In this document: piece by piece, positions 1 through 64,000 of the stretch
How the letters are laid out: every line of letters starts with the position of its first letter
Position numbering within the stretch: position 1 is the first letter of the stretch
Assembly: GCA_004321885.1 (NCBI GenBank)
Contig: SCQK01000007.1
Coordinates: 128,001-192,000, forward strand
Direction: 5' to 3'
Origin: Patescibacteria group bacterium
GTDB lineage: Bacteria; Patescibacteriota; Patescibacteriia; Magasanikbacterales; GWA2-37-8
DNA: 64,000 bases
Made by a program: the position numbers and the translations under genes
Notes under the pieces: generated by a model
What the model was told of the DNA's origin: nothing
Database searches by the model: none
Seen by the model: only the letters and a program-made list of their open reading frames with translations

Positions 1-2264
1 CGCGCTGGCCGGATGCCTTAAAGCTATTAAATCAGGAACTAAACCGGCTAGTTCGCGAGGTTAAGCGCGCCAAACCGATTATTGAACGGCTATTTAAGAA
101 GGAAGCTGATTTAACTGATGCTTATCGTGAATTTGACGCGGATGTCAACAAGATAAAACTAACCTTGGCAGAAGCAAATACCAAGATATCGGCCGGCGAT
201 TTAGAAGCCGCTTTTAGCATTATTGAAATTGATTTTTTTGATCAAATAGATAACGTGGAACAAAATTACCGCTCCATAATTATCATAAGCAATTTAGGCC
301 GCTTTGCTTCCTATCTTAAACAAAACATTACCACAAGCCAAAACGAAATTAAGTCGTTGAAGAAAAAAGGCATTGATGCGAGCGAACTTCAGGATTTGTT
401 AAGTCATATCAAGACCAACGGCAACGATGTTTTGGCATTGATAAAAGCCAAACCCATTGACGAGGATGCGATTCTTTCCGGAATTCAAGAGATGGACGAA
501 TTAAAACAGGATTTTTCCGACAAAGTAAGCGAAGTTACCGATGGAGAAGAGATGTCGTGGGGTAAAGATGGCAGTTTTTTTTCTAAAACAGAACTATCTT
601 CAAAGGCTGTAGAAGCAATAAGTTGGCTACAGAAACAAGTTAACTGGACCGCCTCTGTTCCTGTAACGAGCATGGATGTTCCATCAAGTGAAACAACATT
701 GACCGCGCCTCAGTCTGGTAATCAATCAACCTCAACACCTTCAAGCGCCACACCGGCAACACCAGCCACTCCAGCGGTCTCTTCTTCTGTCAGCGCCGCC
801 CCGGCTTCACCGGCGGTTCCAGCCACGCCCGCACAACCAGCATTAACCGCAGACACGACGGTTCCTTCCACGCCCACAAATCTAACCGCTAATTCTTCCA
901 GTTCTGTTCAAATTAATCTGGCTTGGACCGCTTCAACAGATAATGTTGGTGTGACTGGTTATCGCATCTATCGCGGAGGCGTCCAAATGGGCACTTCAAA
1001 TACCACTAATTATTCCGATACAGGACTTTCTTCGTTAACTACTTATTCTTATACTGTGGCGGCTTATGATGCGGCTGGTAATGTTTCTCCTCAATCAACT
1101 TCGGCAAGCGCCACAACACAGGCATTAGACACAACTCCGCCTGTCATCTCCTCGGTTTCAGTATCTCTTACCTCCGATTCTGCCACCATTACTTGGACAA
1201 CCAATGAATCTTCTGATTCACAAGCGAGTTATGGGTTGACATCCTCATATGGCAATACAACTCCATTGAACTCTTCTCCGGTTGTTTGGCATTCTGTTTC
1301 GCTTTCAAATTTAACTGGTGGCACAACTTTTCATTACAAAGTAATCTCCACAGATGGTTCAGGGAATAAAACCGAAAGCGGAGATGCAACTTTTACAACA
1401 ACATCTTCTGTCTTGCCAGCACCGAGTTTTCTTACGAAATGGGGTTCTCGGGGTTCTGATAATGGACAGTTTAATTCTCCTTTCGGTATCGCCGTAGATG
1501 CCAGTGGCAATGTTTATGTGGTGGACAGCCACAATCACCGTATTCAGAAATTCACCAGCAATGGCGTGTTTACCACCAAGTGGGGCTCTTCGGGTTCTGG
1601 CGACGGGCAGTTTTCTTACCCTTTCAGCATCGCCGTAAATGCCAGTGGTAATATTTATGTGACGGATGACAATAAGCATATTCAAAAATTTACCAACGAC
1701 GGCACCTTTATCCTCAAATGGGGCTCTTATGGTTCTGGTAATGAGCAGTTTTCTAGTCCTGAGGCTATCGCCGTAGATGCCGGTGGCAATGTTTATGTGG
1801 TGGACAGACCTAATAACCGCGTCCAAAAATTTACTGGGGATGGCACATTTATTACTAAGTGGGGCTCTTCGGGTTCTGGCGACGGGCAGTTTCAAGATCC
1901 TCGTGGTATCGCCATAGATGGTAGTGGCAATGTTTATGTGGTGGATTCCTCCAATAGCCGTGTCCAAAAATTTACTAGCGATGGCGCTTTTATCACTAAG
2001 TGGGGCTCTTCGGGTTCTGGCGATGGACAGTTTTTTACTCCTTTCAATATCGCCGTAGATGCCAGTGGCAATGTTTATGTGGCGGACGGCTACAATAATC
2101 GTGTTCAAAAATTTACCAGCAATGGCGTGTTTATCACCAAGTGGGGCTCTTCGGGTTCTGGCGATGGACAGTTTTCCCTTCCTCGTGGTATCGCCATAGA
2201 TGGTAGTGGCAATGCCTACGTGACGGAAGCCGACAACAGCCGCGTCCAAAAATTCGCTCCGTAA
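1..2264 (+). CDS. 5'-partial surface protein: Ser/Thr/Pro-rich linker, two fibronectin-III-like domains, six NHL (six-bladed beta-propeller) repeats
   Basis: The reading frame is open from the window edge; the track's 165 start is a TTG and there is no in-frame ATG. Six repeats of the form KWGSSGSGDGQF..P.GIAVD.SGNVYV.D..N.RVQKFT are typical NHL blades. Upstream are Fn3-like 'WTASTDNVGVTGYRIYR' and 'ITWTTNESSDSQASYG' segments and an STPA-rich linker. Confidence 0.75.
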   Translation, partial: RWPDALKLLNQELNRLVREVKRAKPIIERLFKKEADLTDAYREFDADVNKIKLTLAEANTKISAGDLEAAFSIIEIDFFDQIDNVEQNYRSIIIISNLGRFASYLKQNITTSQNEIKSLKKKGIDASELQDLLSHIKTNGNDVLALIKAKPIDEDAILSGIQEMDELKQDFSDKVSEVTDGEEMSWGKDGSFFSKTELSSKAVEAISWLQKQVNWTASVPVTSMDVPSSETTLTAPQSGNQSTSTPSSATPATPATPAVSSSVSAAPASPAVPATPAQPALTADTTVPSTPTNLTANSSSSVQINLAWTASTDNVGVTGYRIYRGGVQMGTSNTTNYSDTGLSSLTTYSYTVAAYDAAGNVSPQSTSASATTQALDTTPPVISSVSVSLTSDSATITWTTNESSDSQASYGLTSSYGNTTPLNSSPVVWHSVSLSNLTGGTTFHYKVISTDGSGNKTESGDATFTTTSSVLPAPSFLTKWGSRGSDNGQFNSPFGIAVDASGNVYVVDSHNHRIQKFTSNGVFTTKWGSSGSGDGQFSYPFSIAVNASGNIYVTDDNKHIQKFTNDGTFILKWGSYGSGNEQFSSPEAIAVDAGGNVYVVDRPNNRVQKFTGDGTFITKWGSSGSGDGQFQDPRGIAIDGSGNVYVVDSSNSRVQKFTSDGAFITKWGSSGSGDGQFFTPFNIAVDASGNVYVADGYNNRVQKFTSNGVFITKWGSSGSGDGQFSLPRGIAIDGSGNAYVTEADNSRVQKFAP
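1426..2264 (+). repeat. six tandem ~141-bp near-identical DNA repeats, each encoding one NHL blade
   Basis: 'aagtggggctcttcgggttctggcga(c/t)gg(g/a)cagttt' recurs with a period of 141 nt. Confidence 0.8.
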
Positions 2265-2320
2265 AACAATTAGACCGTTATTAACAAAAAAATTCCGCTT
2301 AAACGGGGCTTGTGGACTGT

Positions 2321-2353
2321 TTACTTCCAAATAGCCAATGTTTGTGGTATAAT
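2321..2353 (+). promoter_or_regulatory. sigma70-like promoter with extended -10 (TGgTATAAT at 2345-2353) for the HU gene
   Basis: TGnTATAAT lies 54 nt upstream of the HU ATG and is followed by a GC-rich short leader. Confidence 0.45.
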
Positions 2354-2406
2354 AAATCCAGTTAATTCTTAACTTGGGCTTGCGCCCTGCGCGGCCCGCA
2401 ATATAT

Positions 2407-2688
2407 ATGGCAGGTTTGACGAAGTCAGCCCTGTTGTCCGCCCTGGCGGAGACAACCGGTCTGGCCAAGAAAGACGTCGTCGGCCTCATGGACGCCATGA
2501 TGGAATTGGCGTACAAAGAGGTCAAGAAAAGCGGGGTATTCGTGGTGCCCGGCTTGGGCAAGCTGGTAAAGGTGCATCGCGCCGCGCGCGAAGGCCGCAA
2601 TCCGGCTACCGGAGCGAGCATCCATATTCCGGCAAAAACCGTGGTGAAATTCCGCGTGGCCAAGGCCGCCAAAGAAGCGGTACTGTAA
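2407..2688 (+). CDS. hup: HU/IHF-family histone-like DNA-binding protein
   Basis: MAGLTKSALL...GVFVVPGLGKLVKVHRAAREGRNPATGASIHIPAKTVVKFR is the canonical HU arm and fold. The likely start is the internal ATG at 2407 (the track ORF starts at 2374). Confidence 0.9.
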   Translation: MAGLTKSALLSALAETTGLAKKDVVGLMDAMMELAYKEVKKSGVFVVPGLGKLVKVHRAAREGRNPATGASIHIPAKTVVKFRVAKAAKEAVL

Positions 2689-2702
2689 AAATTACGTAAA
2701 TT

Positions 2703-2736
2703 AAAAAGACCTCGATTTAACCGGGGTCTTTTTAAT
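2703..2736. terminator. bidirectional rho-independent terminator between convergent genes
   Basis: aaaaGACC-tcgatttaaccgg-GGTCttttt: a stem flanked by an A-run and a T-run. Confidence 0.5.
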
Positions 2737-2742
2737 TTGTTG

Positions 2743-3138
2743 CTAAAATTTGAATTTCTCTCCGTATTGGCCGAGAAGCGGCAGTGGTTCTTGTTTCCCG
2801 CCCAAAGCGTTCATGATGCCCAAAATCAAGAGAATCAACAAACCAATGGAAGCCAACCAGCCCACCACCCAACCGATAAAAGGAATCATAGCGATAATCC
2901 AGGTAACGACCCAGCCAAGGAACAAAGTCAGCCCCTGCTTCACGTGATATTTCACGAACGGATCATTCTTCGCGTCCGTGAGCAGAGGCACGAAGAAAAT
3001 AAGATAAGCGACCACGGCCATGCCGGTATTTTTTTGCGCCTGATTGGGCTGCGGCGGCTGTGCCGGCGGTTGAGGCGGCGGCGTTGGCTGCGGCTGTGGC
3101 GCCGAGGTCGGCGTTTGTCCCATTTGGTTCTCGTCCAT
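2743..3138 (-). CDS. small membrane protein with a Pro/Gln-rich N-terminus and two TM helices (DUF4870/Yip1-like)
   Basis: PQPQPTPPPQPPAQPPQP low-complexity segment, then FVKYHVKQGLTLFLGWVV...IGWVVGWLASIGLLILLILG hydrophobic helices. Confidence 0.6.
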   Translation of the reverse strand: MDENQMGQTPTSAPQPQPTPPPQPPAQPPQPNQAQKNTGMAVVAYLIFFVPLLTDAKNDPFVKYHVKQGLTLFLGWVVTWIIAMIPFIGWVVGWLASIGLLILLILGIMNALGGKQEPLPLLGQYGEKFKF

Positions 3139-3216
3139 AGAGGAAAAAATTAATGACTAAGATAGAGATATGATACACCTTGAACAAAAAACGGGCAATA
3201 GCAAATACCGAGCGCG

Positions 3217-3246
3217 TTGACATCAGCCCTTTTTTTAGGGTATTAT
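3217..3246 (+). promoter_or_regulatory. promoter TTGACA-18-TATTAT directly upstream of the tRNA cluster and tsaD
   Basis: ttgaca at 3217-3222 and tattat at 3241-3246; the tRNA 5' end (3256) is about 10 nt downstream. Confidence 0.5.
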
Positions 3247-3286
3247 TAAGCCAATGTCAGGGTAGCTCAGTTGGTAAGAGCACAGG

Positions 3287-3404
3287 ATTCACCCTCCCAC
3301 CAAAATGGCTGGGTAGCTCAGTTGGTAAGAGCACGGGATTCATAACCCCGAGGTCGGCAGTTCGATTCTGCCCCCAGTCACGATTGTTTGGTGGGAGGGT
3401 GAAT
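3287..3404 (+). repeat. 18-bp perfect inverted repeats (ATTCACCCTCCCACCAAA / TTTGGTGGGAGGGTGAAT) bracketing the inner tRNA inside the anticodon loop of the outer tRNA
   Basis: 3287-3304 is the exact reverse complement of 3387-3404. Confidence 0.9.
3307..3380 (+). tRNA. complete tRNA(CAU), elongator Met or Ile2 type
   Basis: GGCTGGG-TA-GCTC-AGTTGGTAA-GAGC-A-CGGGA-TTCATAA-CCCCG-AGGTC-GGCAG-TTCGATT-CTGCC-CCCAGTC-A. The acceptor stem has one G-U pair. There is no 1-72 mismatch, so this is not an initiator. Confidence 0.8.
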
Positions 3405-3445
3405 AACCCTGAGGTCGAGGGTTCGACTCCCTCCCCTGACACTAT

Positions 3446-4529
3446 GCTTCTGTTAGGCATAGAGTCATCTTGCGACGATACTTCAGTGGCCCTGGTCGCC
3501 TGCGGCGAACGGGGCTGTTTTGTGGTTGCCGAAAAAACCGCTTCGCAAACCGCGCTCCATAAAAAATACGGGGGCGTGGTGCCGGAAATAGCCGGGCGGG
3601 CGCACGCGGAAAAAATCGTGCCCCTGATTGAGGCGGTTCTGCGAGGAAAAAAGCCGGATGTTATCGCCGTAACCGCCGGACCCGGATTGATTACCGGTTT
3701 GCTGGTTGGCGTGGAAGCGGCGCGCGTTTTGTCATACGCGTGGAATGTGCCGCTATTGGCGGTAAATCATATTGAAGGGCACATCTATTCCGTGGAATTG
3801 GAAAACGAAAAAATCAAGTTCCCCGCTCTCGCGCTTATTGCCAGCGGTGGTCATACCGAGCTGATTTTTATGAAAAACCACGGCCAGCACAAACTGCTTG
3901 GCGCCACGCGCGACGACGCGGCCGGCGAATGTTTTGACAAGGTCGCCAAACTGCTCGGTCTCCCCTACCCGGGCGGTCCGGAAATTTCTCGGCTGGCGAT
4001 TGGCGGCGACCCGGGCGCCATAAAATTTCCGCGGCCGATGATAGAAAGCGATAATTACGACTTCAGTTTTGCCGGATTAAAAACCGCGGCGCTGTATTGG
4101 TTAAGGGATAATGTCATTGCGAGGCCTGAAAGGCCGAAGCAATCCCCCACAATCAAGCAAGGGATTGCTTCGCTTCGTTCCACTTCGCTCGCAATGACAA
4201 TGAATGATTTCTGCGCCAGTTTTGAGCAAGCGATAGTAGACGTCTTGGTCGCGAAAACTCTGAAAGCGGCCAGACAATACAAACCGAAAACCGTTATTCT
4301 TGCTGGCGGGGTTTCGGCGAACAAGAAACTTCGCTCTGCGCTTGAAAAGGCAATAAAAACTCTCGCTCCAATTACCAATTTCCAATTACCAATTTCCAAT
4401 TATTGTATGGACAACGCGGCCATGCTCGCCGTGGCCGGATATTATCGCGCGAAGAAAAAAAATTTCACTGATTGGAAAAAAATCCAAGCTGACCCGAATT
4501 GGACGATTTCTGGATTCCCCCGTACTTAG
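3446..4529 (+). CDS. tsaD: tRNA N6-adenosine threonylcarbamoyltransferase TsaD (Kae1/TsaD family)
   Basis: MLLLGIESSCDDTSVALV...AVNHIEGHIY...GGVSAN. The start is at 3446, not the track's 3180, which would run through the tRNAs. It carries two in-frame repeat insertions (4112-4199 and 4368-4402), and its last codons and stop lie inside repeat 4512-4543. Confidence 0.9.
4112..4199. repeat. family C long palindromic element (TGTCATTGCGAGGCCTGAAAGGCCGAAGCAATCCC...GGGATTGCTTCG...GCAATGACA) inserted in-frame in tsaD
   Basis: A near-identical copy lies at 27761-27838, and a half copy at 59138-59165. Confidence 0.85.
4368..4402. repeat. family B heptamer array (CCAATT[A/T])5, the complement of (GGAAATT)n, in-frame in tsaD; encodes ITNFQLPISNY
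   Basis: Direct heptamer tandem array; the same unit is present at 26432, 28424, 28866 and 59164. Confidence 0.85.
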
Positions 4530-4543
4530 TCGGGGGAATGACA
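4512..4543. repeat. family C hairpin GGATTCCCCCGTACTTAGTCGGGGGAATGACA; supplies the last 5 codons and stop of tsaD and lies between tsaD and dnaE
   Basis: Identical copies at 26832-26863 and 33789-33819. Confidence 0.85.
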
Positions 4544-4551
4544 AACTTGCG

Positions 4552-7500
4552 TTAAATATTCACCCGCGGGCCCAGCACAGTGCCCCTGCCCAAAAGCGCT
4601 TCCAGTTCTTCCAGTAAATTTTCTTTGAGCTCCACCGAATACGAGGTCTTGATAATTTTATGACTAACGGACAAAAATACTTTTCTGTTCCCCGGATACT
4701 TTGCTAAAATCGCTTTGATGACGTTGGCTTTTTCTTTGAGCACACTTTTATCCACTGATATTTTCAAACCATCCAGCGCCTCTTCGCCAACGCGCGGCCG
4801 CACCTCGCTGGCAATCTCTTCCTCGGGCGCATAGCGGCGCACCGAGGGATAGGCGTGGTTTACTAATAGCTGTCCGGCCAAATCTTTGGCGTTTTCTTTG
4901 GTAAGCAAATAGGCCTTTTCCACGAACAGCTTGTCATCACCCTCTTCTTTGGAGGTCCGGCCCACCACGGCCACGGGCTTGCCTTCCTGCCACACCTCTT
5001 TGGTGCTTTCCAACGTGCGCGGGAAAACCAATAATTCCAGATTGCCGCTCGTGTCGCCGATGGTAACAAAAAGCATGGGCTGGCCCTGGCGCGTGATTTT
5101 TTTCTTCACACTTTCCACCATGCCGCCCACTGTTACCCAACTGTCGCGCGGCTGGCCGCCGAGCTCGCGAACCGGCGTCAGCGCCCTGGTCATCTCTTCG
5201 GCGAAATACGCGAACGGATGGGCGGTAACGTACAAACCGAGCAGTTCTTTTTCCCAGGATAATTTTTCTTCCTCGGTGGCTACCAGCGCCGGAGCCAGTG
5301 TTACTTTGGCGGCCAATTCAATGGCCGTGCCCATAAACAGCGAATTTTGGTTAGATACGCGCTTTTCCTGCGTTTGCTTGATGAAGCTCAATAAATTTTC
5401 AATGTTGGCCAAAAGTAATCCCCGGTCGTGGCCAAAGCAATCAAGCGCCCCGCATTTGAGCAAACTCTCCAATGATTTTTTGTTCAAATCCTTGTCTTGC
5501 ACGCGCGACAAAAAGTTTTCCAAATTTTCGTAGCGGCCGTTGTTCTTTCGTTCGCGATAAATCACCTCGGCGATATGCTCTCCCAAATTTTTGATGCCGT
5601 TGAGACCGAAACGGATATGGGCTTTTGTTTCGCCCTCAGACGCAATCATCGCGAAACTCTTAAAGCTCTCGTTTATATCCGGCGGCAAAACCTTGAGCCC
5701 CATGCGCTCGCACTCGGCGATGATTTCCGGCACCTTGTCTATGTCTCCGCTTTCGGCGATTAAAACTGCGGTCATGTACTGAATCGGAAAATTCGCTTTC
5801 ATGTAGGCGGTCTGGTACGCGACTATCGCGTAACTTGCGGCATGGCTTTTATTGAATCCGTAAGCCGCGAACGGCTCTATCAATTCCCACAAACGGTGAA
5901 TTTTTATCTCTTTGATTTTGCCGTGCTCCACACAGCCCTTAAAAAACTTATCCTTTTGCTTGGCCATTTCCGCCGGAATTTTTTTGCCCATGGCTTTTCT
6001 GAACTTATCGGCCTCTTCCCAATTATAGCCGGCTAAATTTATAGCTGTGAGCAAGACATCGTCCTGATAAACAATCAGGCCCAGCGATTGGTCCAAATAG
6101 TCCTTCATGCGCGGGTCAAGGTAATCTATCAGCTCGGGATGATTTTTGCGCCGGATATATTCGGGAATTGATTCCATTGGGCCCGGACGGAAAAGCGCCA
6201 CCATGGCCATGATGTCAAAAATTGATTCGGGCTTTAGCTCTTTCAAATAGCGCGTCATGCCCGAGCCGGAAAGCTGGAACACGCCCACGGTTTCCCCGCG
6301 CGCCAGCATTTCGTAAGTTTTCTTATCGTTCCAGGGATACAAATTTTCCAGGTTGATTTTTTGCCCGGTGGTTTTTTCCACGATTTCCACGGCATGCCCC
6401 AAAATGGAAAGATTGCGGATGCCCAAAAAGTCCATTTTAAGCAGGCCGGCCGCTTCCACAGAATGCATTTCATACTGAGTGGTCACGCGCTCGCCGCCGG
6501 TCTCTCTTTGCACCGGCGTAAAGTCGGTCAGCGGGGTCGGAGCGATGACTACGCCGGCCGCGTGGATGGAAGTATGCCGGCCGCACCCCTCTATTTTTTG
6601 CGCCAAATCCAACAGCCGTTTGGCCTCGGCATTTTTGTCATACAATTCTTTCAACGCCGGTTCCAGCTCTATGGCGCGCGCGATAGTCATGTGAAACCCC
6701 TGGGCGCCAAAGGGAATAAGCTTAGCCACCTGGTCGCAAAAAGAATAGGAGTAGCCCAGGGCCCGGCCCACGTCGCGCACAGCCCCGCGCGCGAGCATGG
6801 TGCCGAAGGTGATAATCTGCGCCACCTTGTCGGCCCCGTATTTTTGCGTGACATAGGCAATCATTTCGTCGCGGCGATCGTCGGCAAAATCCGCGTCAAT
6901 ATCGGGCGGGCTGGGACGGAATGGATTTAAGAAACGTTCAAAAGGCAGTTTGAAAAAAAGCGGATTGGCATTGACAATACCCATGGCATAGGACACGATG
7001 GAGCCGGCGGCCGAGCCCCTGGTGGTTTCAATTATCCCGTGCTCGTGCGCGTAATTCACATAATCGGCCACAGCCAAAAAATACGGCGAATAACCTTTTT
7101 TGCAAATCACATCTAACTCATATTCCACGCGCGTTTTTACTTCAGCCGTAATTTCTAAGAGCTTGGGCAGGCGCTCGTACACCTGTTCGCGCAAATACTG
7201 GTCGGCTGTTTTACCCTCCGGGATGACAATGGGCGGAAAATGCCATTTATTCAGCTGTAATTTCAGGTCCACCCGCTCAGCGATTTTGACGGTATTGGCC
7301 AGGGCCTCGGGCGCGTGGCGAAAGCGGCTCGCGATTTCTTCGGCCGGGCACAGCGACAAATCCATTCCCGCCATGGTGCGGCGGTTCGGTTCGTCCAGGG
7401 TTTTACCGTCGCGGATGCAGGTCACAATATCCTGGGCCTCGGCGTCCGCGGGGTTAAGGTAGTGCGCGTCGCGCGTTACGATAAGCCCTACGCCGGTGTC

Positions 7501-8085
7501 GGCCGACAGTTGAACAAGTTTTGTGTTCAAGTCCATCTGCCCTTCCAAAGCCGGCAAATCCATCAGCTCCAGATAAAAATTCTCTTTGCCAAAAATAGCT
7601 TCGTATTCCAGCGCGGTCTTTTTCGCCTTTTCGTAATTGTTTTCTTTGAGCAAATTATGCGCCACCTCGCCGTGCATGCAAGCCGAAGCCGCCAGCAGGC
7701 CATCGTGATACTGGCGCAGGAGTTCTTTGTCCAGCCGCGGTTTGTAATAAAAGCCCTCCAAATGTCCCAGCGAGGACAGCTTCATTAAATTTTTGTAGCC
7801 GGCGTAATTTAACGCCAGAAGCAGAAGGTGAAAATATTTTTGGTCATTGGGATTTTTTTCAAAACGGCTGTTGGGCGCCAAATACGCTTCCATGCCAATG
7901 ATGGGCTTGATGCCCTCTTTGCGGCAGGCCTCGTAGAATTCAATGGCCCCGTACATGTTGCCGTGGTCCGTCAGAGCGAGTGCCGAAAAACCGCGCGCCT
8001 TGGCGGTTTTCACCAGCTCATCTATTTTCGGCAGACCATCCAACAGCGAATAATGGGAGTGGACGTGGAGGTGGACAAAAGACAT
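4552..8085 (-). CDS. dnaE: DNA polymerase III alpha subunit
   Basis: PHP domain MSFVHLHVHSHYSLLDG; 1177 aa; full-length similarity pattern. Confidence 0.95.
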   Translation of the reverse strand: MSFVHLHVHSHYSLLDGLPKIDELVKTAKARGFSALALTDHGNMYGAIEFYEACRKEGIKPIIGMEAYLAPNSRFEKNPNDQKYFHLLLLALNYAGYKNLMKLSSLGHLEGFYYKPRLDKELLRQYHDGLLAASACMHGEVAHNLLKENNYEKAKKTALEYEAIFGKENFYLELMDLPALEGQMDLNTKLVQLSADTGVGLIVTRDAHYLNPADAEAQDIVTCIRDGKTLDEPNRRTMAGMDLSLCPAEEIASRFRHAPEALANTVKIAERVDLKLQLNKWHFPPIVIPEGKTADQYLREQVYERLPKLLEITAEVKTRVEYELDVICKKGYSPYFLAVADYVNYAHEHGIIETTRGSAAGSIVSYAMGIVNANPLFFKLPFERFLNPFRPSPPDIDADFADDRRDEMIAYVTQKYGADKVAQIITFGTMLARGAVRDVGRALGYSYSFCDQVAKLIPFGAQGFHMTIARAIELEPALKELYDKNAEAKRLLDLAQKIEGCGRHTSIHAAGVVIAPTPLTDFTPVQRETGGERVTTQYEMHSVEAAGLLKMDFLGIRNLSILGHAVEIVEKTTGQKINLENLYPWNDKKTYEMLARGETVGVFQLSGSGMTRYLKELKPESIFDIMAMVALFRPGPMESIPEYIRRKNHPELIDYLDPRMKDYLDQSLGLIVYQDDVLLTAINLAGYNWEEADKFRKAMGKKIPAEMAKQKDKFFKGCVEHGKIKEIKIHRLWELIEPFAAYGFNKSHAASYAIVAYQTAYMKANFPIQYMTAVLIAESGDIDKVPEIIAECERMGLKVLPPDINESFKSFAMIASEGETKAHIRFGLNGIKNLGEHIAEVIYRERKNNGRYENLENFLSRVQDKDLNKKSLESLLKCGALDCFGHDRGLLLANIENLLSFIKQTQEKRVSNQNSLFMGTAIELAAKVTLAPALVATEEEKLSWEKELLGLYVTAHPFAYFAEEMTRALTPVRELGGQPRDSWVTVGGMVESVKKKITRQGQPMLFVTIGDTSGNLELLVFPRTLESTKEVWQEGKPVAVVGRTSKEEGDDKLFVEKAYLLTKENAKDLAGQLLVNHAYPSVRRYAPEEEIASEVRPRVGEEALDGLKISVDKSVLKEKANVIKAILAKYPGNRKVFLSVSHKIIKTSYSVELKENLLEELEALLGRGTVLGPRVNI

Positions 8086-8099
8086 ATTTGTGTAAAAGT

Positions 8100-8145
8100 C
8101 CCCTCCCTAATAGGGGAGGGATAAAGGGTGGGGTTAAATCGCCAC
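8100..8145. repeat. family A hairpin repeat (CCCCTCCC-TAATA-GGGGAGGG...GGGTGGGGTTAAATCGCCAC)
   Basis: Inverted repeat with an AT loop; a consensus shared with about 20 loci. Confidence 0.8.
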
Positions 8146-8180
8146 TATGTTACCTCAACTATTCTTTTTTATCAAACAAA

Positions 8181-8222
8181 AATCCCTCCCTTTTAGGGGA
8201 GGGACAGGAGCGGGCTAAATCA
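8181..8222. repeat. family A hairpin repeat
   Basis: aatccctcccttttaggggagggacaggagcgggctaaatcac. Confidence 0.8.
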
Positions 8223-8606
8223 CTTCCTGAACGCGTCGGCGGCTTTATGCATGCCCTTGGCCGTGGCTTCCACTGCTTTGTCCACCGCTTCTTTGGCCGC
8301 GTGGTCAAAATTTTTGGCCCCCTGATGCGCCCAGTGCCGGGCCTTATTTTTGACAAAATTCTTCACATACCCGGCCGCGCCGTGGCCGGCCATGGAAAGC
8401 AGGCCGGAAATCTGCTCCACCTTGCGGCGGATATACGTGACCGTGTCGGTGAGCCCCTGCAAGCGGGTGCGGAACTCTTCCACGATTTGGCTGGTATTGC
8501 GCAACAAACGCGCCAGATAATAAAACATCCAGCACATAAAGCCAGTTACCCACAGCACGCAAAATGCCAGCACCAGATACAAAATATCTTTGGAGTTTTC
8601 AAACAT
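8220..8606 (-). CDS. small membrane-anchored protein (YtxH/DUF948-like)
   Basis: An N-terminal TM (ILYLVLAFCVLWVTGFMCWMFYYL) followed by a helical Ala/Lys-rich tail. Confidence 0.55.
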   Translation of the reverse strand: MFENSKDILYLVLAFCVLWVTGFMCWMFYYLARLLRNTSQIVEEFRTRLQGLTDTVTYIRRKVEQISGLLSMAGHGAAGYVKNFVKNKARHWAHQGAKNFDHAAKEAVDKAVEATAKGMHKAADAFRK

Positions 8607-8656
8607 ACTATGTTAATGAAAAATAACGACGGATATAGTATACCACAATTTTCTCA

Positions 8657-11137
8657 CTAACGCATCTTGGCGCCAAACTTTTCTTCCAAAATTTTCCTCG
8701 CTTTCTCGCACGCCGCGTCCACCTCGGCCGAGGTCAGGGTTTTTTCCGCGTCCCCGTAGGTCAAGTGGTAGGCCATACTTTTGGAATCCGCGGCCAACTC
8801 ATTGCCCTCGTAAACATCAAACAACTCAACTTTTTTTAGCAAGACATCGGCGCCTTTGAGAGCGTCCAAAATTTCACCGTGAGCCGTTTCTTTCTTCACC
8901 GTGAAAGCAATATCACGCTCCGATTCCGGATAAACCGGCACCGGCGCGTAGGCGGATTTTGAACGAAAAATTTTTTCCGACAGTTTGGTCAAATTTATCC
9001 GCAAGACACCCACCCGTTTGTCCAAGCCGTAATTTGCCCCGACCGACGGATTTAATTCGCAAACAACTCCGACCATTGCGCCGCCATGGGAAAACAAAGA
9101 TAGCCGCGTCGGATGCTCCCAAGGCAAAACCTTATCTATTTTCGCCAGTTCAAATTGCCTGCCCAAAGACGCAAACACAACCTCCAGCGCGCGCCGCGCT
9201 TCCCAATAACCAGCATTGGTTTTTTTGTCAACGCAAACCGCGGTCAACCAAGTATCCTGATGCGGCAAGAGCTGACTGCTGTTTTTAGCCGCGCGCGGAC
9301 CGGATTCTTCGGACATAAACACCTGCCCGGTTTCAAAAATTTTCACCGAGGAATAACGCTCCAGATTGGCGGCCAGATTATCCAATAAATTCGGCAATAA
9401 ATTGCGGCGCAAATACGGTTTTTCTTTGGACAACGGATTATCCAGTTCAATATATTTGGCCATATCATCGCCCAAATTTTTTATCTGCGCTTCGCTGACA
9501 AATGAATAATTGTAGACCTCGCTGTAGCCCAACTCTCTCACGAGTGTTTCGCCGGCTTTCCTTTCCAAAACACGCAAACGATTGGCTTCAGACGGCGCCA
9601 CTGAAAAAGCAGGCAGAGACGGCGGAATATTGTTGAAACCGTAAAAGCGCGCCACTTCTTCCACCAAATCCTCGGCCGAAGAGATGTCTTTGGTCGCGCG
9701 CCAGGTGGGCGCCAATACCGACAAAACATCTTTTTTCGTTTTAACCACAAAACCCAACCGTTCCAAAATTTTGATGGTTTCTTTTTTGTTCAATTCCACG
9801 CCCAGCCGCTTGGCCGCGAAGGCTAAAGGCAATTCAATAGGCCCGCGCTTGGATTTGAAGTCCGCCGCGTCAGCGATATTGCTCGCCACGCGGCTGGCCG
9901 GACACAATTCCAACGTCAGCTGAACCGCGCGGCGCAGAGCCAGTTCGGCTAGATTCGGGTCCAACGACTTTTCAAAACGCGCCGATGACTCGGTGCGCAG
10001 ACCCAATTTGCCGGCGGTTTTGCGAATCGAGCCGGCGTCAAAATTGGCTGATTCAAAAATAATGGTTGAGGTGCTGTCGGTAACGCCGCTGTTTAACCCG
10101 CCCATCACCCCGGCAATCGCCACCGGTTCTTTTTCGTCGGCGATCACAAGCATGCTTGAATACAATTTGTGTTCAGTGCCGTCAAGGGTCGTGAACTTTT
10201 CTCCTTCTTTGGCCGGCCGCACCACAATCTTTTTTTCCTTGAAACGCGCCGCGTCAAACGCGTGCATGGGCTGTCCCAAATCCAGCATCACGTAATTGGT
10301 AATATCAACGACGTTGTTTATGGGCCGCACGCCGGCCGCGAGCAATCGCTTTTTCAGCCAGCCCGGCGATGATTTGATGTCCACTCCTTCTATGGCCGCG
10401 GCCATGTAGCGCGGACACAGCTTTTTGCCTGTCCTCACACCAAAATCTTTGGTGTGGGGGTCTTTCACTTCCACGCGCAAACTGATTTTTTTGCCTCCGC
10501 CTCGGGCGGATATTTTGGGCGGGGTATAACCACCAAATTCTTTACGATAAAGCGCCGCTACTTCGCGGGCGATGCCGTAGTGGCCCCACAAGTCAGGCCG
10601 ATGCGACAAAGATTTGTTGTCCACTTCCAGCACCGCGTCGTCCAAACCCAAAGCGACGGAGAGCGGCCTGCCGACCTGCGCCTTGACGCCGGTCAAATCA
10701 ATTATTTCTTTTTCTTCGCGCAAGGGAAACATTTCTTCCAAACCGATTTCCGTGGCCGAACAAATCATGCCCTGCGAATCCACGCCGCGAATGGCGGCCG
10801 GTTGTAATTCCACCGGCTCCCCGGCTCCGTGCCAGCGCACCCTGGCGCCCGCTTTGGCCAGGGCCACCAGCATTTTTTCGCGCACGTTACTACCGCCGCA
10901 AACGATTTTTAATTTCTTTTCGCCCACGTCAACCACGCAAACTTTTAATTTGTCAGCGTTGGGGTGTTTCTCCACTTTCAGCACTTTGCCCACCACAATA
11001 TTTTCCAAACTTTTTTCCTGCCGCTCCACTTTCTCCACTTCCACCACGCTCATTTTCAGTTTCTCAGCCACATCTTCTGGCGTCACCGAATCGGGCAAAC
11101 GCACGTAATCTTTTAACCACTTATATGAAATCAACAT
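8657..11137 (-). CDS. pheT: phenylalanine--tRNA ligase beta subunit
   Basis: MLISYKWLKDY start; B3/4 and B5 region motifs; 826 aa. Confidence 0.92.
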   Translation of the reverse strand: MLISYKWLKDYVRLPDSVTPEDVAEKLKMSVVEVEKVERQEKSLENIVVGKVLKVEKHPNADKLKVCVVDVGEKKLKIVCGGSNVREKMLVALAKAGARVRWHGAGEPVELQPAAIRGVDSQGMICSATEIGLEEMFPLREEKEIIDLTGVKAQVGRPLSVALGLDDAVLEVDNKSLSHRPDLWGHYGIAREVAALYRKEFGGYTPPKISARGGGKKISLRVEVKDPHTKDFGVRTGKKLCPRYMAAAIEGVDIKSSPGWLKKRLLAAGVRPINNVVDITNYVMLDLGQPMHAFDAARFKEKKIVVRPAKEGEKFTTLDGTEHKLYSSMLVIADEKEPVAIAGVMGGLNSGVTDSTSTIIFESANFDAGSIRKTAGKLGLRTESSARFEKSLDPNLAELALRRAVQLTLELCPASRVASNIADAADFKSKRGPIELPLAFAAKRLGVELNKKETIKILERLGFVVKTKKDVLSVLAPTWRATKDISSAEDLVEEVARFYGFNNIPPSLPAFSVAPSEANRLRVLERKAGETLVRELGYSEVYNYSFVSEAQIKNLGDDMAKYIELDNPLSKEKPYLRRNLLPNLLDNLAANLERYSSVKIFETGQVFMSEESGPRAAKNSSQLLPHQDTWLTAVCVDKKTNAGYWEARRALEVVFASLGRQFELAKIDKVLPWEHPTRLSLFSHGGAMVGVVCELNPSVGANYGLDKRVGVLRINLTKLSEKIFRSKSAYAPVPVYPESERDIAFTVKKETAHGEILDALKGADVLLKKVELFDVYEGNELAADSKSMAYHLTYGDAEKTLTSAEVDAACEKARKILEEKFGAKMR

Positions 11138-11143
11138 AAACGG

Positions 11144-11170
11144 GGATCCTGAAACAAGTTCAGGATGACA
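11144..11170. repeat. family D hairpin GGATCCTGAAACAAGTTCAGGATGACA between pheT and pheS
   Basis: Reverse-orientation copy of the TCATCCTGAACTTGTTTCAGGATC unit found at 51263, 59817 and 29553. Confidence 0.8.
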
Positions 11171-11172
11171 AT

Positions 11173-12204
11173 TTAAAACTGTTTTATGAATCGCAAATCT
11201 CCGCTCTCCAAATGGCGAACGTCTTCAATGCCGTATTTAAGCATGACCAAACGGGTAAGGCCGAAACCAAACGCGAACCCGGAATAAATTTTTGGGTCAA
11301 CACCGCCTTCTCTGAGCACATTAGGGTGAATCATTCCTCCAGGCATCACTTCAAGCCATCCGGTATTTTTGCACACTCGACATCCTTTTCCGTGACACAA
11401 AAAACAAGTCAATTCTCCGCGCACGCCCGGTTCTACGAATGGATAAAATTTCGGCATTAAGCGCAGCTCGGTACCGACGCCAAATAAATGATCCGCGACT
11501 GCCTGCATCACGCCTTTCATGTGAGCAAAGCTGATATTTTTATCTATTACTATTCCTTCAAGTTGATAAAATGTATGCTCATGCCTTGGGTCAGTAGCTT
11601 CATTCCGATAACATTTGCCCGGAACAATCGCCCGCAGGGGCACCCCGTATTTTTGCATGGCCCGCACCTGCACCGAAGAAGTATGCGTGCGCAAAACCCA
11701 ATCCGAATGCCCTTTGATGTAAAAAGTGTCCTGCATGTCGCGCGCCGGATGCTCGGGTGGAATATTAACGGCCGTAAAATTGTAATAATCGCTTTCAAGT
11801 TCCGGCCCGTCCAAAACCATAAAACCCATGGAGGTAAACAAATCTTCCAAGTCCTTTTGCACCAAAGTATTGGGATGAAAATGCCCGCGTTCCTCCACAG
11901 GCAAAGCCGGCTGGGTGACATCCACCCGCTCTTTTTCCAAACTGTTCTTCCACTCCCCTGTCATCAGTTCGGATTTTTTCGCCGCCAGCGCCTTTTCTAT
12001 CGCCCCCTTCACCTCGTTCGCCAATTGTCCGGCGCTTTTTTTCTCTTCATCGCTCAAATTTTTCAACCCCTTCAAAAGCAAAGTCAGCTCGCCGCTCTTG
12101 CGGCCCAGCAATTTTATTTCTAACTGTTCCAATTCGCCCGCGCTTTTGGTCGCCCCGATCTCGCGCAAGGCCGATTCCTTTAATTGAACAAGTTTGTCTA
12201 TCAT
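11173..12204 (-). CDS. pheS: phenylalanine--tRNA ligase alpha subunit
   Basis: Class II aaRS motifs with a ...GGMIHPNVL...RLVMLKYGIEDVR...FIKQF C-terminus. The start is at MIDKLVQLK (12204) rather than the track's 12261. Confidence 0.9.
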   Translation of the reverse strand: MIDKLVQLKESALREIGATKSAGELEQLEIKLLGRKSGELTLLLKGLKNLSDEEKKSAGQLANEVKGAIEKALAAKKSELMTGEWKNSLEKERVDVTQPALPVEERGHFHPNTLVQKDLEDLFTSMGFMVLDGPELESDYYNFTAVNIPPEHPARDMQDTFYIKGHSDWVLRTHTSSVQVRAMQKYGVPLRAIVPGKCYRNEATDPRHEHTFYQLEGIVIDKNISFAHMKGVMQAVADHLFGVGTELRLMPKFYPFVEPGVRGELTCFLCHGKGCRVCKNTGWLEVMPGGMIHPNVLREGGVDPKIYSGFAFGFGLTRLVMLKYGIEDVRHLESGDLRFIKQF

Positions 12205-12227
12205 ACTGAAATAAAAAAATTTATAAT

Positions 12228-12752
12228 TTATTTCCACCACCGCGGCAAATGTTCCGAACATGCCTTAAAAAGCTCTTCTGATACAAGGTTGCGGTGATTA
12301 CGCATAATAAATGGCAAATTTCTGACATGCGCGCCCGGATAAATGCCAACTATCTTGGCGTCTTTATCGGCGATCGTGATGACGGATTTTTTCATGTCCG
12401 CTCCAGCGTCGCGAAGACCATAATCAAATTCTTCTGTTACTATATTATATGCCGAAATCCAGCCACCGAGACAATCAATAAATTTACCGCCTAAGCCGCA
12501 ACCGTCTTCAATGCACATTGGTAAATCGTTTATCACATACACATAAAAATACGATGGGGTCACGATATCAAAAGGCGGGTGCCGGACAGTATGAGTCCCG
12601 GCTCCTTCCGCCGCCTTCATGCCAAGAGCTATGGTCTCGTACTGTTTGACACCAAAAGGATACTTTTGCCAGACAAAAATGCCGACACCGACAAAAATAG
12701 TCGCGAGAAGCGCCAAAATTATTTTTTTTCTATGGCGCAATACAAAACTCAT
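12228..12752 (-). CDS. hypothetical membrane-anchored/secreted protein
   Basis: N-terminal TM KIILALLATIFVGVGIFVW; no family recognised. Confidence 0.5.
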   Translation of the reverse strand: MSFVLRHRKKIILALLATIFVGVGIFVWQKYPFGVKQYETIALGMKAAEGAGTHTVRHPPFDIVTPSYFYVYVINDLPMCIEDGCGLGGKFIDCLGGWISAYNIVTEEFDYGLRDAGADMKKSVITIADKDAKIVGIYPGAHVRNLPFIMRNHRNLVSEELFKACSEHLPRWWK

Positions 12753-12754
12753 AC

Positions 12755-13732
12755 TTAATCCACTATTTCCAGCACGCCGACGCTCATAAAATCGCCCTTG
12801 CGCGCTTTGATTAATGAATCATAAATTTCCATCCAGCGTTTAACTTCAATAATAGTCATGCAGCCGCGCGAATGCCCACCTGCGTGGAGATATCTTTCGC
12901 CGCTATGACCAATCTTAAACCAAGTCATGGCCCGTTTTGATTCATCCATATAACTCTCACCGCCCTTATGTGCGTAATCCGGAATTTCAATATCATATAA
13001 CCCTTTTTCCCAAGGCATATCCGGATAATCAGTTGCTTGATATTTTTTATCTTTCAAGAAGAAAACTTTTTGGGAGATGGAATACTTGGCGCGAATCATC
13101 GGCTTGTGATTAACGCCGGAAATAAACCAGGAGGAACCGTTGTCGCGCAATTTGATGGATGCCATTTTACCGCGATACGGACCTTCTAAGATAATAAAAT
13201 ACTCTCTTTCGTTAGATACTCGTTCCGGTTTTAGTTTTAAAAAAGCGGGCACTGGTCTTACTAACTTACTATCTTCAATCCTCACAATTAAAAACCCTTG
13301 CGAACCGTCTATATCAGGCACATAACGCACCGCATCAGAGACAACTGCTTCCAAGATTATTTCAAAAAGCGCGGTTTTTGAACCCCATGATTTGCCCCAA
13401 ATTGAACGGGTTTCTTTTATTTGAACCTCAAAAGGAAACTTTTGGGGTTTATTGTCGGAGGTATCAATTTTTATAGTGCTTTGCGCCCTGCCGACGTCGT
13501 TAAATAAAATATCTTTTTCAATAACGGTAACCGTAACCTCGGTTTTAAATTGCTGTTGATCGGTTTCAATTTTCCTCATTTCGCTGTCTATTTTCTCTGT
13601 CGTGCCGGCTTTAATTCTTTTATCCACGCGCAAAAACTTTCCCAGTATTTCAATTTCTATACGGATATCGTCGCCGATAGAATCGCCGCTGTATTTTATT
13701 TTTGTCAGTTTTAGCTGAACGGATTTAAGCAT
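12755..13732 (-). CDS. protein with a C-terminal L,D-transpeptidase (YkuD)-like catalytic domain
   Basis: FKIGHSGERYLHAGGHSRGCMTI matches the His...Ser-x-Gly-Cys spacing of YkuD catalytic sites. There is no signal peptide, and it forms an operon with 12228-12752. Confidence 0.45.
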   Translation of the reverse strand: MLKSVQLKLTKIKYSGDSIGDDIRIEIEILGKFLRVDKRIKAGTTEKIDSEMRKIETDQQQFKTEVTVTVIEKDILFNDVGRAQSTIKIDTSDNKPQKFPFEVQIKETRSIWGKSWGSKTALFEIILEAVVSDAVRYVPDIDGSQGFLIVRIEDSKLVRPVPAFLKLKPERVSNEREYFIILEGPYRGKMASIKLRDNGSSWFISGVNHKPMIRAKYSISQKVFFLKDKKYQATDYPDMPWEKGLYDIEIPDYAHKGGESYMDESKRAMTWFKIGHSGERYLHAGGHSRGCMTIIEVKRWMEIYDSLIKARKGDFMSVGVLEIVD

Positions 13733-13747
13733 AAATTTTTTGGCCTT

Positions 13748-14851
13748 TTAAAAAATCTTTTGGAAAAACGCGCCGATGGCGCCGCTAAAACGGCCGATAT
13801 CTTTTACGGTCACCAGCACCACCAGCAACATCAGCAAAACAAATCCAACTGTATGCGCGACTTGCTCGTAGCGCGGCGTAATCGGCCGCCGCAAAATTTT
13901 GCTGAGCCCCAAAAACAGCAAACGCCCGCCATCCAAAGCCGGAATCGGCAAGATGTTGATAATCGCGAGATTCAAAGAAAGCAAAGCGACGAAGTTTATC
14001 ATATAGGCCCAACCCATACGCGCCACCTGCCCGGTCATCACCGCGATACCCACCGGGCCGGATACTGCTTCACCAACAGGCTCGCCCGCGAACAGACCGC
14101 GAATTAACAAATAAAACGCGAGCACAATTTCTTTTAAATAATATCCGGTGGCCAGTATGCCTTCCGAAATGGCCTTATACCACGGATATTTAACAGTGCC
14201 GATTTCGGCCAACCCCACGCCAATGCCGGCGCGGCCCGATTCATAAACAAACGGCTTGATTTTTTTGGTGATTGTTTCCGTGCCGCGCTTCACCGTGACC
14301 GAGATTTCTTTATCCTTGTTGGCGGCCACGTATTCCTGCATCTGTTTTAACCGCGGCTGTTCTATGGCGTCAAGACGCGTGATGGAATCACCGGGTTTGA
14401 GTCCGGCGGCCTCGGCCGGTTTGCCCGAAATTACCTGGGCTATCTGCAACTGTCTGTCTTTTACACCTTCCACGGACGCGAACGAATCCACGGCCTGCGG
14501 CATGCCGACAGCGAAACCGATGGAAAGCAGGACCGCGGCCAAAACCACATTCATTCCAACTCCGGCAAACAAGGTAATCGCGCGCTTCCACATTTTTTGC
14601 GCGCCAAAACTATCCGGACCGGTTTCATCCGCGTCTTCACCTTTAATCTTCACAAACCCGCCGAGTGGAATCAAATTAAAGGAATACATTACGCCGGATT
14701 TTTTGCTTGTATATTTGAAAAGCCGCGGCGGAAAACCGAAACCGAATTCATACACCTTCATGCCGCTTTTGCGCGCAACAATAAAATGCCCGAATTCGTG
14801 GGAGAGGACCAAAATTGCCAAAACAGCGAGGAAGATTAACAAAGTTAACAT
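13748..14851 (-). CDS. rseP: RIP metalloprotease RseP (site-2 protease)
   Basis: HEFGHFIVAR zinc motif, a PDZ region and an LDGG motif. Confidence 0.9.
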   Translation of the reverse strand: MLTLLIFLAVLAILVLSHEFGHFIVARKSGMKVYEFGFGFPPRLFKYTSKKSGVMYSFNLIPLGGFVKIKGEDADETGPDSFGAQKMWKRAITLFAGVGMNVVLAAVLLSIGFAVGMPQAVDSFASVEGVKDRQLQIAQVISGKPAEAAGLKPGDSITRLDAIEQPRLKQMQEYVAANKDKEISVTVKRGTETITKKIKPFVYESGRAGIGVGLAEIGTVKYPWYKAISEGILATGYYLKEIVLAFYLLIRGLFAGEPVGEAVSGPVGIAVMTGQVARMGWAYMINFVALLSLNLAIINILPIPALDGGRLLFLGLSKILRRPITPRYEQVAHTVGFVLLMLLVVLVTVKDIGRFSGAIGAFFQKIF

Positions 14852-14929
14852 ACCTTTATTAGCTATTGCTCAAATTCCGCTTATTATATACAATATATAA
14901 TGTAATTTATTCTTAAACCAACGCGAAGT

Positions 14930-15496
14930 ATGATGATACTTTACATCATTTTGCCGGTAGTGGCAATAGTGGCGGTGTGGCTGATTGCCACGTATAACGG
15001 GCTTATCCGCTCCAAAAACCGCGTGGATGAGGCATTCTCTGACATAGACGTGCAACTTAAACGCCGCTATGATTTGATTCCGAATCTGGTGGAAACCGTG
15101 AAGGGCTACATGACGCACGAGCAGAATACGCTGGTGAAATTGACCGAAGCGCGCGCCGCGGCCATGTCCGCGCATGATAATAAAAACGCTTCGCTGGCCG
15201 ACAAGGAAAAAGCCGAGAACATGTTAAGCGAAACATTAAAAAGTTTGTTCGCGGTGACGGAAAATTATCCGGACCTCAAGGCCAGCCAGAACTTCTTGCA
15301 GTTGCAGGATGAATTGAGCGATACGGAAAACAAAATTCAGGCCTCACGCCGCTTTTACAACGGCAACGTGCGCGACTTCAACACCAAGATTCAGGTGTTC
15401 CCCACCAATATGGTGGCCGGTTGGTTGAAATTCGTGAAATACGAATTTTTCCAAGCCGCCGAGGGTGAAAGACAAAACGTACAGGTGAAATTTTAA
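14930..15496 (+). CDS. lemA: LemA family protein
   Basis: N-terminal TM then GLIRSKNRVDEAFSDIDVQLKRRYDLIPNLV, the LemA signature. Confidence 0.85.
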   Translation: MMILYIILPVVAIVAVWLIATYNGLIRSKNRVDEAFSDIDVQLKRRYDLIPNLVETVKGYMTHEQNTLVKLTEARAAAMSAHDNKNASLADKEKAENMLSETLKSLFAVTENYPDLKASQNFLQLQDELSDTENKIQASRRFYNGNVRDFNTKIQVFPTNMVAGWLKFVKYEFFQAAEGERQNVQVKF

Positions 15497-15502
15497 TGGC
15501 GT

Positions 15503-16393
15503 ATGTACTCCCAAATAGATTCCAACAAGCGCAAAAGCGTCTTCTTGATGATGATATTTATCGCCTTCATCATTGTTTTGGGTTATGTCTTTGATAAGGT
15601 ATGGGGCGCGCCGGGCGCGTATAGCGGTGTGTTTTTCGCTATCTTTATTTCGCTCCTCATGACCATGATTTCATATTTTAGCGGCGACAAAATCGCGCTC
15701 CTCACCACCGGCGCCAAACCGATAATAAAAGAAGAAAACCGCTACCTGTACAACATGGTGGAAAATCTCTGCATCACATCGGGTATGCCCGTGCCGAAAA
15801 TATATATCATTGAAGACGAGGCAATAAACGCTTTCGCCACCGGGCGCAAACCGGAGTTGTCTTCCATCGCTGTAACTACCGGGGCAATAAAAAAATTGGC
15901 CAACGAGGAGCTGGAAGGGGTGCTGGCGCACGAATTGTCGCATATAAAAAATTACGACATCCGCTTCATGATGCTGGTGGCGGTGATGGTGGGCTCCATA
16001 GCTATTCTCTCGGATATTTTTATGCGCGCGCGCTGGTTTGGCGGCGGACGGCGTTCTGATTCAGACCGCGGAGGACAAGCCGGCTCTATTTTGCTTATTG
16101 CCGGCGTGATTCTGGCCATTCTCTCGCCCTTAATCGCCGAACTGATCAAGCTGTCTATTTCACGCAAACGCGAATATCTGGCCGACGCCTCGGGTTCTCT
16201 GCTCACCCGCTACCCCGAAGGTCTAGCGCGGGCTCTGGAAAAAATAGCGTCCGAAAACCGGCCCATGGCGCACGCCTCCAAGGCCACGGCTCACCTTTTT
16301 ATCGCCAATCCTTTCAGCGGCCGCAAAGTGGCCGCCTTGTTCTCCACCCATCCGCCGATTGAGGAAAGAATAAAAATCCTGCGGGGAATGTAA
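15503..16393 (+). CDS. M48 family zinc metalloprotease (HtpX-like)
   Basis: HELSHIKNYD HExxH motif, 4 TM segments and a C-terminal EERIKIL. Confidence 0.85.
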   Translation: MYSQIDSNKRKSVFLMMIFIAFIIVLGYVFDKVWGAPGAYSGVFFAIFISLLMTMISYFSGDKIALLTTGAKPIIKEENRYLYNMVENLCITSGMPVPKIYIIEDEAINAFATGRKPELSSIAVTTGAIKKLANEELEGVLAHELSHIKNYDIRFMMLVAVMVGSIAILSDIFMRARWFGGGRRSDSDRGGQAGSILLIAGVILAILSPLIAELIKLSISRKREYLADASGSLLTRYPEGLARALEKIASENRPMAHASKATAHLFIANPFSGRKVAALFSTHPPIEERIKILRGM

Positions 16394-16433
16394 TTTCCCT
16401 CCCCTTTATAAGGGGAGGGATAGGGAGGGGTAA
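16394..16433. repeat. family A hairpin repeat
   Basis: tttccctcccctttataaggggagggatagggaggggtaaa. Confidence 0.85.
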
Positions 16434-16436
16434 ATT

Positions 16437-16943
16437 ATGCTTTCCATCAAACTCCATCGCCAAAAACCCGGACTGTGCGGACCGGCTTGCCTGAAAATGG
16501 CGCTGGAATTTTTTTCGGCCAAAGGCCGACCCGCCTTTGGCGGGGGCAAAAGCGAAGCCGAATTGACGCGACTGGCCAAAGGCACAAAAAACAAAGGCAC
16601 AAACGCGGCTGATTTACTGGGCGTGGCGCGCTCACTCGGGTTTGATGGATTTATTAAGGACTCCGCGGAAATAAAAGACATAAAAAAATTTGTTGTAAAC
16701 AACAAAATCCCCGTTATAGTGGATTGGTTTTCTCGCGACGACGGCCATTACAGCGTGGTCGTTGACGTTGATAACAAAAATATTTTTCTGGCCGACCCGG
16801 AAACGGCGAAAATAAAAAAGATTGATTTAAAAACTTTCAAACGCGTCTGGTTTGATTTCCCGGGCGATTTTCTAAAAACCAAAAACGAAATTATTATCCG
16901 AAGGATGATTGTCATTTGGCCGACCAATTTCCTCTCCCCTTGA
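16437..16943 (+). CDS. stand-alone peptidase C39-like (papain-like cysteine peptidase) domain protein
   Basis: QKPGLCGPACLKMAL (catalytic Cys) and DGHYSVVVDVD (His). The C-terminal 10 residues are encoded by a family A repeat. Confidence 0.7.
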   Translation: MLSIKLHRQKPGLCGPACLKMALEFFSAKGRPAFGGGKSEAELTRLAKGTKNKGTNAADLLGVARSLGFDGFIKDSAEIKDIKKFVVNNKIPVIVDWFSRDDGHYSVVVDVDNKNIFLADPETAKIKKIDLKTFKRVWFDFPGDFLKTKNEIIIRRMIVIWPTNFLSP

Positions 16944-17070
16944 TAAGAGGAGAGCGAGAGAGGGGTATCGCGGTTTCCCCTCCCCTTTTTAAGGGGAGGG
17001 TGAGGGATGAGTAATCGTCAATTCCCCCGCCCCTTTATAAGGGGCGGGCGGGGGTGGGGTAAACAATCGC
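16931..17070. repeat. cluster of three family A hairpin repeats (16931-16966, 16973-17015, 17021-17070)
   Basis: cctctccccttgataagaggagag..., tttcccctcccctttttaaggggagggtgagggatgagtaatcg and attcccccgcccctttataaggggcgggcgggggtggggtaaacaatcgcc. Confidence 0.85.
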
Positions 17071-17074
17071 CAGT

Positions 17075-17509
17075 ATGCCAACAAAATTTTACAACAAACC
17101 GATTCTTAAAAAAATCAGGAGCAAACTTCGTAATGAGATGACAAGGGGAGAAAAAATTTTGTGGTCAAAATTGCGAAGAAAAAATTTAGAATTCAAATTC
17201 CGCAGACAATACGGAATAGGAAATTACGTTCTTGATTTTTACTGTGTAGAATTGAAACTGGCGATTGAAATTGACGGGCTTTCGCACCACAGCGAGAAAG
17301 CGTTTGAAGAGGATTGCAAACGACAAAAATATTTGGAATCGTTGGGAATAACTGTAATGAGATACAACAGCGAAGATGTTTTTAAAAAATTGGAGCAGGT
17401 GGCCGAGCAAATTTATCAGACGTGTCAGAACTTAAACGCGAAATTGCCTACCCCCACCTCGCCTCCCCCTTATAAAGGGGGAGAAAGTCGGCGATTTCTC
17501 TCCCCTTGA
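17075..17509 (+). CDS. DUF559-type endonuclease-domain protein (Vsr/restriction-endonuclease-like fold)
   Basis: GEKILWSKLRRKNLEFKFRRQYGIGNYVLDFYCVELKLAIEIDG is the hallmark of DUF559. The C-terminus reads through family A repeats. Confidence 0.7.
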   Translation: MPTKFYNKPILKKIRSKLRNEMTRGEKILWSKLRRKNLEFKFRRQYGIGNYVLDFYCVELKLAIEIDGLSHHSEKAFEEDCKRQKYLESLGITVMRYNSEDVFKKLEQVAEQIYQTCQNLNAKLPTPTSPPPYKGGESRRFLSP

Positions 17510-17540
17510 TAAGGGGAGAGCGAGAGAGGGGTAAACACTC
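17449..17540. repeat. two family A hairpin repeats (17449-17490, 17494-17540)
   Basis: tacccccacctcgcctcccccttataaagggggag... and tttctctccccttgataaggggagagcgagagaggggtaaac. Confidence 0.85.
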
Positions 17541-17554
17541 TTACTCACACTAAA

Positions 17555-17833
17555 TTATTTTTTCTTCCACGGGTCTTCTACATCCGATAAAGACGGAATT
17601 TTTTTATGTTTTTTAGCAATTGCAGCAGCTGCTCGCTTCAAATCTTCTGTAGCGTCAGGCATTTCGTTTACAGAAGGGACCTGGACCCTAAGAAGTTGAA
17701 TGTCTTTATATAACGTTCCGTCACTGGTTCTAACTGCGTAGTAAGTAAAAGCATTCGGATCTGGATATTTTTTTGGTTGTATAACCCTGACCTCTACGAT
17801 TGTCCCTAAACTTTGGCCGTTTACGACGATCAT
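17555..17833 (-). CDS. hypothetical small protein
   Basis: 92-aa ORF with no recognisable family. Confidence 0.4.
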   Translation of the reverse strand: MIVVNGQSLGTIVEVRVIQPKKYPDPNAFTYYAVRTSDGTLYKDIQLLRVQVPSVNEMPDATEDLKRAAAAIAKKHKKIPSLSDVEDPWKKK

Positions 17834-18022
17834 TTCTTTTCCGATCTCGGGAACATCTTTTACATAGATTGTCCCTTCTACGTATTCGCGCGGTGGTTGA
17901 TGTTCTGGTATATTAGTATTGAATTAATTTTATATAAAGTTGACCCTCATAACTAACCGCGTAGACTGATATTATACAGGCCTCATGTTTTACGGTCAAT
18001 TGGAGTTCTGCAAGACAATCTT

Positions 18023-18146
18023 ACTCCACCCCACCTCGCCTCCCCCTTGGAGAGGAAACAACGATTACCCCTCCCCAACCCTCCCCTTATAAATGACGAT
18101 TACCCCTCTCTAACTCTCCCCTTATAAAGGGGAGAGAAACGACGAC
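18023..18146. repeat. three family A repeats and half-repeats (18023-18060, 18066-18100, 18101-18146); the last supplies the C-terminus and stop of the phosphomannomutase gene
   Basis: tacccctctctaactctccccttataaaggggagagaaacgacgac. Confidence 0.8.
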
Positions 18147-19516
18147 ACTTCTTTTGTCTTATCGGTCATCAGCGACTCTGAACGCGCTTCCAAGTTGAGG
18201 CGCATTTTGTTTTCGGTGTTTGACGCGCGCACGTTAAACCACCAGTCCGGCCATTCAAAAGACAGCCCGTCAAAGTCATATTTCAAATTCGCGCCATACT
18301 TTTCCCGCAAAGCAACGAACACCGCCTGCTTGTCTTCCACCGCGAAATTGATTTCACCCGAATGAAAATACTTATACAAAGGCGCGCAATACTCGCTTAT
18401 CGTCTTCCCGCTCTCGGACAGCTCCTGCAAAATCTTCAAGAGCATTATCTCCGGCGCCTCAAAAGTGCCGTGCGGCATTTTCAAGAAAAAATGCCCGGAT
18501 GATTCGCCGGCGAACACAGCTCCGGTCTCGGCCATCTTTTCTTTTATCAGCGAATGCCCCACTTTGGTCACCATTGGTTTGCCGCCGGCCTCCACGATCA
18601 TGTCCTCGGTGATTTTGCCAGGCCGAACATCGTAGCAAATTGTCGCGCCCGGATACTCGCGCAAAAATATCTGCGCCAAAATGCCACGCACTATGGCCGG
18701 CTCTATTGTCTTGCCTTTTTCGTCAACAAAAAATACTCGGTCCGCGTCGCCATCAAGAGCCACGCCCAAATCAGCGCCGGTTTCAACAACTTTTTCTTGA
18801 AGCGCGCGGTTGTTTACATCTTTCAAAGGATCGGCCTCGTGATTTGGAAAATTACCGTCCAGTTCAAAATACAAAGGCACTAACTCGCACGGTAAATGTT
18901 TGAATAATTCTTCCATCAAAGGTCCGCCCATACCGTTGGCCGAATCAACCACCACTTTGAGTGGATTAATTTTCTTCACGTCCGCCTGGGTGAGAGCGAA
19001 GGCGATGTGATCCGCGATGACGTTTTCTTTTTTTGACAATACCCCCTTCTCACCTCCCCCTTGTAAAGGGGGAGGGATTGCGCCACCCGCGATCATATCG
19101 CGGATTTCCATTATTCCGGTATCTCCACTTATCGGACCGGCCGCGGCGCGCACCATCTTAAACCCGTTATACTTCGCCGGATTGTGTGAGGCCGATACTT
19201 GCAAGCCGCCGTCATAGCCGTAATGGGCCACGGAAAAATAAAAAGTCGGCGTGGAAACCAAACCAACGTCAATCACGTTCACGCCTTGCTCCAAAATTCC
19301 TTTGATAACCGCGTTTGCCAAAACCGGAGAAGAAGCGCGCATGTCGCGGCCCACAACGACTGTTACCCCTCCCTCACCCTCCCCTTGTAAAGGGGAGGGA
19401 GTGCGCCTGATAAACTCCGCGAACGCCCGCCCCACCTTAAAAGCCAAACCCTCGTTTAATTCATCCGGATACACCCCCCTGATGTCATAGGCCTTAAAAA
19501 TTTGTGCTGGAAACAT
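18122..19516 (-). CDS. phosphomannomutase/phosphoglucomutase family protein (alpha-D-phosphohexomutase)
   Basis: SASHNPAKYNGFK active-site loop and GVALDGDADR metal loop. It carries two in-frame family A insertions (19040-19083 and 19363-19405). Confidence 0.88.
   Translation of the reverse strand: MFPAQIFKAYDIRGVYPDELNEGLAFKVGRAFAEFIRRTPSPLQGEGEGGVTVVVGRDMRASSPVLANAVIKGILEQGVNVIDVGLVSTPTFYFSVAHYGYDGGLQVSASHNPAKYNGFKMVRAAAGPISGDTGIMEIRDMIAGGAIPPPLQGGGEKGVLSKKENVIADHIAFALTQADVKKINPLKVVVDSANGMGGPLMEELFKHLPCELVPLYFELDGNFPNHEADPLKDVNNRALQEKVVETGADLGVALDGDADRVFFVDEKGKTIEPAIVRGILAQIFLREYPGATICYDVRPGKITEDMIVEAGGKPMVTKVGHSLIKEKMAETGAVFAGESSGHFFLKMPHGTFEAPEIMLLKILQELSESGKTISEYCAPLYKYFHSGEINFAVEDKQAVFVALREKYGANLKYDFDGLSFEWPDWWFNVRASNTENKMRLNLEARSESLMTDKTKEVSSFLSPL
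19040..19083. repeat. family A hairpin inserted in-frame in the phosphomannomutase gene (encodes GGAIPPPLQGGGEKG)
   Basis: tacccccttctcacctcccccttgtaaagggggagggattgcg. Confidence 0.85.
19363..19405. repeat. family A hairpin inserted in-frame in the phosphomannomutase gene (encodes TPSPLQGEGEGGV)
   Basis: ttacccctccctcaccctccccttgtaaaggggagggagtgcg. Confidence 0.85.
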
Positions 19517-19637
19517 AATTTTGCTTGAAATATTAATGCAAGTACTATATAATAATAATGTAAATTGGGCAAGGTTTATTTCTGGATTCCCGCTCCCTGT
19601 TCAGAGCCAGGGACAAGTTTCGTGGGAATAACAAACT

Positions 19638-22022
19638 ATGAACATCATGGACCGTTTTTCCACTCATCTGCGCGAGGCGCTGGTGCGCGGCATCCGCCTG
19701 GCCACCGAGCTGGGCAACGAACAGGTAGAGCCCGCGCATTTGTTGTTCGCGCTCTTTACCCAAAAAGGGTCCGTGGCCGCCGAAATGCTGGTCAAATTCA
19801 AGATTGATTCCAAAACTATTGAACGCGCCATCATGGACCTGCCCTCCAGAAAAAGCGAACGTCAGGAAGGATTCAACGCGCAAATCATCATCACCCCCCT
19901 CTCGGCCGGCGCCAAAGCAGCTATGGAAAAGGCCATCTTATCCGCCCAGGAAAACAGCCACAACTACATCGGCACCGAGCATTTGCTTTACGCGCTTATA
20001 AAAATCAAAGACAATATTTTGGAAAATATTTTCTCCGCCAGCAACACCGACGAGCGCGAACTGTTGGCGCAAGTGGAATCCTTGCTCGCCAACTCCACCA
20101 AATTTCCGGCCATCAGCGAAATGGCCGACATCTTTGAAAAAATCCAAGAAAATTTGGAAGAAAATTTTCTGCCGCCGTCCGCTCCGCGGCCAAACGACAA
20201 AAATAAAAATAAGAAAAAAAACGGGGCCCTGGAATATTTTGCCGCCAATCTCACCAGCCCCGACATCCAAAAATACATTGACCCGGTCATCGGCCGCCAA
20301 GCCGAAATAGAACGTCTGGAGCATATCCTTTGCCGCCGCACCAAAAACAACCCCATCTTGCTCGGCGACCCTGGTGTGGGCAAGACCGCCATTGTGGAAG
20401 GCATGGCCAAAAAAATCCTGGCCAACGACGTGCCTGACATACTGCTGAACAAAAAAATCTATTCGCTGGATATGGGCCTCCTCATCGCCGGCACCATTTA
20501 TCGCGGCGAGTTTGAGGCGCGCATCAAGCAAATCATAGACGAGGTAGCGGCCAATCCCGACATCATTCTTTTCATAGATGAAATCCACAACATCGTGGGC
20601 ACCGGCTCCAATCAGGGCACCATGGACGCGGCCAATATCCTAAAACCGGCCCTGGCCCGCGGGCAAATCCGCTGTATCGGCGCCACCACCCCGGGCGAAT
20701 ACAAAAAATACATTGAAAGCGACCCGGCCCTGGAGCGCCGCTTCCAGCCCATCTACATCAAACAGCCGAGCGTGGAAGAAACTATCAAAATTTTAAGCGG
20801 GGTGCGCAAAAATTACGAACAGTACCACAATCTTAAAATCACCAACTCGGCCATAGAAGCGGCCGTAAAACTCTCCGACCGTTTTATCGCCAATAAACTT
20901 TTGCCGGACAAGGCCATAGATTTACTGGATGAAACCGGCGCGGCCAAGCGTCTGAAAACGCGCTTGCCGCTGGCGGAAAAAATTCATCGCTTCGGCATTA
21001 TTACGGCCGACGACGTAGCCAGACAGCTGGCCAAAATCATCCAAACGCCGGTTGATTCATTGTTGTTAAACGAAAAAGAAAGGCTGGTCTCGCTGGAAGA
21101 CGAGCTGAAAAAATATATCGTGGGCCAAGACGAAACCATCGGCGGGGTGAGCAAGTTTATCCGGCAGGCGCAACTGCAGTTGTCTAATCCCAACCGGCCC
21201 ATGGCTTCGTTTCTGTTTGTCGGCGAAAGCGGGGTGGGCAAAACCGAGCTGGCCAAAGTGATGGCGCAGGCGCTTTATCCCGGCCGCGAGGCGCTCATTA
21301 AGCTGGACATGAGCGAATTCAGCGAAAGCCACAGCGTTTCCAAACTCTTGGGCTCGCCGGCCGGCTATGTGGGCTATCGCGAAAGCAACCAATTGATAGA
21401 CGCGCTAAAAATAAACCCGTACAGCGTGATTTTGTTTGATGAAATAGACAAAGCGCACAAAGACGTTTCCAAATTGCTTTTGCAAATGCTGGAAAACGGC
21501 GAGGCCACTGATTCTTCGGGCAAAAAAGTTTCACTAAAACATTCTGTCATAGTGCTCACCACTTCCTGGGGAGCGCAGGATATCAAAAAATCCGCTTTCG
21601 GATTCAGTGGTAGTAAAACGGACAACAACTGTCATTCCCGCGAAAGCGGGAATCCAGTCGCCAAGGAAACCGAATCCCGCCTCAAAGAAAAACTGAAAGA
21701 ATTTTTCTCGGCCGAACTCATCAATCGGCTGGACAAAATCTTCTTGTTTAATAATTTATCGGCCGAAGATCTCGGTAAAATCGGCCAAATGGAAATTGAA
21801 CGGCTGAACGAACGCCTGAAAAGATACAAAACCGCGGTGGCGGCCGAGCCGGAATTTTTGGACTGGCTTACGCGGGTATCGGCCAAAAACAGCAACGCGC
21901 GCGATGTGCGTCAGGAGGTGCGCGGGGCCATAGAAAACCTGATGGCTGAAATTATTCTCGCCGAAAACATCAAAGACGGCTACTCGCTTTTTGTGGAAGA
22001 AGACCGAATAAGAATACGGTAA
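19638..22022 (+). CDS. clpC: ATP-dependent Clp protease ATP-binding subunit ClpC-like (double Clp-N, two AAA+ modules)
   Basis: Clp N repeats; GDPGVGKT and GESGVGKT Walker A motifs. It carries an in-frame repeat insertion at 21630-21655. Confidence 0.9.
21630..21655. repeat. family C hairpin TGTCATTCCCGCGAAAGCGGGAATCC in-frame in clpC (encodes CHSRESGNP)
   Basis: Perfect hairpin with the TGTCAT terminus. Confidence 0.75.
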
Positions 22023-22031
22023 ACCGCGCGA

Positions 22032-22106
22032 ACCCCCTCCCCTATTAGGGGAGGGGGAACCCAATTACTCCTCCCCCTTTTAGGGGGAGGATAAAGGAGG
22101 GGGTAT
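22032..22106. repeat. two family A hairpin repeats
   Basis: accccctcccctattaggggagggggaaccc and aattactcctcccccttttagggggaggataaaggagggggtatt. Confidence 0.85.
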
Positions 22107-22108
22107 TT

Positions 22109-22705
22109 ATGCCACAACAAAACTATGCACAACCATTAGTACAAGAACAGCCCGACCCAATGGCGCCTGATGTCTATGGCGAAGGACCCGCGCGCGCAAC
22201 TGAATCGGAAGAATCCGACGAGCAAAAAGCCGCGCGCGAAGCCGAAGAGGAAGAACGGGAAAACGACCTCGCGCAAAAACGGCAAAAAGACCGCGTGGGC
22301 ACTGGCGTTCGCGGAGCCGTCAATCAAAGCAAGTTCGCCCAAAAAGCTATGGAAATAAAAAATTTTCGCAAAATTAAAAATATAAAAAAAGAAATTCAAG
22401 AAAATGAAAAGGAGAAAACCAAGAAAGAAAAAGAAATAAAAAAAATCAGAAGAAAAATTTTCTGGGGCTGGGTCAGAACCATTGGACTGGTGATAATTAC
22501 GGGCGGCGTAGGCACTTTCATGCTTTTGAAAAAAATGTGGGATTCAAAATCTGAACAGGATAAAATTAAAAAATTAAAAAAGGAAATAAAAGATTTGGAG
22601 AAAAAAATGAAAGAAAAAGAAGAGCAGGTTCAGGATTTAATGATAATTTGGAAGAAAAAACAGCGCGAACAGCCGCAGGAATTTGATAACGCTCCGGCGT
22701 ATTAA
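22109..22705 (+). CDS. hypothetical Lys/Glu-rich coiled-coil protein with one TM helix
   Basis: Low-complexity KEKE repeats flank a GWVRTIGLVIITGGVGTFMLL helix. Confidence 0.5.
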   Translation: MPQQNYAQPLVQEQPDPMAPDVYGEGPARATESEESDEQKAAREAEEEERENDLAQKRQKDRVGTGVRGAVNQSKFAQKAMEIKNFRKIKNIKKEIQENEKEKTKKEKEIKKIRRKIFWGWVRTIGLVIITGGVGTFMLLKKMWDSKSEQDKIKKLKKEIKDLEKKMKEKEEQVQDLMIIWKKKQREQPQEFDNAPAY

Positions 22706-22731
22706 ATAAAATTTTATTGTATTCATAAAGC

Positions 22732-23961
22732 TTGTCAATGAATATGTCCGTCAAAAAAATTTTCCTCATCGTCCTCCTGCTTCTGGTGGCGGTTCTTATC
22801 GGTATCGGGCTTTATAAAATGTTTATTGGCGCCAAGCCGGCCGCCAAAATCCCCTATCAACCGCCCGCACCCATTACCCCGGGCGTACTGCCGCCCTCGG
22901 GCGCGCGCACTACGACCGGCGCGGGCGTTCCCGCGGGCGCCATTTTGCCTTCGGCCGGTTTTATGGTGCAAACCTCCACCCCGGCCGGATTCTACAAAGC
23001 CGAGCCAGTCACCCAAATCAGCGCCGACTACGCGGTTTATCCTTCACTGAACCAAACCGGCGGCTTCCGTTATTACAACGCGGCCGACGGCAAATTTTAC
23101 GACATCCGAAACGGCAAAATTACTCCCCTTTCGGACCAGGTCTTTTACAACGCTTCAAACGTCACCTGGGCCAAAAACCGTGACATTGTCGTGATAGAAT
23201 ATCCGGACCAGTCAAAAATCATCTACAATTTTGAAACCGAAAAGCAGGTAACTTTGCCCAAACACTGGAGCGAATTTTCTTTTTCTCCCGAAGGCAAAGA
23301 GATCGCGGCCAAAAGCATTGGCCTGGCCCCGGAAAATCGCTGGTTGGTTACCACGCGAGACGACGGCACCGGCACCAAAACCATAGAACCCATGGGAAAC
23401 AACGCCGACCGCGTGCTGGTGGACTGGTCTCCCAGCCGGCAAGCCGTGGCTTTTTCGCGCACCGGCGAGCCCCTTGGCGCCGAACGCCAGGAAATTTTGC
23501 TCGTTGGCCTGAACGGCGAAAATTTCAAATCCTTGGTGGTTGAGGGCGAAAACTTTTTGCCCAAATGGTCTACCACCGGCAAAAAATTATTATACAGCGT
23601 GGACAGTTCGCGCACGGATTTTAATCCCGAACTCTGGATAAGCGACGCCTATGGCGACCGCATCGGCGATAACAGACAAACCTTAAAATTAAACACCTGG
23701 GCCGACAAGTGCGCTTTCGCGAGCGACGATGCTTTGTACTGCGCCGTGCCCAAAGAATTGCCCCAGGGCGCGGGCATGGCGCGCGACATTGCCAACGGCC
23801 TGGCCGACGAATTGTACAAAATTGACCTGCGCACCGGTCTCAAAACAGTCGTGCCCCTGGGCGGCGATTACAATATCACCAATATTTCTTTTGATGCCGC
23901 CAAATCCGCGTTGTATTTCACGGATTTAAATAAGAGCGGGGTGTTTGAAAGCAAATTATGA
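22732..23961 (+). CDS. membrane-anchored TolB-like (PD40/WD40-like beta-propeller) protein
   Basis: N-terminal TM, then repeated FSFSPEGKEIA, VDWSPSRQAVAFS and PKWSTTGKKLLYS blades. Confidence 0.65.
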   Translation: MSMNMSVKKIFLIVLLLLVAVLIGIGLYKMFIGAKPAAKIPYQPPAPITPGVLPPSGARTTTGAGVPAGAILPSAGFMVQTSTPAGFYKAEPVTQISADYAVYPSLNQTGGFRYYNAADGKFYDIRNGKITPLSDQVFYNASNVTWAKNRDIVVIEYPDQSKIIYNFETEKQVTLPKHWSEFSFSPEGKEIAAKSIGLAPENRWLVTTRDDGTGTKTIEPMGNNADRVLVDWSPSRQAVAFSRTGEPLGAERQEILLVGLNGENFKSLVVEGENFLPKWSTTGKKLLYSVDSSRTDFNPELWISDAYGDRIGDNRQTLKLNTWADKCAFASDDALYCAVPKELPQGAGMARDIANGLADELYKIDLRTGLKTVVPLGGDYNITNISFDAAKSALYFTDLNKSGVFESKL

Positions 23962-24611
23962 CCAAAAAATTTTTCTTGGTGCTCGGCTTAATTCTTATTG
24001 CGACCGGTCTTTTATTCTACAAGCAAATCCGCCGCGCCCTCGGCATTACTGTCACGCCCAATGCCCTGCCGCTTATTGAATTTACCAGCGTCAATATTCC
24101 AGAAGGCGGTTTCACTCCTGTTTTGGGCAACCCGGGCGCGGACATCACCGTAGTGGAATTCGCGGACTTTGCCTGCGGCGAGTGTAAAAAAATTCATTAC
24201 GGTTTAAGCGATTACATCGCAAAAAACCCGCAAAAGGCGCGCCTGATTTGGCGAGGCGTGCCGGCCGGAAAATGGTACGCGGCCGGAAACACACTATCTC
24301 ACCAGGCCTCTTATTGCGCCGACAAGCAGGGCAAATTTTGGCAATTCGCGGCCATGGCCATGTCTGATAAAAATAATCTAACCGAAGCCGGACTGAAAAA
24401 AATGGCTGAGGGTTTGAATCTAAATTTGGTTGCCTGGGGGCGCTGTGCCAACTCCGAAGAAGCCAAACAGGCGGTAACAGCGAACTCCGACATTGCCGCC
24501 GGTCTCGGCATCCGCGCGCTGCCGGGCATTTTTATTAACAACCGCCGCATCAATCTGGACGCCCAGGCCGACATCGTGGAAATTCTCAAAAAATTCGTGG
24601 AAAAAGAATAA
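23958..24611 (+). CDS. DsbA-like thioredoxin-fold thiol-disulfide oxidoreductase
   Basis: N-terminal TM; VVEFADFACGECKK CxxC motif in a DsbA-like context. Confidence 0.7.
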   Translation: MTKKFFLVLGLILIATGLLFYKQIRRALGITVTPNALPLIEFTSVNIPEGGFTPVLGNPGADITVVEFADFACGECKKIHYGLSDYIAKNPQKARLIWRGVPAGKWYAAGNTLSHQASYCADKQGKFWQFAAMAMSDKNNLTEAGLKKMAEGLNLNLVAWGRCANSEEAKQAVTANSDIAAGLGIRALPGIFINNRRINLDAQADIVEILKKFVEKE

Positions 24612-24616
24612 AATTG

Positions 24617-24724
24617 CTGGGGCTCCATAGTCCGAAGTCTCGCCGCTGGCTCCATACTGTGTGTGGAGCCACAATGCACCCTGGCTCCATAGTCCCCGAC
24701 TCAATCGGGGCTGTGGAGCCAGCC
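24617..24724. repeat. family E nested hairpin repeats (GGCTCCATAG ... CTGTGGAGCC)
   Basis: ctggctccatactgtgtgtggagcc and ctggctccatagtccccgactcaatcggggctgtggagccagcc; a related copy sits inside folC (40468-40555). Confidence 0.8.
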
Positions 24725-24731
24725 ATCAATT

Positions 24732-26231
24732 ATGTCCCGTAAAATTTTTCTCACAATCTTTCTCGCCGCGCTTTTGTTTTCTTTTGCCAGCGCTGATTTC
24801 ACGCTGGCGGCGGATTATTGCCGCGTAAAATTAGATGTGACTGCTGTCAGTAAAACCACTCTTGCTTGCTACGACATTAGCGCTTTATCAAATTATCCAA
24901 AGTTCAAAGGAAAAGAGGCGGGAGATATCTGCAATGAATTTTACGGCGACTTGGAAAACCAGGAACCGACCGTTAAAAACTATACAGCCCATGAATGTGT
25001 TTCGGCAGAGTCTTTGGAAGAGTGCAAAAAAGGAAATGAAGCGCCGGCCTGCCCCAAAACAAAACTGGAAGTAATCACAAAATTAACAGCTGAACTAAGA
25101 CCGCCGGCCACGGCTATCCGCATTCCCGGGCTTTCTTTCAGCGAGATAAACAAAAATATTACCGAAGACGCGGCGGGAAATAAATATCTCAACATCCCCT
25201 GGATAGGTGAAATGCTTACAGCCGTGTACAAATTCGCCATCACCATTGTCAGCATCGTGGCCGTGATAATGATTATCATTCAGGGCGCGCGGGTGGTGAC
25301 ATCCGGCGGAGGCGAAGCCAAAATGGACGCGTACAAAAAAATCATTCAGGCCATCATCGGCCTGGCCATCGCCTGGGGTTCTTACGCGATTTTATATAAC
25401 ATCAATCCGGATTTGGTGACCTTCAAGGCGTTGAAGGTGAGATATATCCAACCCATACCAATGCCAGAATTCGCGGATGATTTACAAACCACAAAAAATG
25501 ATACAACCAGTGATTCAAGCGGGTATTCTTCTGTGTTTGCAAATTGTCCAATAACTCTATCAGCTCCATTTTCGCCAAGTGGAAACCCCGCAAACGAAGC
25601 GCGAACAAAAGAATTTTATGACAAAATAAATTCGGTTATTAAGGGTACTACTTTAAGCGACAAAATATTACAAATCGCCGAAGCCGCTTCAAAATGTCAG
25701 ATTCATTTTGGCTCATGCGGAAGAACAATAGGAACTGTTTATACACTGGCTGGTATTACTACAAAAAGTTACGGCAGTGATTGCTTAACAAAACCAAAAG
25801 GATGCTGGACGCATGAACAGTCAAAACAACTTAACACCATATCAAGTAGCTTGATAAAATCATTTCCAAACTACCGTTGCGGACGAGATTGTAAAGGAAA
25901 CAAAGACAGCCCGAGCGGCTGTGCTAATTCGGACAAGGAAGCGAGAAAAAAAATGTTGAGCACTCTGCTATCTGACTCCAACTTGACCAGTAAAGGGTGG
26001 CCGGATACTTGGGCTAATGATTTAAAACCTGGAGATACATTCTGGGTTTACAATGGGAATACGAGTTGTTCCGGATTGCATACCGCGTTATTTTTAGGGT
26101 GGGCGTCAGATGGCGTCGCAAAAGTTATCCAAGGAGCAGCTGGCAAAGCGGTTGGTATGGGGTCCATTTGCATCAAAAAAAGTTGTGGGGAAAGAATGAA
26201 TCCTTTAATAAAAACTTTTCGGCCACAATGA
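24732..26231 (+). CDS. secreted Cys-rich protein with a pilin-like (TrbC/VirB2-like) double-TM hairpin and a C-terminal CHAP/NlpC-P60-like Cys-His hydrolase domain
   Basis: Signal peptide; TM hairpin VYKFAITIVSIVAVIMIII...IIQAIIGLAIAWGSYAIL; C-terminal ...FGSCGRTIG... (Cys) and GDTFWVYNG...GLHTALFLGW (His), which matches CHAP-type motif order. Confidence 0.45.
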   Translation: MSRKIFLTIFLAALLFSFASADFTLAADYCRVKLDVTAVSKTTLACYDISALSNYPKFKGKEAGDICNEFYGDLENQEPTVKNYTAHECVSAESLEECKKGNEAPACPKTKLEVITKLTAELRPPATAIRIPGLSFSEINKNITEDAAGNKYLNIPWIGEMLTAVYKFAITIVSIVAVIMIIIQGARVVTSGGGEAKMDAYKKIIQAIIGLAIAWGSYAILYNINPDLVTFKALKVRYIQPIPMPEFADDLQTTKNDTTSDSSGYSSVFANCPITLSAPFSPSGNPANEARTKEFYDKINSVIKGTTLSDKILQIAEAASKCQIHFGSCGRTIGTVYTLAGITTKSYGSDCLTKPKGCWTHEQSKQLNTISSSLIKSFPNYRCGRDCKGNKDSPSGCANSDKEARKKMLSTLLSDSNLTSKGWPDTWANDLKPGDTFWVYNGNTSCSGLHTALFLGWASDGVAKVIQGAAGKAVGMGSICIKKSCGERMNPLIKTFRPQ

Positions 26232-26326
26232 AAAATCCAACTTCAACATTTTTTTGTTCCAACTGCGGCGCCCAGTTCATGAAGTGGACCGGACGGCCCA
26301 CCCACTTGAACTCGCAATATTTATGA
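26228..26326 (+). pseudogene. duplicated 5' fragment of radA (zinc-ribbon N-terminus), 32-codon remnant
   Basis: MKNPTSTFFCSNCGAQFMKWTGRP parallels the radA N-terminus FICSNCDAQFTKWVGKC, with high nucleotide similarity to 26335-26395. Confidence 0.55.
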
Positions 26327-27759
26327 AAGATGGCTTTAAAACAATTTTTATCTGCTCAAATTGCGACGCGCAATTTACCAAGTGGGTGGGTAAATGTTTG
26401 GAATGCGGGAAGTGGGGAACAATTGAAAAATCCCAATTTCCAATTTCCAATTTCCAATCAAATTCCAAACTCCAAAATCCAAACACCCAAAATTATCCAC
26501 CAGTAACGACGAAAAGACTTTCAGAGATAGACAGCGCGGAAGCCAAAAGGATAAAAACAAACATTGATGAATTAGACAGAGTGCTTGGAGGGGGGCTCGT
26601 GCCGGGCTCCCTTGTTTTATTGGGCGGCGAGCCGGGCATCGGCAAATCCACTTTGGCAGCGCAATTGGCGGCCGCGATTCCCAACACCTTATATATTTCC
26701 GGCGAAGAATCCGCCGAACAGATTAAATTGCGCTTTGAGCGATTGGGGATTCCGGGTCAAGCCCGGAATGACAATAATGAGACCTTGCGCTTCGCGAACG
26801 CGACGAGCGTGGAGAGTGTGATAGCGGCCATGGATTCCCCCGTACTTAGTCGGGGGAATGACAGTAAAAACGAGACGGTCGGAATGACAAAACCACAACT
26901 CGTTATTGTTGACTCAATTCAGACAACGAGATCAGACGAAGTAGAGGGCGAGGCCGGAAGTATAAACCAAGTGCGGGCCTGCGCGGTTAAACTCATGGAA
27001 GCGGCAAAATCCACGGGCGTACCGATTGTTTTAATCGGCCAAGTGACCAAAGACGGCGCCGTGGCCGGCCCCAAAACCCTGGAACATCTGGTGGACACTG
27101 TGCTCTATCTGGAAGGCGACCGCTTTCACCAATTCAGAATCTTGCGCGCCGCCAAAAATCGCTTTGGCTCAACCGATGAAGTCGGAATTTTTTCCATGGA
27201 AGAAAACGGCCTGCGAGAAGTGAAAAATCCATCGGCCGCGTTTTTGTCCGGACGCGAAGAAAATGTGCCCGGCTCTTGCGTTACCTGCCTGATGGAAGGC
27301 ACCCGTCCCCTGCTGATTGAAGTGCAGGCGCTCGTAACAAAAACTAACTTCGGCTATCCCCAGCGCCGGGCCTCGGGCTTTGACCTAAACCGCTTGCAAG
27401 TGCTTATCGGCGTGCTGACCAAACGCGCCGGACTGCCGCTGGACACTTATGATGTATTTTTGAATGTCGTGGGCGGGATAAGCGCCGAGGAACCGGCCGT
27501 GGACTTGGCCGTGGTGCTCTCCATCGCTTCGGCCACGAAAAACAAACAACTGCCCAAGGGGCTGGCCGCTTTTGGCGAAGTGGGTTTGGGCGGCGAAGTG
27601 CGCGCCGTCAGCCAAGCCAAAAAACGTCTGGATGAAATCAAAAAAATGGGATTTGAATTCGCCGTGGTGCCGGCTTCTTCCGAAGAATACAAAGCGGGCG
27701 GCATCAAAATCGCGCCGGTAAAAAATGTGAAAGAATTAGTAGAAAGGATTGTCTTGTGA
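26323..27759 (+). CDS. radA: DNA repair protein RadA/Sms
   Basis: C4 zinc ribbon; RecA-like GGEPGIGKST Walker A; KNRFG motif; Lon-like C-terminus. It carries in-frame repeat insertions at 26432-26493, 26748-26773 and 26832-26863. Confidence 0.92.
   Translation: MKDGFKTIFICSNCDAQFTKWVGKCLECGKWGTIEKSQFPISNFQSNSKLQNPNTQNYPPVTTKRLSEIDSAEAKRIKTNIDELDRVLGGGLVPGSLVLLGGEPGIGKSTLAAQLAAAIPNTLYISGEESAEQIKLRFERLGIPGQARNDNNETLRFANATSVESVIAAMDSPVLSRGNDSKNETVGMTKPQLVIVDSIQTTRSDEVEGEAGSINQVRACAVKLMEAAKSTGVPIVLIGQVTKDGAVAGPKTLEHLVDTVLYLEGDRFHQFRILRAAKNRFGSTDEVGIFSMEENGLREVKNPSAAFLSGREENVPGSCVTCLMEGTRPLLIEVQALVTKTNFGYPQRRASGFDLNRLQVLIGVLTKRAGLPLDTYDVFLNVVGGISAEEPAVDLAVVLSIASATKNKQLPKGLAAFGEVGLGGEVRAVSQAKKRLDEIKKMGFEFAVVPASSEEYKAGGIKIAPVKNVKELVERIVL
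26432..26493. repeat. family B heptamer array (CCAATTT)n plus degenerate units, in-frame in radA (encodes FPISNFQSNSKLQNP...)
   Basis: cccaatttccaatttccaatttccaatcaaattccaaactccaaaatccaaacac. Confidence 0.85.
26748..26773. repeat. family C hairpin GGATTCCGGGTCAAGCCCGGAATGACA in-frame in radA
   Basis: Same subfamily as 34358-34383. Confidence 0.8.
26832..26863. repeat. family C hairpin GGATTCCCCCGTACTTAGTCGGGGGAATGACA in-frame in radA (encodes DSPVLSRGNDS)
   Basis: Identical to 4512-4543 and 33789-33819. Confidence 0.85.
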
Positions 27760-27760
27760 C

Positions 27761-27838
27761 TGTCATTGCGAGGCCTGAAAGGCCGAAGCAATCCCTTGCA
27801 ATGTGGGATGGGATTGCTTCGCTTCGCTTGCAATGACA
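27761..27838. repeat. family C long palindromic element exactly filling the gap between convergent radA and recG
   Basis: tgtcattgcgaggcctgaaaggccgaagcaatccc...gggattgcttcgcttcgcttgcaatgaca. Confidence 0.85.
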
Positions 27839-30013
27839 TTACTCCAAATGCACTGCATTCTCCCACTCTTTAATCTTCGCCGTTAAGGTCGGAAATTTCC
27901 CCAATCTCGGCGCCACTTGCCGCGCCGCCTCGCGCGCTTTTTTTATTATCTCTTTATCCGTCAGCTTGGCCAAACGCAAATTCATAAACCCGCTCTGGGC
28001 CGTGCCATAGACCTCGCCGGGCCCGCGCATTTCCAAATCCTTTTCCGCCAGCTTGAACCCGTCGTTATTTTTTTCAAAAAATCGCAGGCGCTCCAGGGCG
28101 CGCGGCGACTCCTGCTCCACGAACAAAAAACAATATGACTGATGAACCGAACGCCCCACCCGGCCGCGAAATTGGTGTAACTGGGCCAATCCAAACCTCT
28201 CGGCCCCCTCTATCATCATCACGCTGGTGTTTGGAATATCCACACCCACCTCCACCACAGACGTGGAAACCAAAATATCCAACTCGCGCTTCCTGAATTT
28301 TTCCATTGTCCCGTCTTTTTCTTTTGGTTTGAGGCGTCCATGCAAATATCCCACCCGCAAATCCGGAAATATATTTTTTGAAAGTTTTTCAAATTCTGAA
28401 AGCACCGATTTCTTGTCGTCTTTTGGAAATTGGAAATTGGAAATTGGAAATTCTTCGTTGTTTGCCCCAATTAAAGGGCAAACAACGAAGCACTGCCTGC
28501 CTTTTTTTACTTGTTCGCGGATAAAAGTGTACGCCTTGACGCGATTTACCGGCTCCACCAGCCGCGTCAAAATTTTCTTGCGGCCCGGCGGCAATTCGTT
28601 GATAATGGAAACATCCAGGTCGCCGTAAACCATGAGGGCCAGAGAGCGCGGTATCGGCGTGGCGGTCATGCTCAAAAAATGCGCGCCGCCTCCCTTTTCT
28701 TTTATCGTCTTTCTCTGCCCCACCCCGAAACGATGCTGTTCATCCACAATCACCAAACCCAATCTTTCAAACTCCACTCCTTCTGTCAGTAAAGCATGTG
28801 TGCCAATAATAATTTGAATATTATTACTCTTGATCTTTTCCAAAAAATCTTTTTTATTAAATTTTGAAAATTGGTCATTGGTCATTGATTGGAAATTGGA
28901 AATTGGAAATTGGGATTTTGAACCAGTCAATAAGCCCACTTTAACTTTATGCCCAAGAAGATTAACGATTGAATTATAATGTTGCACCGCAAGTATCTCG
29001 GTGGGCGCCATCAGCACGGCTTGGTAGCCATTCAAAGCCGCGTTGTACATGGCCATAGCCGCCACCACGGTCTTGCCCGAACCGACATCGCCCGACAGCA
29101 GGCGATTCATCGGCGTGGTTTTTTGCAAGTCCTGTAAAATTTCCCAGGCCGAAATTTTTTGCGTTTTGGTTAGTGTAAAAGGCAAACTCGCCACAAATTC
29201 CTTGATGGCGTTTTCGTTAAAAGCGAGGGACGGGGCTTTGGCGTCGGCTTTTTCCAGCCGCGACAGTTCGGCTTTAAGCTGAATCAAAAATAACTCATCA
29301 AATTTCAGACGCTCGGTGCTTTTGGCCAAATCAATTTCATCTTTGGGAAAGTGAATACCCTGCAAAGCCGATGATAAAGGCGCTAAATCATACTTGTCTA
29401 AAATTTCATCAGGCAGCCATTCTTGCATTGCGGCCGATAATACAATCACCTGGCTAACCAAAAAACGAATCTGTTTTTGGGTCAGCCCGGCCGTAAGCGG
29501 ATACATCGGCACCAGTCGCGCCGTGTGGGTCGTATACAAACCCTCCCCTTTCAGAGCCTGCCCTGAACTTGTTTCAGGGGGAGGGACAGAGGGTGGGGTA
29601 TTCACTCGCTCATACACCGGCCCAATCATCTGCGCCCCCAACATATCGGTCCGCGCCTTGCCCGACAAAAAAACCTCGTCCCCGGGCCTAAGCGTCTTGC
29701 CAATAAACGGCTGATTAAACCAGACCACGCGCAAACTACCGCTCGCGTCCGAAACCAGCGCTTCGGTGATGTTTTTTCTCTGACGCGGACTGCGCTTGTT
29801 GGCGATGAGCTCAACTTTGGCGCGCACTGTCACCGCCTCCCCGTGTTTCAGGTCGGCGATTTTTACCACGCTCCGAAAATCCTCGTAACGGAAAGGAAAA
29901 TAAAAAAGAAGGTCGGCCGCCGTGGCCACACCCAAACGCTCCAGCCGCTTGGCCGTGGTCTTGCCCACTCGGGAAAGTTGTGAGATTGGGGTGTTTAAGT
30001 TCATAATCAGCAT
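27839..30013 (-). CDS. recG: ATP-dependent DNA helicase RecG
   Basis: Wedge domain; DVGSGKT Walker A; DEQHRFG; helicase C motifs. It carries in-frame insertions of family B (28424-28454, 28866-28916) and a nested A/D repeat (29537-29607). Confidence 0.92.
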   Translation of the reverse strand: MLIMNLNTPISQLSRVGKTTAKRLERLGVATAADLLFYFPFRYEDFRSVVKIADLKHGEAVTVRAKVELIANKRSPRQRKNITEALVSDASGSLRVVWFNQPFIGKTLRPGDEVFLSGKARTDMLGAQMIGPVYERVNTPPSVPPPETSSGQALKGEGLYTTHTARLVPMYPLTAGLTQKQIRFLVSQVIVLSAAMQEWLPDEILDKYDLAPLSSALQGIHFPKDEIDLAKSTERLKFDELFLIQLKAELSRLEKADAKAPSLAFNENAIKEFVASLPFTLTKTQKISAWEILQDLQKTTPMNRLLSGDVGSGKTVVAAMAMYNAALNGYQAVLMAPTEILAVQHYNSIVNLLGHKVKVGLLTGSKSQFPISNFQSMTNDQFSKFNKKDFLEKIKSNNIQIIIGTHALLTEGVEFERLGLVIVDEQHRFGVGQRKTIKEKGGGAHFLSMTATPIPRSLALMVYGDLDVSIINELPPGRKKILTRLVEPVNRVKAYTFIREQVKKGRQCFVVCPLIGANNEEFPISNFQFPKDDKKSVLSEFEKLSKNIFPDLRVGYLHGRLKPKEKDGTMEKFRKRELDILVSTSVVEVGVDIPNTSVMMIEGAERFGLAQLHQFRGRVGRSVHQSYCFLFVEQESPRALERLRFFEKNNDGFKLAEKDLEMRGPGEVYGTAQSGFMNLRLAKLTDKEIIKKAREAARQVAPRLGKFPTLTAKIKEWENAVHLE
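28424..28454. repeat. family B (GGAAATT)4 array in-frame in recG (encodes EFPISNFQFP)
   Basis: ttggaaattggaaattggaaattggaaattc. Confidence 0.85.
28866..28916. repeat. family B heptamer array with TTGGTCA variants, in-frame in recG (encodes SQFPISNFQSMTNDQFS)
   Basis: gaaaattggtcattggtcattgattggaaattggaaattggaaattggga. Confidence 0.85.
29537..29607. repeat. family A hairpin carrying a nested family D hairpin (29553-29580) in its loop, all in-frame within recG
   Basis: caaaccctcccctttcaGAGCCTGCCCTGAACTTGTTTCAGGgggagggacagagggtggggtattc. Confidence 0.75.
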
Positions 30014-30057
30014 TATACCAAAACCGGCCGCCTTTGGCGACCGGTCTTCATTGATTA

Positions 30058-31461
30058 TTATTCATTGTCCTCTGCTATTCCTTTTCTTGCTCTCTCTCGT
30101 TCTTCTCTGGCGGCTTTTGACGAAAATGGTTTATGTGTAACTATATCTATCCCTCCTGCTCCTTTTGCAACATGACTTTCAATTTTTTTGTATGGCTTGG
30201 GTGTTTTTGGTTTATCAATCACAGGCGCCGCATATTGCTCCATCACAAACGGTTTCTTTTCCGGCGGTATAAATACTTGCGCCCGCGGACGCTTATTCCT
30301 GAATATTGTTTTTGTTTTGTCTACTACTACATCTGTTTCATCTACTACTACATCCTTTTCACTTATCGCTTCTTCTTCGCCCGCCTGAAATTCGGCTATC
30401 TCGTGCGCCGCACGCTTTTTCGCCTGATAATTCGCCGCTTCCTGCGCCCCGACAGCGCTCATCGCCAATCCGGCCGCGGCCACGCCAGTAGCCAGCTTGC
30501 CTATTTTTCTTCCAACTTTTTTACCCAGGTCCGGTACTGTCTTATCCGGCGCCACCTCCCGAGCTCGCTCCGTCTGTGGAATATCCTCTATCCTCTTCTC
30601 TGTCTTTTGTGCAGACAATAACTCTTCTTGTATCTGTAGTTCCAGATTAACTATGTCAGCCTTAAGTTGGGCTTTTTGTGCGCGCTTTTCTTTGCTGAAT
30701 ATGGAAAACACGCCAAACCTCGCCAGCTCCGCTTTCTTGGCCGCGATTTGCGCCGACAATTTATCCATCACGTCGCCCTGTTTAAACCATTTCTTGTCCT
30801 CATACGAAAAATCATCTTCCAACAAATTTTCATCAATACTCGTCGGCGCGCCATTAGCCTCTTGGTGGACAGCCGCCCACTCCTCCATATCTTTCGCTTT
30901 CACGAATGTTTCTTTCGGCTTTTTGTATATCGCCTTGCCAACTGTTTTCAGCTCTTTTGTTCCTGCCCTATATTCCGCTATTTTATCCTTAAATTCATCC
31001 AATTTTTTCCCTAATTCATCCACTTCCTTCTTGGTTGCTACAACATCAAAAAATTTTTCCAAAATTTTAACATCTAAATCAAACTCTTTCTTTTCTTCTT
31101 TTGACAAACCGCTTTTTGCTTCAACAAATTCATTTCTTGCTCTATCTAATTCTCGCTTTCTATGTGTTTCTTCCAAGACACCTCTTCCAATCAGTTCCTC
31201 AACTTCTTCATCTTCGCTAACAATATCTGTGTCCTTTATTCCTTTTTCCCTGGCCCATGGGACGCGTTGTTCTTGAGTAGACGGCGGTAACTCTCTACTT
31301 TCTTGAACTTCAAACATATCCCCTTCGTCTAATTCAATGTCGTTATCTTCGGTTGGAACGGGTGGCATTTTCGCTCGTTTTTTATCCGCTATCAAACGCC
31401 CTAATTCTTCGGAGCTTAATCTGCGGGCTAAGCCGCCTTCGCCTCTTCTTGGCATATACAA
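30058..31461 (-). CDS. hypothetical charged/coiled-coil protein with a central TM segment
   Basis: Glu/Lys-rich; LATGVAAAGLAMSAVGA helix; no family recognised. Confidence 0.45.
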   Translation of the reverse strand: MYMPRRGEGGLARRLSSEELGRLIADKKRAKMPPVPTEDNDIELDEGDMFEVQESRELPPSTQEQRVPWAREKGIKDTDIVSEDEEVEELIGRGVLEETHRKRELDRARNEFVEAKSGLSKEEKKEFDLDVKILEKFFDVVATKKEVDELGKKLDEFKDKIAEYRAGTKELKTVGKAIYKKPKETFVKAKDMEEWAAVHQEANGAPTSIDENLLEDDFSYEDKKWFKQGDVMDKLSAQIAAKKAELARFGVFSIFSKEKRAQKAQLKADIVNLELQIQEELLSAQKTEKRIEDIPQTERAREVAPDKTVPDLGKKVGRKIGKLATGVAAAGLAMSAVGAQEAANYQAKKRAAHEIAEFQAGEEEAISEKDVVVDETDVVVDKTKTIFRNKRPRAQVFIPPEKKPFVMEQYAAPVIDKPKTPKPYKKIESHVAKGAGGIDIVTHKPFSSKAAREERERARKGIAEDNE

Positions 31462-31524
31462 AATGGTTAATTGTTTTTAATGTCTGCTCTCTTTTTAATA
31501 TTATACACCAAATCCAAACGTCAA

Positions 31525-33708
31525 TCAATCCTTCTTTATCTCCAGCACAAGCGGCTCGGACAGGTTGCGATAGCCGCCGCTGTTGTATAGCTGCAAATCC
31601 GGAAATTTTATTTTAGCGCCATTTTCGCTCAACTCGTAGAGCACGCCCTTGGCGGCGGTTTCCAGAGCGACCGCGCCCGCGGACACGTTCGCGGTCTTGC
31701 CGGAAAGCAAATTCTTGGCGCTCCAGCCGGCCGTGCTGAATTGACCCGCTGTCATCTTCACCGCGAAAGTCCCGTCTTTCAAAACACCGGCCCCGCCCAA
31801 ATCAAACTCCAATTCGTGGTCGTAATTAAAATCCATGGCGCTGACAGCCGCCTGCCCGGCAATATATTGGGGCGGAAATTTTTCCCGGTACTTCACTTTT
31901 ACTTTCCACTTGCCCAGATACGGATACTTGGCGCCCTTGGCGGCGGGCCCGGTCATTTCCCCATCAGCGGCAAAATCAAGCGCGCCTTTGTAATTGGCCG
32001 ACAGGGAAAAAAGCGGGGTGATGACGAGCGTCTTGTTGGCGCTGATGCCGAAACAGCTCGGCCGGTTGTCCACCACCAGCCGGGTTATGCTGGTTTTCTT
32101 GCTTTGCTCGCCGTTGCTGAAAATCAAAACCACTCTTTCAAAATTTTCTTTGGCAATTTCCAGGCAAAAAGCCCGGCTCTCTTTATTTGTCCAATCCTCT
32201 ATATACGGCGGCTCGGATTTGGCTTTGGGAAAAATCACCGCCTTAACGCCGGCCTTGTCCAACTGGCCAGAAAATTTTTTCAAGTCGCCAAAAATGACTT
32301 TTTTAATTTTCTTGCCTTCGTCCGCCACCGAGACCTCGGCCACCTGCGCGGTCAGGGCGGCCACCGGGTCCTGCCATAAAATAAAAGCGCCCAATTCGGA
32401 ATAAAGATGCATTTTCGCGTTCGCGCCTTCATCAGACGAGCGCTTGGGAAAAACCCCGCTTTGGTCTTTATAAAAATTCACCGGCGCGCGGTTGTAATTC
32501 CACAACGTAAATTCTTTCCAGTTCGCTTTCAGGCCGCCGGCGATGGTTTTGTCGGCCGCTTCCAGCGCCGAGGCGCTTCTGGCCGCGTCAAAAATTTTCT
32601 TGATAATGCCTACGCCGTATTTTTGCGACAGATAAAACGGAAAAACATAAGCGCCGTATTCGTGATTCTGGCCGTCTTTGTACAAAGCGACTTCAGGTTT
32701 GGGAATAAAAGTGCCGCTGTATTCCTGTTCAGTATTTAATTTTGGGTAAATAAAATCCTCGGCCCAGACAGCCGTGCCCTCTATCCACCACCAATTTTTA
32801 GCCGAAAACGCCGAACCAAAAGCGTGCTGGAAAGTATGAAACAACTCATGGACTGTCGTGCCTTTGAGCATGGCGTCGCTTAAATTGTCGCGCACGATGA
32901 CAAAACTGCTTTTGTTGTTCGGGTCCGGCACGTTCACGCCATAGGTGGAGCCGCTTTTGGATTTTACCCACTTGCTCGTGCCGGCCACCACATAGATGTC
33001 GGTCTTATTGTCTCCGCCCAAAGCGCCGTCGGGCGGCGGCTCCACGCCGAGCAAATCCTTGAAGCGGGTGTAGGCCTTGTCGGCGTTCAGGTTGGCGGCA
33101 ATTTTTTTAGCCGTGTTGTCAAAGAGCGCTTGCTTCACCTGTTTGCCGTCTTCCATTACGGTAATTTCCGGATGCCAAATTTTAATTTTGCCGTCGGCGG
33201 TAACCAGAGCGCCCTTAAAACTTAGCGGCCGGTCATAGGCCAGGGCGGCTTCCGCGAAACGGAAAAACTCCGGCTGGCGAGCGCGCTCCATGGCCAGTTT
33301 TTGCTCTTGACGGTTGATAAAACTATCCGGGTCATCCGGGCGTTTGAAATACGGCGCCAAAATGGCTTTCGTTTTGTCCGATAGCTGGCCGTAGTTTTCC
33401 ATGAGCCGAACAAACACCCCCGCGTCTTCAAACACCAGCTGGCCGCTCCAATATTTTTCCGGCAGTTTCTCGTCATCTCCGAAAAGAAATTGTACTTTAT
33501 ATATTAAAGCCGTCTCAAAATCAATTTTTCTATCCGTCAAGTCCTGTTCTATCATGTCCAGGCCGGTCGGGCCGGTGGCCAGCCGCGACTCTTTGGACGC
33601 CGGTACTAATTTGAGCCGCCAAAAAGCGGACAACAAAAAAGCCGCCAGGGCAATCAAAACACCGGCGGCTTGCAAAATAGTTTTCTTTTGTGGAAACGCG
33701 ATGGTCAT
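31525..33708 (-). CDS. membrane-anchored zincin-like metalloprotease (HExxH)
   Basis: N-terminal TM; TTVHELFHTFQHAFG motif. Start taken at the third codon to avoid the adjacent tRNA. Confidence 0.55.
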   Translation of the reverse strand: MTIAFPQKKTILQAAGVLIALAAFLLSAFWRLKLVPASKESRLATGPTGLDMIEQDLTDRKIDFETALIYKVQFLFGDDEKLPEKYWSGQLVFEDAGVFVRLMENYGQLSDKTKAILAPYFKRPDDPDSFINRQEQKLAMERARQPEFFRFAEAALAYDRPLSFKGALVTADGKIKIWHPEITVMEDGKQVKQALFDNTAKKIAANLNADKAYTRFKDLLGVEPPPDGALGGDNKTDIYVVAGTSKWVKSKSGSTYGVNVPDPNNKSSFVIVRDNLSDAMLKGTTVHELFHTFQHAFGSAFSAKNWWWIEGTAVWAEDFIYPKLNTEQEYSGTFIPKPEVALYKDGQNHEYGAYVFPFYLSQKYGVGIIKKIFDAARSASALEAADKTIAGGLKANWKEFTLWNYNRAPVNFYKDQSGVFPKRSSDEGANAKMHLYSELGAFILWQDPVAALTAQVAEVSVADEGKKIKKVIFGDLKKFSGQLDKAGVKAVIFPKAKSEPPYIEDWTNKESRAFCLEIAKENFERVVLIFSNGEQSKKTSITRLVVDNRPSCFGISANKTLVITPLFSLSANYKGALDFAADGEMTGPAAKGAKYPYLGKWKVKVKYREKFPPQYIAGQAAVSAMDFNYDHELEFDLGGAGVLKDGTFAVKMTAGQFSTAGWSAKNLLSGKTANVSAGAVALETAAKGVLYELSENGAKIKFPDLQLYNSGGYRNLSEPLVLEIKKD

Positions 33709-33709
33709 G

Positions 33710-33781
33710 TGCACCCGCCAGGAGTCGAACCTGGATTTCCGGCTTCGCAGGCCAGTGTCCTATCCATTGAACGACGGGTGC
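33710..33781 (-). tRNA. tRNA-Arg, anticodon read as GCG
   Basis: Reverse complement GCACCCG-TC-GTTC-AATGGATAG-GACA-CTGGC-CTGCGAA-GCCGG-AAAT-CCAGG-TTCGACT-CCTGG-CGGGTGC-A. Confidence 0.8.
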
Positions 33782-33788
33782 ATGACTA

Positions 33789-33819
33789 GATTCCCCCGTA
33801 CTTAGTCGGGGGAATGACA
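33789..33819. repeat. family C hairpin (AGATTCCCCCGTACTTAGTCGGGGGAATGACA) downstream of the tRNA
   Basis: Identical core to 4512 and 26832. Confidence 0.85.
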
Positions 33820-33837
33820 ATTTTTTGGGTGCGTTTT

Positions 33838-34344
33838 TTAGTGTAGCTTGAACACTCTTCCCAATTTGTCGCTAAGCGGCTCTTCTTCCTGTTCTAAATC
33901 TTCCTGCAAAAACTGGTTCAAAAAATCGCGAATCGGCCTGGGGTCGTTATCCAACAGCGGCACTTGCAGGCGATGCCTAATCAAACTGCTTAACGAAAAA
34001 TATAAATTCTTCACCTCGGGCGGATTGTAAATAATCCAAAAACTCTTCAACTCGCTGTAGCGATAAAACTTGCACCCCAGCACAATGCCCACTTCGGTAA
34101 TCGCAAAATTCACCTGCAAAGGGGTCTGCAAACTCTGCATGTATAAAATGATGCCAAAAAGAGCGATGATGAGCGTAAAAATATAATTGGCGGTCCACAA
34201 GGAATAAACTAAAAGTAGCGCGGCCACTGCGCCCATCAGCCAATACCAGCGCTTGTCTCTTTCGTGCTCTTCGTATTCTTTTACCGACCATTGATAAACC
34301 ACGCGGCCGATGTTCACGTCTTCTTTTAGCAAATTGTTGGGCAT
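33838..34344 (-). CDS. hypothetical membrane protein (2 TM)
   Basis: Start set at MPNNLLKEDV to avoid overlapping the repeat and tRNA-Val. Confidence 0.5.
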   Translation of the reverse strand: MPNNLLKEDVNIGRVVYQWSVKEYEEHERDKRWYWLMGAVAALLLVYSLWTANYIFTLIIALFGIILYMQSLQTPLQVNFAITEVGIVLGCKFYRYSELKSFWIIYNPPEVKNLYFSLSSLIRHRLQVPLLDNDPRPIRDFLNQFLQEDLEQEEEPLSDKLGRVFKLH

Positions 34345-34357
34345 AATTTTTATTTTA

Positions 34358-34383
34358 GATTCCGGATCAAGTCCGGAATGACA
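34358..34383. repeat. family C hairpin AGATTCCGGATCAAGTCCGGAATGACA
   Basis: Perfect hairpin with an ATGACA terminus. Confidence 0.8.
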
Positions 34384-34386
34384 GCG

Positions 34387-34460
34387 TGCACGCATCTGGA
34401 CTCGGACCAGAGACCTCTGTCGTGTGAGGACAGCGCTCTAACCAACTGAGCTATGCGTGC
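34387..34460 (-). tRNA. tRNA-Val (anticodon CAC)
   Basis: Reverse complement GCACGCA-TA-GCTC-AGTTGGTTA-GAGC-G-CTGTC-CTCACAC-GACAG-AGGTC-TCTGG-TCCGAGT-CCAGA-TGCGTGC-A. Confidence 0.85.
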
Positions 34461-34543
34461 CAGTTTAACCAATCTTATCACAAATTCCAATAGAAATCAA
34501 GCCTGCCTGCCGCAAGACAGGCATTGAAAAGCAAATAAAATAG

Positions 34544-34552
34544 TGATACAAT
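34544..34552 (+). promoter_or_regulatory. extended -10 element TGATACAAT upstream of the LCP gene
   Basis: TGnTACAAT is 21 nt upstream of the ATG at 34573. Confidence 0.35.
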
Positions 34553-34572
34553 GCGTATTACTTATCCCTCCC

Positions 34573-36093
34573 ATGATTAAAGATACTCAAGACGAAAACG
34601 CGGATGAGAACTACGTTGGCCCTGAATTCAAACCCAACCTGCTCTCGCCCCAGGACTTAAAACCAATCGCGGCCGCGGCCCGACCCAAGCCCTGGCTCTT
34701 TTATATTATAGCCATTTTGCTTCTGGCATTTATCGTCAATTACAGCGTCAAATTTTATACCCTAATAAAATGGTCGCGCGGCCAAACCAACGTGGACCCG
34801 GTCACATTAAAGCCCCGCAAAACCGGTTTGTTTGAAACCATCAGAAATTTTTTTGACAGCACGCCCGACATGACCGGCGGAACGGAAAGAATCAATATAC
34901 TCCTTTTGGGCATCGGCGGCCCGGGCCACGACGGCGCCTATCTTAGCGACACCAACATTATTTTAAGCGTCAAGCCGGCTGAAAAAAAAGCCGCGCTTAT
35001 TTCCATTCCCCGCGACCTGACGGTAAAAATGGACGGCTATGGCTACAGAAAAATAAACGAGGCCAACGCCTACGGCGAAATAAAACAAACCGGCGCCGGC
35101 GGCGAATACGCGCGCCAAATTTTTGAACAGACTTTCGGCATGACCATTCCCTACTACGCGCGCGTGGATTTTCAAGCCTTTGTGGATTTGGTGGACGCGG
35201 TGGGAGGCGTGGATGTAAACGTTCCCCGCGCTTTCACGGATTATTCATACCCGGGGCCGAATTATTCCTACCAAACCATCTCTTTCGCGGACGGCTGGCA
35301 GCACCTGGACGGCGCCCGCGCTCTTGTTTACGCGCGCTCGCGCCACGGCAGTAATGGCGAGGGTTCGGATTTCGCGCGCGCTCGCCGACAGCAAACGGCA
35401 ATTTCCGCCCTGAAAGAAAAATTCTTGTCCGCCGGCACCCTGCTCAACCCGGTTCGCCTGCAAAAAATTATTGACTCGCTCACGACCCACATCTCCACCA
35501 ATTTAAGCTTCGCGCAAATCAAATACCTGGCCGACTTGTCCAAAGAAATCGGCGACGACAGCGTGAAGACCCTGGTCCTGGACGACAGCCCGGGCGGATT
35601 TTTGGGCACCACCATTTCCGAGGAAGGCGCCTTTCTGCTGGTGCCCCGGACTGGAAATTTTACCGCCATCAACAGCGCCATTTGGAATGTCTTTGAAAGC
35701 ACGAGCACGGCCAGACTGGCCAGCGAGACGCGCGCTGCTTCGGCCGCGGCCAAGCCCTTATTTCTCATGGTCAAGGTGGAAATCCAAAACGGCACCTGGC
35801 GCGCAGGCTATGCCGCCAAAATTAAGCAGGAGCTCGCGGACAAGGGTTATAACATTTCCGGAATCGGCAACAGCGTCAAAAGACCGGTGGCGACCTCTAC
35901 TATATATATATTAAACAAAAAGGCCGACAAAAAAACCATCAGCGACCTGGCTAATACTATGAATTTGCCAGTCACGGTAATTTTGCCCGAATGGCTGGCC
36001 TACTCTTATGACGACCCAGCCACCTCTGCTAGTGAAGCGGGCGCCAAGTACCGCGCGGACACGGATATATTGATAGTGCTGGGAGAACAATAA
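34573..36093 (+). CDS. LytR-CpsA-Psr (LCP) family cell-envelope protein
   Basis: N-terminal TM; LISIPRDLTV...GYRKINEANAYG LCP core. The track ORF begins at a GTG at 34543; the ATG at 34573 is preferred. Confidence 0.85.
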   Translation: MIKDTQDENADENYVGPEFKPNLLSPQDLKPIAAAARPKPWLFYIIAILLLAFIVNYSVKFYTLIKWSRGQTNVDPVTLKPRKTGLFETIRNFFDSTPDMTGGTERINILLLGIGGPGHDGAYLSDTNIILSVKPAEKKAALISIPRDLTVKMDGYGYRKINEANAYGEIKQTGAGGEYARQIFEQTFGMTIPYYARVDFQAFVDLVDAVGGVDVNVPRAFTDYSYPGPNYSYQTISFADGWQHLDGARALVYARSRHGSNGEGSDFARARRQQTAISALKEKFLSAGTLLNPVRLQKIIDSLTTHISTNLSFAQIKYLADLSKEIGDDSVKTLVLDDSPGGFLGTTISEEGAFLLVPRTGNFTAINSAIWNVFESTSTARLASETRAASAAAKPLFLMVKVEIQNGTWRAGYAAKIKQELADKGYNISGIGNSVKRPVATSTIYILNKKADKKTISDLANTMNLPVTVILPEWLAYSYDDPATSASEAGAKYRADTDILIVLGEQ

Positions 36094-36094
36094 T

Positions 36095-37459
36095 ATGGCC
36101 ACGCCCGCGAAAATTATAGAAGAAAACTTGCCGACCGTGGCCTTGGTAGGCCGCGTTAACGTGGGCAAATCCACCCTGTTCAACAAGCTCATCGGCCAAA
36201 ACCGCGCCCTGGTTTCCAAAATTCCGGGCACCACGCGCACGCCCAATACGGGTAAAGTTTTTTGGCGCGGCCAAAATTTCCGACTGATAGACACGGGCGG
36301 GCTCACCTTTTCCGATGATGTGCCGTTGGAAAAAGAAATTATCGCCCAAACCGAAATGGCGCTCGCCAAAGCCGATGCCGTGATTTTTTTGACTGATATT
36401 CAAACCGGCCTTTTGCCCCAAGAACGCGAGCTGGCGCGCCGCCTGATAAAAAACAAGGAACGGGTGCTGTTTACGGCCAACAAGGCCGACAACGAACGCC
36501 TGCGCTTATTGGCTCATGAAAAAGACTGGCTGAAACTCGGTTTGGGAGCGCCCTTGCCCATTTCCGCGGCCAGCGGGGCCAATGTGGGCGAACTGCTGGA
36601 GCGCGTCTTTGCCAAATTGGGCAAACTGAAAAAGCGGCCGAAAAAAATAAAAGAAATTGCGGCGATAAAAGTGGCGATTGTGGGCCGGCCCAATGTGGGC
36701 AAGTCGTCTTTGTTTAATAATTTAATCGGCGCCCAATCCGCCATTGTCAGCGACATGCCCCACACCACGCGCGAACCGCTGGATACTTTGGTCAATTTTG
36801 AAAGCCATCCCATTGTTTTTGTGGACACGGCCGGCATCAGGCGCAAGGCCAAAGTGGCCGGGGAATTGGAACGCGAGGGCATTGCCAAAAGCATACAAAT
36901 GATACAAAAATCCGATATTGTGCTTTTGGTGCTGGACACGGGCGAGCCCCTTTCCTCGCAAGACCAGCAGCTGGGCGGACTCTTGCGCGAAAACACCAAG
37001 AGCGTGATTATTGTTTTAAACAAATGGGACCTGGCCGAAAGCAACGAGGACTCGTTTAGAAACGAGGTGAAAAAAAGAATTTACGGCGCGTTCCCACATT
37101 TGGATTTCGCGCCGATTGTTTTTACCAGCGCCAAAACCCAGTACCGCGTGCACCAAATTTTTCCTCTTATCTTGCGCGCCTGGGACGAAAGGCATACAAT
37201 TATTCCCGAAGAGAAATTGGACGAATTCTGGAAAAAAGTGAGCCGCGAGCACCGGCCGGCGCGAGGCAAGGGCACCAGGCATCCCAAAATTTTGGGCTTC
37301 TGCCAGTTGCGCGCCAGCCCGCCTATGTTTGAAATGCAAATCAAGGCCAAGACGTCTTTGCATTTTTCTTATGTGCGCTATATTGAAAACCGCTTGCGCG
37401 AACATTTTGGTTTTTTCGCCACGCCGATTGTGATAAAACTAACAAAGGTGAAGAGATAG
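36095..37459 (+). CDS. der: ribosome-biogenesis GTPase Der (EngA)
   Basis: Two GTPase domains (GRVNVGKST and GRPNVGKSS) and a KH-like C-terminus. Confidence 0.92.
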   Translation: MATPAKIIEENLPTVALVGRVNVGKSTLFNKLIGQNRALVSKIPGTTRTPNTGKVFWRGQNFRLIDTGGLTFSDDVPLEKEIIAQTEMALAKADAVIFLTDIQTGLLPQERELARRLIKNKERVLFTANKADNERLRLLAHEKDWLKLGLGAPLPISAASGANVGELLERVFAKLGKLKKRPKKIKEIAAIKVAIVGRPNVGKSSLFNNLIGAQSAIVSDMPHTTREPLDTLVNFESHPIVFVDTAGIRRKAKVAGELEREGIAKSIQMIQKSDIVLLVLDTGEPLSSQDQQLGGLLRENTKSVIIVLNKWDLAESNEDSFRNEVKKRIYGAFPHLDFAPIVFTSAKTQYRVHQIFPLILRAWDERHTIIPEEKLDEFWKKVSREHRPARGKGTRHPKILGFCQLRASPPMFEMQIKAKTSLHFSYVRYIENRLREHFGFFATPIVIKLTKVKR

Positions 37460-37460
37460 C

Positions 37461-37931
37461 ATGAAATTAATTGTCGGTCTGGGAAATCCGGGAAAAGAAT
37501 ACGAAGGCACGCGGCATAACGTGGGATTTTTTTGCGTTGATAAATTAAAGGAGGCGCTGGCCGGCGCGAAAATAATTTTTGCCAAGCCGGATAAATTTAT
37601 GAACAACTCGGGCCCGGCCGTGGCCAAAATTTTGCGCTACCATAAAATAAAACCGAGCGACCTGCTGGTGATTCACGACGACAAAGACATTCCACTCGGC
37701 GAATACAAAATCCAGACCGGACGCGGCTCGGCCGGGCACAAGGGCGCGCAGTCTATCATTGACGCTTTGGACACGAAAGATTTCACGCGCCTGCGCGTCG
37801 GAATCGCGCCCACGGATAAAGAAATAAAAAACACGAGCGATTTTGTGCTGAAAAAATTTAGCAAAAAAGAAAAAGAAATAATCAATCAAGTTAGTAATGA
37901 AATAGTTGAACGGATAAAATCTCAAATATGA
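37461..37931 (+). CDS. pth: peptidyl-tRNA hydrolase
   Basis: MKLIVGLGNPGKEYEGTRHNVGF signature. Confidence 0.92.
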   Translation: MKLIVGLGNPGKEYEGTRHNVGFFCVDKLKEALAGAKIIFAKPDKFMNNSGPAVAKILRYHKIKPSDLLVIHDDKDIPLGEYKIQTGRGSAGHKGAQSIIDALDTKDFTRLRVGIAPTDKEIKNTSDFVLKKFSKKEKEIINQVSNEIVERIKSQI

Positions 37932-39010
37932 ACTATCGCGCGGCGCTGGCCCATTTCCCGAAAATTACGTACGGAAGGTACAAAAAAATTCTGGACCTTT
38001 TTTCGGATTTGAAAAATTTGTGGCAGGCGGAAATGGAAGAACTGACGCAAGCCGGCCTGGAAGAAAACATCGCGCACGAATTTTTGCTCTGGCGCGAATC
38101 CAACCCGGCCGGCTCCATTTTGGAACGGATGAAAAAAGAAAAAATTAAAACCGTGTCTTTGGGCGACCCGGCTTACCCGGCTTTGCTCGCCGAAATAAAC
38201 GACCCGCCCATGACTTTGTTTTATCGCGGAGTTTTGGAAGCGGACAACGGCCCGGCCGTGGCCGTGGTGGGCACGCGCAATTGCACCATGTACGGCCAGC
38301 AGGTCTGCGTGGAAATCAGCGGCGCCTTGGCGCGGCAAGGCATTACAGTGGTCAGCGGACTGGCGCTGGGGCTGGACGGCGCGGCCCACCAGGCGGCCTT
38401 GGAAAACAAAGGCAGGACCATTGCCGTGCTCGGCTCGGGCATTGACGACGCGCATATTTATCCTTCGGCTCATCGCCCATTGGCGCAAAAAATCATCGCC
38501 GAGGGCGGGGCCGTTGTTTCCGAATATCCGCCGGGCTTTTTGGCCGCGCCCTATTCTTTTCCGGCGCGCAACCGCATCATCGCCGGGCTGTCGCTGGGCA
38601 CGTTGGTGGTGGAAGCCCCCGAGGAATCCGGCGCGCTCATTACCGCGCGCTGCGCCCTTGATTACAACCGCGAAGTTTTTGCCGTGCCGCACAATATTAC
38701 TTCCGCAAACGGCGTAGGGTGCAACAACCAATTAAAACTCGGGGCCAAACTCGTTACCTCGGCCGACGATATATTGGAGGCTTTAAATCTAAAAAGTCTG
38801 GCCCAAACCGTGCTTTTGAAAAAAGAACCGGCCGCGTCAAACCCGACCGAAGAAGCGGTGCTGGCACAGCTGTCGCGCGAACCCAAACACATAGACGCCG
38901 TGGCCAAGGAAACAGGCATTGACAGCCGGCTAATAAGTAGTACACTAACGCTGTTGGAAATAAAAGGAGTGGTAAAAAATCTGGGGGGAATGAATTATGT
39001 TGTAAGTTAA
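37928..39010 (+). CDS. dprA: DNA-processing protein DprA (Smf)
   Basis: Rossmann-like VVSGLALGLDGAAHQAAL...VVEAPEESGALITA motifs. Confidence 0.88.
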   Translation: MNYRAALAHFPKITYGRYKKILDLFSDLKNLWQAEMEELTQAGLEENIAHEFLLWRESNPAGSILERMKKEKIKTVSLGDPAYPALLAEINDPPMTLFYRGVLEADNGPAVAVVGTRNCTMYGQQVCVEISGALARQGITVVSGLALGLDGAAHQAALENKGRTIAVLGSGIDDAHIYPSAHRPLAQKIIAEGGAVVSEYPPGFLAAPYSFPARNRIIAGLSLGTLVVEAPEESGALITARCALDYNREVFAVPHNITSANGVGCNNQLKLGAKLVTSADDILEALNLKSLAQTVLLKKEPAASNPTEEAVLAQLSREPKHIDAVAKETGIDSRLISSTLTLLEIKGVVKNLGGMNYVVS

Positions 39011-39067
39011 GTGTCAAAAACATAAGTACTAAATAAAAAGCCCGCAAAGAGTCAATAATTTTTATCT

Positions 39068-39739
39068 ATGACAAAATCAACCATACAAAAAATTGTATTC
39101 ACAATCATATTTGTAGCCATCGGCTTCGGCCTGATGCAAGTGCCATTTACCCAGCTGATAGGCTCAAAATTAAAATTCACTTTGTTTGATTTTTACGGCC
39201 CAATCGCCGGCGGATTTCTGGGTTCGGTTTGGGGTATGATTACGGTTTTGGCAATGCAAATCGCCAACTGGGCTTGGCACGGATTTAACACCGAAACAGC
39301 CACCCTTATTCGCTTTTTCCCCATGCTGTTCGCGGTTTTGTACTTTGCCAGAAAATCACGCGCCATTTTGGCAGTGCCGGTCATCGCCATGCTCGTGTTT
39401 TGGGCGCATCCCGAGGGCAGGCAGGCTTGGCACTTCGCTCTGTATTGGCTGATTCCTTTGGCAGCGCACTTTTTCCGAAATAAAATTTTGTTCGCGCGCG
39501 CTTTGGGCACGACCTTTACGGCCCACGCGGTGGGCGGCGCATTGTGGATTTGGTTTGTGCCCGGCATGAAGGCCGCGGCCTGGATAGGCCTCATTCCGGT
39601 GGTTTGGAAAGAACGCGGGCTGATGGCAATCGGCATTACCTTGTCTTTCGTCGTCTTCAATTTCCTCTTCAGCCTGGCCGCTAAAAAAATCCGGGGCCTG
39701 GACTTTCTGAAACTTCACCCAAAGTATTCGGTCAAATGA
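39068..39739 (+). CDS. polytopic membrane protein, possibly an ECF-transporter S-component-like protein (next to folC)
   Basis: Six to seven TM helices, about 220 aa, translationally coupled to folC. The family assignment is tentative. Confidence 0.35.
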   Translation: MTKSTIQKIVFTIIFVAIGFGLMQVPFTQLIGSKLKFTLFDFYGPIAGGFLGSVWGMITVLAMQIANWAWHGFNTETATLIRFFPMLFAVLYFARKSRAILAVPVIAMLVFWAHPEGRQAWHFALYWLIPLAAHFFRNKILFARALGTTFTAHAVGGALWIWFVPGMKAAAWIGLIPVVWKERGLMAIGITLSFVVFNFLFSLAAKKIRGLDFLKLHPKYSVK

Positions 39740-41115
39740 ACTTCCAAGAGGCCTACAATTACATAATCTCCCTGGCCAATATTCCGCGCAAAGAATACAT
39801 GGCCGACCCCAAACATTGCCCCTGGTACTTAAAACGGTTGAAGTTTTTTTTGCGTATTTTGGGAAATCCGGAGAAAAAAATACCCCACATCATACACGTT
39901 ACCGGCACCAGCGGCAAGGGTTCGGTCTGCCTGATGTTGGACTCCATTCTGCGTGAAGCGGCCCGCCACCGCGCCAAAAATTTTGGTGTGGTGGGCACGC
40001 TCACATCGCCTCACGCCTCGGCCATTATGGAGCGCTGGGAAGTAAACGGCCGGCCAATGCCTAAAAAAGAATTCGCGGCGCTGGTAGAAAAAATCAAGCC
40101 CAAACTGGACCAGTATATGCGCAAAACGCCGTATGACATGCTCGCCTACGGCGAACTGGCCACGGCTATGGCGCTTTACTATTTCGCCAAAAAAAAAATA
40201 GAATGGGCCGTGCTGGAAGTGGGCTGCGGCGGACGCTATGATTCCACCAATGTAATCCCGCGCAAAGATGTGGCCGTGATAACTAATATCGGCCTTGATC
40301 ATACGCAAACACTCGGCAATACCAAAGAAAAAATCGCCTATGAAAAAGCCGGCATTATCAAACGCGGATGCCAGGTGTTCACGATGGAAACAAACAAAAA
40401 AATTCTGCGCGTGATAGAAAAAGAATGCCAAAAAAATCACGCCCCGCTTAAAATTGTCTACCCCTTAGGCTGGCTCCATAGTTCCGCCAAAGGCGGACTG
40501 TGGAGCCAACGAATGCACTCTGGCTCCACAGCCCTTTGGGACTATGGAGCCAGCCGCCTCCCGGTTCTCGGCGCCCATCAACAAAAAAACGCGGCCCTCG
40601 CGGCCGCGGTGGCGCGTTCAATCGGCATCTCCGAAAAAGCAATCACGCGCGGCCTGGCCAAAGTAAAATTGCCAATCAGAATGGAAGTCGTTTCGCGCAA
40701 GCCCATAGTCATCTTAGACGGCGCGCACAACAAGGACAAAATGCAAACAACAGTGGAAGCAATCTCCTCCCCCTTTATAAGGGGGAGGCGTGGTGGGGGT
40801 AGGGGTAACATCCACCTCATCCTCGGCTTTGCCGACAATAAGGACTACCCGGCCATGCTCAAACAGCTCGCGGCGCTAAAACCAACCACCGTCGCCTGCA
40901 CCCGCTTCAGCCACAATTTCTTCCGCAAGGCCGCGGACCCCAAAATCCTGGCGGCCAAAATAAAAAAACTGCTTCCCCGCGCCAAAACCGAAATTTTTTT
41001 GGATGTTTTAGACGGCTTCAGCTGGAGCAAAAAACAAGCCGCGCCCAGCGACATTATCCTCTGCACCGGCTCCATATTCCTAAGCGGCGAATTGCGTCTC
41101 AAAATTATCAGGTGA
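39736..41115 (+). CDS. folC: folylpolyglutamate synthase/dihydrofolate synthase (Mur ligase family)
   Basis: HVTGTSGKGS P-loop; NIGLDH. It carries in-frame repeat insertions at 40468-40555 (family E) and 40762-40809 (family A). Confidence 0.85.
   Translation: MNFQEAYNYIISLANIPRKEYMADPKHCPWYLKRLKFFLRILGNPEKKIPHIIHVTGTSGKGSVCLMLDSILREAARHRAKNFGVVGTLTSPHASAIMERWEVNGRPMPKKEFAALVEKIKPKLDQYMRKTPYDMLAYGELATAMALYYFAKKKIEWAVLEVGCGGRYDSTNVIPRKDVAVITNIGLDHTQTLGNTKEKIAYEKAGIIKRGCQVFTMETNKKILRVIEKECQKNHAPLKIVYPLGWLHSSAKGGLWSQRMHSGSTALWDYGASRLPVLGAHQQKNAALAAAVARSIGISEKAITRGLAKVKLPIRMEVVSRKPIVILDGAHNKDKMQTTVEAISSPFIRGRRGGGRGNIHLILGFADNKDYPAMLKQLAALKPTTVACTRFSHNFFRKAADPKILAAKIKKLLPRAKTEIFLDVLDGFSWSKKQAAPSDIILCTGSIFLSGELRLKIIR
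40468..40555. repeat. family E double hairpin in-frame in folC (encodes GWLHSSAKGGLWSQRMHSGSTALWDYGASR)
   Basis: ggctggctccatagttccgccaaaggcggactgtggagcc...ctggctccacagccctttgggactatggagccagcc. Confidence 0.8.
40762..40809. repeat. family A hairpin in-frame in folC (encodes SPFIRGRRGGGRGN)
   Basis: tcctccccctttataagggggaggcgtggtgggggtaggggtaac. Confidence 0.8.
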
Positions 41116-41169
41116 TAACCGCATATTGATAACCGCATATTTGACTAAACGCGATTTTTGCTTTATTCT
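41113..41169 (+). promoter_or_regulatory. tandem direct repeat (TGATAACCGCATAT x2) abutting a TTGACT-17-TATTCT promoter-like element upstream of topA
   Basis: gtgataaccgcatattgataaccgcatatTTGACTaaacgcgatttttgcttTATTCT. Confidence 0.35.
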
Positions 41170-41179
41170 TTATTAAATG

Positions 41180-41228
41180 ACCATTACCCCCTCCTCGCCT
41201 CCCCCTTCAAAAGGGGAAGAGAAATAAT
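41180..41228. repeat. family A hairpin in the topA leader
   Basis: ccattaccccctcctcgcctcccccttcaaaaggggaagagaaataat. Confidence 0.8.
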
Positions 41229-41229
41229 T

Positions 41230-43449
41230 ATGTCCACTCTCGTCATCGTGGAATCGCCCACCAAGGCAAAAACCATTTCCAAATTTCTCGGCAAAGACTA
41301 CACAGTGAAGTCGTCTTTCGGGCATCTGCGCGATTTGCCCAAAAGCAAACTGGGCGTGGATACGGAACACAACTTTGAACCGCACTACATCGTGAGCCGC
41401 GCCAAGACCAAAATCGCCAAGGAACTGAAATCAGCGGCCAAAAAATGCGATGAAGTGCTATTCGCCACTGATGAAGACCGCGAGGGCGAGGCCATTTCCT
41501 GGCACCTGGCCTTTATTTTAGACATAGACCCGGAAGACGCCAAGCGCATTGTTTTTCATGAGATAACCAAAACAGCCATCACCCACGCCCTGCAAAATCC
41601 CCGCCCCCTGGACATGAAGATGGTGCACGCCCAGCAGGCCCGCCGCGTGCTGGACCGCCTGGTCGGCTACGAACTCTCGCCTTTCCTGTGGCGCAAAGTG
41701 GCGCGCGGGCTGTCGGCCGGACGGGTGCAATCCGTGGCCGTGCGCCTGATCTGCGAACGCGAACGCGAAATCCAGGCCTTCAAATCCGAAGAATACTGGA
41801 CCCTGGAAGGAACTTTTATAGCGCCCGAAAAAGCCGGGGAACCAAAAGAATTTTCCGCCAAACTTTTTTCCATGCCGGGCAAAAAGCTGGAAAAACTTGA
41901 CCTCAAAAACAAAGAACAAATTGACAAAATTTTATCCGACTTAAAAGACGCGCGCTACGCCGTCGCCGGCGTGGAAGAAAAAAAAATAAAGCGCGTTCCC
42001 CCGCCCCCGTTCACCACTTCCGCGCTCCAGCAGGAAGCGCATCACCGGCTGGGATTTTCGGCCAAGCAGACAATGATGCTGGCCCAGCAATTATACGAGG
42101 GCGTGGAACTGACCGGCGAGGGCGCGGCCGGTCTTATCACCTACATGAGAACCGACTCGGTAAACCTGTCGGAAAAATTTTTGGACGACGCCAAAAATTA
42201 TGTGCAAAAAACTTTTGGCAGCCAATATGCCCTAACGGCTCCGCGAGTCTTTCGCAACAAAAGCAAAAACGCGCAGGAAGCGCACGAATCAATCCGCCCC
42301 ACCGAAGCCGGCCGCGCGCCCGACCAGCTGAAAGACCATTTGGAAAAAAATCAATTCAGGCTTTACGATTTAATCTGGCGCCGCGCCCTGGCCACGCAAA
42401 TGGCCGCGGCCGAGCTCAAAGCCACGGCCATAGACATTGCCTGTGACAAAAATTATGATTTCAAAGCCAACGGCCAGCAAATTATTTTTGACGGCTTTTT
42501 GCAATTGTATCCGGACAAATCAAAAGAAAACTATTTGCCGCGCCTGAAAAAAGACGACGAAGTAAGTTGCAAAGAATTAAAACCCGAACAGCACTTCACC
42601 GAGCCGCCGGCGCGCTACAACGACGCCACGCTCGTGAAAACCCTGGAAGATTACGGCATCGGCCGGCCTTCCACCTACGCCCCCACCATCGCCACCATAG
42701 AAGACCGCGGCTACATTGAACGCGACGACAAAAAACGGCTGGCGCCCAAAGAAATCGCTTTTTTGGTAAACGATTTGCTGGTCAAACATTTCCCTCATGT
42801 CGTTGATTTCAAATTCACGGCCGAAATAGAAGACAGCCTGGACCAAATCGCGCGCGGCCAAAAACAGTGGCAGCCGGTGGTGGCGGATTTCTACGGGCCC
42901 TTTGAAAAAAATCTGCGCCAAAAAGACCAGGAACTGAAAAAAAGCGACATCGCGCAGGAAAAAACAGACGAGGTATGCGAAAAATGCGGGTCGCCCATGC
43001 TCATCAAAATGGGGCGCTTCGGCAAATTTATGGCCTGCTCCAATTTCCCGGAATGCAAAAACACCAAAAATCTAAACGGCGGCAAAAGCGCCGAGCCAGA
43101 GCCCACCGACGAGATATGCGAAAAATGCGGGTCGCCCATGCTAAAACGTCAGGGCCGCTATGGCCCCTTCCTGGGCTGTTCCAAATATCCGGCCTGCAAA
43201 AATATCAAAAATATTGACGTAAAAATAAACCTTAAATGCCCAAAGTGCGGCGCGGGCGACGTGGTGGCCAAGCGCAGCAAGCGCGGCAAAACTTTTTACG
43301 GCTGTAACCGCTACCCGGACTGCGATTTCGCCCTGTGGGATAAACCGACGGGCGAATTGTGCCCTGACTGCGGCAAGCCCCTGGTGTTCGGCAAAGAAAA
43401 AACCAGATGCTCAAACAAAGAATGCTCATACGAAAAAAATCCCGCTTAA
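41230..43449 (+). CDS. topA: DNA topoisomerase I
   Basis: Toprim MSTLVIVESPTKAKTI; active-site region; C-terminal C4 zinc ribbons (CEKCGSPM, repeated). The start is at 41230, not the track's 41158. Confidence 0.93.
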   Translation: MSTLVIVESPTKAKTISKFLGKDYTVKSSFGHLRDLPKSKLGVDTEHNFEPHYIVSRAKTKIAKELKSAAKKCDEVLFATDEDREGEAISWHLAFILDIDPEDAKRIVFHEITKTAITHALQNPRPLDMKMVHAQQARRVLDRLVGYELSPFLWRKVARGLSAGRVQSVAVRLICEREREIQAFKSEEYWTLEGTFIAPEKAGEPKEFSAKLFSMPGKKLEKLDLKNKEQIDKILSDLKDARYAVAGVEEKKIKRVPPPPFTTSALQQEAHHRLGFSAKQTMMLAQQLYEGVELTGEGAAGLITYMRTDSVNLSEKFLDDAKNYVQKTFGSQYALTAPRVFRNKSKNAQEAHESIRPTEAGRAPDQLKDHLEKNQFRLYDLIWRRALATQMAAAELKATAIDIACDKNYDFKANGQQIIFDGFLQLYPDKSKENYLPRLKKDDEVSCKELKPEQHFTEPPARYNDATLVKTLEDYGIGRPSTYAPTIATIEDRGYIERDDKKRLAPKEIAFLVNDLLVKHFPHVVDFKFTAEIEDSLDQIARGQKQWQPVVADFYGPFEKNLRQKDQELKKSDIAQEKTDEVCEKCGSPMLIKMGRFGKFMACSNFPECKNTKNLNGGKSAEPEPTDEICEKCGSPMLKRQGRYGPFLGCSKYPACKNIKNIDVKINLKCPKCGAGDVVAKRSKRGKTFYGCNRYPDCDFALWDKPTGELCPDCGKPLVFGKEKTRCSNKECSYEKNPA

Positions 43450-43459
43450 AACGGGATTT

Positions 43460-45016
43460 TTGTTTCCGCCCGCCGCAGTTGAAAAAAGAAGCGAAGCCTG
43501 TATAATGGAAGTTATGCGCGAAATCATTCTCAAAAACGACCCGGAACTCAAGGACCTCCTGGATGAACTAAAAAATTATTGCCGCAAAGACGACCTGATA
43601 ATGGCTCGCCTGGTTTATGATTTCGCGGACAAGGCGCATGAGGGGCAGATGCGCAAATCAGGCGTGCCGTACATAAAGCATTGTCTGGCCACGGCCTACA
43701 TTTTGGCCAAAATGAAGATTGACATCGGCATTATTATCGCCGCTCTGCTTCACGACGTGCCCGAGGACACCCATGTCACGCTGGAAGAAGTGGAGAAAAA
43801 TTTCGGCCATGACGTGGCCTCGCTGGTAAAAGGCGTCACCAAATTGGGCAAGCTGAAATATCGCGGCGTGGAAAGATACATTGAGAACCTGCGCAAAATG
43901 TTCGTGGCCATGGCCGAAGACATCCGCGTAATGATTATAAAATTCGCGGACCGCATCAACAACCTGGCCACGCTCGACGCCCTGCCGCCCAAAAAACGCC
44001 ACCGCATCGCTCTGGAAAGCCTGGAAATTTACGCCCCCATTGCCAACCGCCTGGGTATGGGCGAATTCAAAAGTCTACTGGAGGATTTGTCTTTTCCGCA
44101 TATCTATCCCAAAGAATATGAAAAAGTTTTTCAAGTCAGACAAGATTACCTGGCCGGACAGCAGGCCTATTTGGACCGGGTGATGCAAATCGCGAGGGAA
44201 GAAATGACCGCCGCCGGCATCAATTGGAGCGACGTGCACGGCCGCGAAAAAACCTTGTACAGTTTGTATAAAAAAATACTGAGCAAGGGCTGGGACAACG
44301 TGGACAAAGTGTACGACATCGTGGCCATCAGAATCATCGTGGGCGACGTAGGCGACTGCTACGCGGCCCTGGGCATTATCCACAAACTGTGGCGCCCGCT
44401 CAAAGGCAGAATAAAAGATTATATATCCCAGCCCAAGCCCAACGGCTACAAATCATTGCACACCACGGTTTTTTGCGCCGAGGGCAGAATCGTGGAATTT
44501 CAGATTCGCGACGCGGAAATGCACGGCGAGGCCGAGCACGGCATCGCCGCCCACTGGCATTACGACGAACAGGGCGCTAAAATTCCGGCGCGCGACATCA
44601 ACTGGGCCGTGGAGCTGGCTTCCATCCAAAAAAATATTTTGGAAAAAATTTCCGACCTCAACGAGCTGAAAGTGGACTTTTTCCGCAACCGCATTTTTGT
44701 TTTCACCCCCCAGGGCGACGTGATGGACCTGCCCGAAGACGCCACGCCCATTGATTTCGCCTACAACATTCACACCGACGTGGGCAACCATTGCAACGGC
44801 GCCAAGGTCAATGACCAGATGGTCTCTCTGGATGCGCCCTTAAAAAGCGGGGACGTGGTGGAGATTATTATGGACAAAAACCGCAAAGGCCCCAGCCCGG
44901 ACTGGCTGAAAACCGTAAAAACCCACTCAGCCAAATCGCGCATCAAATCCAATCTCAAACATAGCCGCTCGTCTTTGTGGCTGCAAATGATTTTGCCGAA
45001 GCCGAAGAAGAAGTGA
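43460..45016 (+). CDS. bifunctional (p)ppGpp synthetase/hydrolase, RelA/SpoT family (short form)
   Basis: HD hydrolase LLHDVPEDT; synthetase DYISQPKPNGYKSLHTTV; TGS-like C-terminus. The start may be the internal ATG at 43475. Confidence 0.88.
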   Translation: MFPPAAVEKRSEACIMEVMREIILKNDPELKDLLDELKNYCRKDDLIMARLVYDFADKAHEGQMRKSGVPYIKHCLATAYILAKMKIDIGIIIAALLHDVPEDTHVTLEEVEKNFGHDVASLVKGVTKLGKLKYRGVERYIENLRKMFVAMAEDIRVMIIKFADRINNLATLDALPPKKRHRIALESLEIYAPIANRLGMGEFKSLLEDLSFPHIYPKEYEKVFQVRQDYLAGQQAYLDRVMQIAREEMTAAGINWSDVHGREKTLYSLYKKILSKGWDNVDKVYDIVAIRIIVGDVGDCYAALGIIHKLWRPLKGRIKDYISQPKPNGYKSLHTTVFCAEGRIVEFQIRDAEMHGEAEHGIAAHWHYDEQGAKIPARDINWAVELASIQKNILEKISDLNELKVDFFRNRIFVFTPQGDVMDLPEDATPIDFAYNIHTDVGNHCNGAKVNDQMVSLDAPLKSGDVVEIIMDKNRKGPSPDWLKTVKTHSAKSRIKSNLKHSRSSLWLQMILPKPKKK

Positions 45017-45018
45017 AT

Positions 45019-45867
45019 TTACGGCCCCTTGGTGATGCGCTTGATGAGGCGCGCTAATTCCTCCCGGGAATAAAAATCAATGTGAATAGCGCCGCGCTCT
45101 CCCCTTTTGGTGATGTTTACTCGCGTGCTTAAAATGCCGCGCAATTCGTCTTCCAAAAAAGATAAATTCGGGTCGCGCTTTTTTTTATTTAAGGTAACTT
45201 TGCTCGCTTCTCTTTCTGTTTCGGCAGAAGACATTTTCCCGGCCAGCATGGTGGCCAATGCCGCCATTTGTTTTTTGACATCGGGAAAAGCCAATAGGGC
45301 GCGCGCCTGAGCATAGCCTATCTGTTCTTTTATCAGGGCTTCTTTGGCTGGCTCGGGCAAATCCAGCAAACGGATGGTATTGGAAATCACGGGCCGGCTT
45401 TTGCCCACGCGCTTGCCAATGTCTTCGTGCGAAATGCCAAACTCTTTGTGCAGACGGCTATACGCGAAAGCCTTTTCTATGGGATTCAGGTCTTCGCGCT
45501 GGATGTTTTCTATCAAAGCCACTTCCAACTTTTGCTTGTCCGGCAATTCTTTAATAATAGCCGGCACCGTGGCCAGACGCAAAAGCTGGGCCGCGCGCAA
45601 GCGGCGCTCGCCGGCCACCAGCTCATAGCCGCCGTCGGCCTTTTCCGTAACCAACAGGGGCTGTAAAATGCCATGCTCTTTGATGGAATCAGCCAGCTCG
45701 CCCAGCTCTGGCTCGCTGAAATTTTTGCGCGGCTGATGCGGATTGGGCGCAATGGCATGAGCCGGAATCTGCCAAATTTTGCTTTGGTTTTCATTGCCGG
45801 CGCTTGGCTTGTTTTTTTTGGATGAAGTGGGCGTGATAAGCGCGCCCAAACCGCGACCTAATGACAT
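45019..45867 (-). CDS. parB: chromosome partitioning protein ParB
   Basis: GILQPLLVTEK...YELVAGERRLRAA ParB box and HTH. Confidence 0.9.
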   Translation of the reverse strand: MSLGRGLGALITPTSSKKNKPSAGNENQSKIWQIPAHAIAPNPHQPRKNFSEPELGELADSIKEHGILQPLLVTEKADGGYELVAGERRLRAAQLLRLATVPAIIKELPDKQKLEVALIENIQREDLNPIEKAFAYSRLHKEFGISHEDIGKRVGKSRPVISNTIRLLDLPEPAKEALIKEQIGYAQARALLAFPDVKKQMAALATMLAGKMSSAETEREASKVTLNKKKRDPNLSFLEDELRGILSTRVNITKRGERGAIHIDFYSREELARLIKRITKGP

Positions 45868-45872
45868 AAAAT

Positions 45873-45915
45873 GTACCCCCTACCTAACCTCCCCCTTATT
45901 AAGGGGGAGGACATT
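45873..45915. repeat. family A hairpin between parA and parB
   Basis: gtaccccctacctaacctcccccttattaagggggaggacatt. Confidence 0.8.
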
Positions 45916-46678
45916 ATTCAAACGCTCCCAATAATTCCCTGGCCAGCCGCTCGTAGGCCTTGGCCGCTTTGCCGCCGTTGTCGTAATGAAAAATACTCTG
46001 CCCGAAACTGGGGGCCTCGGCCAAACGCACGGTGCGCGGAATCACGGACCGGAAAATATTATTGGGAAAAAATTTGTAAAGCTCGTTCATCACTTCGCCC
46101 GACAGGCTGTTGCGCGGGTCATACATGGTGAGCACGGCGCCGAGCACTTTCAGGTCCGGCTTCAAACTCTCGCGCACCAGGTCTATAGTTTTCAAGAGCT
46201 GGCCCAAACCTTCCAGGGCGTAATACTCGGCTTGCACCGGAATAAGCACGTGGGTGGCGGCAATGAGCCCGTTTAGGGTTAAAAGGCCAAGCGACGGCGG
46301 GCAGTCTATAATAATATAGTCGTAAGCGTGCGCCACTTCCGAGAGAGCATCAGCCAGTTTGTTCTCGCGCCCTTCCATATTTACCAGCTCCACGCTGGCG
46401 CCGGCTAAATCCGGCGTGGCCGGGGCCACGCGCAAACCGGCATGGCCAGTGTTGAGCACAATATCGTGCAGGCGGGCCTGGCCGGAAATGGTGTGATAAA
46501 GGCCTTTTTCAAGCTCTTGATGTTTTATGCCCAGTCCCGAAGTGGCATTGCCCTGCGGGTCCAAATCAACCAGAAGCACAAACTTGCCTTCTTCGGCCAA
46601 AGCCGCGGCCAGATTGATGGCCGTGGTGGTTTTCCCCACTCCCCCTTTTTGATTCACGATGGAAATAATCTGCGGCAT
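45914..46678 (-). CDS. parA: chromosome partitioning ATPase ParA/Soj
   Basis: IVNQKGGVGKTTTAINLA deviant Walker A. The start is at MPQIISI (46678) rather than the track's 46726. Confidence 0.9.
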   Translation of the reverse strand: MPQIISIVNQKGGVGKTTTAINLAAALAEEGKFVLLVDLDPQGNATSGLGIKHQELEKGLYHTISGQARLHDIVLNTGHAGLRVAPATPDLAGASVELVNMEGRENKLADALSEVAHAYDYIIIDCPPSLGLLTLNGLIAATHVLIPVQAEYYALEGLGQLLKTIDLVRESLKPDLKVLGAVLTMYDPRNSLSGEVMNELYKFFPNNIFRSVIPRTVRLAEAPSFGQSIFHYDNGGKAAKAYERLARELLGAFE

Positions 46679-46791
46679 ACCAAAATTATCATTCCAGCCC
46701 ACGAGCTGGAATCCATTTGTCAACAATAGTATATCATAAAAGCAAACGCGGATAAAGGGCTTCTACGTTTGTTTTTAATTTTACGTCAGGG

Positions 46792-47379
46792 CTACGCCCT
46801 TTTCTCAAACCGTTTTTGCGCGACGGACCAATCCAAAACCCTAAAAAAAGCGGCGATATAATCGGCTCGTTTCGCGCCATAGTCAATCAGATAGGCGTGC
46901 TCAAAAACATCCAGGGGCAAGATGGGCAAAGCGCCGGCCAAATGCCCGATGTGGTGCTCGTTTATCCAGGCATTTGTTAATCGGTTTTCCACGGCGTCAT
47001 AATAAAGAATGGTCCAGCCAATGCCGCGCATGGCCGCGGTGGCGCGAAAATCCGTTTCCCAGTTTTCATAAGAGCCAAAATCCTCAACCATTTTTTCGTG
47101 CAAAGGCGACATGGTGTCAAGCGGCGTGGAATTTTTTGAGAGTTGACCAAAATAATATTCATGCAAGCGCATGCCGTTAAACTCCCAGCCAAAGCGGCGC
47201 TTTAATTCGGCAAACCCGGGCGTATCTGTTTTACCCTCGCCCCTCATTTTTTCCAAAATATCCATGAGTTTGTTGGCATTGGCGACATACCCTTGATAAA
47301 GTGAGAAATGTGTTTGCAGGGCCCGGTCGCTAAAACCCTCCAAACCCAACAGGGCCTCGTAATTTTTCGCTTCGTACAT
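46792..47379 (-). CDS. Fe/Mn superoxide dismutase
   Basis: HH...FNGMRLHEYYF...DVFEHAYLIDY metal ligands and family signature. Confidence 0.9.
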   Translation of the reverse strand: MYEAKNYEALLGLEGFSDRALQTHFSLYQGYVANANKLMDILEKMRGEGKTDTPGFAELKRRFGWEFNGMRLHEYYFGQLSKNSTPLDTMSPLHEKMVEDFGSYENWETDFRATAAMRGIGWTILYYDAVENRLTNAWINEHHIGHLAGALPILPLDVFEHAYLIDYGAKRADYIAAFFRVLDWSVAQKRFEKRA

Positions 47380-47442
47380 ACGTTATAATTAAAAACTAAG
47401 AGCTAACAGGTATGATATACTACCCGGCGCGTGGATGTCAAA

Positions 47443-47471
47443 TTGACAAAAGACCAAAAATCAAATATACT
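47443..47471 (+). promoter_or_regulatory. promoter TTGACA-17-TATACT upstream of tRNA-Leu
   Basis: ttgaca at 47443-47448 and tatact at 47466-47471; the tRNA starts 21 nt downstream. Confidence 0.5.
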
Positions 47472-47491
47472 GTCCATAGTTTTTTGTGTTA

Positions 47492-47576
47492 GCCGAAGTG
47501 GCGGAATTGGCAGACGCGCACGACTCAAAATCGTGTTCCTTCGGGAGTGAGGGTTCGATTCCCTCCTTCGGCACCA
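47492..47576 (+). tRNA. tRNA-Leu (anticodon CAA), CCA encoded
   Basis: GCCGAAG-TG-GCGG-AATTGGCAGA-CGCG-CACGA-CTCAAAA-TCGTG-long variable arm-GAGGG-TTCGATT-CCCTC-CTTCGGC-ACCA. Confidence 0.88.
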
Positions 47577-47613
47577 AAAAAATCCCCCCGGCTTATTCGG
47601 GGGGATTTTTTTA
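47577..47613. terminator. bidirectional rho-independent terminator (tRNA-Leu / rpsA)
   Basis: aaaaaaTCCCCCCG-gcttattc-GGGGGGAttttttt. Confidence 0.7.
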
Positions 47614-48834
47614 TTCTTTCTTTTCCGCCGCATCTGCTGTTTCTTGCGATTGGCCTTCAGGCTGAATTTCTTCGGCCGGCTTCGCTTCTTCGGCCTTGGC
47701 CGCCGTGGCTTCAGCCGAGGCAGGCTTTTCTTCCTTCTTCTCTTCAGCTTTTCGCGCGCTTTTGCCTTTCACTCCGGCCGCGCGCAGGCCCAGGCGGTGC
47801 TCCATCGGCTCCAGCGACACAATCTCAAATTCTTTGGTTTCGCCCACCTTAAATTTGTCGTTTATATTCGCGATGGACTCGTCGGCCAGCTCGGAGATAT
47901 GGGCCAGGCCGTGAATTTCCTTGTCCAGCGCCACCATCAGACCAAACGGCTCCACTTTCAAGATTTTGCCGCTTACCTTATCGCCCATTTTGTATTTTTC
48001 TTTCACGCTCTTCCATGGGTCATCCACCAGGCGCTTGATGGACAAATAAATTTTGGAACGGTCCAGCTGGATAATTTGCGCTTTGATTTTGTCGCCCACT
48101 TTCAAAATATCCTTGGGGTGGTCTATTCTCTGCCAGGCGATTTCGGAAATGTGCACCAGACCTTCCAGGTCATTGCCAAACCTGACAAAAGCCCCGAAAG
48201 AAGTGAGGGCGCTCACCTCGCCTTCCACCAGGTCGCCGATTTTATACGATTCCAGCACGGCTTTTTGCGCGTCTTCCCAAACCGCTTTTTCCGACACAAT
48301 CAATTTTTCTTCTTTCTCGTCTGCGTCAATCACTTTTATCTCCAGCTCTTTGTTTATCAGTTCGCGCAATTTTTCCAAAATACGGCCCTTGTCGCCGCCG
48401 GCTACGCGCGGATAATGTTCGGGGCTAAGCTGGGAAACAGGCATAAAACCGGCCAGGGCTCCCACCTGCATCATCAGACCGCCCTTGTTGGCCGACAGCG
48501 CTTTGCCTTTCACGGCCAGGCCCTCGTTCATCCATTTCTTCACGTTGTCCCAGGCGCGCTGATAGCCGGCCACGCGGAAAGACAATTCCATTTCGCCGTT
48601 TTCGTTTTCCAGTTCCATTACCGTGGCTTCCACTTCATCGCCCACTTTCAAATTGCCGTACTCGCGCGATTCGGCAAACAGCTCGCGGCCGCGCACCACG
48701 CCCACGGTGAGGCCCTGCACGTCCAGCTGAATCTGGCCTTTTTCCACCGAGATGATTTTGCCTTTAATGACATCGCCCGCTTTGGGGATGTTGGCCGTGT
48801 GCGCCATTACTAAATTCTTAAAGTCATCGGACAT
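47611..48834 (-). CDS. rpsA: 30S ribosomal protein S1
   Basis: Four S1 domains (GDVIKGKI..., GDLVEGEVS..., etc.) and a Glu/Lys/Ala-rich C-terminal tail. Confidence 0.88.
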   Translation of the reverse strand: MSDDFKNLVMAHTANIPKAGDVIKGKIISVEKGQIQLDVQGLTVGVVRGRELFAESREYGNLKVGDEVEATVMELENENGEMELSFRVAGYQRAWDNVKKWMNEGLAVKGKALSANKGGLMMQVGALAGFMPVSQLSPEHYPRVAGGDKGRILEKLRELINKELEIKVIDADEKEEKLIVSEKAVWEDAQKAVLESYKIGDLVEGEVSALTSFGAFVRFGNDLEGLVHISEIAWQRIDHPKDILKVGDKIKAQIIQLDRSKIYLSIKRLVDDPWKSVKEKYKMGDKVSGKILKVEPFGLMVALDKEIHGLAHISELADESIANINDKFKVGETKEFEIVSLEPMEHRLGLRAAGVKGKSARKAEEKKEEKPASAEATAAKAEEAKPAEEIQPEGQSQETADAAEKKE

Positions 48835-48965
48835 ATCTCAAACAAAAAAACCTCTCTTAACCCTTTCCGCTTGGCGGATGCGGGTGCCTGCCTCTAAATC
48901 GGGCCGGCTTATTTGTTTATATTGTATCCAAAGCTTACAACAACCGGAAAAAAGTGTCAAGGCAT

Positions 48966-49017
48966 AAAAAATCAATAGACGGTGGGCGCTATAACGCTCC
49001 ACCGTCCGGCGTTTTTG
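48966..49017. terminator. hairpin flanked by an A-run and a T-run (bidirectional terminator-like) upstream of rpsA and downstream of 49045-49311
   Basis: aaaaaatcaataGACGGTGGGCGctataaCGCTCCACCGTCcggcgttttt. Confidence 0.45.
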
Positions 49018-49044
49018 TCTGGGAGCCTCCTATTCGCCTCATCT

Positions 49045-49311
49045 CTACTCACCTCCTTCCATTCGGACGAGGGCCCGAATGATGTCTGTAAACTCTCTGA
49101 TCGCTTTGAGAGTCTCCGGTTCTCTGGCTGACTCTGCACCAAAACGATGGTGGCCGTTCTGAATGGCCGCTTTCTGCGCTTCTTGCGCCACCACCACTTC
49201 CAACCGAAGCAAAGCTACGCCAAGCGGGCCGTTCACCAACATATCCAGCAGTTCTTTTTCTGCCGGAAACAACTTTGCGGCTGTTGCCAGCAATGACGAC
49301 GAGATTTGCAT
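49045..49311 (-). CDS. hypothetical small protein
   Basis: 88-aa ORF with no family recognised. Confidence 0.35.
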   Translation of the reverse strand: MQISSSLLATAAKLFPAEKELLDMLVNGPLGVALLRLEVVVAQEAQKAAIQNGHHRFGAESAREPETLKAIREFTDIIRALVRMEGGE

Positions 49312-49397
49312 TTCCTCCTCCTTTGTTTCCTCGTGCCGTTTCTCCCCAAAACGCCTATATTCTTATTACCACAATCAAAGAAAAATAACAAATCCGG

Positions 49398-50324
49398 CTA
49401 CGGATTTAACTGCCACTGAAGAAGCACCGGGTCAAATGTGGTTGAAGTTATGTTAATCATTCCCGGCTGGAGCGTCTGCTGACCAGACGGCGGGGCCACT
49501 TGCGGCGGCGCGTTCGGATTTTTGTATTTCAGCGGGACAGATACAGTGTCAGACACCAGCTTCTTTGTCTGGTCGTAATAGAAAACGTATAAAATAAGCG
49601 TCTGGCCGTCGGTGAGACTGCCGGCTAAATTAATTTTTTTGCTGAAATCACCCCACAGGCCAGGCTCCAGCGCCCCCGGGCCGTTGGGAGAGTAAGCCGT
49701 GGCAACCTCGCTGAAATAGGCAACGCCGCCTGACTGCACGCTGACCATAATTTCATCGCCGGCGCTGGCCAGCGAACTGCCGTATATTTTTGAATGGCCA
49801 ATGACGTCAAAAGTGTTTCCCACTTCGGAATTTGAGGCGGGATGAGAAATAGTGATATTCGGCGGGGCCGGCGGACGCTCTTGTTCCGGAGCCGGCGGTT
49901 GTTGGCCGGGATTTTGAGCGGGCGGATTTTGACCCGGAGGCGGAGCCGGATTTTGCCCGGTACTGCCGCCAGACCCGGCGCCGCCGCTGCCGGCCCCCGC
50001 GACACCGGTGCCGGTCGACGAATTATTAGATGTATTGCCTGTCGGCTGATTCTGTTTTTGCCCGCCGGCTACCGACGTAGTGCCGCCTGTTGCCGCCGTG
50101 CCTCCCTGGGCGCTGCCTGCTGTAGCCGTAGCCGCGCCCTGCGCCCGGTCTCTGGCAACCTGCTCGCCAGACGGCCCCGCATTGTTTGCGTTCTTGTTTT
50201 TGCTAAAATAGCGCCCGGCCCCCAGACCCAGGGCCAAAGCCAAAATTATCGCTAACGCGACAATGAGGGCGCCTTTTTTACCTTTCTTTTTAATTTGCTC
50301 AGCCGATATTTGTTGTTCTGTCAT
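49398..50324 (-). CDS. hypothetical membrane-anchored protein with a Gly/Pro/Thr-rich linker and a C-terminal globular domain
   Basis: N-terminal TM; GAGSGGAGSGGSTGQNPAPPPGQNPPAQNPGQQPPAP low-complexity segment. Confidence 0.55.
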   Translation of the reverse strand: MTEQQISAEQIKKKGKKGALIVALAIILALALGLGAGRYFSKNKNANNAGPSGEQVARDRAQGAATATAGSAQGGTAATGGTTSVAGGQKQNQPTGNTSNNSSTGTGVAGAGSGGAGSGGSTGQNPAPPPGQNPPAQNPGQQPPAPEQERPPAPPNITISHPASNSEVGNTFDVIGHSKIYGSSLASAGDEIMVSVQSGGVAYFSEVATAYSPNGPGALEPGLWGDFSKKINLAGSLTDGQTLILYVFYYDQTKKLVSDTVSVPLKYKNPNAPPQVAPPSGQQTLQPGMINITSTTFDPVLLQWQLNP

Positions 50325-50357
50325 ATGTAAATATTTACATTGTTATACTACATTAAT

Positions 50358-51914
50358 TTAAAAATTTGTCAAAATATCTTTTATTAAAGGCACGATGATA
50401 TTTTTTTGATAGAAGTACGCGTTGGTTGGTTTTTTGGTAATAGGGAAGATTAAAGACGGCACCAACAATTCCTGACTCGCGTTGTCTTTATAAGTCCAAA
50501 TCTTTACCAGCTCCACGCTCGGGGTGCCCAGTTCAATTTTGACTACGCGGGCATTCGGGCCCTGCTCGGCGGCGTAAAACTCCTGACGCCAGCCCCCGGC
50601 CTCGGCCAGTTTTTGCAAACGGCTCGCGTCTTTTTCCGCGGCATAGCCCGAACTTTCATATTGCTGGCTGGTCAAGTTGTACACATTTTGCACCGTCAGG
50701 CCGTGCGCGTTCACGGCCACACTTAAACCACTTTTGTAACCAGACTCTTCATATATATTCTTGCCTTCCACTTTGAGCGGATAAATTACAGTGAGGGAAT
50801 CGGGCGCGTAATATTCGGCCGTACCAGAATCTTTTACAGCCGCCACTCCGTAACCGATCAGCCAGTCCTTTTGTATTTCGGGCGGGCCGTAGCTGTCGGT
50901 CGGTATGCCGTAGTCCCGCAAAAATTTATCGGCCGCCGCGATTATTTTATCGTCGCCCGGCAGATCCGAAACCCGCAAGGGTTTGTAGTACTCCGGAGAA
51001 ACCACCATATCGCTGGACCTTGTCCAATTGCTCCAATTCTGATTTATGGAAACCGAACTCTCATTCAAGTCAACATAGACCGAGTAGCCGCGGTCGCGAT
51101 TCTCGCTAAAACTGATGTTTTGCACCTTGATGCCGGAAAATTTGTTCCAATCAATGCCCAGCCGTGCGCCCGAAAGCAAGGAAGAAAGCTGGCCAAACGA
51201 AGCATCGCCGCCTTTGATTCTTTTCAGCACCTGCATCGTCCCGCTGTCATCCTGTCCACCATTGTCATCCTGAACTTGTTTCAGGATCTCCATTATCGGT
51301 TCGCCTTTATATGCATATTTATACACGTCATAAACCGGATAGTCGGGCGCTATCGTCTTGCCGGGTTCGGCAATGCCTGTGGCAACACCGGCGCTGCCCC
51401 GGCCATACGCGGCCACGGGGGCCGAAGGGGCTGGCGAGCCCAGGGCAATCTCCCTCTTCTCCTGTTTTTGCGCAGGCGCGGGTGCGGCCGCGTCCGGGCC
51501 GGCCGTTGCACCAGCCGCGGCTTTTTCTTCTAACAGCAGATTGCCAAACGCGTTGTCGGCCAGTTTGGTCACGCTCGTTTGCGCGTTCTTTAAATCGAAC
51601 AATCCGGGCCTGATATTATTTTTCACAAAAGAAAAAACCAGCAAAACCGAAGCCGCTGCCCCGGCGCCGATAAAAAGCCAGGAGAGCGGCTGAAAGCGCC
51701 GGGCCGGACGCGCCCGGGCCAAACGCGCGCCAGCTTCCAGCTCGTTGGCTCGCGTCAGTAAACGCTCGCGTAAAGCCAAACGAAATTTTTCATCAAACTT
51801 CGTGTCCGGCCGAGACGCCAGCAGTTCGTTGATAATTTTTATCACTTCCTGTTCGCGCGAACGCAACTCCGGCTCCATCGCATACAAATCGTTTAATATT
51901 TTTTGAATATCCAT
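50358..51914 (-). CDS. putative anti-sigma factor (N-terminal cytoplasmic helix, one TM, large extracytoplasmic domain)
   Basis: Overlaps the upstream ECF sigma gene; TM LSWLFIGAGAAASVLLVFSFV. It contains an in-frame family D repeat (51263-51293). Confidence 0.55.
   Translation of the reverse strand: MDIQKILNDLYAMEPELRSREQEVIKIINELLASRPDTKFDEKFRLALRERLLTRANELEAGARLARARPARRFQPLSWLFIGAGAAASVLLVFSFVKNNIRPGLFDLKNAQTSVTKLADNAFGNLLLEEKAAAGATAGPDAAAPAPAQKQEKREIALGSPAPSAPVAAYGRGSAGVATGIAEPGKTIAPDYPVYDVYKYAYKGEPIMEILKQVQDDNGGQDDSGTMQVLKRIKGGDASFGQLSSLLSGARLGIDWNKFSGIKVQNISFSENRDRGYSVYVDLNESSVSINQNWSNWTRSSDMVVSPEYYKPLRVSDLPGDDKIIAAADKFLRDYGIPTDSYGPPEIQKDWLIGYGVAAVKDSGTAEYYAPDSLTVIYPLKVEGKNIYEESGYKSGLSVAVNAHGLTVQNVYNLTSQQYESSGYAAEKDASRLQKLAEAGGWRQEFYAAEQGPNARVVKIELGTPSVELVKIWTYKDNASQELLVPSLIFPITKKPTNAYFYQKNIIVPLIKDILTNF
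51263..51293. repeat. family D hairpin TGTCATCCTGAACTTGTTTCAGGATCTCCAT in-frame in the anti-sigma gene (encodes EILKQVQDD)
   Basis: Identical to 59817-59848; there is also a TGTCATCCTG half-copy at 51245. Confidence 0.8.
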
Positions 51915-52483
51915 AGTGCGAACAAAATTATTAATTCAAGAAGCGGCATTTCGGCGCGCAATTTCGCCATCACCCGCGAAAAGCTCATCCGGCAGCTCTC
52001 GGCGCTTTTGCCCAGCGCTTCGGCAATCTCTTCATAAGGCATTTCCTGCCACACCCGCATGATAACGATTTCTCTTTGCGTCGGCTCCAGTTTGCCCAGA
52101 TATTTTTTTACTTTTTCCAGCGTGTCTCGCGCGTCTATGGCGCTATCCAAATCAACGTGTTCCCCTGCCTTGCCGGCAGGCAGGCCTAAATCCCAAACAT
52201 CCTCTATATTCACGTCTGCTTTTTTCACGCGGTAATAATCAATCACCGTGTTGCGCGCGATGGCATAAAGCCAGGCCGAAAAAGTGCCTTTGTCCGGGTC
52301 AAATTTTTTTACGCTTTCCAGCCCTTTCATAAAAACCTGGCTGACAATATCCTCGGCCGTTTCTTTGTGCCAGGTTTTGAAATACACGAAGTCATAAATC
52401 TTCTTCGCATATTTATCATAAAGAAGTCCAAACTGCTTTAATTCCCCTTTTTGACATTGGCCTATTATCTCCCTGTCTTCCAT
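51893..52483 (-). CDS. ECF-type RNA polymerase sigma factor (sigma-70 regions 2 and 4)
   Basis: YAKKIYDFVYFKT...SAWLYAIARNTVIDYYR (region 2) and EIAEALGKSAESCRMSFSRVMAKLR (region 4). Confidence 0.85.
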   Translation of the reverse strand: MEDREIIGQCQKGELKQFGLLYDKYAKKIYDFVYFKTWHKETAEDIVSQVFMKGLESVKKFDPDKGTFSAWLYAIARNTVIDYYRVKKADVNIEDVWDLGLPAGKAGEHVDLDSAIDARDTLEKVKKYLGKLEPTQREIVIMRVWQEMPYEEIAEALGKSAESCRMSFSRVMAKLRAEMPLLELIILFALWIFKKY

Positions 52484-52516
52484 AATAAAACGAAAAAAAC
52501 AAAATGATGTAACCGC

Positions 52517-53521
52517 CTATTTGCGGTTGCGATAAAGGAAATCAATAAACTTGGCGGCCAGCATGTCGGCTCCGGCCGTATTCACGTGCCCGCCGTCATT
52601 TTCCGCCCAGGACTGGTTCAGGCACAAGTGATTCACCCCGTCGTCGGCCTTATTGACGCACAGCTCGCCGTTGTTGTTCATGCTTTCCAACGTGGCTATG
52701 TCAAAAACCTGTTCGGCCGGATAAGCCTTCCTCAATTTGTCATTCCAGGCTTCGCGCAAATCATTGTGGCTGGCCGCGTCGCCGGCCTCTCCCAGCGGCG
52801 CTGTCATGTGCAAAAATTTCACGCCGGGAAATTCCTTTTGCAATGCCGCAATGGTGGATTGATAGGTCTCAAAACTTAGATTGCCGGGAAAATCCACGAA
52901 GCATAATTTCATCAGGACCAGGTCAACATTGGCGCCAATGCCGCCGCGCAATTTTTGCGCGAACGCGTCAAGCTTTGATTGCGGGTCTTCGTTTTCGCCG
53001 ATATTATTATTGCCGATTATACCGGGCCTTAAATCCGCGGCCCTGGCGATTTCCACCACGCTCACGCCGCTGTTTGGATTTTTCTCCAAAACCCTGTTCA
53101 CCCCGTCCAAAATTTGCGCACCTACCGACTGGTGGCCAAACCAAATTCTGTCTTTGGCAAGCGAGCTCAACTTTTGCGCCAGAGTTGGCGTTGCTCCCGG
53201 CGGCAATACCGGCGCTGGCGCTGGTTTGGACGCAATTTTTTTCGCGGTCATCGCGCGAACTTTATCAAACGGCACCCGGGCGAGCGTTTTCGCGCCCACT
53301 TTTTTCACCGCGCTCCACGATTTGAAATACGTAAAGAAAATTTTCGGGGCAGGAAATATTTTCTTCGTGCATTTGCTTGTCACATAGTACACGGCTTTAC
53401 TCGCGCTTGTCTTGTAGGCCTTGTTTACCGGCAAAGCGCAGGCGGCGCTGGCGCTGTTTGTCGCGATAAAAATACCGGCCGCGATGGTTAACCCCGCCAA
53501 AATTGATGGTGTTTTTCCCAT
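52517..53521 (-). CDS. secreted hypothetical hydrolase-like protein (possibly SGNH-like)
   Basis: Signal peptide and an Ala/Pro linker. The family assignment is weak. Confidence 0.4.
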   Translation of the reverse strand: MGKTPSILAGLTIAAGIFIATNSASAACALPVNKAYKTSASKAVYYVTSKCTKKIFPAPKIFFTYFKSWSAVKKVGAKTLARVPFDKVRAMTAKKIASKPAPAPVLPPGATPTLAQKLSSLAKDRIWFGHQSVGAQILDGVNRVLEKNPNSGVSVVEIARAADLRPGIIGNNNIGENEDPQSKLDAFAQKLRGGIGANVDLVLMKLCFVDFPGNLSFETYQSTIAALQKEFPGVKFLHMTAPLGEAGDAASHNDLREAWNDKLRKAYPAEQVFDIATLESMNNNGELCVNKADDGVNHLCLNQSWAENDGGHVNTAGADMLAAKFIDFLYRNRK

Positions 53522-53540
53522 ATTCGAAATGAGTGAGGGA

Positions 53541-53571
53541 AATAATCAAATGCATTTGATTATTTCCGAAC
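53541..53571. promoter_or_regulatory. perfect 14-bp inverted repeat GGAAATAATCAAAT-gca-ATTTGATTATTTCC in the divergent promoter region upstream of the ECF sigma operon
   Basis: Exact palindrome with no T-run, so more likely an operator than a terminator. Confidence 0.4.
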
Positions 53572-53726
53572 GAATGAGAATATATGTGGCGTAGCCCCTA
53601 TATAATTTTATTAAAAAAATATTAAATAAACGACTGGTAAAACCCGCCTTTTAACCCATTTCGACGCTTGCCTTATCTCCCAATTTATGATAAACTATTT
53701 CTATAATTTTTACCATAGCTTCGCGT

Positions 53727-54341
53727 ATGCACATCTCCTGGCTGGGACAAACCTGCGTCAAATTGCAAACCAAAAATCTGGATGAAGACGTCGTTATTTT
53801 GATAGACGCTTACAAACCGAAGCGCGGTGAATTTCCGCGCAATTTCGGACCGGCCATTGCCATGTTTTCAAGCGGCGCCGAAAACGCGGCCACTGTTTCA
53901 CAAAACGCTTTTACTGTAGACACCCTCGGCGAATTTGAAATCAAAGATTGTATGCTCTATTCCATGCCCGGCGGCGCGGATAATTTTGTTTTCAAAATCG
54001 GCGCCGAGGGTTTGTCCGTGGTCCACTTGGGACGGCTCAAAAAACCGCTGGAAAACGGCGAGCTGGAAAAAATCCTTAGCCCGGATATTCTCTTCGTGTC
54101 GGTTGGCGGCGGTCCGGATTATCTGGAGCCGAAAGATGCGGCCGCCATGATAACGGCGCTGGAGCCGCGCGTCATCATACCGACAGGGTTTAAATGCGAT
54201 ACCGACCCTGATGCCAAACCGCTTTCCGCCTTCATTTCCGCCATCGGGCTCAAACCAGAATCGGCGGAAAAAAAGGTGATTATAAAAAAGAAGGACTTGC
54301 CGCAGGAAGAAACCAAACTGTGCGTTTTGGAGAAAGAATAG
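53727..54341 (+). CDS. MBL-fold metallo-hydrolase-like protein
   Basis: About 200 aa; beta-lactamase-fold-like pattern, ...VVHLGRL...ILFVSVGGG...; weak. Confidence 0.45.
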   Translation: MHISWLGQTCVKLQTKNLDEDVVILIDAYKPKRGEFPRNFGPAIAMFSSGAENAATVSQNAFTVDTLGEFEIKDCMLYSMPGGADNFVFKIGAEGLSVVHLGRLKKPLENGELEKILSPDILFVSVGGGPDYLEPKDAAAMITALEPRVIIPTGFKCDTDPDAKPLSAFISAIGLKPESAEKKVIIKKKDLPQEETKLCVLEKE

Positions 54342-54342
54342 T

Positions 54343-54678
54343 ATGCCACGCAAAAAATCAACTCCCAAAAAATCAGAACCCGTCAGCCAAATGATCTATG
54401 TTTCCAACGAACCGGCCCGCAAATGGATGTGGCTGTTGGTGGCTATTTTCGTCATACTCATCGCGGCGCTGTGGGGTTGGTCATTCAAAGTCAGGCTCGC
54501 ATCTTTTAGCTGGCAAAACACTCCTGAAAACAAGCTCGTGGAAAAAAGCCAGAACGACTGGGACGAACTATTTCGCGAAGCGGAAGCGAATCAAAATAAA
54601 ACCATTTTGGAAGAACAAGTAAAAAATTTAATCAAACAAATATCCGTCACCTCAACGATAAATAGCGCCACACCTTAA
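54343..54678 (+). CDS. hypothetical small membrane protein
   Basis: TM WMWLLVAIFVILIAALWGW. Confidence 0.4.
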   Translation: MPRKKSTPKKSEPVSQMIYVSNEPARKWMWLLVAIFVILIAALWGWSFKVRLASFSWQNTPENKLVEKSQNDWDELFREAEANQNKTILEEQVKNLIKQISVTSTINSATP

Positions 54679-54680
54679 TT

Positions 54681-57600
54681 ATGCAAGCAAAAATTGAACT
54701 GCCCAAGGCGCCAATCGGCGCTATCACTCCCGCGCCCATCGTGGACGAGATGCGCAAATCATATCTGGAATACGCCATGAGCGTGATTGTTTCCCGCGCC
54801 CTGCCTGACGTGCGCGACGGCCTCAAACCGGTGCACCGCCGCATTTTGTACGCTATGTGGAACATGGGCCTGCGCCACAACGCCAAGTTCCGCAAATCGG
54901 CGCACGTGGTCGGCGAGGTGATGGCGAAATACCATCCGCATGGCGACTCGGCAATCTATGATTCCATGGTGCGCATGGCGCAGGATTTTTCCATGGGCCA
55001 CACGCTGGTGCACGGCCAAGGAAACTTTGGCTGTTTCACAAAAGATACCAAAGTCAAATTAACTGATGGCCGTGGTTTGAATTTTGAAGATTTAATCAAA
55101 GAATACGAATCGGGAAAGAAAAATTTTACTTACTCCATAAACAATTCCGGTCTAATTTCCATTGCCGAAATAAAACATCCCAGATTAACCAAAAAATCCG
55201 CTGAAATAATGAAGGTGGTATTGGATAACGGCGAAGAAATCAGATGTACCTTGAATCACCTGTTCATGTTAAGAAATGGAAGCTACAAGGAAGCAAAAGA
55301 TTTACAAGCCGGTGAATCGCTGATGCCCTTGTATCAAAAAATTTCCGAAAAAACCGACAAGTTAAACCGCGAAGGATACATCTTAATCCACCAAAACAAA
55401 ACCGGCGAATGGGTGCCGGCCCACCACTTGGCGGATAATTTTAATCTGAATGAAAAAAAATATGCTATAACGCGCGGCAGAGTTCGTCACCATGTTGATT
55501 ATAATAAATTAAATAATAACCCGGACAATATCATTCGCATGCGCTGGGGCGAACACTGGAAAATTCACTACTCGCACGCGAAAGAAATGCATCAAAATAA
55601 TGAGTACGTAAAAAAACTTGCCGATGGCAGAAAAAAATTCTGGGCCGATAATAAAAATAGGAAAAAATACGCGGAAAGAATTTCTGTCCGCAATATTAAG
55701 AATTGGAAAAATTCGGAATACCGCGAAAAAACGCGTCAATTCCTTAGCGAAACAAACAAGGAGTATTTAAAGAACCATCCGGAAAAAATAGCTGAAATTA
55801 AAAAGACGGCTTCGGCCACTTTTAAAAAATTATGGTCAATACCTTATTATAAAAACTTATTCCACGATAAGATCGTCGCCGCGAACAAAAAAAGAATATC
55901 CAACAATACTGGCAAGAAAAAATTCTTGACTATCTGCAAAGAGGCGTTAAATCGCTTTAAGACAATTAATGAACAATCATACGAGCATGCCCGAAAAAAA
56001 GTTTACCCATATGGACGCGCTACGATGTGGCAGACCGGCTTCAAAAAATACTTTGCTGAAAATTTGGATACACTGACGCAAGAAGCGGTAAAAAACCACA
56101 AGGTGACCAAAATTGAATTTTTGAATGAAAAAGAAGATGTGTTTGATATTACGATTGATAAGTGGCACAATTTCGCTTTGGCCTCCGGAATTTTTGTACA
56201 TAACTCAATGGACGGAGACAACGCCGCCGCCTACCGCTACACCGAAGCCAAATTGGAATCATTGGCCGAAGAAATACTCGCCGACATTGACAAGGAAACG
56301 GTAAACTTCGTCCCCAACTACGATGGCTCGCACAACGAACCGACCGTCCTGCCGGCCAAGGTCCCCAACCTCTTGCTGAACGGCACAGTAGGTATTGCCG
56401 TGGGCATGGCCACTTCCATTCCCCCGCACAATCTGGGCGAACTCTGCGACGGCCTGATAAAACTGATTGACGACCCGGAAACCACGGTGGAAGAACTCTC
56501 GGAAATAATCAAGGGGCCGGACTTCCCCACCGGCGGCATCATTTACAATAAAAAAGATATTTTGGCCGCCTATTCCACGGGTCGCGGCGGCATTGTCATA
56601 CGCGCCAAAGCGGAAATACAGGAAAGCAAATCAGGCCAGTTCCAAATCATAGTGAGCGAAGTGCCTTACCAAATAAACAAAGCGGCGCTGATAGAAAAAA
56701 TCGCCGAGCTGGTGCAGGAAAAAAAGATAGACGGCATCAAGGACCTGCGCGATGAAACCAACAAAGACGGCGTGCGCATCGTTATTGAACTAAAAAAAGA
56801 TTCATATCCGAAAAAAGTTTTAAACCGCCTGTTCCAGCTCACCGAACTGCAGACCACTTTCCACACGAACATGCTCGCTCTGGTGGACGGCATCCAGCCG
56901 CGCGTTTTGAATCTCAAAAACGTCTTGGAAGAATTCATCAAACACCGCCAGGAAATAATCCGCCGGCGCACCGAGTTTGACTTAAACAAGGCCAAGGAGC
57001 GCGCCCATATTTTGGAAGGCCTGAAAATGGCGCTGGACAAAATTGACGCCGTGATAAAAACCATCCGCGCTTCCAAAGACAAGGACGAGGCTAAAAAGAA
57101 CTTGATGTCCAAATTCAAATTCACCGACCGGCAGGCCGTGGCCATTTTGGAAATGAAACTGCAGCAGCTGGCCAATTTGGAAAGACAAAAAATTGAGGAT
57201 GAATTGAAAGAGAAAAAACTGCTGATAAAAGAGCTGGAATCAATACTGGCTTCCAAAACTAAAATTCTGCAAATAATCAAAAAAGACACGGCCGAGTTGA
57301 AGGCCAAATACGGCCGCGAACGCGGAACGCAAATAGTAAGCCACGGCGTGAAGGAATTCACCGTGGAGGACTTGGTGCCGAACGAACCCACGATTATAAT
57401 GATTACCACCGACGGCTATATCAAGCGCCTGCCGCCGGACACCTTCCGTCAGCAATCGCGCGGCGGTAAAGGCGTAATCGGCGTTACCACCAAAGAAGAA
57501 GACAGTGTGGAACACTTACAGGCAACCAACACGCACGACAATATCTTGTTCTTCACCAACCGCGGACGCGTATTCCAGTTGATGGCCTATGATATACCGC

Positions 57601-58319
57601 AAGCCAGCCGCACGGCCAAGGGGCAGGCTCTAGTTAATTTTCTGCAACTGGCGCCCAATGAAAAAGTGACGGCCTTGCTGGGCATGAGCGAGCTGGAAAA
57701 AATTAAATTCCTGGTCATGGTGACGCGCCAAGGGCTGATTAAAAAAACCGCGCTGGAAGATTTTGCTAATGTGCGCAAGAGCGGTCTTATCGCCATCAAA
57801 CTGAAACCGAACGACAATCTGGAATGGGTCAAGCCATCCACCGGCGCGGATGAAATATCCATCGTCACTAAAAAGGGTCAGGCTATCCGATTTAAGGAAA
57901 AAGACGTGCGGCCAATGGGGCGCGGGGCCAGCGGCGTGCGCGGCGTGCGCTTGCACACGGACGACGAAGTGATTTGTATGGATATCGTTGACCCGAAAAA
58001 CGTCTCGCTGGAGTTGTTTATTGTGGGCGAAAACGGTCTGGGCAAACGCACTCCCCTGGCGCAATACAAAGTGCAAGGACGCGGGGGCAGTGGCATCAAG
58101 ACCGCGGCCATCACGGATAAAACCGGATTCCTTATCCACGCCAAGGTCATAGACAAAGTGGAATCGGCCGAGCACGATTTGATACTGATGTCGGCCAAGG
58201 GCCAGGTTATCCGCTTGCCATACAAATCTGTTTCGGTCTCGGGTCGCGCCACCCAGGGCGTGCGCCTGATGCGCTTCAAAGAGGGCGGCGACAAAGTGGG
58301 AAGCGTGACGTTGTTGTAA
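54681..58319 (+). CDS. gyrA: DNA gyrase subunit A interrupted by an in-frame intein (aa 118-508)
   Basis: N-extein ...HGQGNFG, then the intein, then C-extein [17 protein letters not shown] (catalytic Tyr region), GyrA box and a C-terminal beta-pinwheel. Confidence 0.93.
55032..56204 (+). mobile_element. GyrA intein (391 aa) with an HNH-type homing-endonuclease domain
   Basis: Begins with Cys (CFTKDTKV), ends ...GIFVHN, followed by a +1 Ser. An internal HNH motif [28 protein letters not shown] is present. Exactly 1173 nt, in-frame. Confidence 0.85.
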
Positions 58320-58328
58320 ATTTCGTAT

Positions 58329-58364
58329 AAAAAAATCCCTCCGGAAATGCGGAGGGATTTTTTT
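58329..58364. terminator. rho-independent terminator after gyrA, bidirectional with tRNA-Arg
   Basis: aaaaaaaTCCCTCCG-gaaat-GCGGAGGGAttttttt. Confidence 0.75.
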
Positions 58365-58366
58365 GT

Positions 58367-58437
58367 GCCCTCGGCGCGAATCGAACGCGCATCACCAGCT
58401 TCGGAGGCTAGTGTCCTATCCATTGAACGACGAGGAC
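58367..58437 (-). tRNA. tRNA-Arg (anticodon CCG)
   Basis: Reverse complement GTCCTCG-TC-GTTC-AATGGATAG-GACA-CTAGC-CTCCGAA-GCTGG-TGAT-GCGCG-TTCGATT-CGCGC-CGAGGGC-A. Confidence 0.85.
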
Positions 58438-59432
58438 TAAAATATCCGGCGCAATTTTCTTAACCAGCCGTATACCTTACACTTTTTTTTATTAATAATC
58501 AAGTCAAAAGTGCCCGGGGCTTCTTTGTAGGCGCCGCCAAAACCGAGTTTGAAACGAGTGACACCGGCGTATTGGTGGCGCGGTTCACCTTGCGGCGCGA
58601 TACCGAAAAAATCATAAAACTTGTAGCCCAGCTTTTTTCCCAACTTAATTCCTTCCCATTGCAATAGATACGGGGCCATCAAATGGCGGCACGCGTAATC
58701 GGACGCGCCGTACAGATAAGTAAAGGTGCCACCAAACCCGACAAACACCGCCGAAGCTACGGGCGCGTTTTCGTGATAAGCCGTGAGCTGATAGACAAAA
58801 TCTGAACTGATGACTTTTTTGTAATGCTCCTCCGGGTGGGTCTTGAAATTATCCCGCTTGGCCGTCTCTTTTTCCAATTTGATAAAAACATCCGCGTTCT
58901 TTTCGTTGGCGATTCGCAAATTTTTTCGCGCCGCCAAATTTATATTGTAGCGCGTTTTTTGACCCATGCCGGCAAGCAGTTCATCCTCGGACTTGATTAA
59001 GTCCAAAATCAACGTGGCGCGAGGGGTGATGTCTATTGTCTTGTTCGCCCCCTCCGGAACCTGTTCCGGTTCAACGCGGAAAAACACGCACTTTTTGGAT
59101 TTCAGATAATCAATCAAAGTCTTATATGTTTCGTCAAGGGATTCTTCGCTTCGCTCAGAATGACAATTGGAAATTGGAAATGCTTCACTTCGTTCAGAAA
59201 AAGGGAAATTGGAAATTCCAACAGGTCCTTTGGGGCAAAAGGCGTATTTCCAGCCAAACGGCAAATCAACGTACACAATCTGGGCCCAAGCCAAAACAGC
59301 GCCGTTTTCCTCTATTTCCAAACGCTCAACTTTTTTGCCCTCGGCAATCAAAATATCACCCCATTCCCATGATTGGGAAAAAGGCAGATTTTGAGGCCAA
59401 TTCGCGCTATTTTCCACGACTCTCATCTGCAT
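58437..59432 (-). CDS. FemAB-family peptidoglycan interpeptide-bridge aminoacyltransferase
   Basis: FemAB-like fold signature ...YKFYDFFGI...FKLGFGG at the C-terminus. It contains in-frame family B/C insertions (59138-59220). Confidence 0.7.
   Translation of the reverse strand: MQMRVVENSANWPQNLPFSQSWEWGDILIAEGKKVERLEIEENGAVLAWAQIVYVDLPFGWKYAFCPKGPVGISNFPFSERSEAFPISNCHSERSEESLDETYKTLIDYLKSKKCVFFRVEPEQVPEGANKTIDITPRATLILDLIKSEDELLAGMGQKTRYNINLAARKNLRIANEKNADVFIKLEKETAKRDNFKTHPEEHYKKVISSDFVYQLTAYHENAPVASAVFVGFGGTFTYLYGASDYACRHLMAPYLLQWEGIKLGKKLGYKFYDFFGIAPQGEPRHQYAGVTRFKLGFGGAYKEAPGTFDLIINKKKCKVYGWLRKLRRIF
59138..59220. repeat. composite insertion in the femAB-like gene: a family C half element (59138-59165) plus family B heptamer arrays (59164-59220); encodes ...NFPFSERSEAFPISNCHSERSEE
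   Basis: gggattcttcgcttcgctcagaatgacaattggaaattggaaatg...gggaaattggaaattcc. Confidence 0.8.
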
Positions 59433-59524
59433 ATTAGCCCCATTTTACCCCAACTCTCGCCAAAAAGCAATTTGAGCTCAACTACTTGCAAAAATTGAGA
59501 ATTTAATATATGATTACAAGCGTT

Positions 59525-59579
59525 TAATACCCCTCCCATGCCCCTCCCCTAAAAGGGGAGGGATGAAAAGTGGGGTTGC
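59525..59579. repeat. family A extended hairpin upstream of rpmF
   Basis: taatacccctcccatgcccctcccctaaaaggggagggatgaaaagtggggttgc. Confidence 0.85.
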
Positions 59580-59591
59580 TAATTTTATTCT

Positions 59592-59810
59592 ATGGGTCTT
59601 CCCGGACATCGCCGAACCTCTTCGGACAAACGGCGCCGCTCGGCTCATTTTGCTTTGACCGAGGTCAACGCGCAAAAATGCCCCAAATGCGGCACGGCCA
59701 TTTTGCCCCATCGTGTTTGCGCTTTTTGCGGCACATACAAAGGCCGCCAAGTGATTGACGTGAGCAAGCGCGACGTCAGAGGCAAAAGACGGGCAAAGAA
59801 AAACAAATGA
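59592..59810 (+). CDS. rpmF: 50S ribosomal protein L32 (zinc-ribbon type)
   Basis: [17 protein letters not shown]...[25 protein letters not shown]; C4 ribbon. Confidence 0.85.
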
Positions 59811-59816
59811 CACAAA

Positions 59817-59848
59817 GCGTCATCCTGAACTTGTTTCAGGATCTCCAT
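59817..59848. repeat. family D hairpin GCGTCATCCTGAACTTGTTTCAGGATCTCCAT between rpmF and nusB
   Basis: Identical to 51263-51293. Confidence 0.85.
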
Positions 59849-59856
59849 TTTATTCT

Positions 59857-60282
59857 ATGTCAAACCGCCATTTAGCCAGAAGCATAGCCATGCAAGCTCT
59901 GTTTGAATGGGATTTCCGCGGGCAACCGCCGGAATTTTTGGAACAGACAATAGCGCGCGACCTGGAAGAATTCGGTCCGGGCCTTGATGAACAAAAATTC
60001 GCGGAAAAAATCACCGAGGAGGTGCAAAAACACATTGGCGAAATAGACGCCCTGATAACAAAATACGCGCCCCAGTGGCCGATTGAGCAAATCACCGTGA
60101 TTGACAGAAACGTTCTGCGCATCGGCATCTATGAATTAAAATTCGGCGAAGGCGTGCCCCCGAAAGTGGCCATCAACGAAGCGATTGAACTGGCGAAAAG
60201 TTTCGGCGGCCCGTCTTCGGGCAAATTTGTCAACGGCGTGCTGGGCGCGATTTACAACGACATGGAGAAGCCGAAAGAATAA
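59857..60282 (+). CDS. nusB: transcription antitermination factor NusB
   Basis: [14 protein letters not shown]...NGVLGAI pattern. Confidence 0.85.
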
Positions 60283-60290
60283 TTATATAT

Positions 60291-61061
60291 ATGACAAAAG
60301 CAATGACACTGCCTGAAGTGAAGGAAAAAGATTTTCCAGCTTTGGAAGAAAAACTGGGCATCAAATTCAAACACCGCGATTATTTGGCGCAGGCGTTCGT
60401 GCACCGCTCTTATTTGAACGAGCACCATGATTTTCCCCTGCATCACAACGAACGGCTGGAATTTTTAGGCGACGCGGTGCTGGAACTGGTGGTGACGGAA
60501 TTTTTGTTCAAGGAATATTCCAACCCCGAGGGCGAGCTGACCAACTGGCGCGCGGCCCTGGTCAACGCCAAAATGCTGGCCAGCATCGCCTATGAAATCG
60601 GCATGGAATCATATTTGTTTTTAAGTCACGGCGAAGCCAAAGACGCCGGCACCAAGGCGCGTGATTTTATCATGGCCAACACTATAGAAGCGCTTATTGG
60701 CGCGATTTACCTGGATAGGGGCTATGACGTAACCAGGCAATTCGTGGCGCGCTGGGTACTCGTCAAATTGCCGCATGTTTTGGAAAACGGATTATACATG
60801 GACGCCAAGAGCCGCTTCCAGGAATCGGCCCAGGAGCTGGTGGGCGTTACTCCGTCTTATCGCGTTTTGAAAGAAGAAGGGCCGGACCACAATAAATTTT
60901 TCAAGGTGGGCATTTACTTAAACGGCGAACTCGTGGCCGCGGGCGAAGGCACCAGCAAGCAGGAAGCCCAAACCGAAGCCGCCGAAGCCGCGCTCAAAAT
61001 CAAGGGCTGGAAGGGGCCGAAAATAAACGTGATGAAAAAAGAAGAAGGAGACGCGATTTGA
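60291..61061 (+). CDS. rnc: ribonuclease III
   Basis: ERLEFLGDAVLELVVTEFLF RNase III signature and a dsRBD C-terminus. Confidence 0.93.
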   Translation: MTKAMTLPEVKEKDFPALEEKLGIKFKHRDYLAQAFVHRSYLNEHHDFPLHHNERLEFLGDAVLELVVTEFLFKEYSNPEGELTNWRAALVNAKMLASIAYEIGMESYLFLSHGEAKDAGTKARDFIMANTIEALIGAIYLDRGYDVTRQFVARWVLVKLPHVLENGLYMDAKSRFQESAQELVGVTPSYRVLKEEGPDHNKFFKVGIYLNGELVAAGEGTSKQEAQTEAAEAALKIKGWKGPKINVMKKEEGDAI

Positions 61062-61078
61062 ATTTTCTTTACAAATCC

Positions 61079-61151
61079 GCGCCGCTAGCTCAGCTGGTAG
61101 AGCAGAGGACTCTTAATCCTAAGGTCCAGGGTTCGATCCCCTGGCGGCGCA
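61079..61151 (+). tRNA. tRNA-Lys (anticodon CTT)
   Basis: GCGCCGC-TA-GCTC-AGCTGGTA-GAGC-A-GAGGA-CTCTTAA-TCCTA-AGGTC-CAGGG-TTCGATC-CCCTG-GCGGCGC-A. Confidence 0.85.
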
Positions 61152-61157
61152 CAATTC

Positions 61158-61229
61158 GCCCTCGTCGTTCAATGGATAGGACACCAGGCTTCGAACCTGG
61201 TAATGTGGGTTCGATTCCTGCCGAGGGCA
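61158..61229 (+). tRNA. tRNA-Arg (anticodon TCG)
   Basis: GCCCTCG-TC-GTTC-AATGGATAG-GACA-CCAGG-CTTCGAA-CCTGG-TAAT-GTGGG-TTCGATT-CCTGC-CGAGGGC-A. Confidence 0.85.
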
Positions 61230-62003
61230 CTAAACCGTCACACTCTCTACTTTTATTCTTCCTTCCAAATAATTTTTATCATCTTTGAACGCGGCCGTTG
61301 CTTCATCCGCCAATTCGCCACTGCCCAACACAATTATTACAAACGGATTTTCTGTTGTAAATAATTCTCCAAATCCGTGATGGCCGAAAGCGATATTTAC
61401 CGCCACTTTTAATTCTTCGGTCGCGTATTCAGCCGGCAAATACGCGCGGCTGATAACAAAACCCATGGGCAAACCATCGGCAGACGGATTAAATTTTCCC
61501 GTGCCGTCAAAATACACCACACGCGCGCTGTGAAATTCGGCCGGCCGCGCCATTTCTGTCAAAGCCACATGGCGGTAGCGCGCCCCGAGTTTGTCGGCTA
61601 ATTTTTTCGCCCAATCAATCGCCAAATTATCCATTTGCTCGGATGTCGGTTCGGTTCCTTGGTTGTCGCGCTTGTAAGCGAGCCCGGCCGCGCCGCAACC
61701 TCCGTGGCTTGTGATTTCGCTCACGCCCAAATTTTTCATCAGCCCGGCTGTTTTTTTCAGCCGCTCGGCTTCGGAGCTCGCCGGAAACAAAATGCCAGAA
61801 CCGGCCATGGGGAATTTTGTCAGGCCGCCCATTTTTTTGTGCGCCACGCCTTCATCCATGCAGACAACGCACTCGTGCGTGTTCACAAAACATTTGCCCC
61901 ACTCCGGCAAATTTTTTAAATATTTTTCCGTTCCCTGTTCGTAAATTTTTCGCATTACTTCTTGTCCATTGCTCCATTCAGCTTCCAGATTCTCATTATG
62001 CAT
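61230..62003 (-). CDS. hypothetical protein with a Cys/His-rich putative metal site
   Basis: HECVVCMDEG ... SHGGCGAAG about 60 aa apart, with spacing reminiscent of beta-carbonic-anhydrase-type zinc ligands but not diagnostic. Confidence 0.4.
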   Translation of the reverse strand: MHNENLEAEWSNGQEVMRKIYEQGTEKYLKNLPEWGKCFVNTHECVVCMDEGVAHKKMGGLTKFPMAGSGILFPASSEAERLKKTAGLMKNLGVSEITSHGGCGAAGLAYKRDNQGTEPTSEQMDNLAIDWAKKLADKLGARYRHVALTEMARPAEFHSARVVYFDGTGKFNPSADGLPMGFVISRAYLPAEYATEELKVAVNIAFGHHGFGELFTTENPFVIIVLGSGELADEATAAFKDDKNYLEGRIKVESVTV

Positions 62004-62098
62004 AAAGTTGTCATTCCAATTTAATATCGCATTACGCGAAATTTAGAGATAAGCACCAACCCGCCGCGCCTATCTCCTTGGAACTTGGCAGGCAAGTG

Positions 62099-62746
62099 CT
62101 AAGCGGCGTCAGACGACTCCAACAGCCCGGGATCCGGCTCTTTTCCTTGAGGCCAGACCTCAATCTCCGGGTGCGTCTTCCTCCACTGCACCCATCCCTT
62201 GGCCCGAAGCCTCAAGAAACTATGATACCCCGAGTCATGATCGTAGAGGCCGAAGATGAGAAGCACCTTCGTCTTTCCGATGGCCAGGCGCTTCTTGATA
62301 TTCAGCTTGCCCTTGACCATCAGGTCAAGACACTGTATCAGCTTCAGCTTGTACTTTTCACAACCGCGGCAGGTGGCGTGATGACCTACAATGGTGAGGT
62401 AGTTATTTCCCTCGGTGTTCATGAACGTCCGCAGGGTTACTTCTATTACAGTATAGTACGGCCGATCGTCGTTCAGCGGGGAGAAGGGGAAAACCGCCAG
62501 GTGCGCCCCCACGAAACTGACGTTCGCCATGCCGTTCAGCGGGTCTCTTCTTCCCCGGCCAGCCAGCGAAAGGACGCGCTCATCGGCCTCTTGGTTGAAG
62601 CGGCCGCATCCGCAAGTGATGTACGCCTTGCCTGGCTCAAAGCCGTGGCCGTCCAGCCGATTAAGTACCCCGGCCGCCAACAACTGACTAATGACCTTTC
62701 GCTCCTCATCGTTGTAGCCGAATAAACTTGACTCCCTCTGTGTCAT
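62099..62746 (-). CDS. hypothetical protein, higher-GC gene (first of a 2-gene cassette); 4-Cys CGC...CRGC motif
   Basis: GC clearly above the window average; GC-rich codons; no family recognised. Confidence 0.5.
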   Translation of the reverse strand: MTQRESSLFGYNDEERKVISQLLAAGVLNRLDGHGFEPGKAYITCGCGRFNQEADERVLSLAGRGRRDPLNGMANVSFVGAHLAVFPFSPLNDDRPYYTVIEVTLRTFMNTEGNNYLTIVGHHATCRGCEKYKLKLIQCLDLMVKGKLNIKKRLAIGKTKVLLIFGLYDHDSGYHSFLRLRAKGWVQWRKTHPEIEVWPQGKEPDPGLLESSDAA

Positions 62747-62897
62747 CTGTGTAACCTCCTTGGTTAGGAAGGTGCGTTTGTTGATTGATAATATGATATT
62801 GTATTGATTTTAACTAAAAAAGTCAAAAAAAGAAGGCCCGACCGCAAAAGCTGAAAAACTTGCGGCGGACCTTGAAAGGACAAATAAAGCAGACAGC

Positions 62898-63464
62898 CTA
62901 CTGTGGACGGACGAGCTGCATGCGGCGGAACTCGCGCCACTTCTTACCGGAGAGGAAATACGTTCTCTTATCCTCTTCCGCTCCAGTCCAGTCCACATGA
63001 AGCTTGCACCTCACGCGGAGGCCGTGGTTGATCTCATCCTTGATCTCATCCTTGACGCCGACTATCCAGTCGACGATGGTGATGACGTCCAGCCCCCAGG
63101 CATCAGCTTTCCCACAGGGGACATGAGCAATGAGGACCACGGTGTCAATCTCCTTGAGCTCCCGCGACTCGCGAATCTCCTCGAACAACATGTTGCCCTT
63201 CTCGCGACCGGCGGGATCCGGGCACTTGCGGTTCATCAGCAGAGGACCGCCGTTGATGGCGTGTAGGTGCGGCCGGGGCCGGCAGACACGCTCAATATAC
63301 TTCATCTGATCGAGCGCCTGATCGCCATCGCCGCAGAGCACCACGATCGCCCCGCCGCTGACATCCAACAATTTCGGCTCGACGTCCAGGAAAAAACCCT
63401 CTTCGCGCAGAACTGCCAGATCGTGCAACTCCTTCTCGGTAAGCTTACGGGCGTGTTTTCCCAC
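62898..63464 (-). CDS. hypothetical protein, higher-GC gene (second of the cassette)
   Basis: IVVLCGDGDQ ... VVLIAHVPCG motifs; no family recognised. A 420-nt AT-rich leader lies upstream. Confidence 0.5.
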   Translation of the reverse strand: MGKHARKLTEKELHDLAVLREEGFFLDVEPKLLDVSGGAIVVLCGDGDQALDQMKYIERVCRPRPHLHAINGGPLLMNRKCPDPAGREKGNMLFEEIRESRELKEIDTVVLIAHVPCGKADAWGLDVITIVDWIVGVKDEIKDEINHGLRVRCKLHVDWTGAEEDKRTYFLSGKKWREFRRMQLVRPQ

Positions 63465-63838
63465 TTGCGTCTCCTTTTGGCGTAGGTAGTTGAGGGAAAG
63501 AGCGCTTCAAATTTTGAAACACTCGGTTTCATAATTTGCGAACATCATTTTACTCCGCTTCTCAAAAAAAATCAAGGGTCGTTCTTTTTTGAAAAACAAT
63601 TTTTTACAGACTGCTTGCGGGGTCGCATGACCCTGTGCATAACTTTTCCTAAAACTATTTTCATTCCGAAAAAAAAGTTTTATAATATATGCAGGTCGAG
63701 AAGAAAAATTTTACGTTGATGCTTGTCATGTAAAATTTCTTCAAAAATTTTTGCCGCGCTCATCAGATGGGAACTTACCCTAGGGGGCTCTCACGAGGAT
63801 GAACGCCCAAAAATTATCTTACTCTCTATTCCAGACCT

Positions 63839-63864
63839 GTATCCCGACTAAGTCGGGATGACAG
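63839..63864. repeat. family C hairpin GTATCCCGACTAAGTCGGGATGACAG
   Basis: ATGACA terminus and a perfect hairpin. Confidence 0.75.
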
Positions 63865-63893
63865 TGCGCTGGGACAGAAAGGGGGTGTCTATT

Positions 63894-63941
63894 ATGGCCA
63901 AGAAGAAAGCCAAGAAGAAGGGCGGTAAGAAGCGAAAATAG
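63894..63941 (+). CDS. candidate 15-aa Lys-rich small protein MAKKKAKKKGGKKRK
   Basis: SD-like AAAGGGGGTG 7 nt upstream of the ATG and an intrinsic terminator 10 nt after the stop. Confidence 0.35.
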   Translation: MAKKKAKKKGGKKRK

Positions 63942-63951
63942 TTTGGTAACT

Positions 63952-63987
63952 AAAACCTCCCGGCTTAGCCGGGAGGTTTTGTTTTTT
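63952..63987 (+). terminator. rho-independent terminator
   Basis: aaaaCCTCCCGGC-ttag-CCGGGAGGttttgtttttt. Confidence 0.75.
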
Positions 63988-64000
63988 AGAATAATCGCGA

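What the first reader, a model, noticed from the sequence alone, without database searches (positions are those of the whole stretch)
62004..63900. Compositionally distinct two-gene cassette of unknown function bounded by repeat fragments
Genes 62099-62746 and 62898-63464 have noticeably higher GC and different codon preferences from the rest of the window. They are followed by a 420-nt AT-rich non-coding leader (63465-63890). The cassette is flanked by TGTCAT-type repeat fragments (62005-62020 and 63839-63864) and by a hairpin terminator (62050-62085). Neither protein resembles a family I can name (CGC...CRGC and LCGDGDQ...HVPCG motifs). The layout is typical of a horizontally acquired accessory or defence-type module. 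The neighbouring gene 61230-62003 has native composition and a Cys/His metal-site-like pattern.
Basis: partly seen in the sequence, partly recalled or inferred. Interest (0 to 1): 0.6.

Follow-up and report, generated by a model that had tools for sequence, protein, structure and literature searches.

The report
Carbonic-anhydrase-fold gene trio in Patescibacteria

Summary
The genes exist as described, on the minus strand: A 62099-62746 and B 62898-63464. Their composition is clearly atypical. GC3 is 0.72/0.76 against 0.58±0.08 for window genes. GAG and AAG make up 85% of Glu and of Lys codons, against 29% and 25% elsewhere (p about 1e-10).

The family has 714 cluster representatives and is homologous to Pfam Pro_CA_2 (97%). 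A keeps only the Cys/His/Cys triad and looks degenerate. Neighbour C (61230-62003) is a fused two-lobed beta-CA fold and recurs as a partner of B.

Across 68 loci, B-type genes commonly sit beside a second beta-CA-like gene and beside the F1Fo ATP synthase operon. The B-then-C slot is syntenic in relatives. The atypical composition is a trait of the whole family.

The TGTCAT "boundaries" are dispersed REP-like repeats. The "leader" contains a conserved, divergently transcribed tiny Lys-rich gene. I find no support for a defence role. Repeated lateral replacement of B-type genes remains plausible.

The parts
61230..62003 (-). Gene C (257 aa). It is a conserved Patescibacteria protein with a fused two-lobed beta-carbonic-anhydrase fold and one Cys48/Asp50/His100/Cys103 site. 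It recurs as a partner of B-type genes and has native codon usage.
62009..62017 (+). TGTCATTCC, a 9-nt head of the dispersed REP-like repeat with no palindrome attached. It lies 5 nt upstream of C's start codon on the other strand.
62052..62100 (-). Hairpin downstream of A, a possible weak terminator.
   Evidence: -27.5 kcal/mol, z -1.94, no clean T-run. The terminator scan did not call it.
62099..62746 (-). Gene A (215 aa). It is a singleton, degenerate paralog of the B family. It keeps the Cys/His/Cys triad (CGC...HHATCRGC) but has lost Asp46, Asp48, His66, the NGG motif, Pro116 and the KRTYF motif.
   Evidence: hhalign against the B family gives 95.6% probability, E 1.2e-8, over 176 columns. 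Identity to any family member is at most 26%. It matches only itself in the 5.8-billion-protein search. SD AAGGAGG at 62755-62761. The antisense ORF 62078-62725(+) is a shadow of the high GC3.
62798..62826 (-). Promoter-like site for A (TTGACT-17-TACAAT, 10 of 12 matches).
   Evidence: This is a consensus match only.
62833..62873 (-). Intrinsic terminator after B: a G+C-rich hairpin followed by CUUUUUUU.
   Evidence: -30.2 kcal/mol, z -4.41, 0 of 200 shuffles fold as well.
62898..63464 (-). Gene B (188 aa, GTG start). It is an intact member of an unnamed Patescibacteria family of beta-carbonic-anhydrase-fold proteins, with motifs CGDGDQ, PRPH..NGGPL, HVPCGKA and KRTYF.
63028..63051 (-). Exact 12-nt tandem duplication inside B, encoding KDEIKDEI.
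   Evidence: (repeat D20) and the translation.
63547..63575 (-). Promoter-like site for B (TTGATT-17-TAAAAT, 9 of 12 matches).
   Evidence: This is a consensus match only.
63632..63761 (+). Conserved non-coding block of a divergent transcription unit. It contains the box CCTGTGCATAACTTT (63632-63646), TATAAT (63681-63686) and a conserved hairpin (63708-63736) whose loop AUGCUUGU is invariant.
   Evidence: 72-76% DNA identity to 11 other loci, 9 distinct after removing near-identical pairs. Alignment. The hairpin shows compensatory changes at its outer and innermost pairs. No Rfam match.
63839..63864 (-). Complete REP-like palindrome (TGTCATCCCGACTTAGTCGGGATACA), inserted in the small ORF's leader in this genome only.
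63896..63943 (+). Conserved tiny Lys-rich ORF (MAKKKAKKKGGKKRK), with a strong RBS and its own terminator at 63951-63981.
   Evidence: Homologous 14-25-codon poly-Lys/Ala ORFs (one cut by the end of the extracted stretch) occur at the same place in L008, L010, L012, L016, L024, L041, L075, L083 and L089. Terminator.

Best explanation
**What it is**
Genes B, A and C (62898-63464, 62099-62746, 61230-62003, all on the minus strand) form a cluster of three divergent proteins with the beta-carbonic-anhydrase fold.

- B is an intact member of an unnamed family of about 185 aa that is widespread in Patescibacteria. It carries the Cys-Asp-His-Cys set of a type-II beta-CA zinc site (C44, D46, H114, C117) but lacks the Arg of the canonical Asp-Arg dyad, reading CxDGDQ instead of CxDxR.
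- C is a conserved single-chain, two-lobed (pseudo-dimeric) beta-CA-fold protein with one such site.
- A is a lineage-specific, degenerate copy of the B type. It keeps the three metal ligands and has gained extra cysteines, but it has lost the catalytic Asp.

**How it probably works (inferred)**
- B binds zinc and, as a dimer or together with its beta-CA-like partner (C here, a Pro_CA_2 protein in other genomes), interconverts CO2 and bicarbonate or hydrolyses a related small molecule such as COS or CS2. This would serve the proton and bicarbonate economy of the cell.
- That link is suggested because in other genomes the partner gene is the last gene of the F1Fo ATP synthase operon, with the B-type gene beside it.
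- A is probably non-catalytic, acting as a structural or regulatory subunit, or drifting.

**Composition**
B-type genes occupy conserved slots, but their sequence and base composition are decoupled from the host genome. The foreign codon usage of A and B most likely reflects replacement of the slot's occupant by lateral transfer or turnover of old paralogs. It does not indicate insertion of a defence island.
For: **Shown**
- A and B are homologs (direct phmmer hits of A to family members).
- The Zn triad is invariant and Asp nearly invariant in 70 B-family sequences. C48/D50/H100/C103 are invariant in 53 C-family sequences.
- The B family is homologous to Pro_CA_2 across both motifs. The best sequence hit in the PDB is a beta-CA, aligned at HxxCG.
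- The family is large (714 representatives). All loci that could be placed look like Patescibacteria.
- Of 39 distinct loci with flanks on both sides, 13 have an adjacent Pro_CA_2 gene, 4 a C-family gene and 1 a second B-like gene.
- 24 of 68 loci abut atp genes, in three different configurations. The Pro_CA_2 or C gene typically lies 4-12 nt after atpC. Pfam confirms the epsilon subunit and Pro_CA_2 assignments.
- The order leader, B-type gene, C is shared with L010, L041, L075 and L089. L016, L024 and L083 have leader then B without C. L008 and L012 have leader then C without B.
- The composition anomaly is family-wide, and B divergence is decoupled from C divergence.

**Inferred**
- Zinc binding, the substrate, hetero-oligomer formation, the functional link to the ATPase, and the non-catalytic status of A are all inferences.
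Against: - No member of the trio has the Arg of the Asp-Arg dyad that canonical beta-CAs need, so plain CA activity is uncertain.
- None reaches any Pfam or NCBIfam threshold.
- Foldseek TM-scores are modest (0.40-0.48).
- This window has no atp genes, so the ATPase link rests on other genomes.
- 19 of 39 well-flanked loci have no adjacent beta-CA-like partner.
- Conserved gene order in a clade of small genomes can persist without any functional link. For example, B-type genes also sit next to RNase III/NusB or NYN/rpsO.
- The AF2 model of B rests on only 7 sequences.
Confidence: 0.6

Rival explanations
1. A and B are a recently and horizontally acquired accessory or defence-type module, inserted between C and the upstream gene and bounded by repeats.
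For: - A and B have strongly foreign codon usage, and C does not.
- A is absent from every relative.
- L008 and L012 have an empty slot.
- B identity is unrelated to host relatedness.
- A tRNA pair lies 1 kb away.
Against: - PADLOC and PHROGs give no match.
- There are no relatives in 2.9 million viral contigs.
- No integrase or transposase is visible in the part of the locus that can be read.
- The flanking repeats are dispersed REP-like elements, 15 per 64 kb, and one of the two is only 9 nt long.
- B-type genes sit in the same slot in at least seven other genomes, and elsewhere next to housekeeping operons.
- The fold is enzymatic, of the beta-CA type.
Confidence: 0.1
2. B-type proteins are not hydratases. 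They are zinc-dependent sensors or regulators, for example of CO2/bicarbonate, pH or redox state, or they are accessory or assembly factors of the F1Fo ATPase. The closed Cys-Asp-His-Cys site would act as a switch. A would be a second switch variant.
For: - The dyad Arg is absent, and Asp is retained as a possible fourth zinc ligand, as in a closed type-II site.
- The genes are tightly placed at both ends of atp operons.
- There is a precedent: DabA, a beta-CA-like protein with a C/D/H/C site, shows no free CA activity when purified (bioRxiv 10.1101/476713).
- A has extra cysteines (CGC, CRGC) that suggest a fully ligated metal site.
Against: - No DNA-binding or signalling domain is present, and the whole protein is one beta-CA-like domain.
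- There is no direct evidence of interaction with the ATPase.
- The window cluster is not near atp genes.
Confidence: 0.2
3. The atypical segment is an assembly chimera: reads from another population were joined into the contig at repeats.
For: - Composition switches sharply between C and A.
- REP-like repeats lie near both ends.
- Only one assembly holds these exact proteins.
Against: - The order leader, B-type gene, C is reproduced in independent assemblies of other genomes. These include L010 and L011, which come from different samples and show the same compositional contrast.
- The conserved leader to the right of B is syntenic.
- The repeats are far too short to mislead an assembler.
Confidence: 0.03

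Closest known systems
Pfam PF20393 Pro_CA_2 (putative carbonic anhydrase; uncharacterised small beta-CA-like proteins)
   Same: It is homologous to the B family by profile-profile comparison (97.2%, E 4.7e-11, 115 columns covering both zinc motifs). It has the same Cys...His-x-x-Cys-Gly ligands and a similar size. It is encoded next to B-type genes in 13 of 39 well-flanked loci.
   Different: - A, B and C do not match the Pfam model even at E<=1.
- Pro_CA_2 keeps CxDxR, whereas the B family has CxDGDQ.
- The B family has an extra N-terminal helical segment and family-specific motifs (PRxH, NGGAL, KRTYF).
- Pro_CA_2 genes have host-like composition and B-type genes do not.
Canonical beta-class carbonic anhydrases (PF00484; e.g. 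Cab 1g5c, CafD 6lac) and the related COS and CS2 hydrolases (3vrk, 3ten)
   Different: - Sequence identity is 10-18%.
- There is no Pfam match; 2 of 70 members reach only E 0.05.
- The dyad Arg is replaced.
- The substrate is unknown.
Single-chain two-lobed beta-CA folds: carboxysomal CsoSCA (8thm), Porphyridium tandem beta-CA (1ddz), cadmium/zeta-CA CDCA1 (3uk8)
   Different: - There is no detectable sequence similarity.
- C has CxDEG rather than CxDxR.
- C is much shorter than CsoSCA.
- There is no carboxysome or CCM context.
DabA of DAB inorganic-carbon pumps, and cyanobacterial CupA/B: beta-CA-like proteins coupled to ion-translocating membrane complexes
   Same: This is an analogy only. 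DabA has a divergent type-II beta-CA-like C/D/H/C zinc site and is genetically tied to an ion-motive machine. DabA shows no free CA activity when isolated (bioRxiv 10.1101/476713; PMC13144422 listed). In 3-4 loci the B-type gene lies near Proton_antipo_M and NuoB-like genes.
   Different: - DabA is about 830 aa (PF10070) and pairs with a PF00361 subunit.
- B is 188 aa and pairs with soluble beta-CA-like proteins and atp operons.
- Homology to DabA was not tested.

Membership tests
beta-carbonic anhydrase superfamily (fold level) | An alpha/beta fold that matches solved beta-CAs better than any other fold. | tested here: met
- A: assigned by homology to B only.
beta-carbonic anhydrase superfamily (fold level) | Zinc ligands Cys ... 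His-x-x-Cys conserved at the motif positions. | tested here: met
   C44/H114/C117 are invariant in 70 B-family sequences, A included. C48/H100/C103 are invariant in 53 C-family sequences. The motifs align with those of Pro_CA_2 and 1ddz. Metal binding itself was not tested.
Catalytically canonical beta-CA (PF00484) | An Asp-Arg dyad in a CxDxR motif. | tested here: not met
   B has CGDGDQ, with Asp present and Arg absent. A has CGRFNQ, with neither. C has CMDEG, with Asp present and Arg absent.
Catalytically canonical beta-CA (PF00484) | A match to the Pfam Pro_CA model above the gathering score. | tested here: not met
   A, B and C give no hit at E<=1. Only 2 of 70 family members reach E 0.049.
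Catalytically canonical beta-CA (PF00484) | CO2 hydration activity. | not testable with these tools
   This needs enzyme assays or complementation of a CA-free strain.
Pfam PF20393 Pro_CA_2 | A match to the family HMM above the gathering score (30 bits). | tested here: not met
   A, B and C give no hit, whereas the neighbouring partner genes in other loci score 35-65 bits. Profile-profile homology is 97%. B is therefore a sister family, not a member.
Known anti-phage defence systems | Similarity to a protein of a known or candidate defence system, or residence in a defence island. | tested here: not met
   PADLOC gives no hit at E<=1. Neighbours across 68 loci are atp genes, beta-CA-like genes, RNase III/NusB/L32, NYN/rpsO and the like.
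Mobile cassette or genomic island | Specific flanking direct or inverted repeats, and a recombinase or other mobility gene. | tested here: not met
   The only shared flanking sequence is the 9-nt head of a repeat present 15 times in the window. There is no recombinase between 61000 and 64000. Sequence beyond 64000 cannot be seen.

The most novel reading that the evidence does not exclude
Patescibacteria carry a previously unrecognised two-component beta-CA-like module. One component is a host-like partner (Pro_CA_2 or the two-lobed C type) encoded as the terminal gene of the F1Fo ATP synthase operon. The other is a fast-turning-over, compositionally foreign B-type subunit. Together they would couple CO2/bicarbonate chemistry, or sensing of it, to the ATPase-driven proton cycle of these fermentative symbionts. 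The constant replacement of the B-type gene would reflect diversifying pressure, for example adaptation to host or environment chemistry, or antagonism.
Probability: 0.2. Interest if true: 0.7.

Novelty: new variant of a known kind. Interest (0 to 1): 0.5.

Why it matters
- Three adjacent "hypothetical" genes of a candidate-phyla-radiation genome can now be assigned to a fold and a probable metal site. One of them represents a family of at least 700 sequence clusters that no curated library names.
- Inorganic-carbon and proton handling in Patescibacteria is poorly understood. A beta-CA-like gene at the end of the atp operon, with a second such gene beside it, gives a concrete and testable lead.
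- The family-wide mismatch between B-type genes and their host genomes in composition and divergence is unusual for a small enzyme. It could reveal gene turnover at conserved slots in reduced genomes.
- For annotation, the result warns that foreign composition combined with a lack of Pfam hits does not mean a defence island.

Tried and rejected
- **Domain libraries.** Pfam, NCBIfam, PADLOC and PHROGs were scanned with A, B and C at E<=1. None gave a hit.
- **Pairwise comparison.** BLASTP among A, B and C was not significant. Homology between A and B appeared only with profiles.
- **C against the other families.** C against the B family by hhalign is only suggestive (41.9%, E 2.7e-4). C against Pro_CA_2 gives nothing. 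The assignment of C therefore rests on structure alone.
- **PDB sequence search.** The 6-sequence profile gave only spurious HMA-domain hits on the PCGK motif. The C profile gave none.
- **Locus retrieval.** A tighter 10-sequence subset worked.
- **Viral contigs.** Three scans found no relatives.
- **Rfam.** 61900-64000 gave nothing near any family's gathering score.
- **AFDB Foldseek.** The library was not available.
- **Literature.** Searches for carbonic anhydrase with Patescibacteria, for the ATP synthase operon, for PF20393 and for Pro_CA_2 found nothing relevant.
- **High-expression codon bias, considered and rejected.** atp genes and L32 in the flanks do not share the bias.
- **The plus-strand ORF 62078-62725 as the real gene, considered and rejected.** Homology and the GC3>GC1>GC2 pattern support the minus strand.
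Full report
**1. What is in the sequence**

The window is from a Patescibacteria (candidate phyla radiation) metagenome-assembled genome. The three proteins are NCBI entries EPN28_02345, EPN28_02350 and EPN28_02355 on a 214.5-kb contig, all annotated as hypothetical.

All three genes lie on the minus strand:
- C: 61230-62003, 257 aa.
- A: 62099-62746, 215 aa, ATG start, SD AAGGAGG.
- B: 62898-63464, 188 aa, GTG start, SD AAGGAG.

A plus-strand ORF of equal length (62078-62725) overlaps A. Its first codon position coincides with A's third position, which has GC 0.72. A also has homologs, so the minus strand is the coding strand.

tRNA-Lys(CTT) and tRNA-Arg(TCG) lie at 61079-61230.

**2. The observation checked quantitatively**

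*Composition.* A and B have GC 0.563 and 0.589, against a mean of 0.50 (sd 0.044) over the ORFs of at least 100 aa called in the window. Their GC3 is 0.72 and 0.76 against 0.58 (sd 0.083). That is about 1.5-2 sd, at the top of the distribution.

*Codon usage.* The codon contrast is much sharper:

| Codon pair | A+B | Other 50 genes | Fisher p |
|---|---|---|---|
| GAG / GAA | 26 / 4 | 401 / 958 | 2e-10 |
| AAG / AAA | 25 / 4 | 407 / 1232 | 1e-11 |
| TTC / TTT | 12 / 2 | 284 / 543 | 1e-4 |

- No other gene in the window exceeds 0.56 for GAG (apart from the L32 gene, which has a single Glu codon) or 0.50 for AAG.
- A and B rank third and fifth lowest of 51 genes in fit to the window's codon usage.
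- C is native in this respect (GAG 0.24, AAG 0.05).
- The compositional claim is therefore confirmed.

*The non-coding stretch.* 63465-63890 has GC 0.41, which is ordinary for intergenic DNA here (range 0.27-0.58).

*The repeats.*
- TGTCATYCY occurs 15 times in the window against 1.2 expected. It is the head of dispersed REP-like palindromes of the form TGTCATTCC-stem-loop-GGAATCC.
- The copy at 63839-63864 is a full palindrome.
- The copy at 62009-62017 is only 9 nt long and lies just before C's start codon.
- These repeats are not cassette boundaries, and no other specific flanking repeat exists.

*Hairpins and promoters.*
- The hairpin after A (62052-62100) is moderate (z -1.9). A strong terminator follows B (62833-62873, z -4.4).
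- Promoter-like sites precede A (62826..62798) and B (63575..63547).
- A and B therefore look like separate transcription units.

**3. What the proteins are**

No Pfam, NCBIfam, PADLOC or PHROG model matches A, B or C at E<=1.

*Homologs.*
- The word-indexed search found only five distant relatives of B (32-39% identity). It found none for A.
- A profile of the B relatives aligns with A over 176 columns (hhalign 95.6%, E 1.2e-8). A also hits family members directly, at no more than 26% identity. A and B are distant paralogs.
- The exhaustive profile search found 714 cluster representatives at E<=1e-3, of which 553 are at 1e-10 or better. Most are 180-200 aa.

*Conserved residues.* In a 70-sequence alignment:
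- The only invariant residues are C44, H114 and C117 in B numbering.
- D46, D48, H66, G72, G73, K104, P116, A120 and Y169 are at least 90% conserved.
- The family motifs are C[AGS]DGDQ, PRxH..NGGAL, K.I.TV.LY.H.PCG.A and KRTYF.S..W.

*Structure of B.*
- The AlphaFold model has pLDDT 83.7 and pTM 0.83.
- Foldseek also returns beta-CAs almost exclusively (probability up to 0.99, TM 0.40-0.48).

*Relation to Pro_CA_2.*
- The family profile is homologous to Pro_CA_2 (PF20393) proteins: 97.2%, E 4.7e-11, 115 columns spanning both zinc motifs.
- Its best sequence hit in the PDB is a beta-CA, aligned at HxxCG.

*Conclusion for B and A.*
- B is a divergent beta-CA-superfamily protein. It has the Cys/Asp/His/Cys set of a type-II site but no Arg of the Asp-Arg dyad.
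- A retains only the Cys/His/Cys triad. Its motifs read CGRFNQ, VGAH, HHATCRGC and YHSFL, and it has gained neighbouring cysteines. I read it as a degenerate, probably non-catalytic copy. That reading is an inference.

**4. The neighbour C belongs to the same story**

- C has more than 100 homologs in Patescibacteria, none with a Pfam domain.
- C48, D50, H100 and C103 are invariant.
- Its model is very confident (pLDDT 97.1).
- Its best structural matches are the three known single-chain, two-lobed beta-CA architectures:
- Sequence-profile support for a link between C and B is weak (41.9%). The assignment of C is therefore structural.

**5. Genomic context in other genomes**

I collected 68 distinct loci that carry a B-type gene.

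*Adjacent beta-CA-like genes.* Of the 39 loci with at least 700 bp on both sides (Pfam checks):

| Adjacent gene | Loci |
|---|---|
| Pro_CA_2 gene | 13 |
| C-family gene | 4 |
| Weak second B-like gene | 1 |
| Split (frameshifted) B-type gene scored as a second B-like hit | 2 |
| None of these | 19 |

*ATP synthase.*
- 24 of the 68 loci abut the F1Fo ATP synthase operon (epsilon subunit confirmed by Pfam).
- Three configurations occur:
  - Co-directional, after atpC.
  - Convergent on an atpC-Pro_CA_2 pair.
  - Divergent from atpB.
- The Pro_CA_2 or C gene typically starts 4-12 nt after atpC, so it is effectively the last gene of the operon. Examples are L014, L057, L067 and L033.
- This window has no atp gene.

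*Other recurrent neighbours.* These are RNase III/NusB/L32, NYN plus rpsO, and in a few loci NuoB-like and Proton_antipo_M genes.

*Defence and phage.* No defence or phage genes recur near B-type genes, and three scans of viral contigs found no relatives.

**6. Synteny of this particular locus**

- Relatives share the block GyrA, FemAB, L32, NusB, RNase III, tRNAs.
- The order is conserved small-ORF leader, then B-type gene, then C in L010/L011, L041, L075 and L089.
- The order is leader then B-type gene, without C, in L016, L024 and L083.
- The order is leader then C, without B, in L008 and L012.
- The slot is therefore conserved, and B-type genes are its usual occupant. A is unique to this genome.

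**7. The compositional anomaly is a family trait**

- In 30 of 36 loci the B-type gene has higher GC3 than its flanking genes (mean +0.11, Wilcoxon p 1.6e-6).
- In 27 of 36 loci it has more G-ending Glu and Lys codons (p 1.7e-4).
- GC3 of the B gene correlates weakly with GC3 of the flanks (r 0.35). Partner genes track the host (r 0.87).
- Between genomes, B identity stays at 28-45% whatever the identity of the adjacent C protein, which ranges from 31 to 74%. For L075 against L089, C is 74% identical and B 32%.
- RNase III of the window is 83% identical to that of L010, but B is only 26-33% identical, depending on the alignment.
- These figures fit two readings:
  - Repeated replacement of the slot's occupant by lateral transfer.
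  - Differential loss of old tandem paralogs combined with an unexplained constraint on synonymous sites.
- They do not fit a single recent island insertion. I regard this point as unexplained.

**8. Mechanism**

*Shown:*
- Fold.
- Conserved ligand set.
- Paralogy of A and B.
- Recurrent pairing with a second beta-CA-like gene.
- Linkage to atp operons in other genomes.

*Inferred:*
- B binds zinc and acts as a hydratase or hydrolase of CO2 or a related small molecule.
- It acts as a homodimer or with its partner. In beta-CAs the active sites lie at subunit interfaces, and C, CsoSCA and zeta-CA are fused pseudo-dimers (established knowledge).
- It serves proton and bicarbonate balance around the ATPase.

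The missing Arg keeps the exact chemistry open. A regulatory or sensor role with a closed Cys/Asp/His/Cys site is a serious rival. It is analogous to DabA, which has such a site, is coupled to a cation gradient and shows no free CA activity (bioRxiv 10.1101/476713).

**9. The "leader" region**

Window 63625-63990 carries a conserved unit on the plus strand:
- A near-invariant box, CCTGTGCATAACTTT (63632-63646).
- TATAAT (63681-63686).
- A hairpin (63708-63736) with an invariant loop and compensatory changes at its outer and innermost pairs.
- A strong RBS.
- A 15-codon ORF, MAKKKAKKKGGKKRK (63896-63943).
- A terminator (63951-63981).

Nine other distinct loci carry the same unit, with poly-Lys/Ala peptides of 14-25 residues. 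No Rfam family matches it.

**10. Verdict**

- The interpretation as a defence-type island bounded by repeats is not supported.
- The locus is a trio of divergent beta-carbonic-anhydrase-fold genes belonging to unnamed Patescibacteria families.
- B-type genes show unusual family-wide compositional and evolutionary behaviour, and in other genomes they are linked to the ATP synthase operon.

Noticed in passing
window 63632-63981 (+); also L008, L010, L012, L016, L024, L041, L075, L083, L089: A conserved, divergently transcribed unit lies upstream of B. It consists of the box CCTGTGCATAACTTT, a -10 element, a conserved hairpin (63708-63736) with invariant loop AUGCUUGU, a strong RBS, a tiny poly-Lys/Ala ORF (MAKKKAKKKGGKKRK, 63896-63943) and a terminator. 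No Rfam family matches it. It could encode a very small basic ribosome- or nucleic-acid-associated peptide with an autoregulatory leader.
   Followed up: partly
36 B-family loci (e.g. L010/L011, L015, L023, L067, L089) and window 62099-63464: B-type genes are systematically richer in GC3 and in G-ending Glu/Lys codons than their flanking genes. Their sequence divergence is decoupled from that of adjacent genes. The partner genes behave like host genes. The cause is unknown.
   Followed up: partly
L014, L017, L020, L033, L057, L067 and others: In many Patescibacteria a Pro_CA_2 or C-family beta-CA-like gene starts 4-12 nt after atpC, which makes it effectively a ninth gene of the F1Fo ATP synthase operon.
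   Followed up: partly
window, 15 sites (e.g. 4535, 21630, 26855, 33811, 51263, 59157, 63855): A dispersed family of short REP-like palindromes (TGTCATTCC-stem-loop-GGAATCC) occurs about 13 times more often than expected. Several variants of the stem exist.
   Followed up: partly
window 58437-59432 (-): The FemAB-like gene contains an in-frame stretch, SERSEAFPISNCHSERSEES. It looks like a translated REP-like repeat, and a repeat copy sits at 59157.
   Followed up: no
window 54681-58319 (+): The GyrA ORF is 1212 aa long and contains an intein-like insertion (about 380 aa, running from ...[12 protein letters not shown] to ...FVHNSMDGD) in the N-terminal domain. The relatives' GyrA is about 805-825 aa.
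   Followed up: no
window 63028-63051 (-): An exact 12-nt tandem duplication inside B gives KDEIKDEI. It indicates recent slippage in a helix that is variable across the family.
   Followed up: no
window 61079-61152 (+): tRNA-Lys(CUU), the dedicated reader of AAG, lies about 1 kb from the two genes that use AAG for 25 of 29 Lys codons. tRNAs also lie between the B-type gene and RNase III in L016. This may be coincidence.
   Followed up: no
L010 4184-4882: The B-type protein in the same slot of a 963-kb Patescibacteria contig carries a hydrophobic insertion of about 35 aa (NLDFGWRILLLLLYPVIWFMGKAM) between the NGG motif and the HxPCG strand. It may be a membrane anchor.
   Followed up: no
L023 5001-5609, L066 4001-4609, L089 3842-4479: In these loci the B-type gene is split into two adjacent ORFs, by a frameshift or a stop. 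This suggests occasional pseudogenisation of the family.
   Followed up: no
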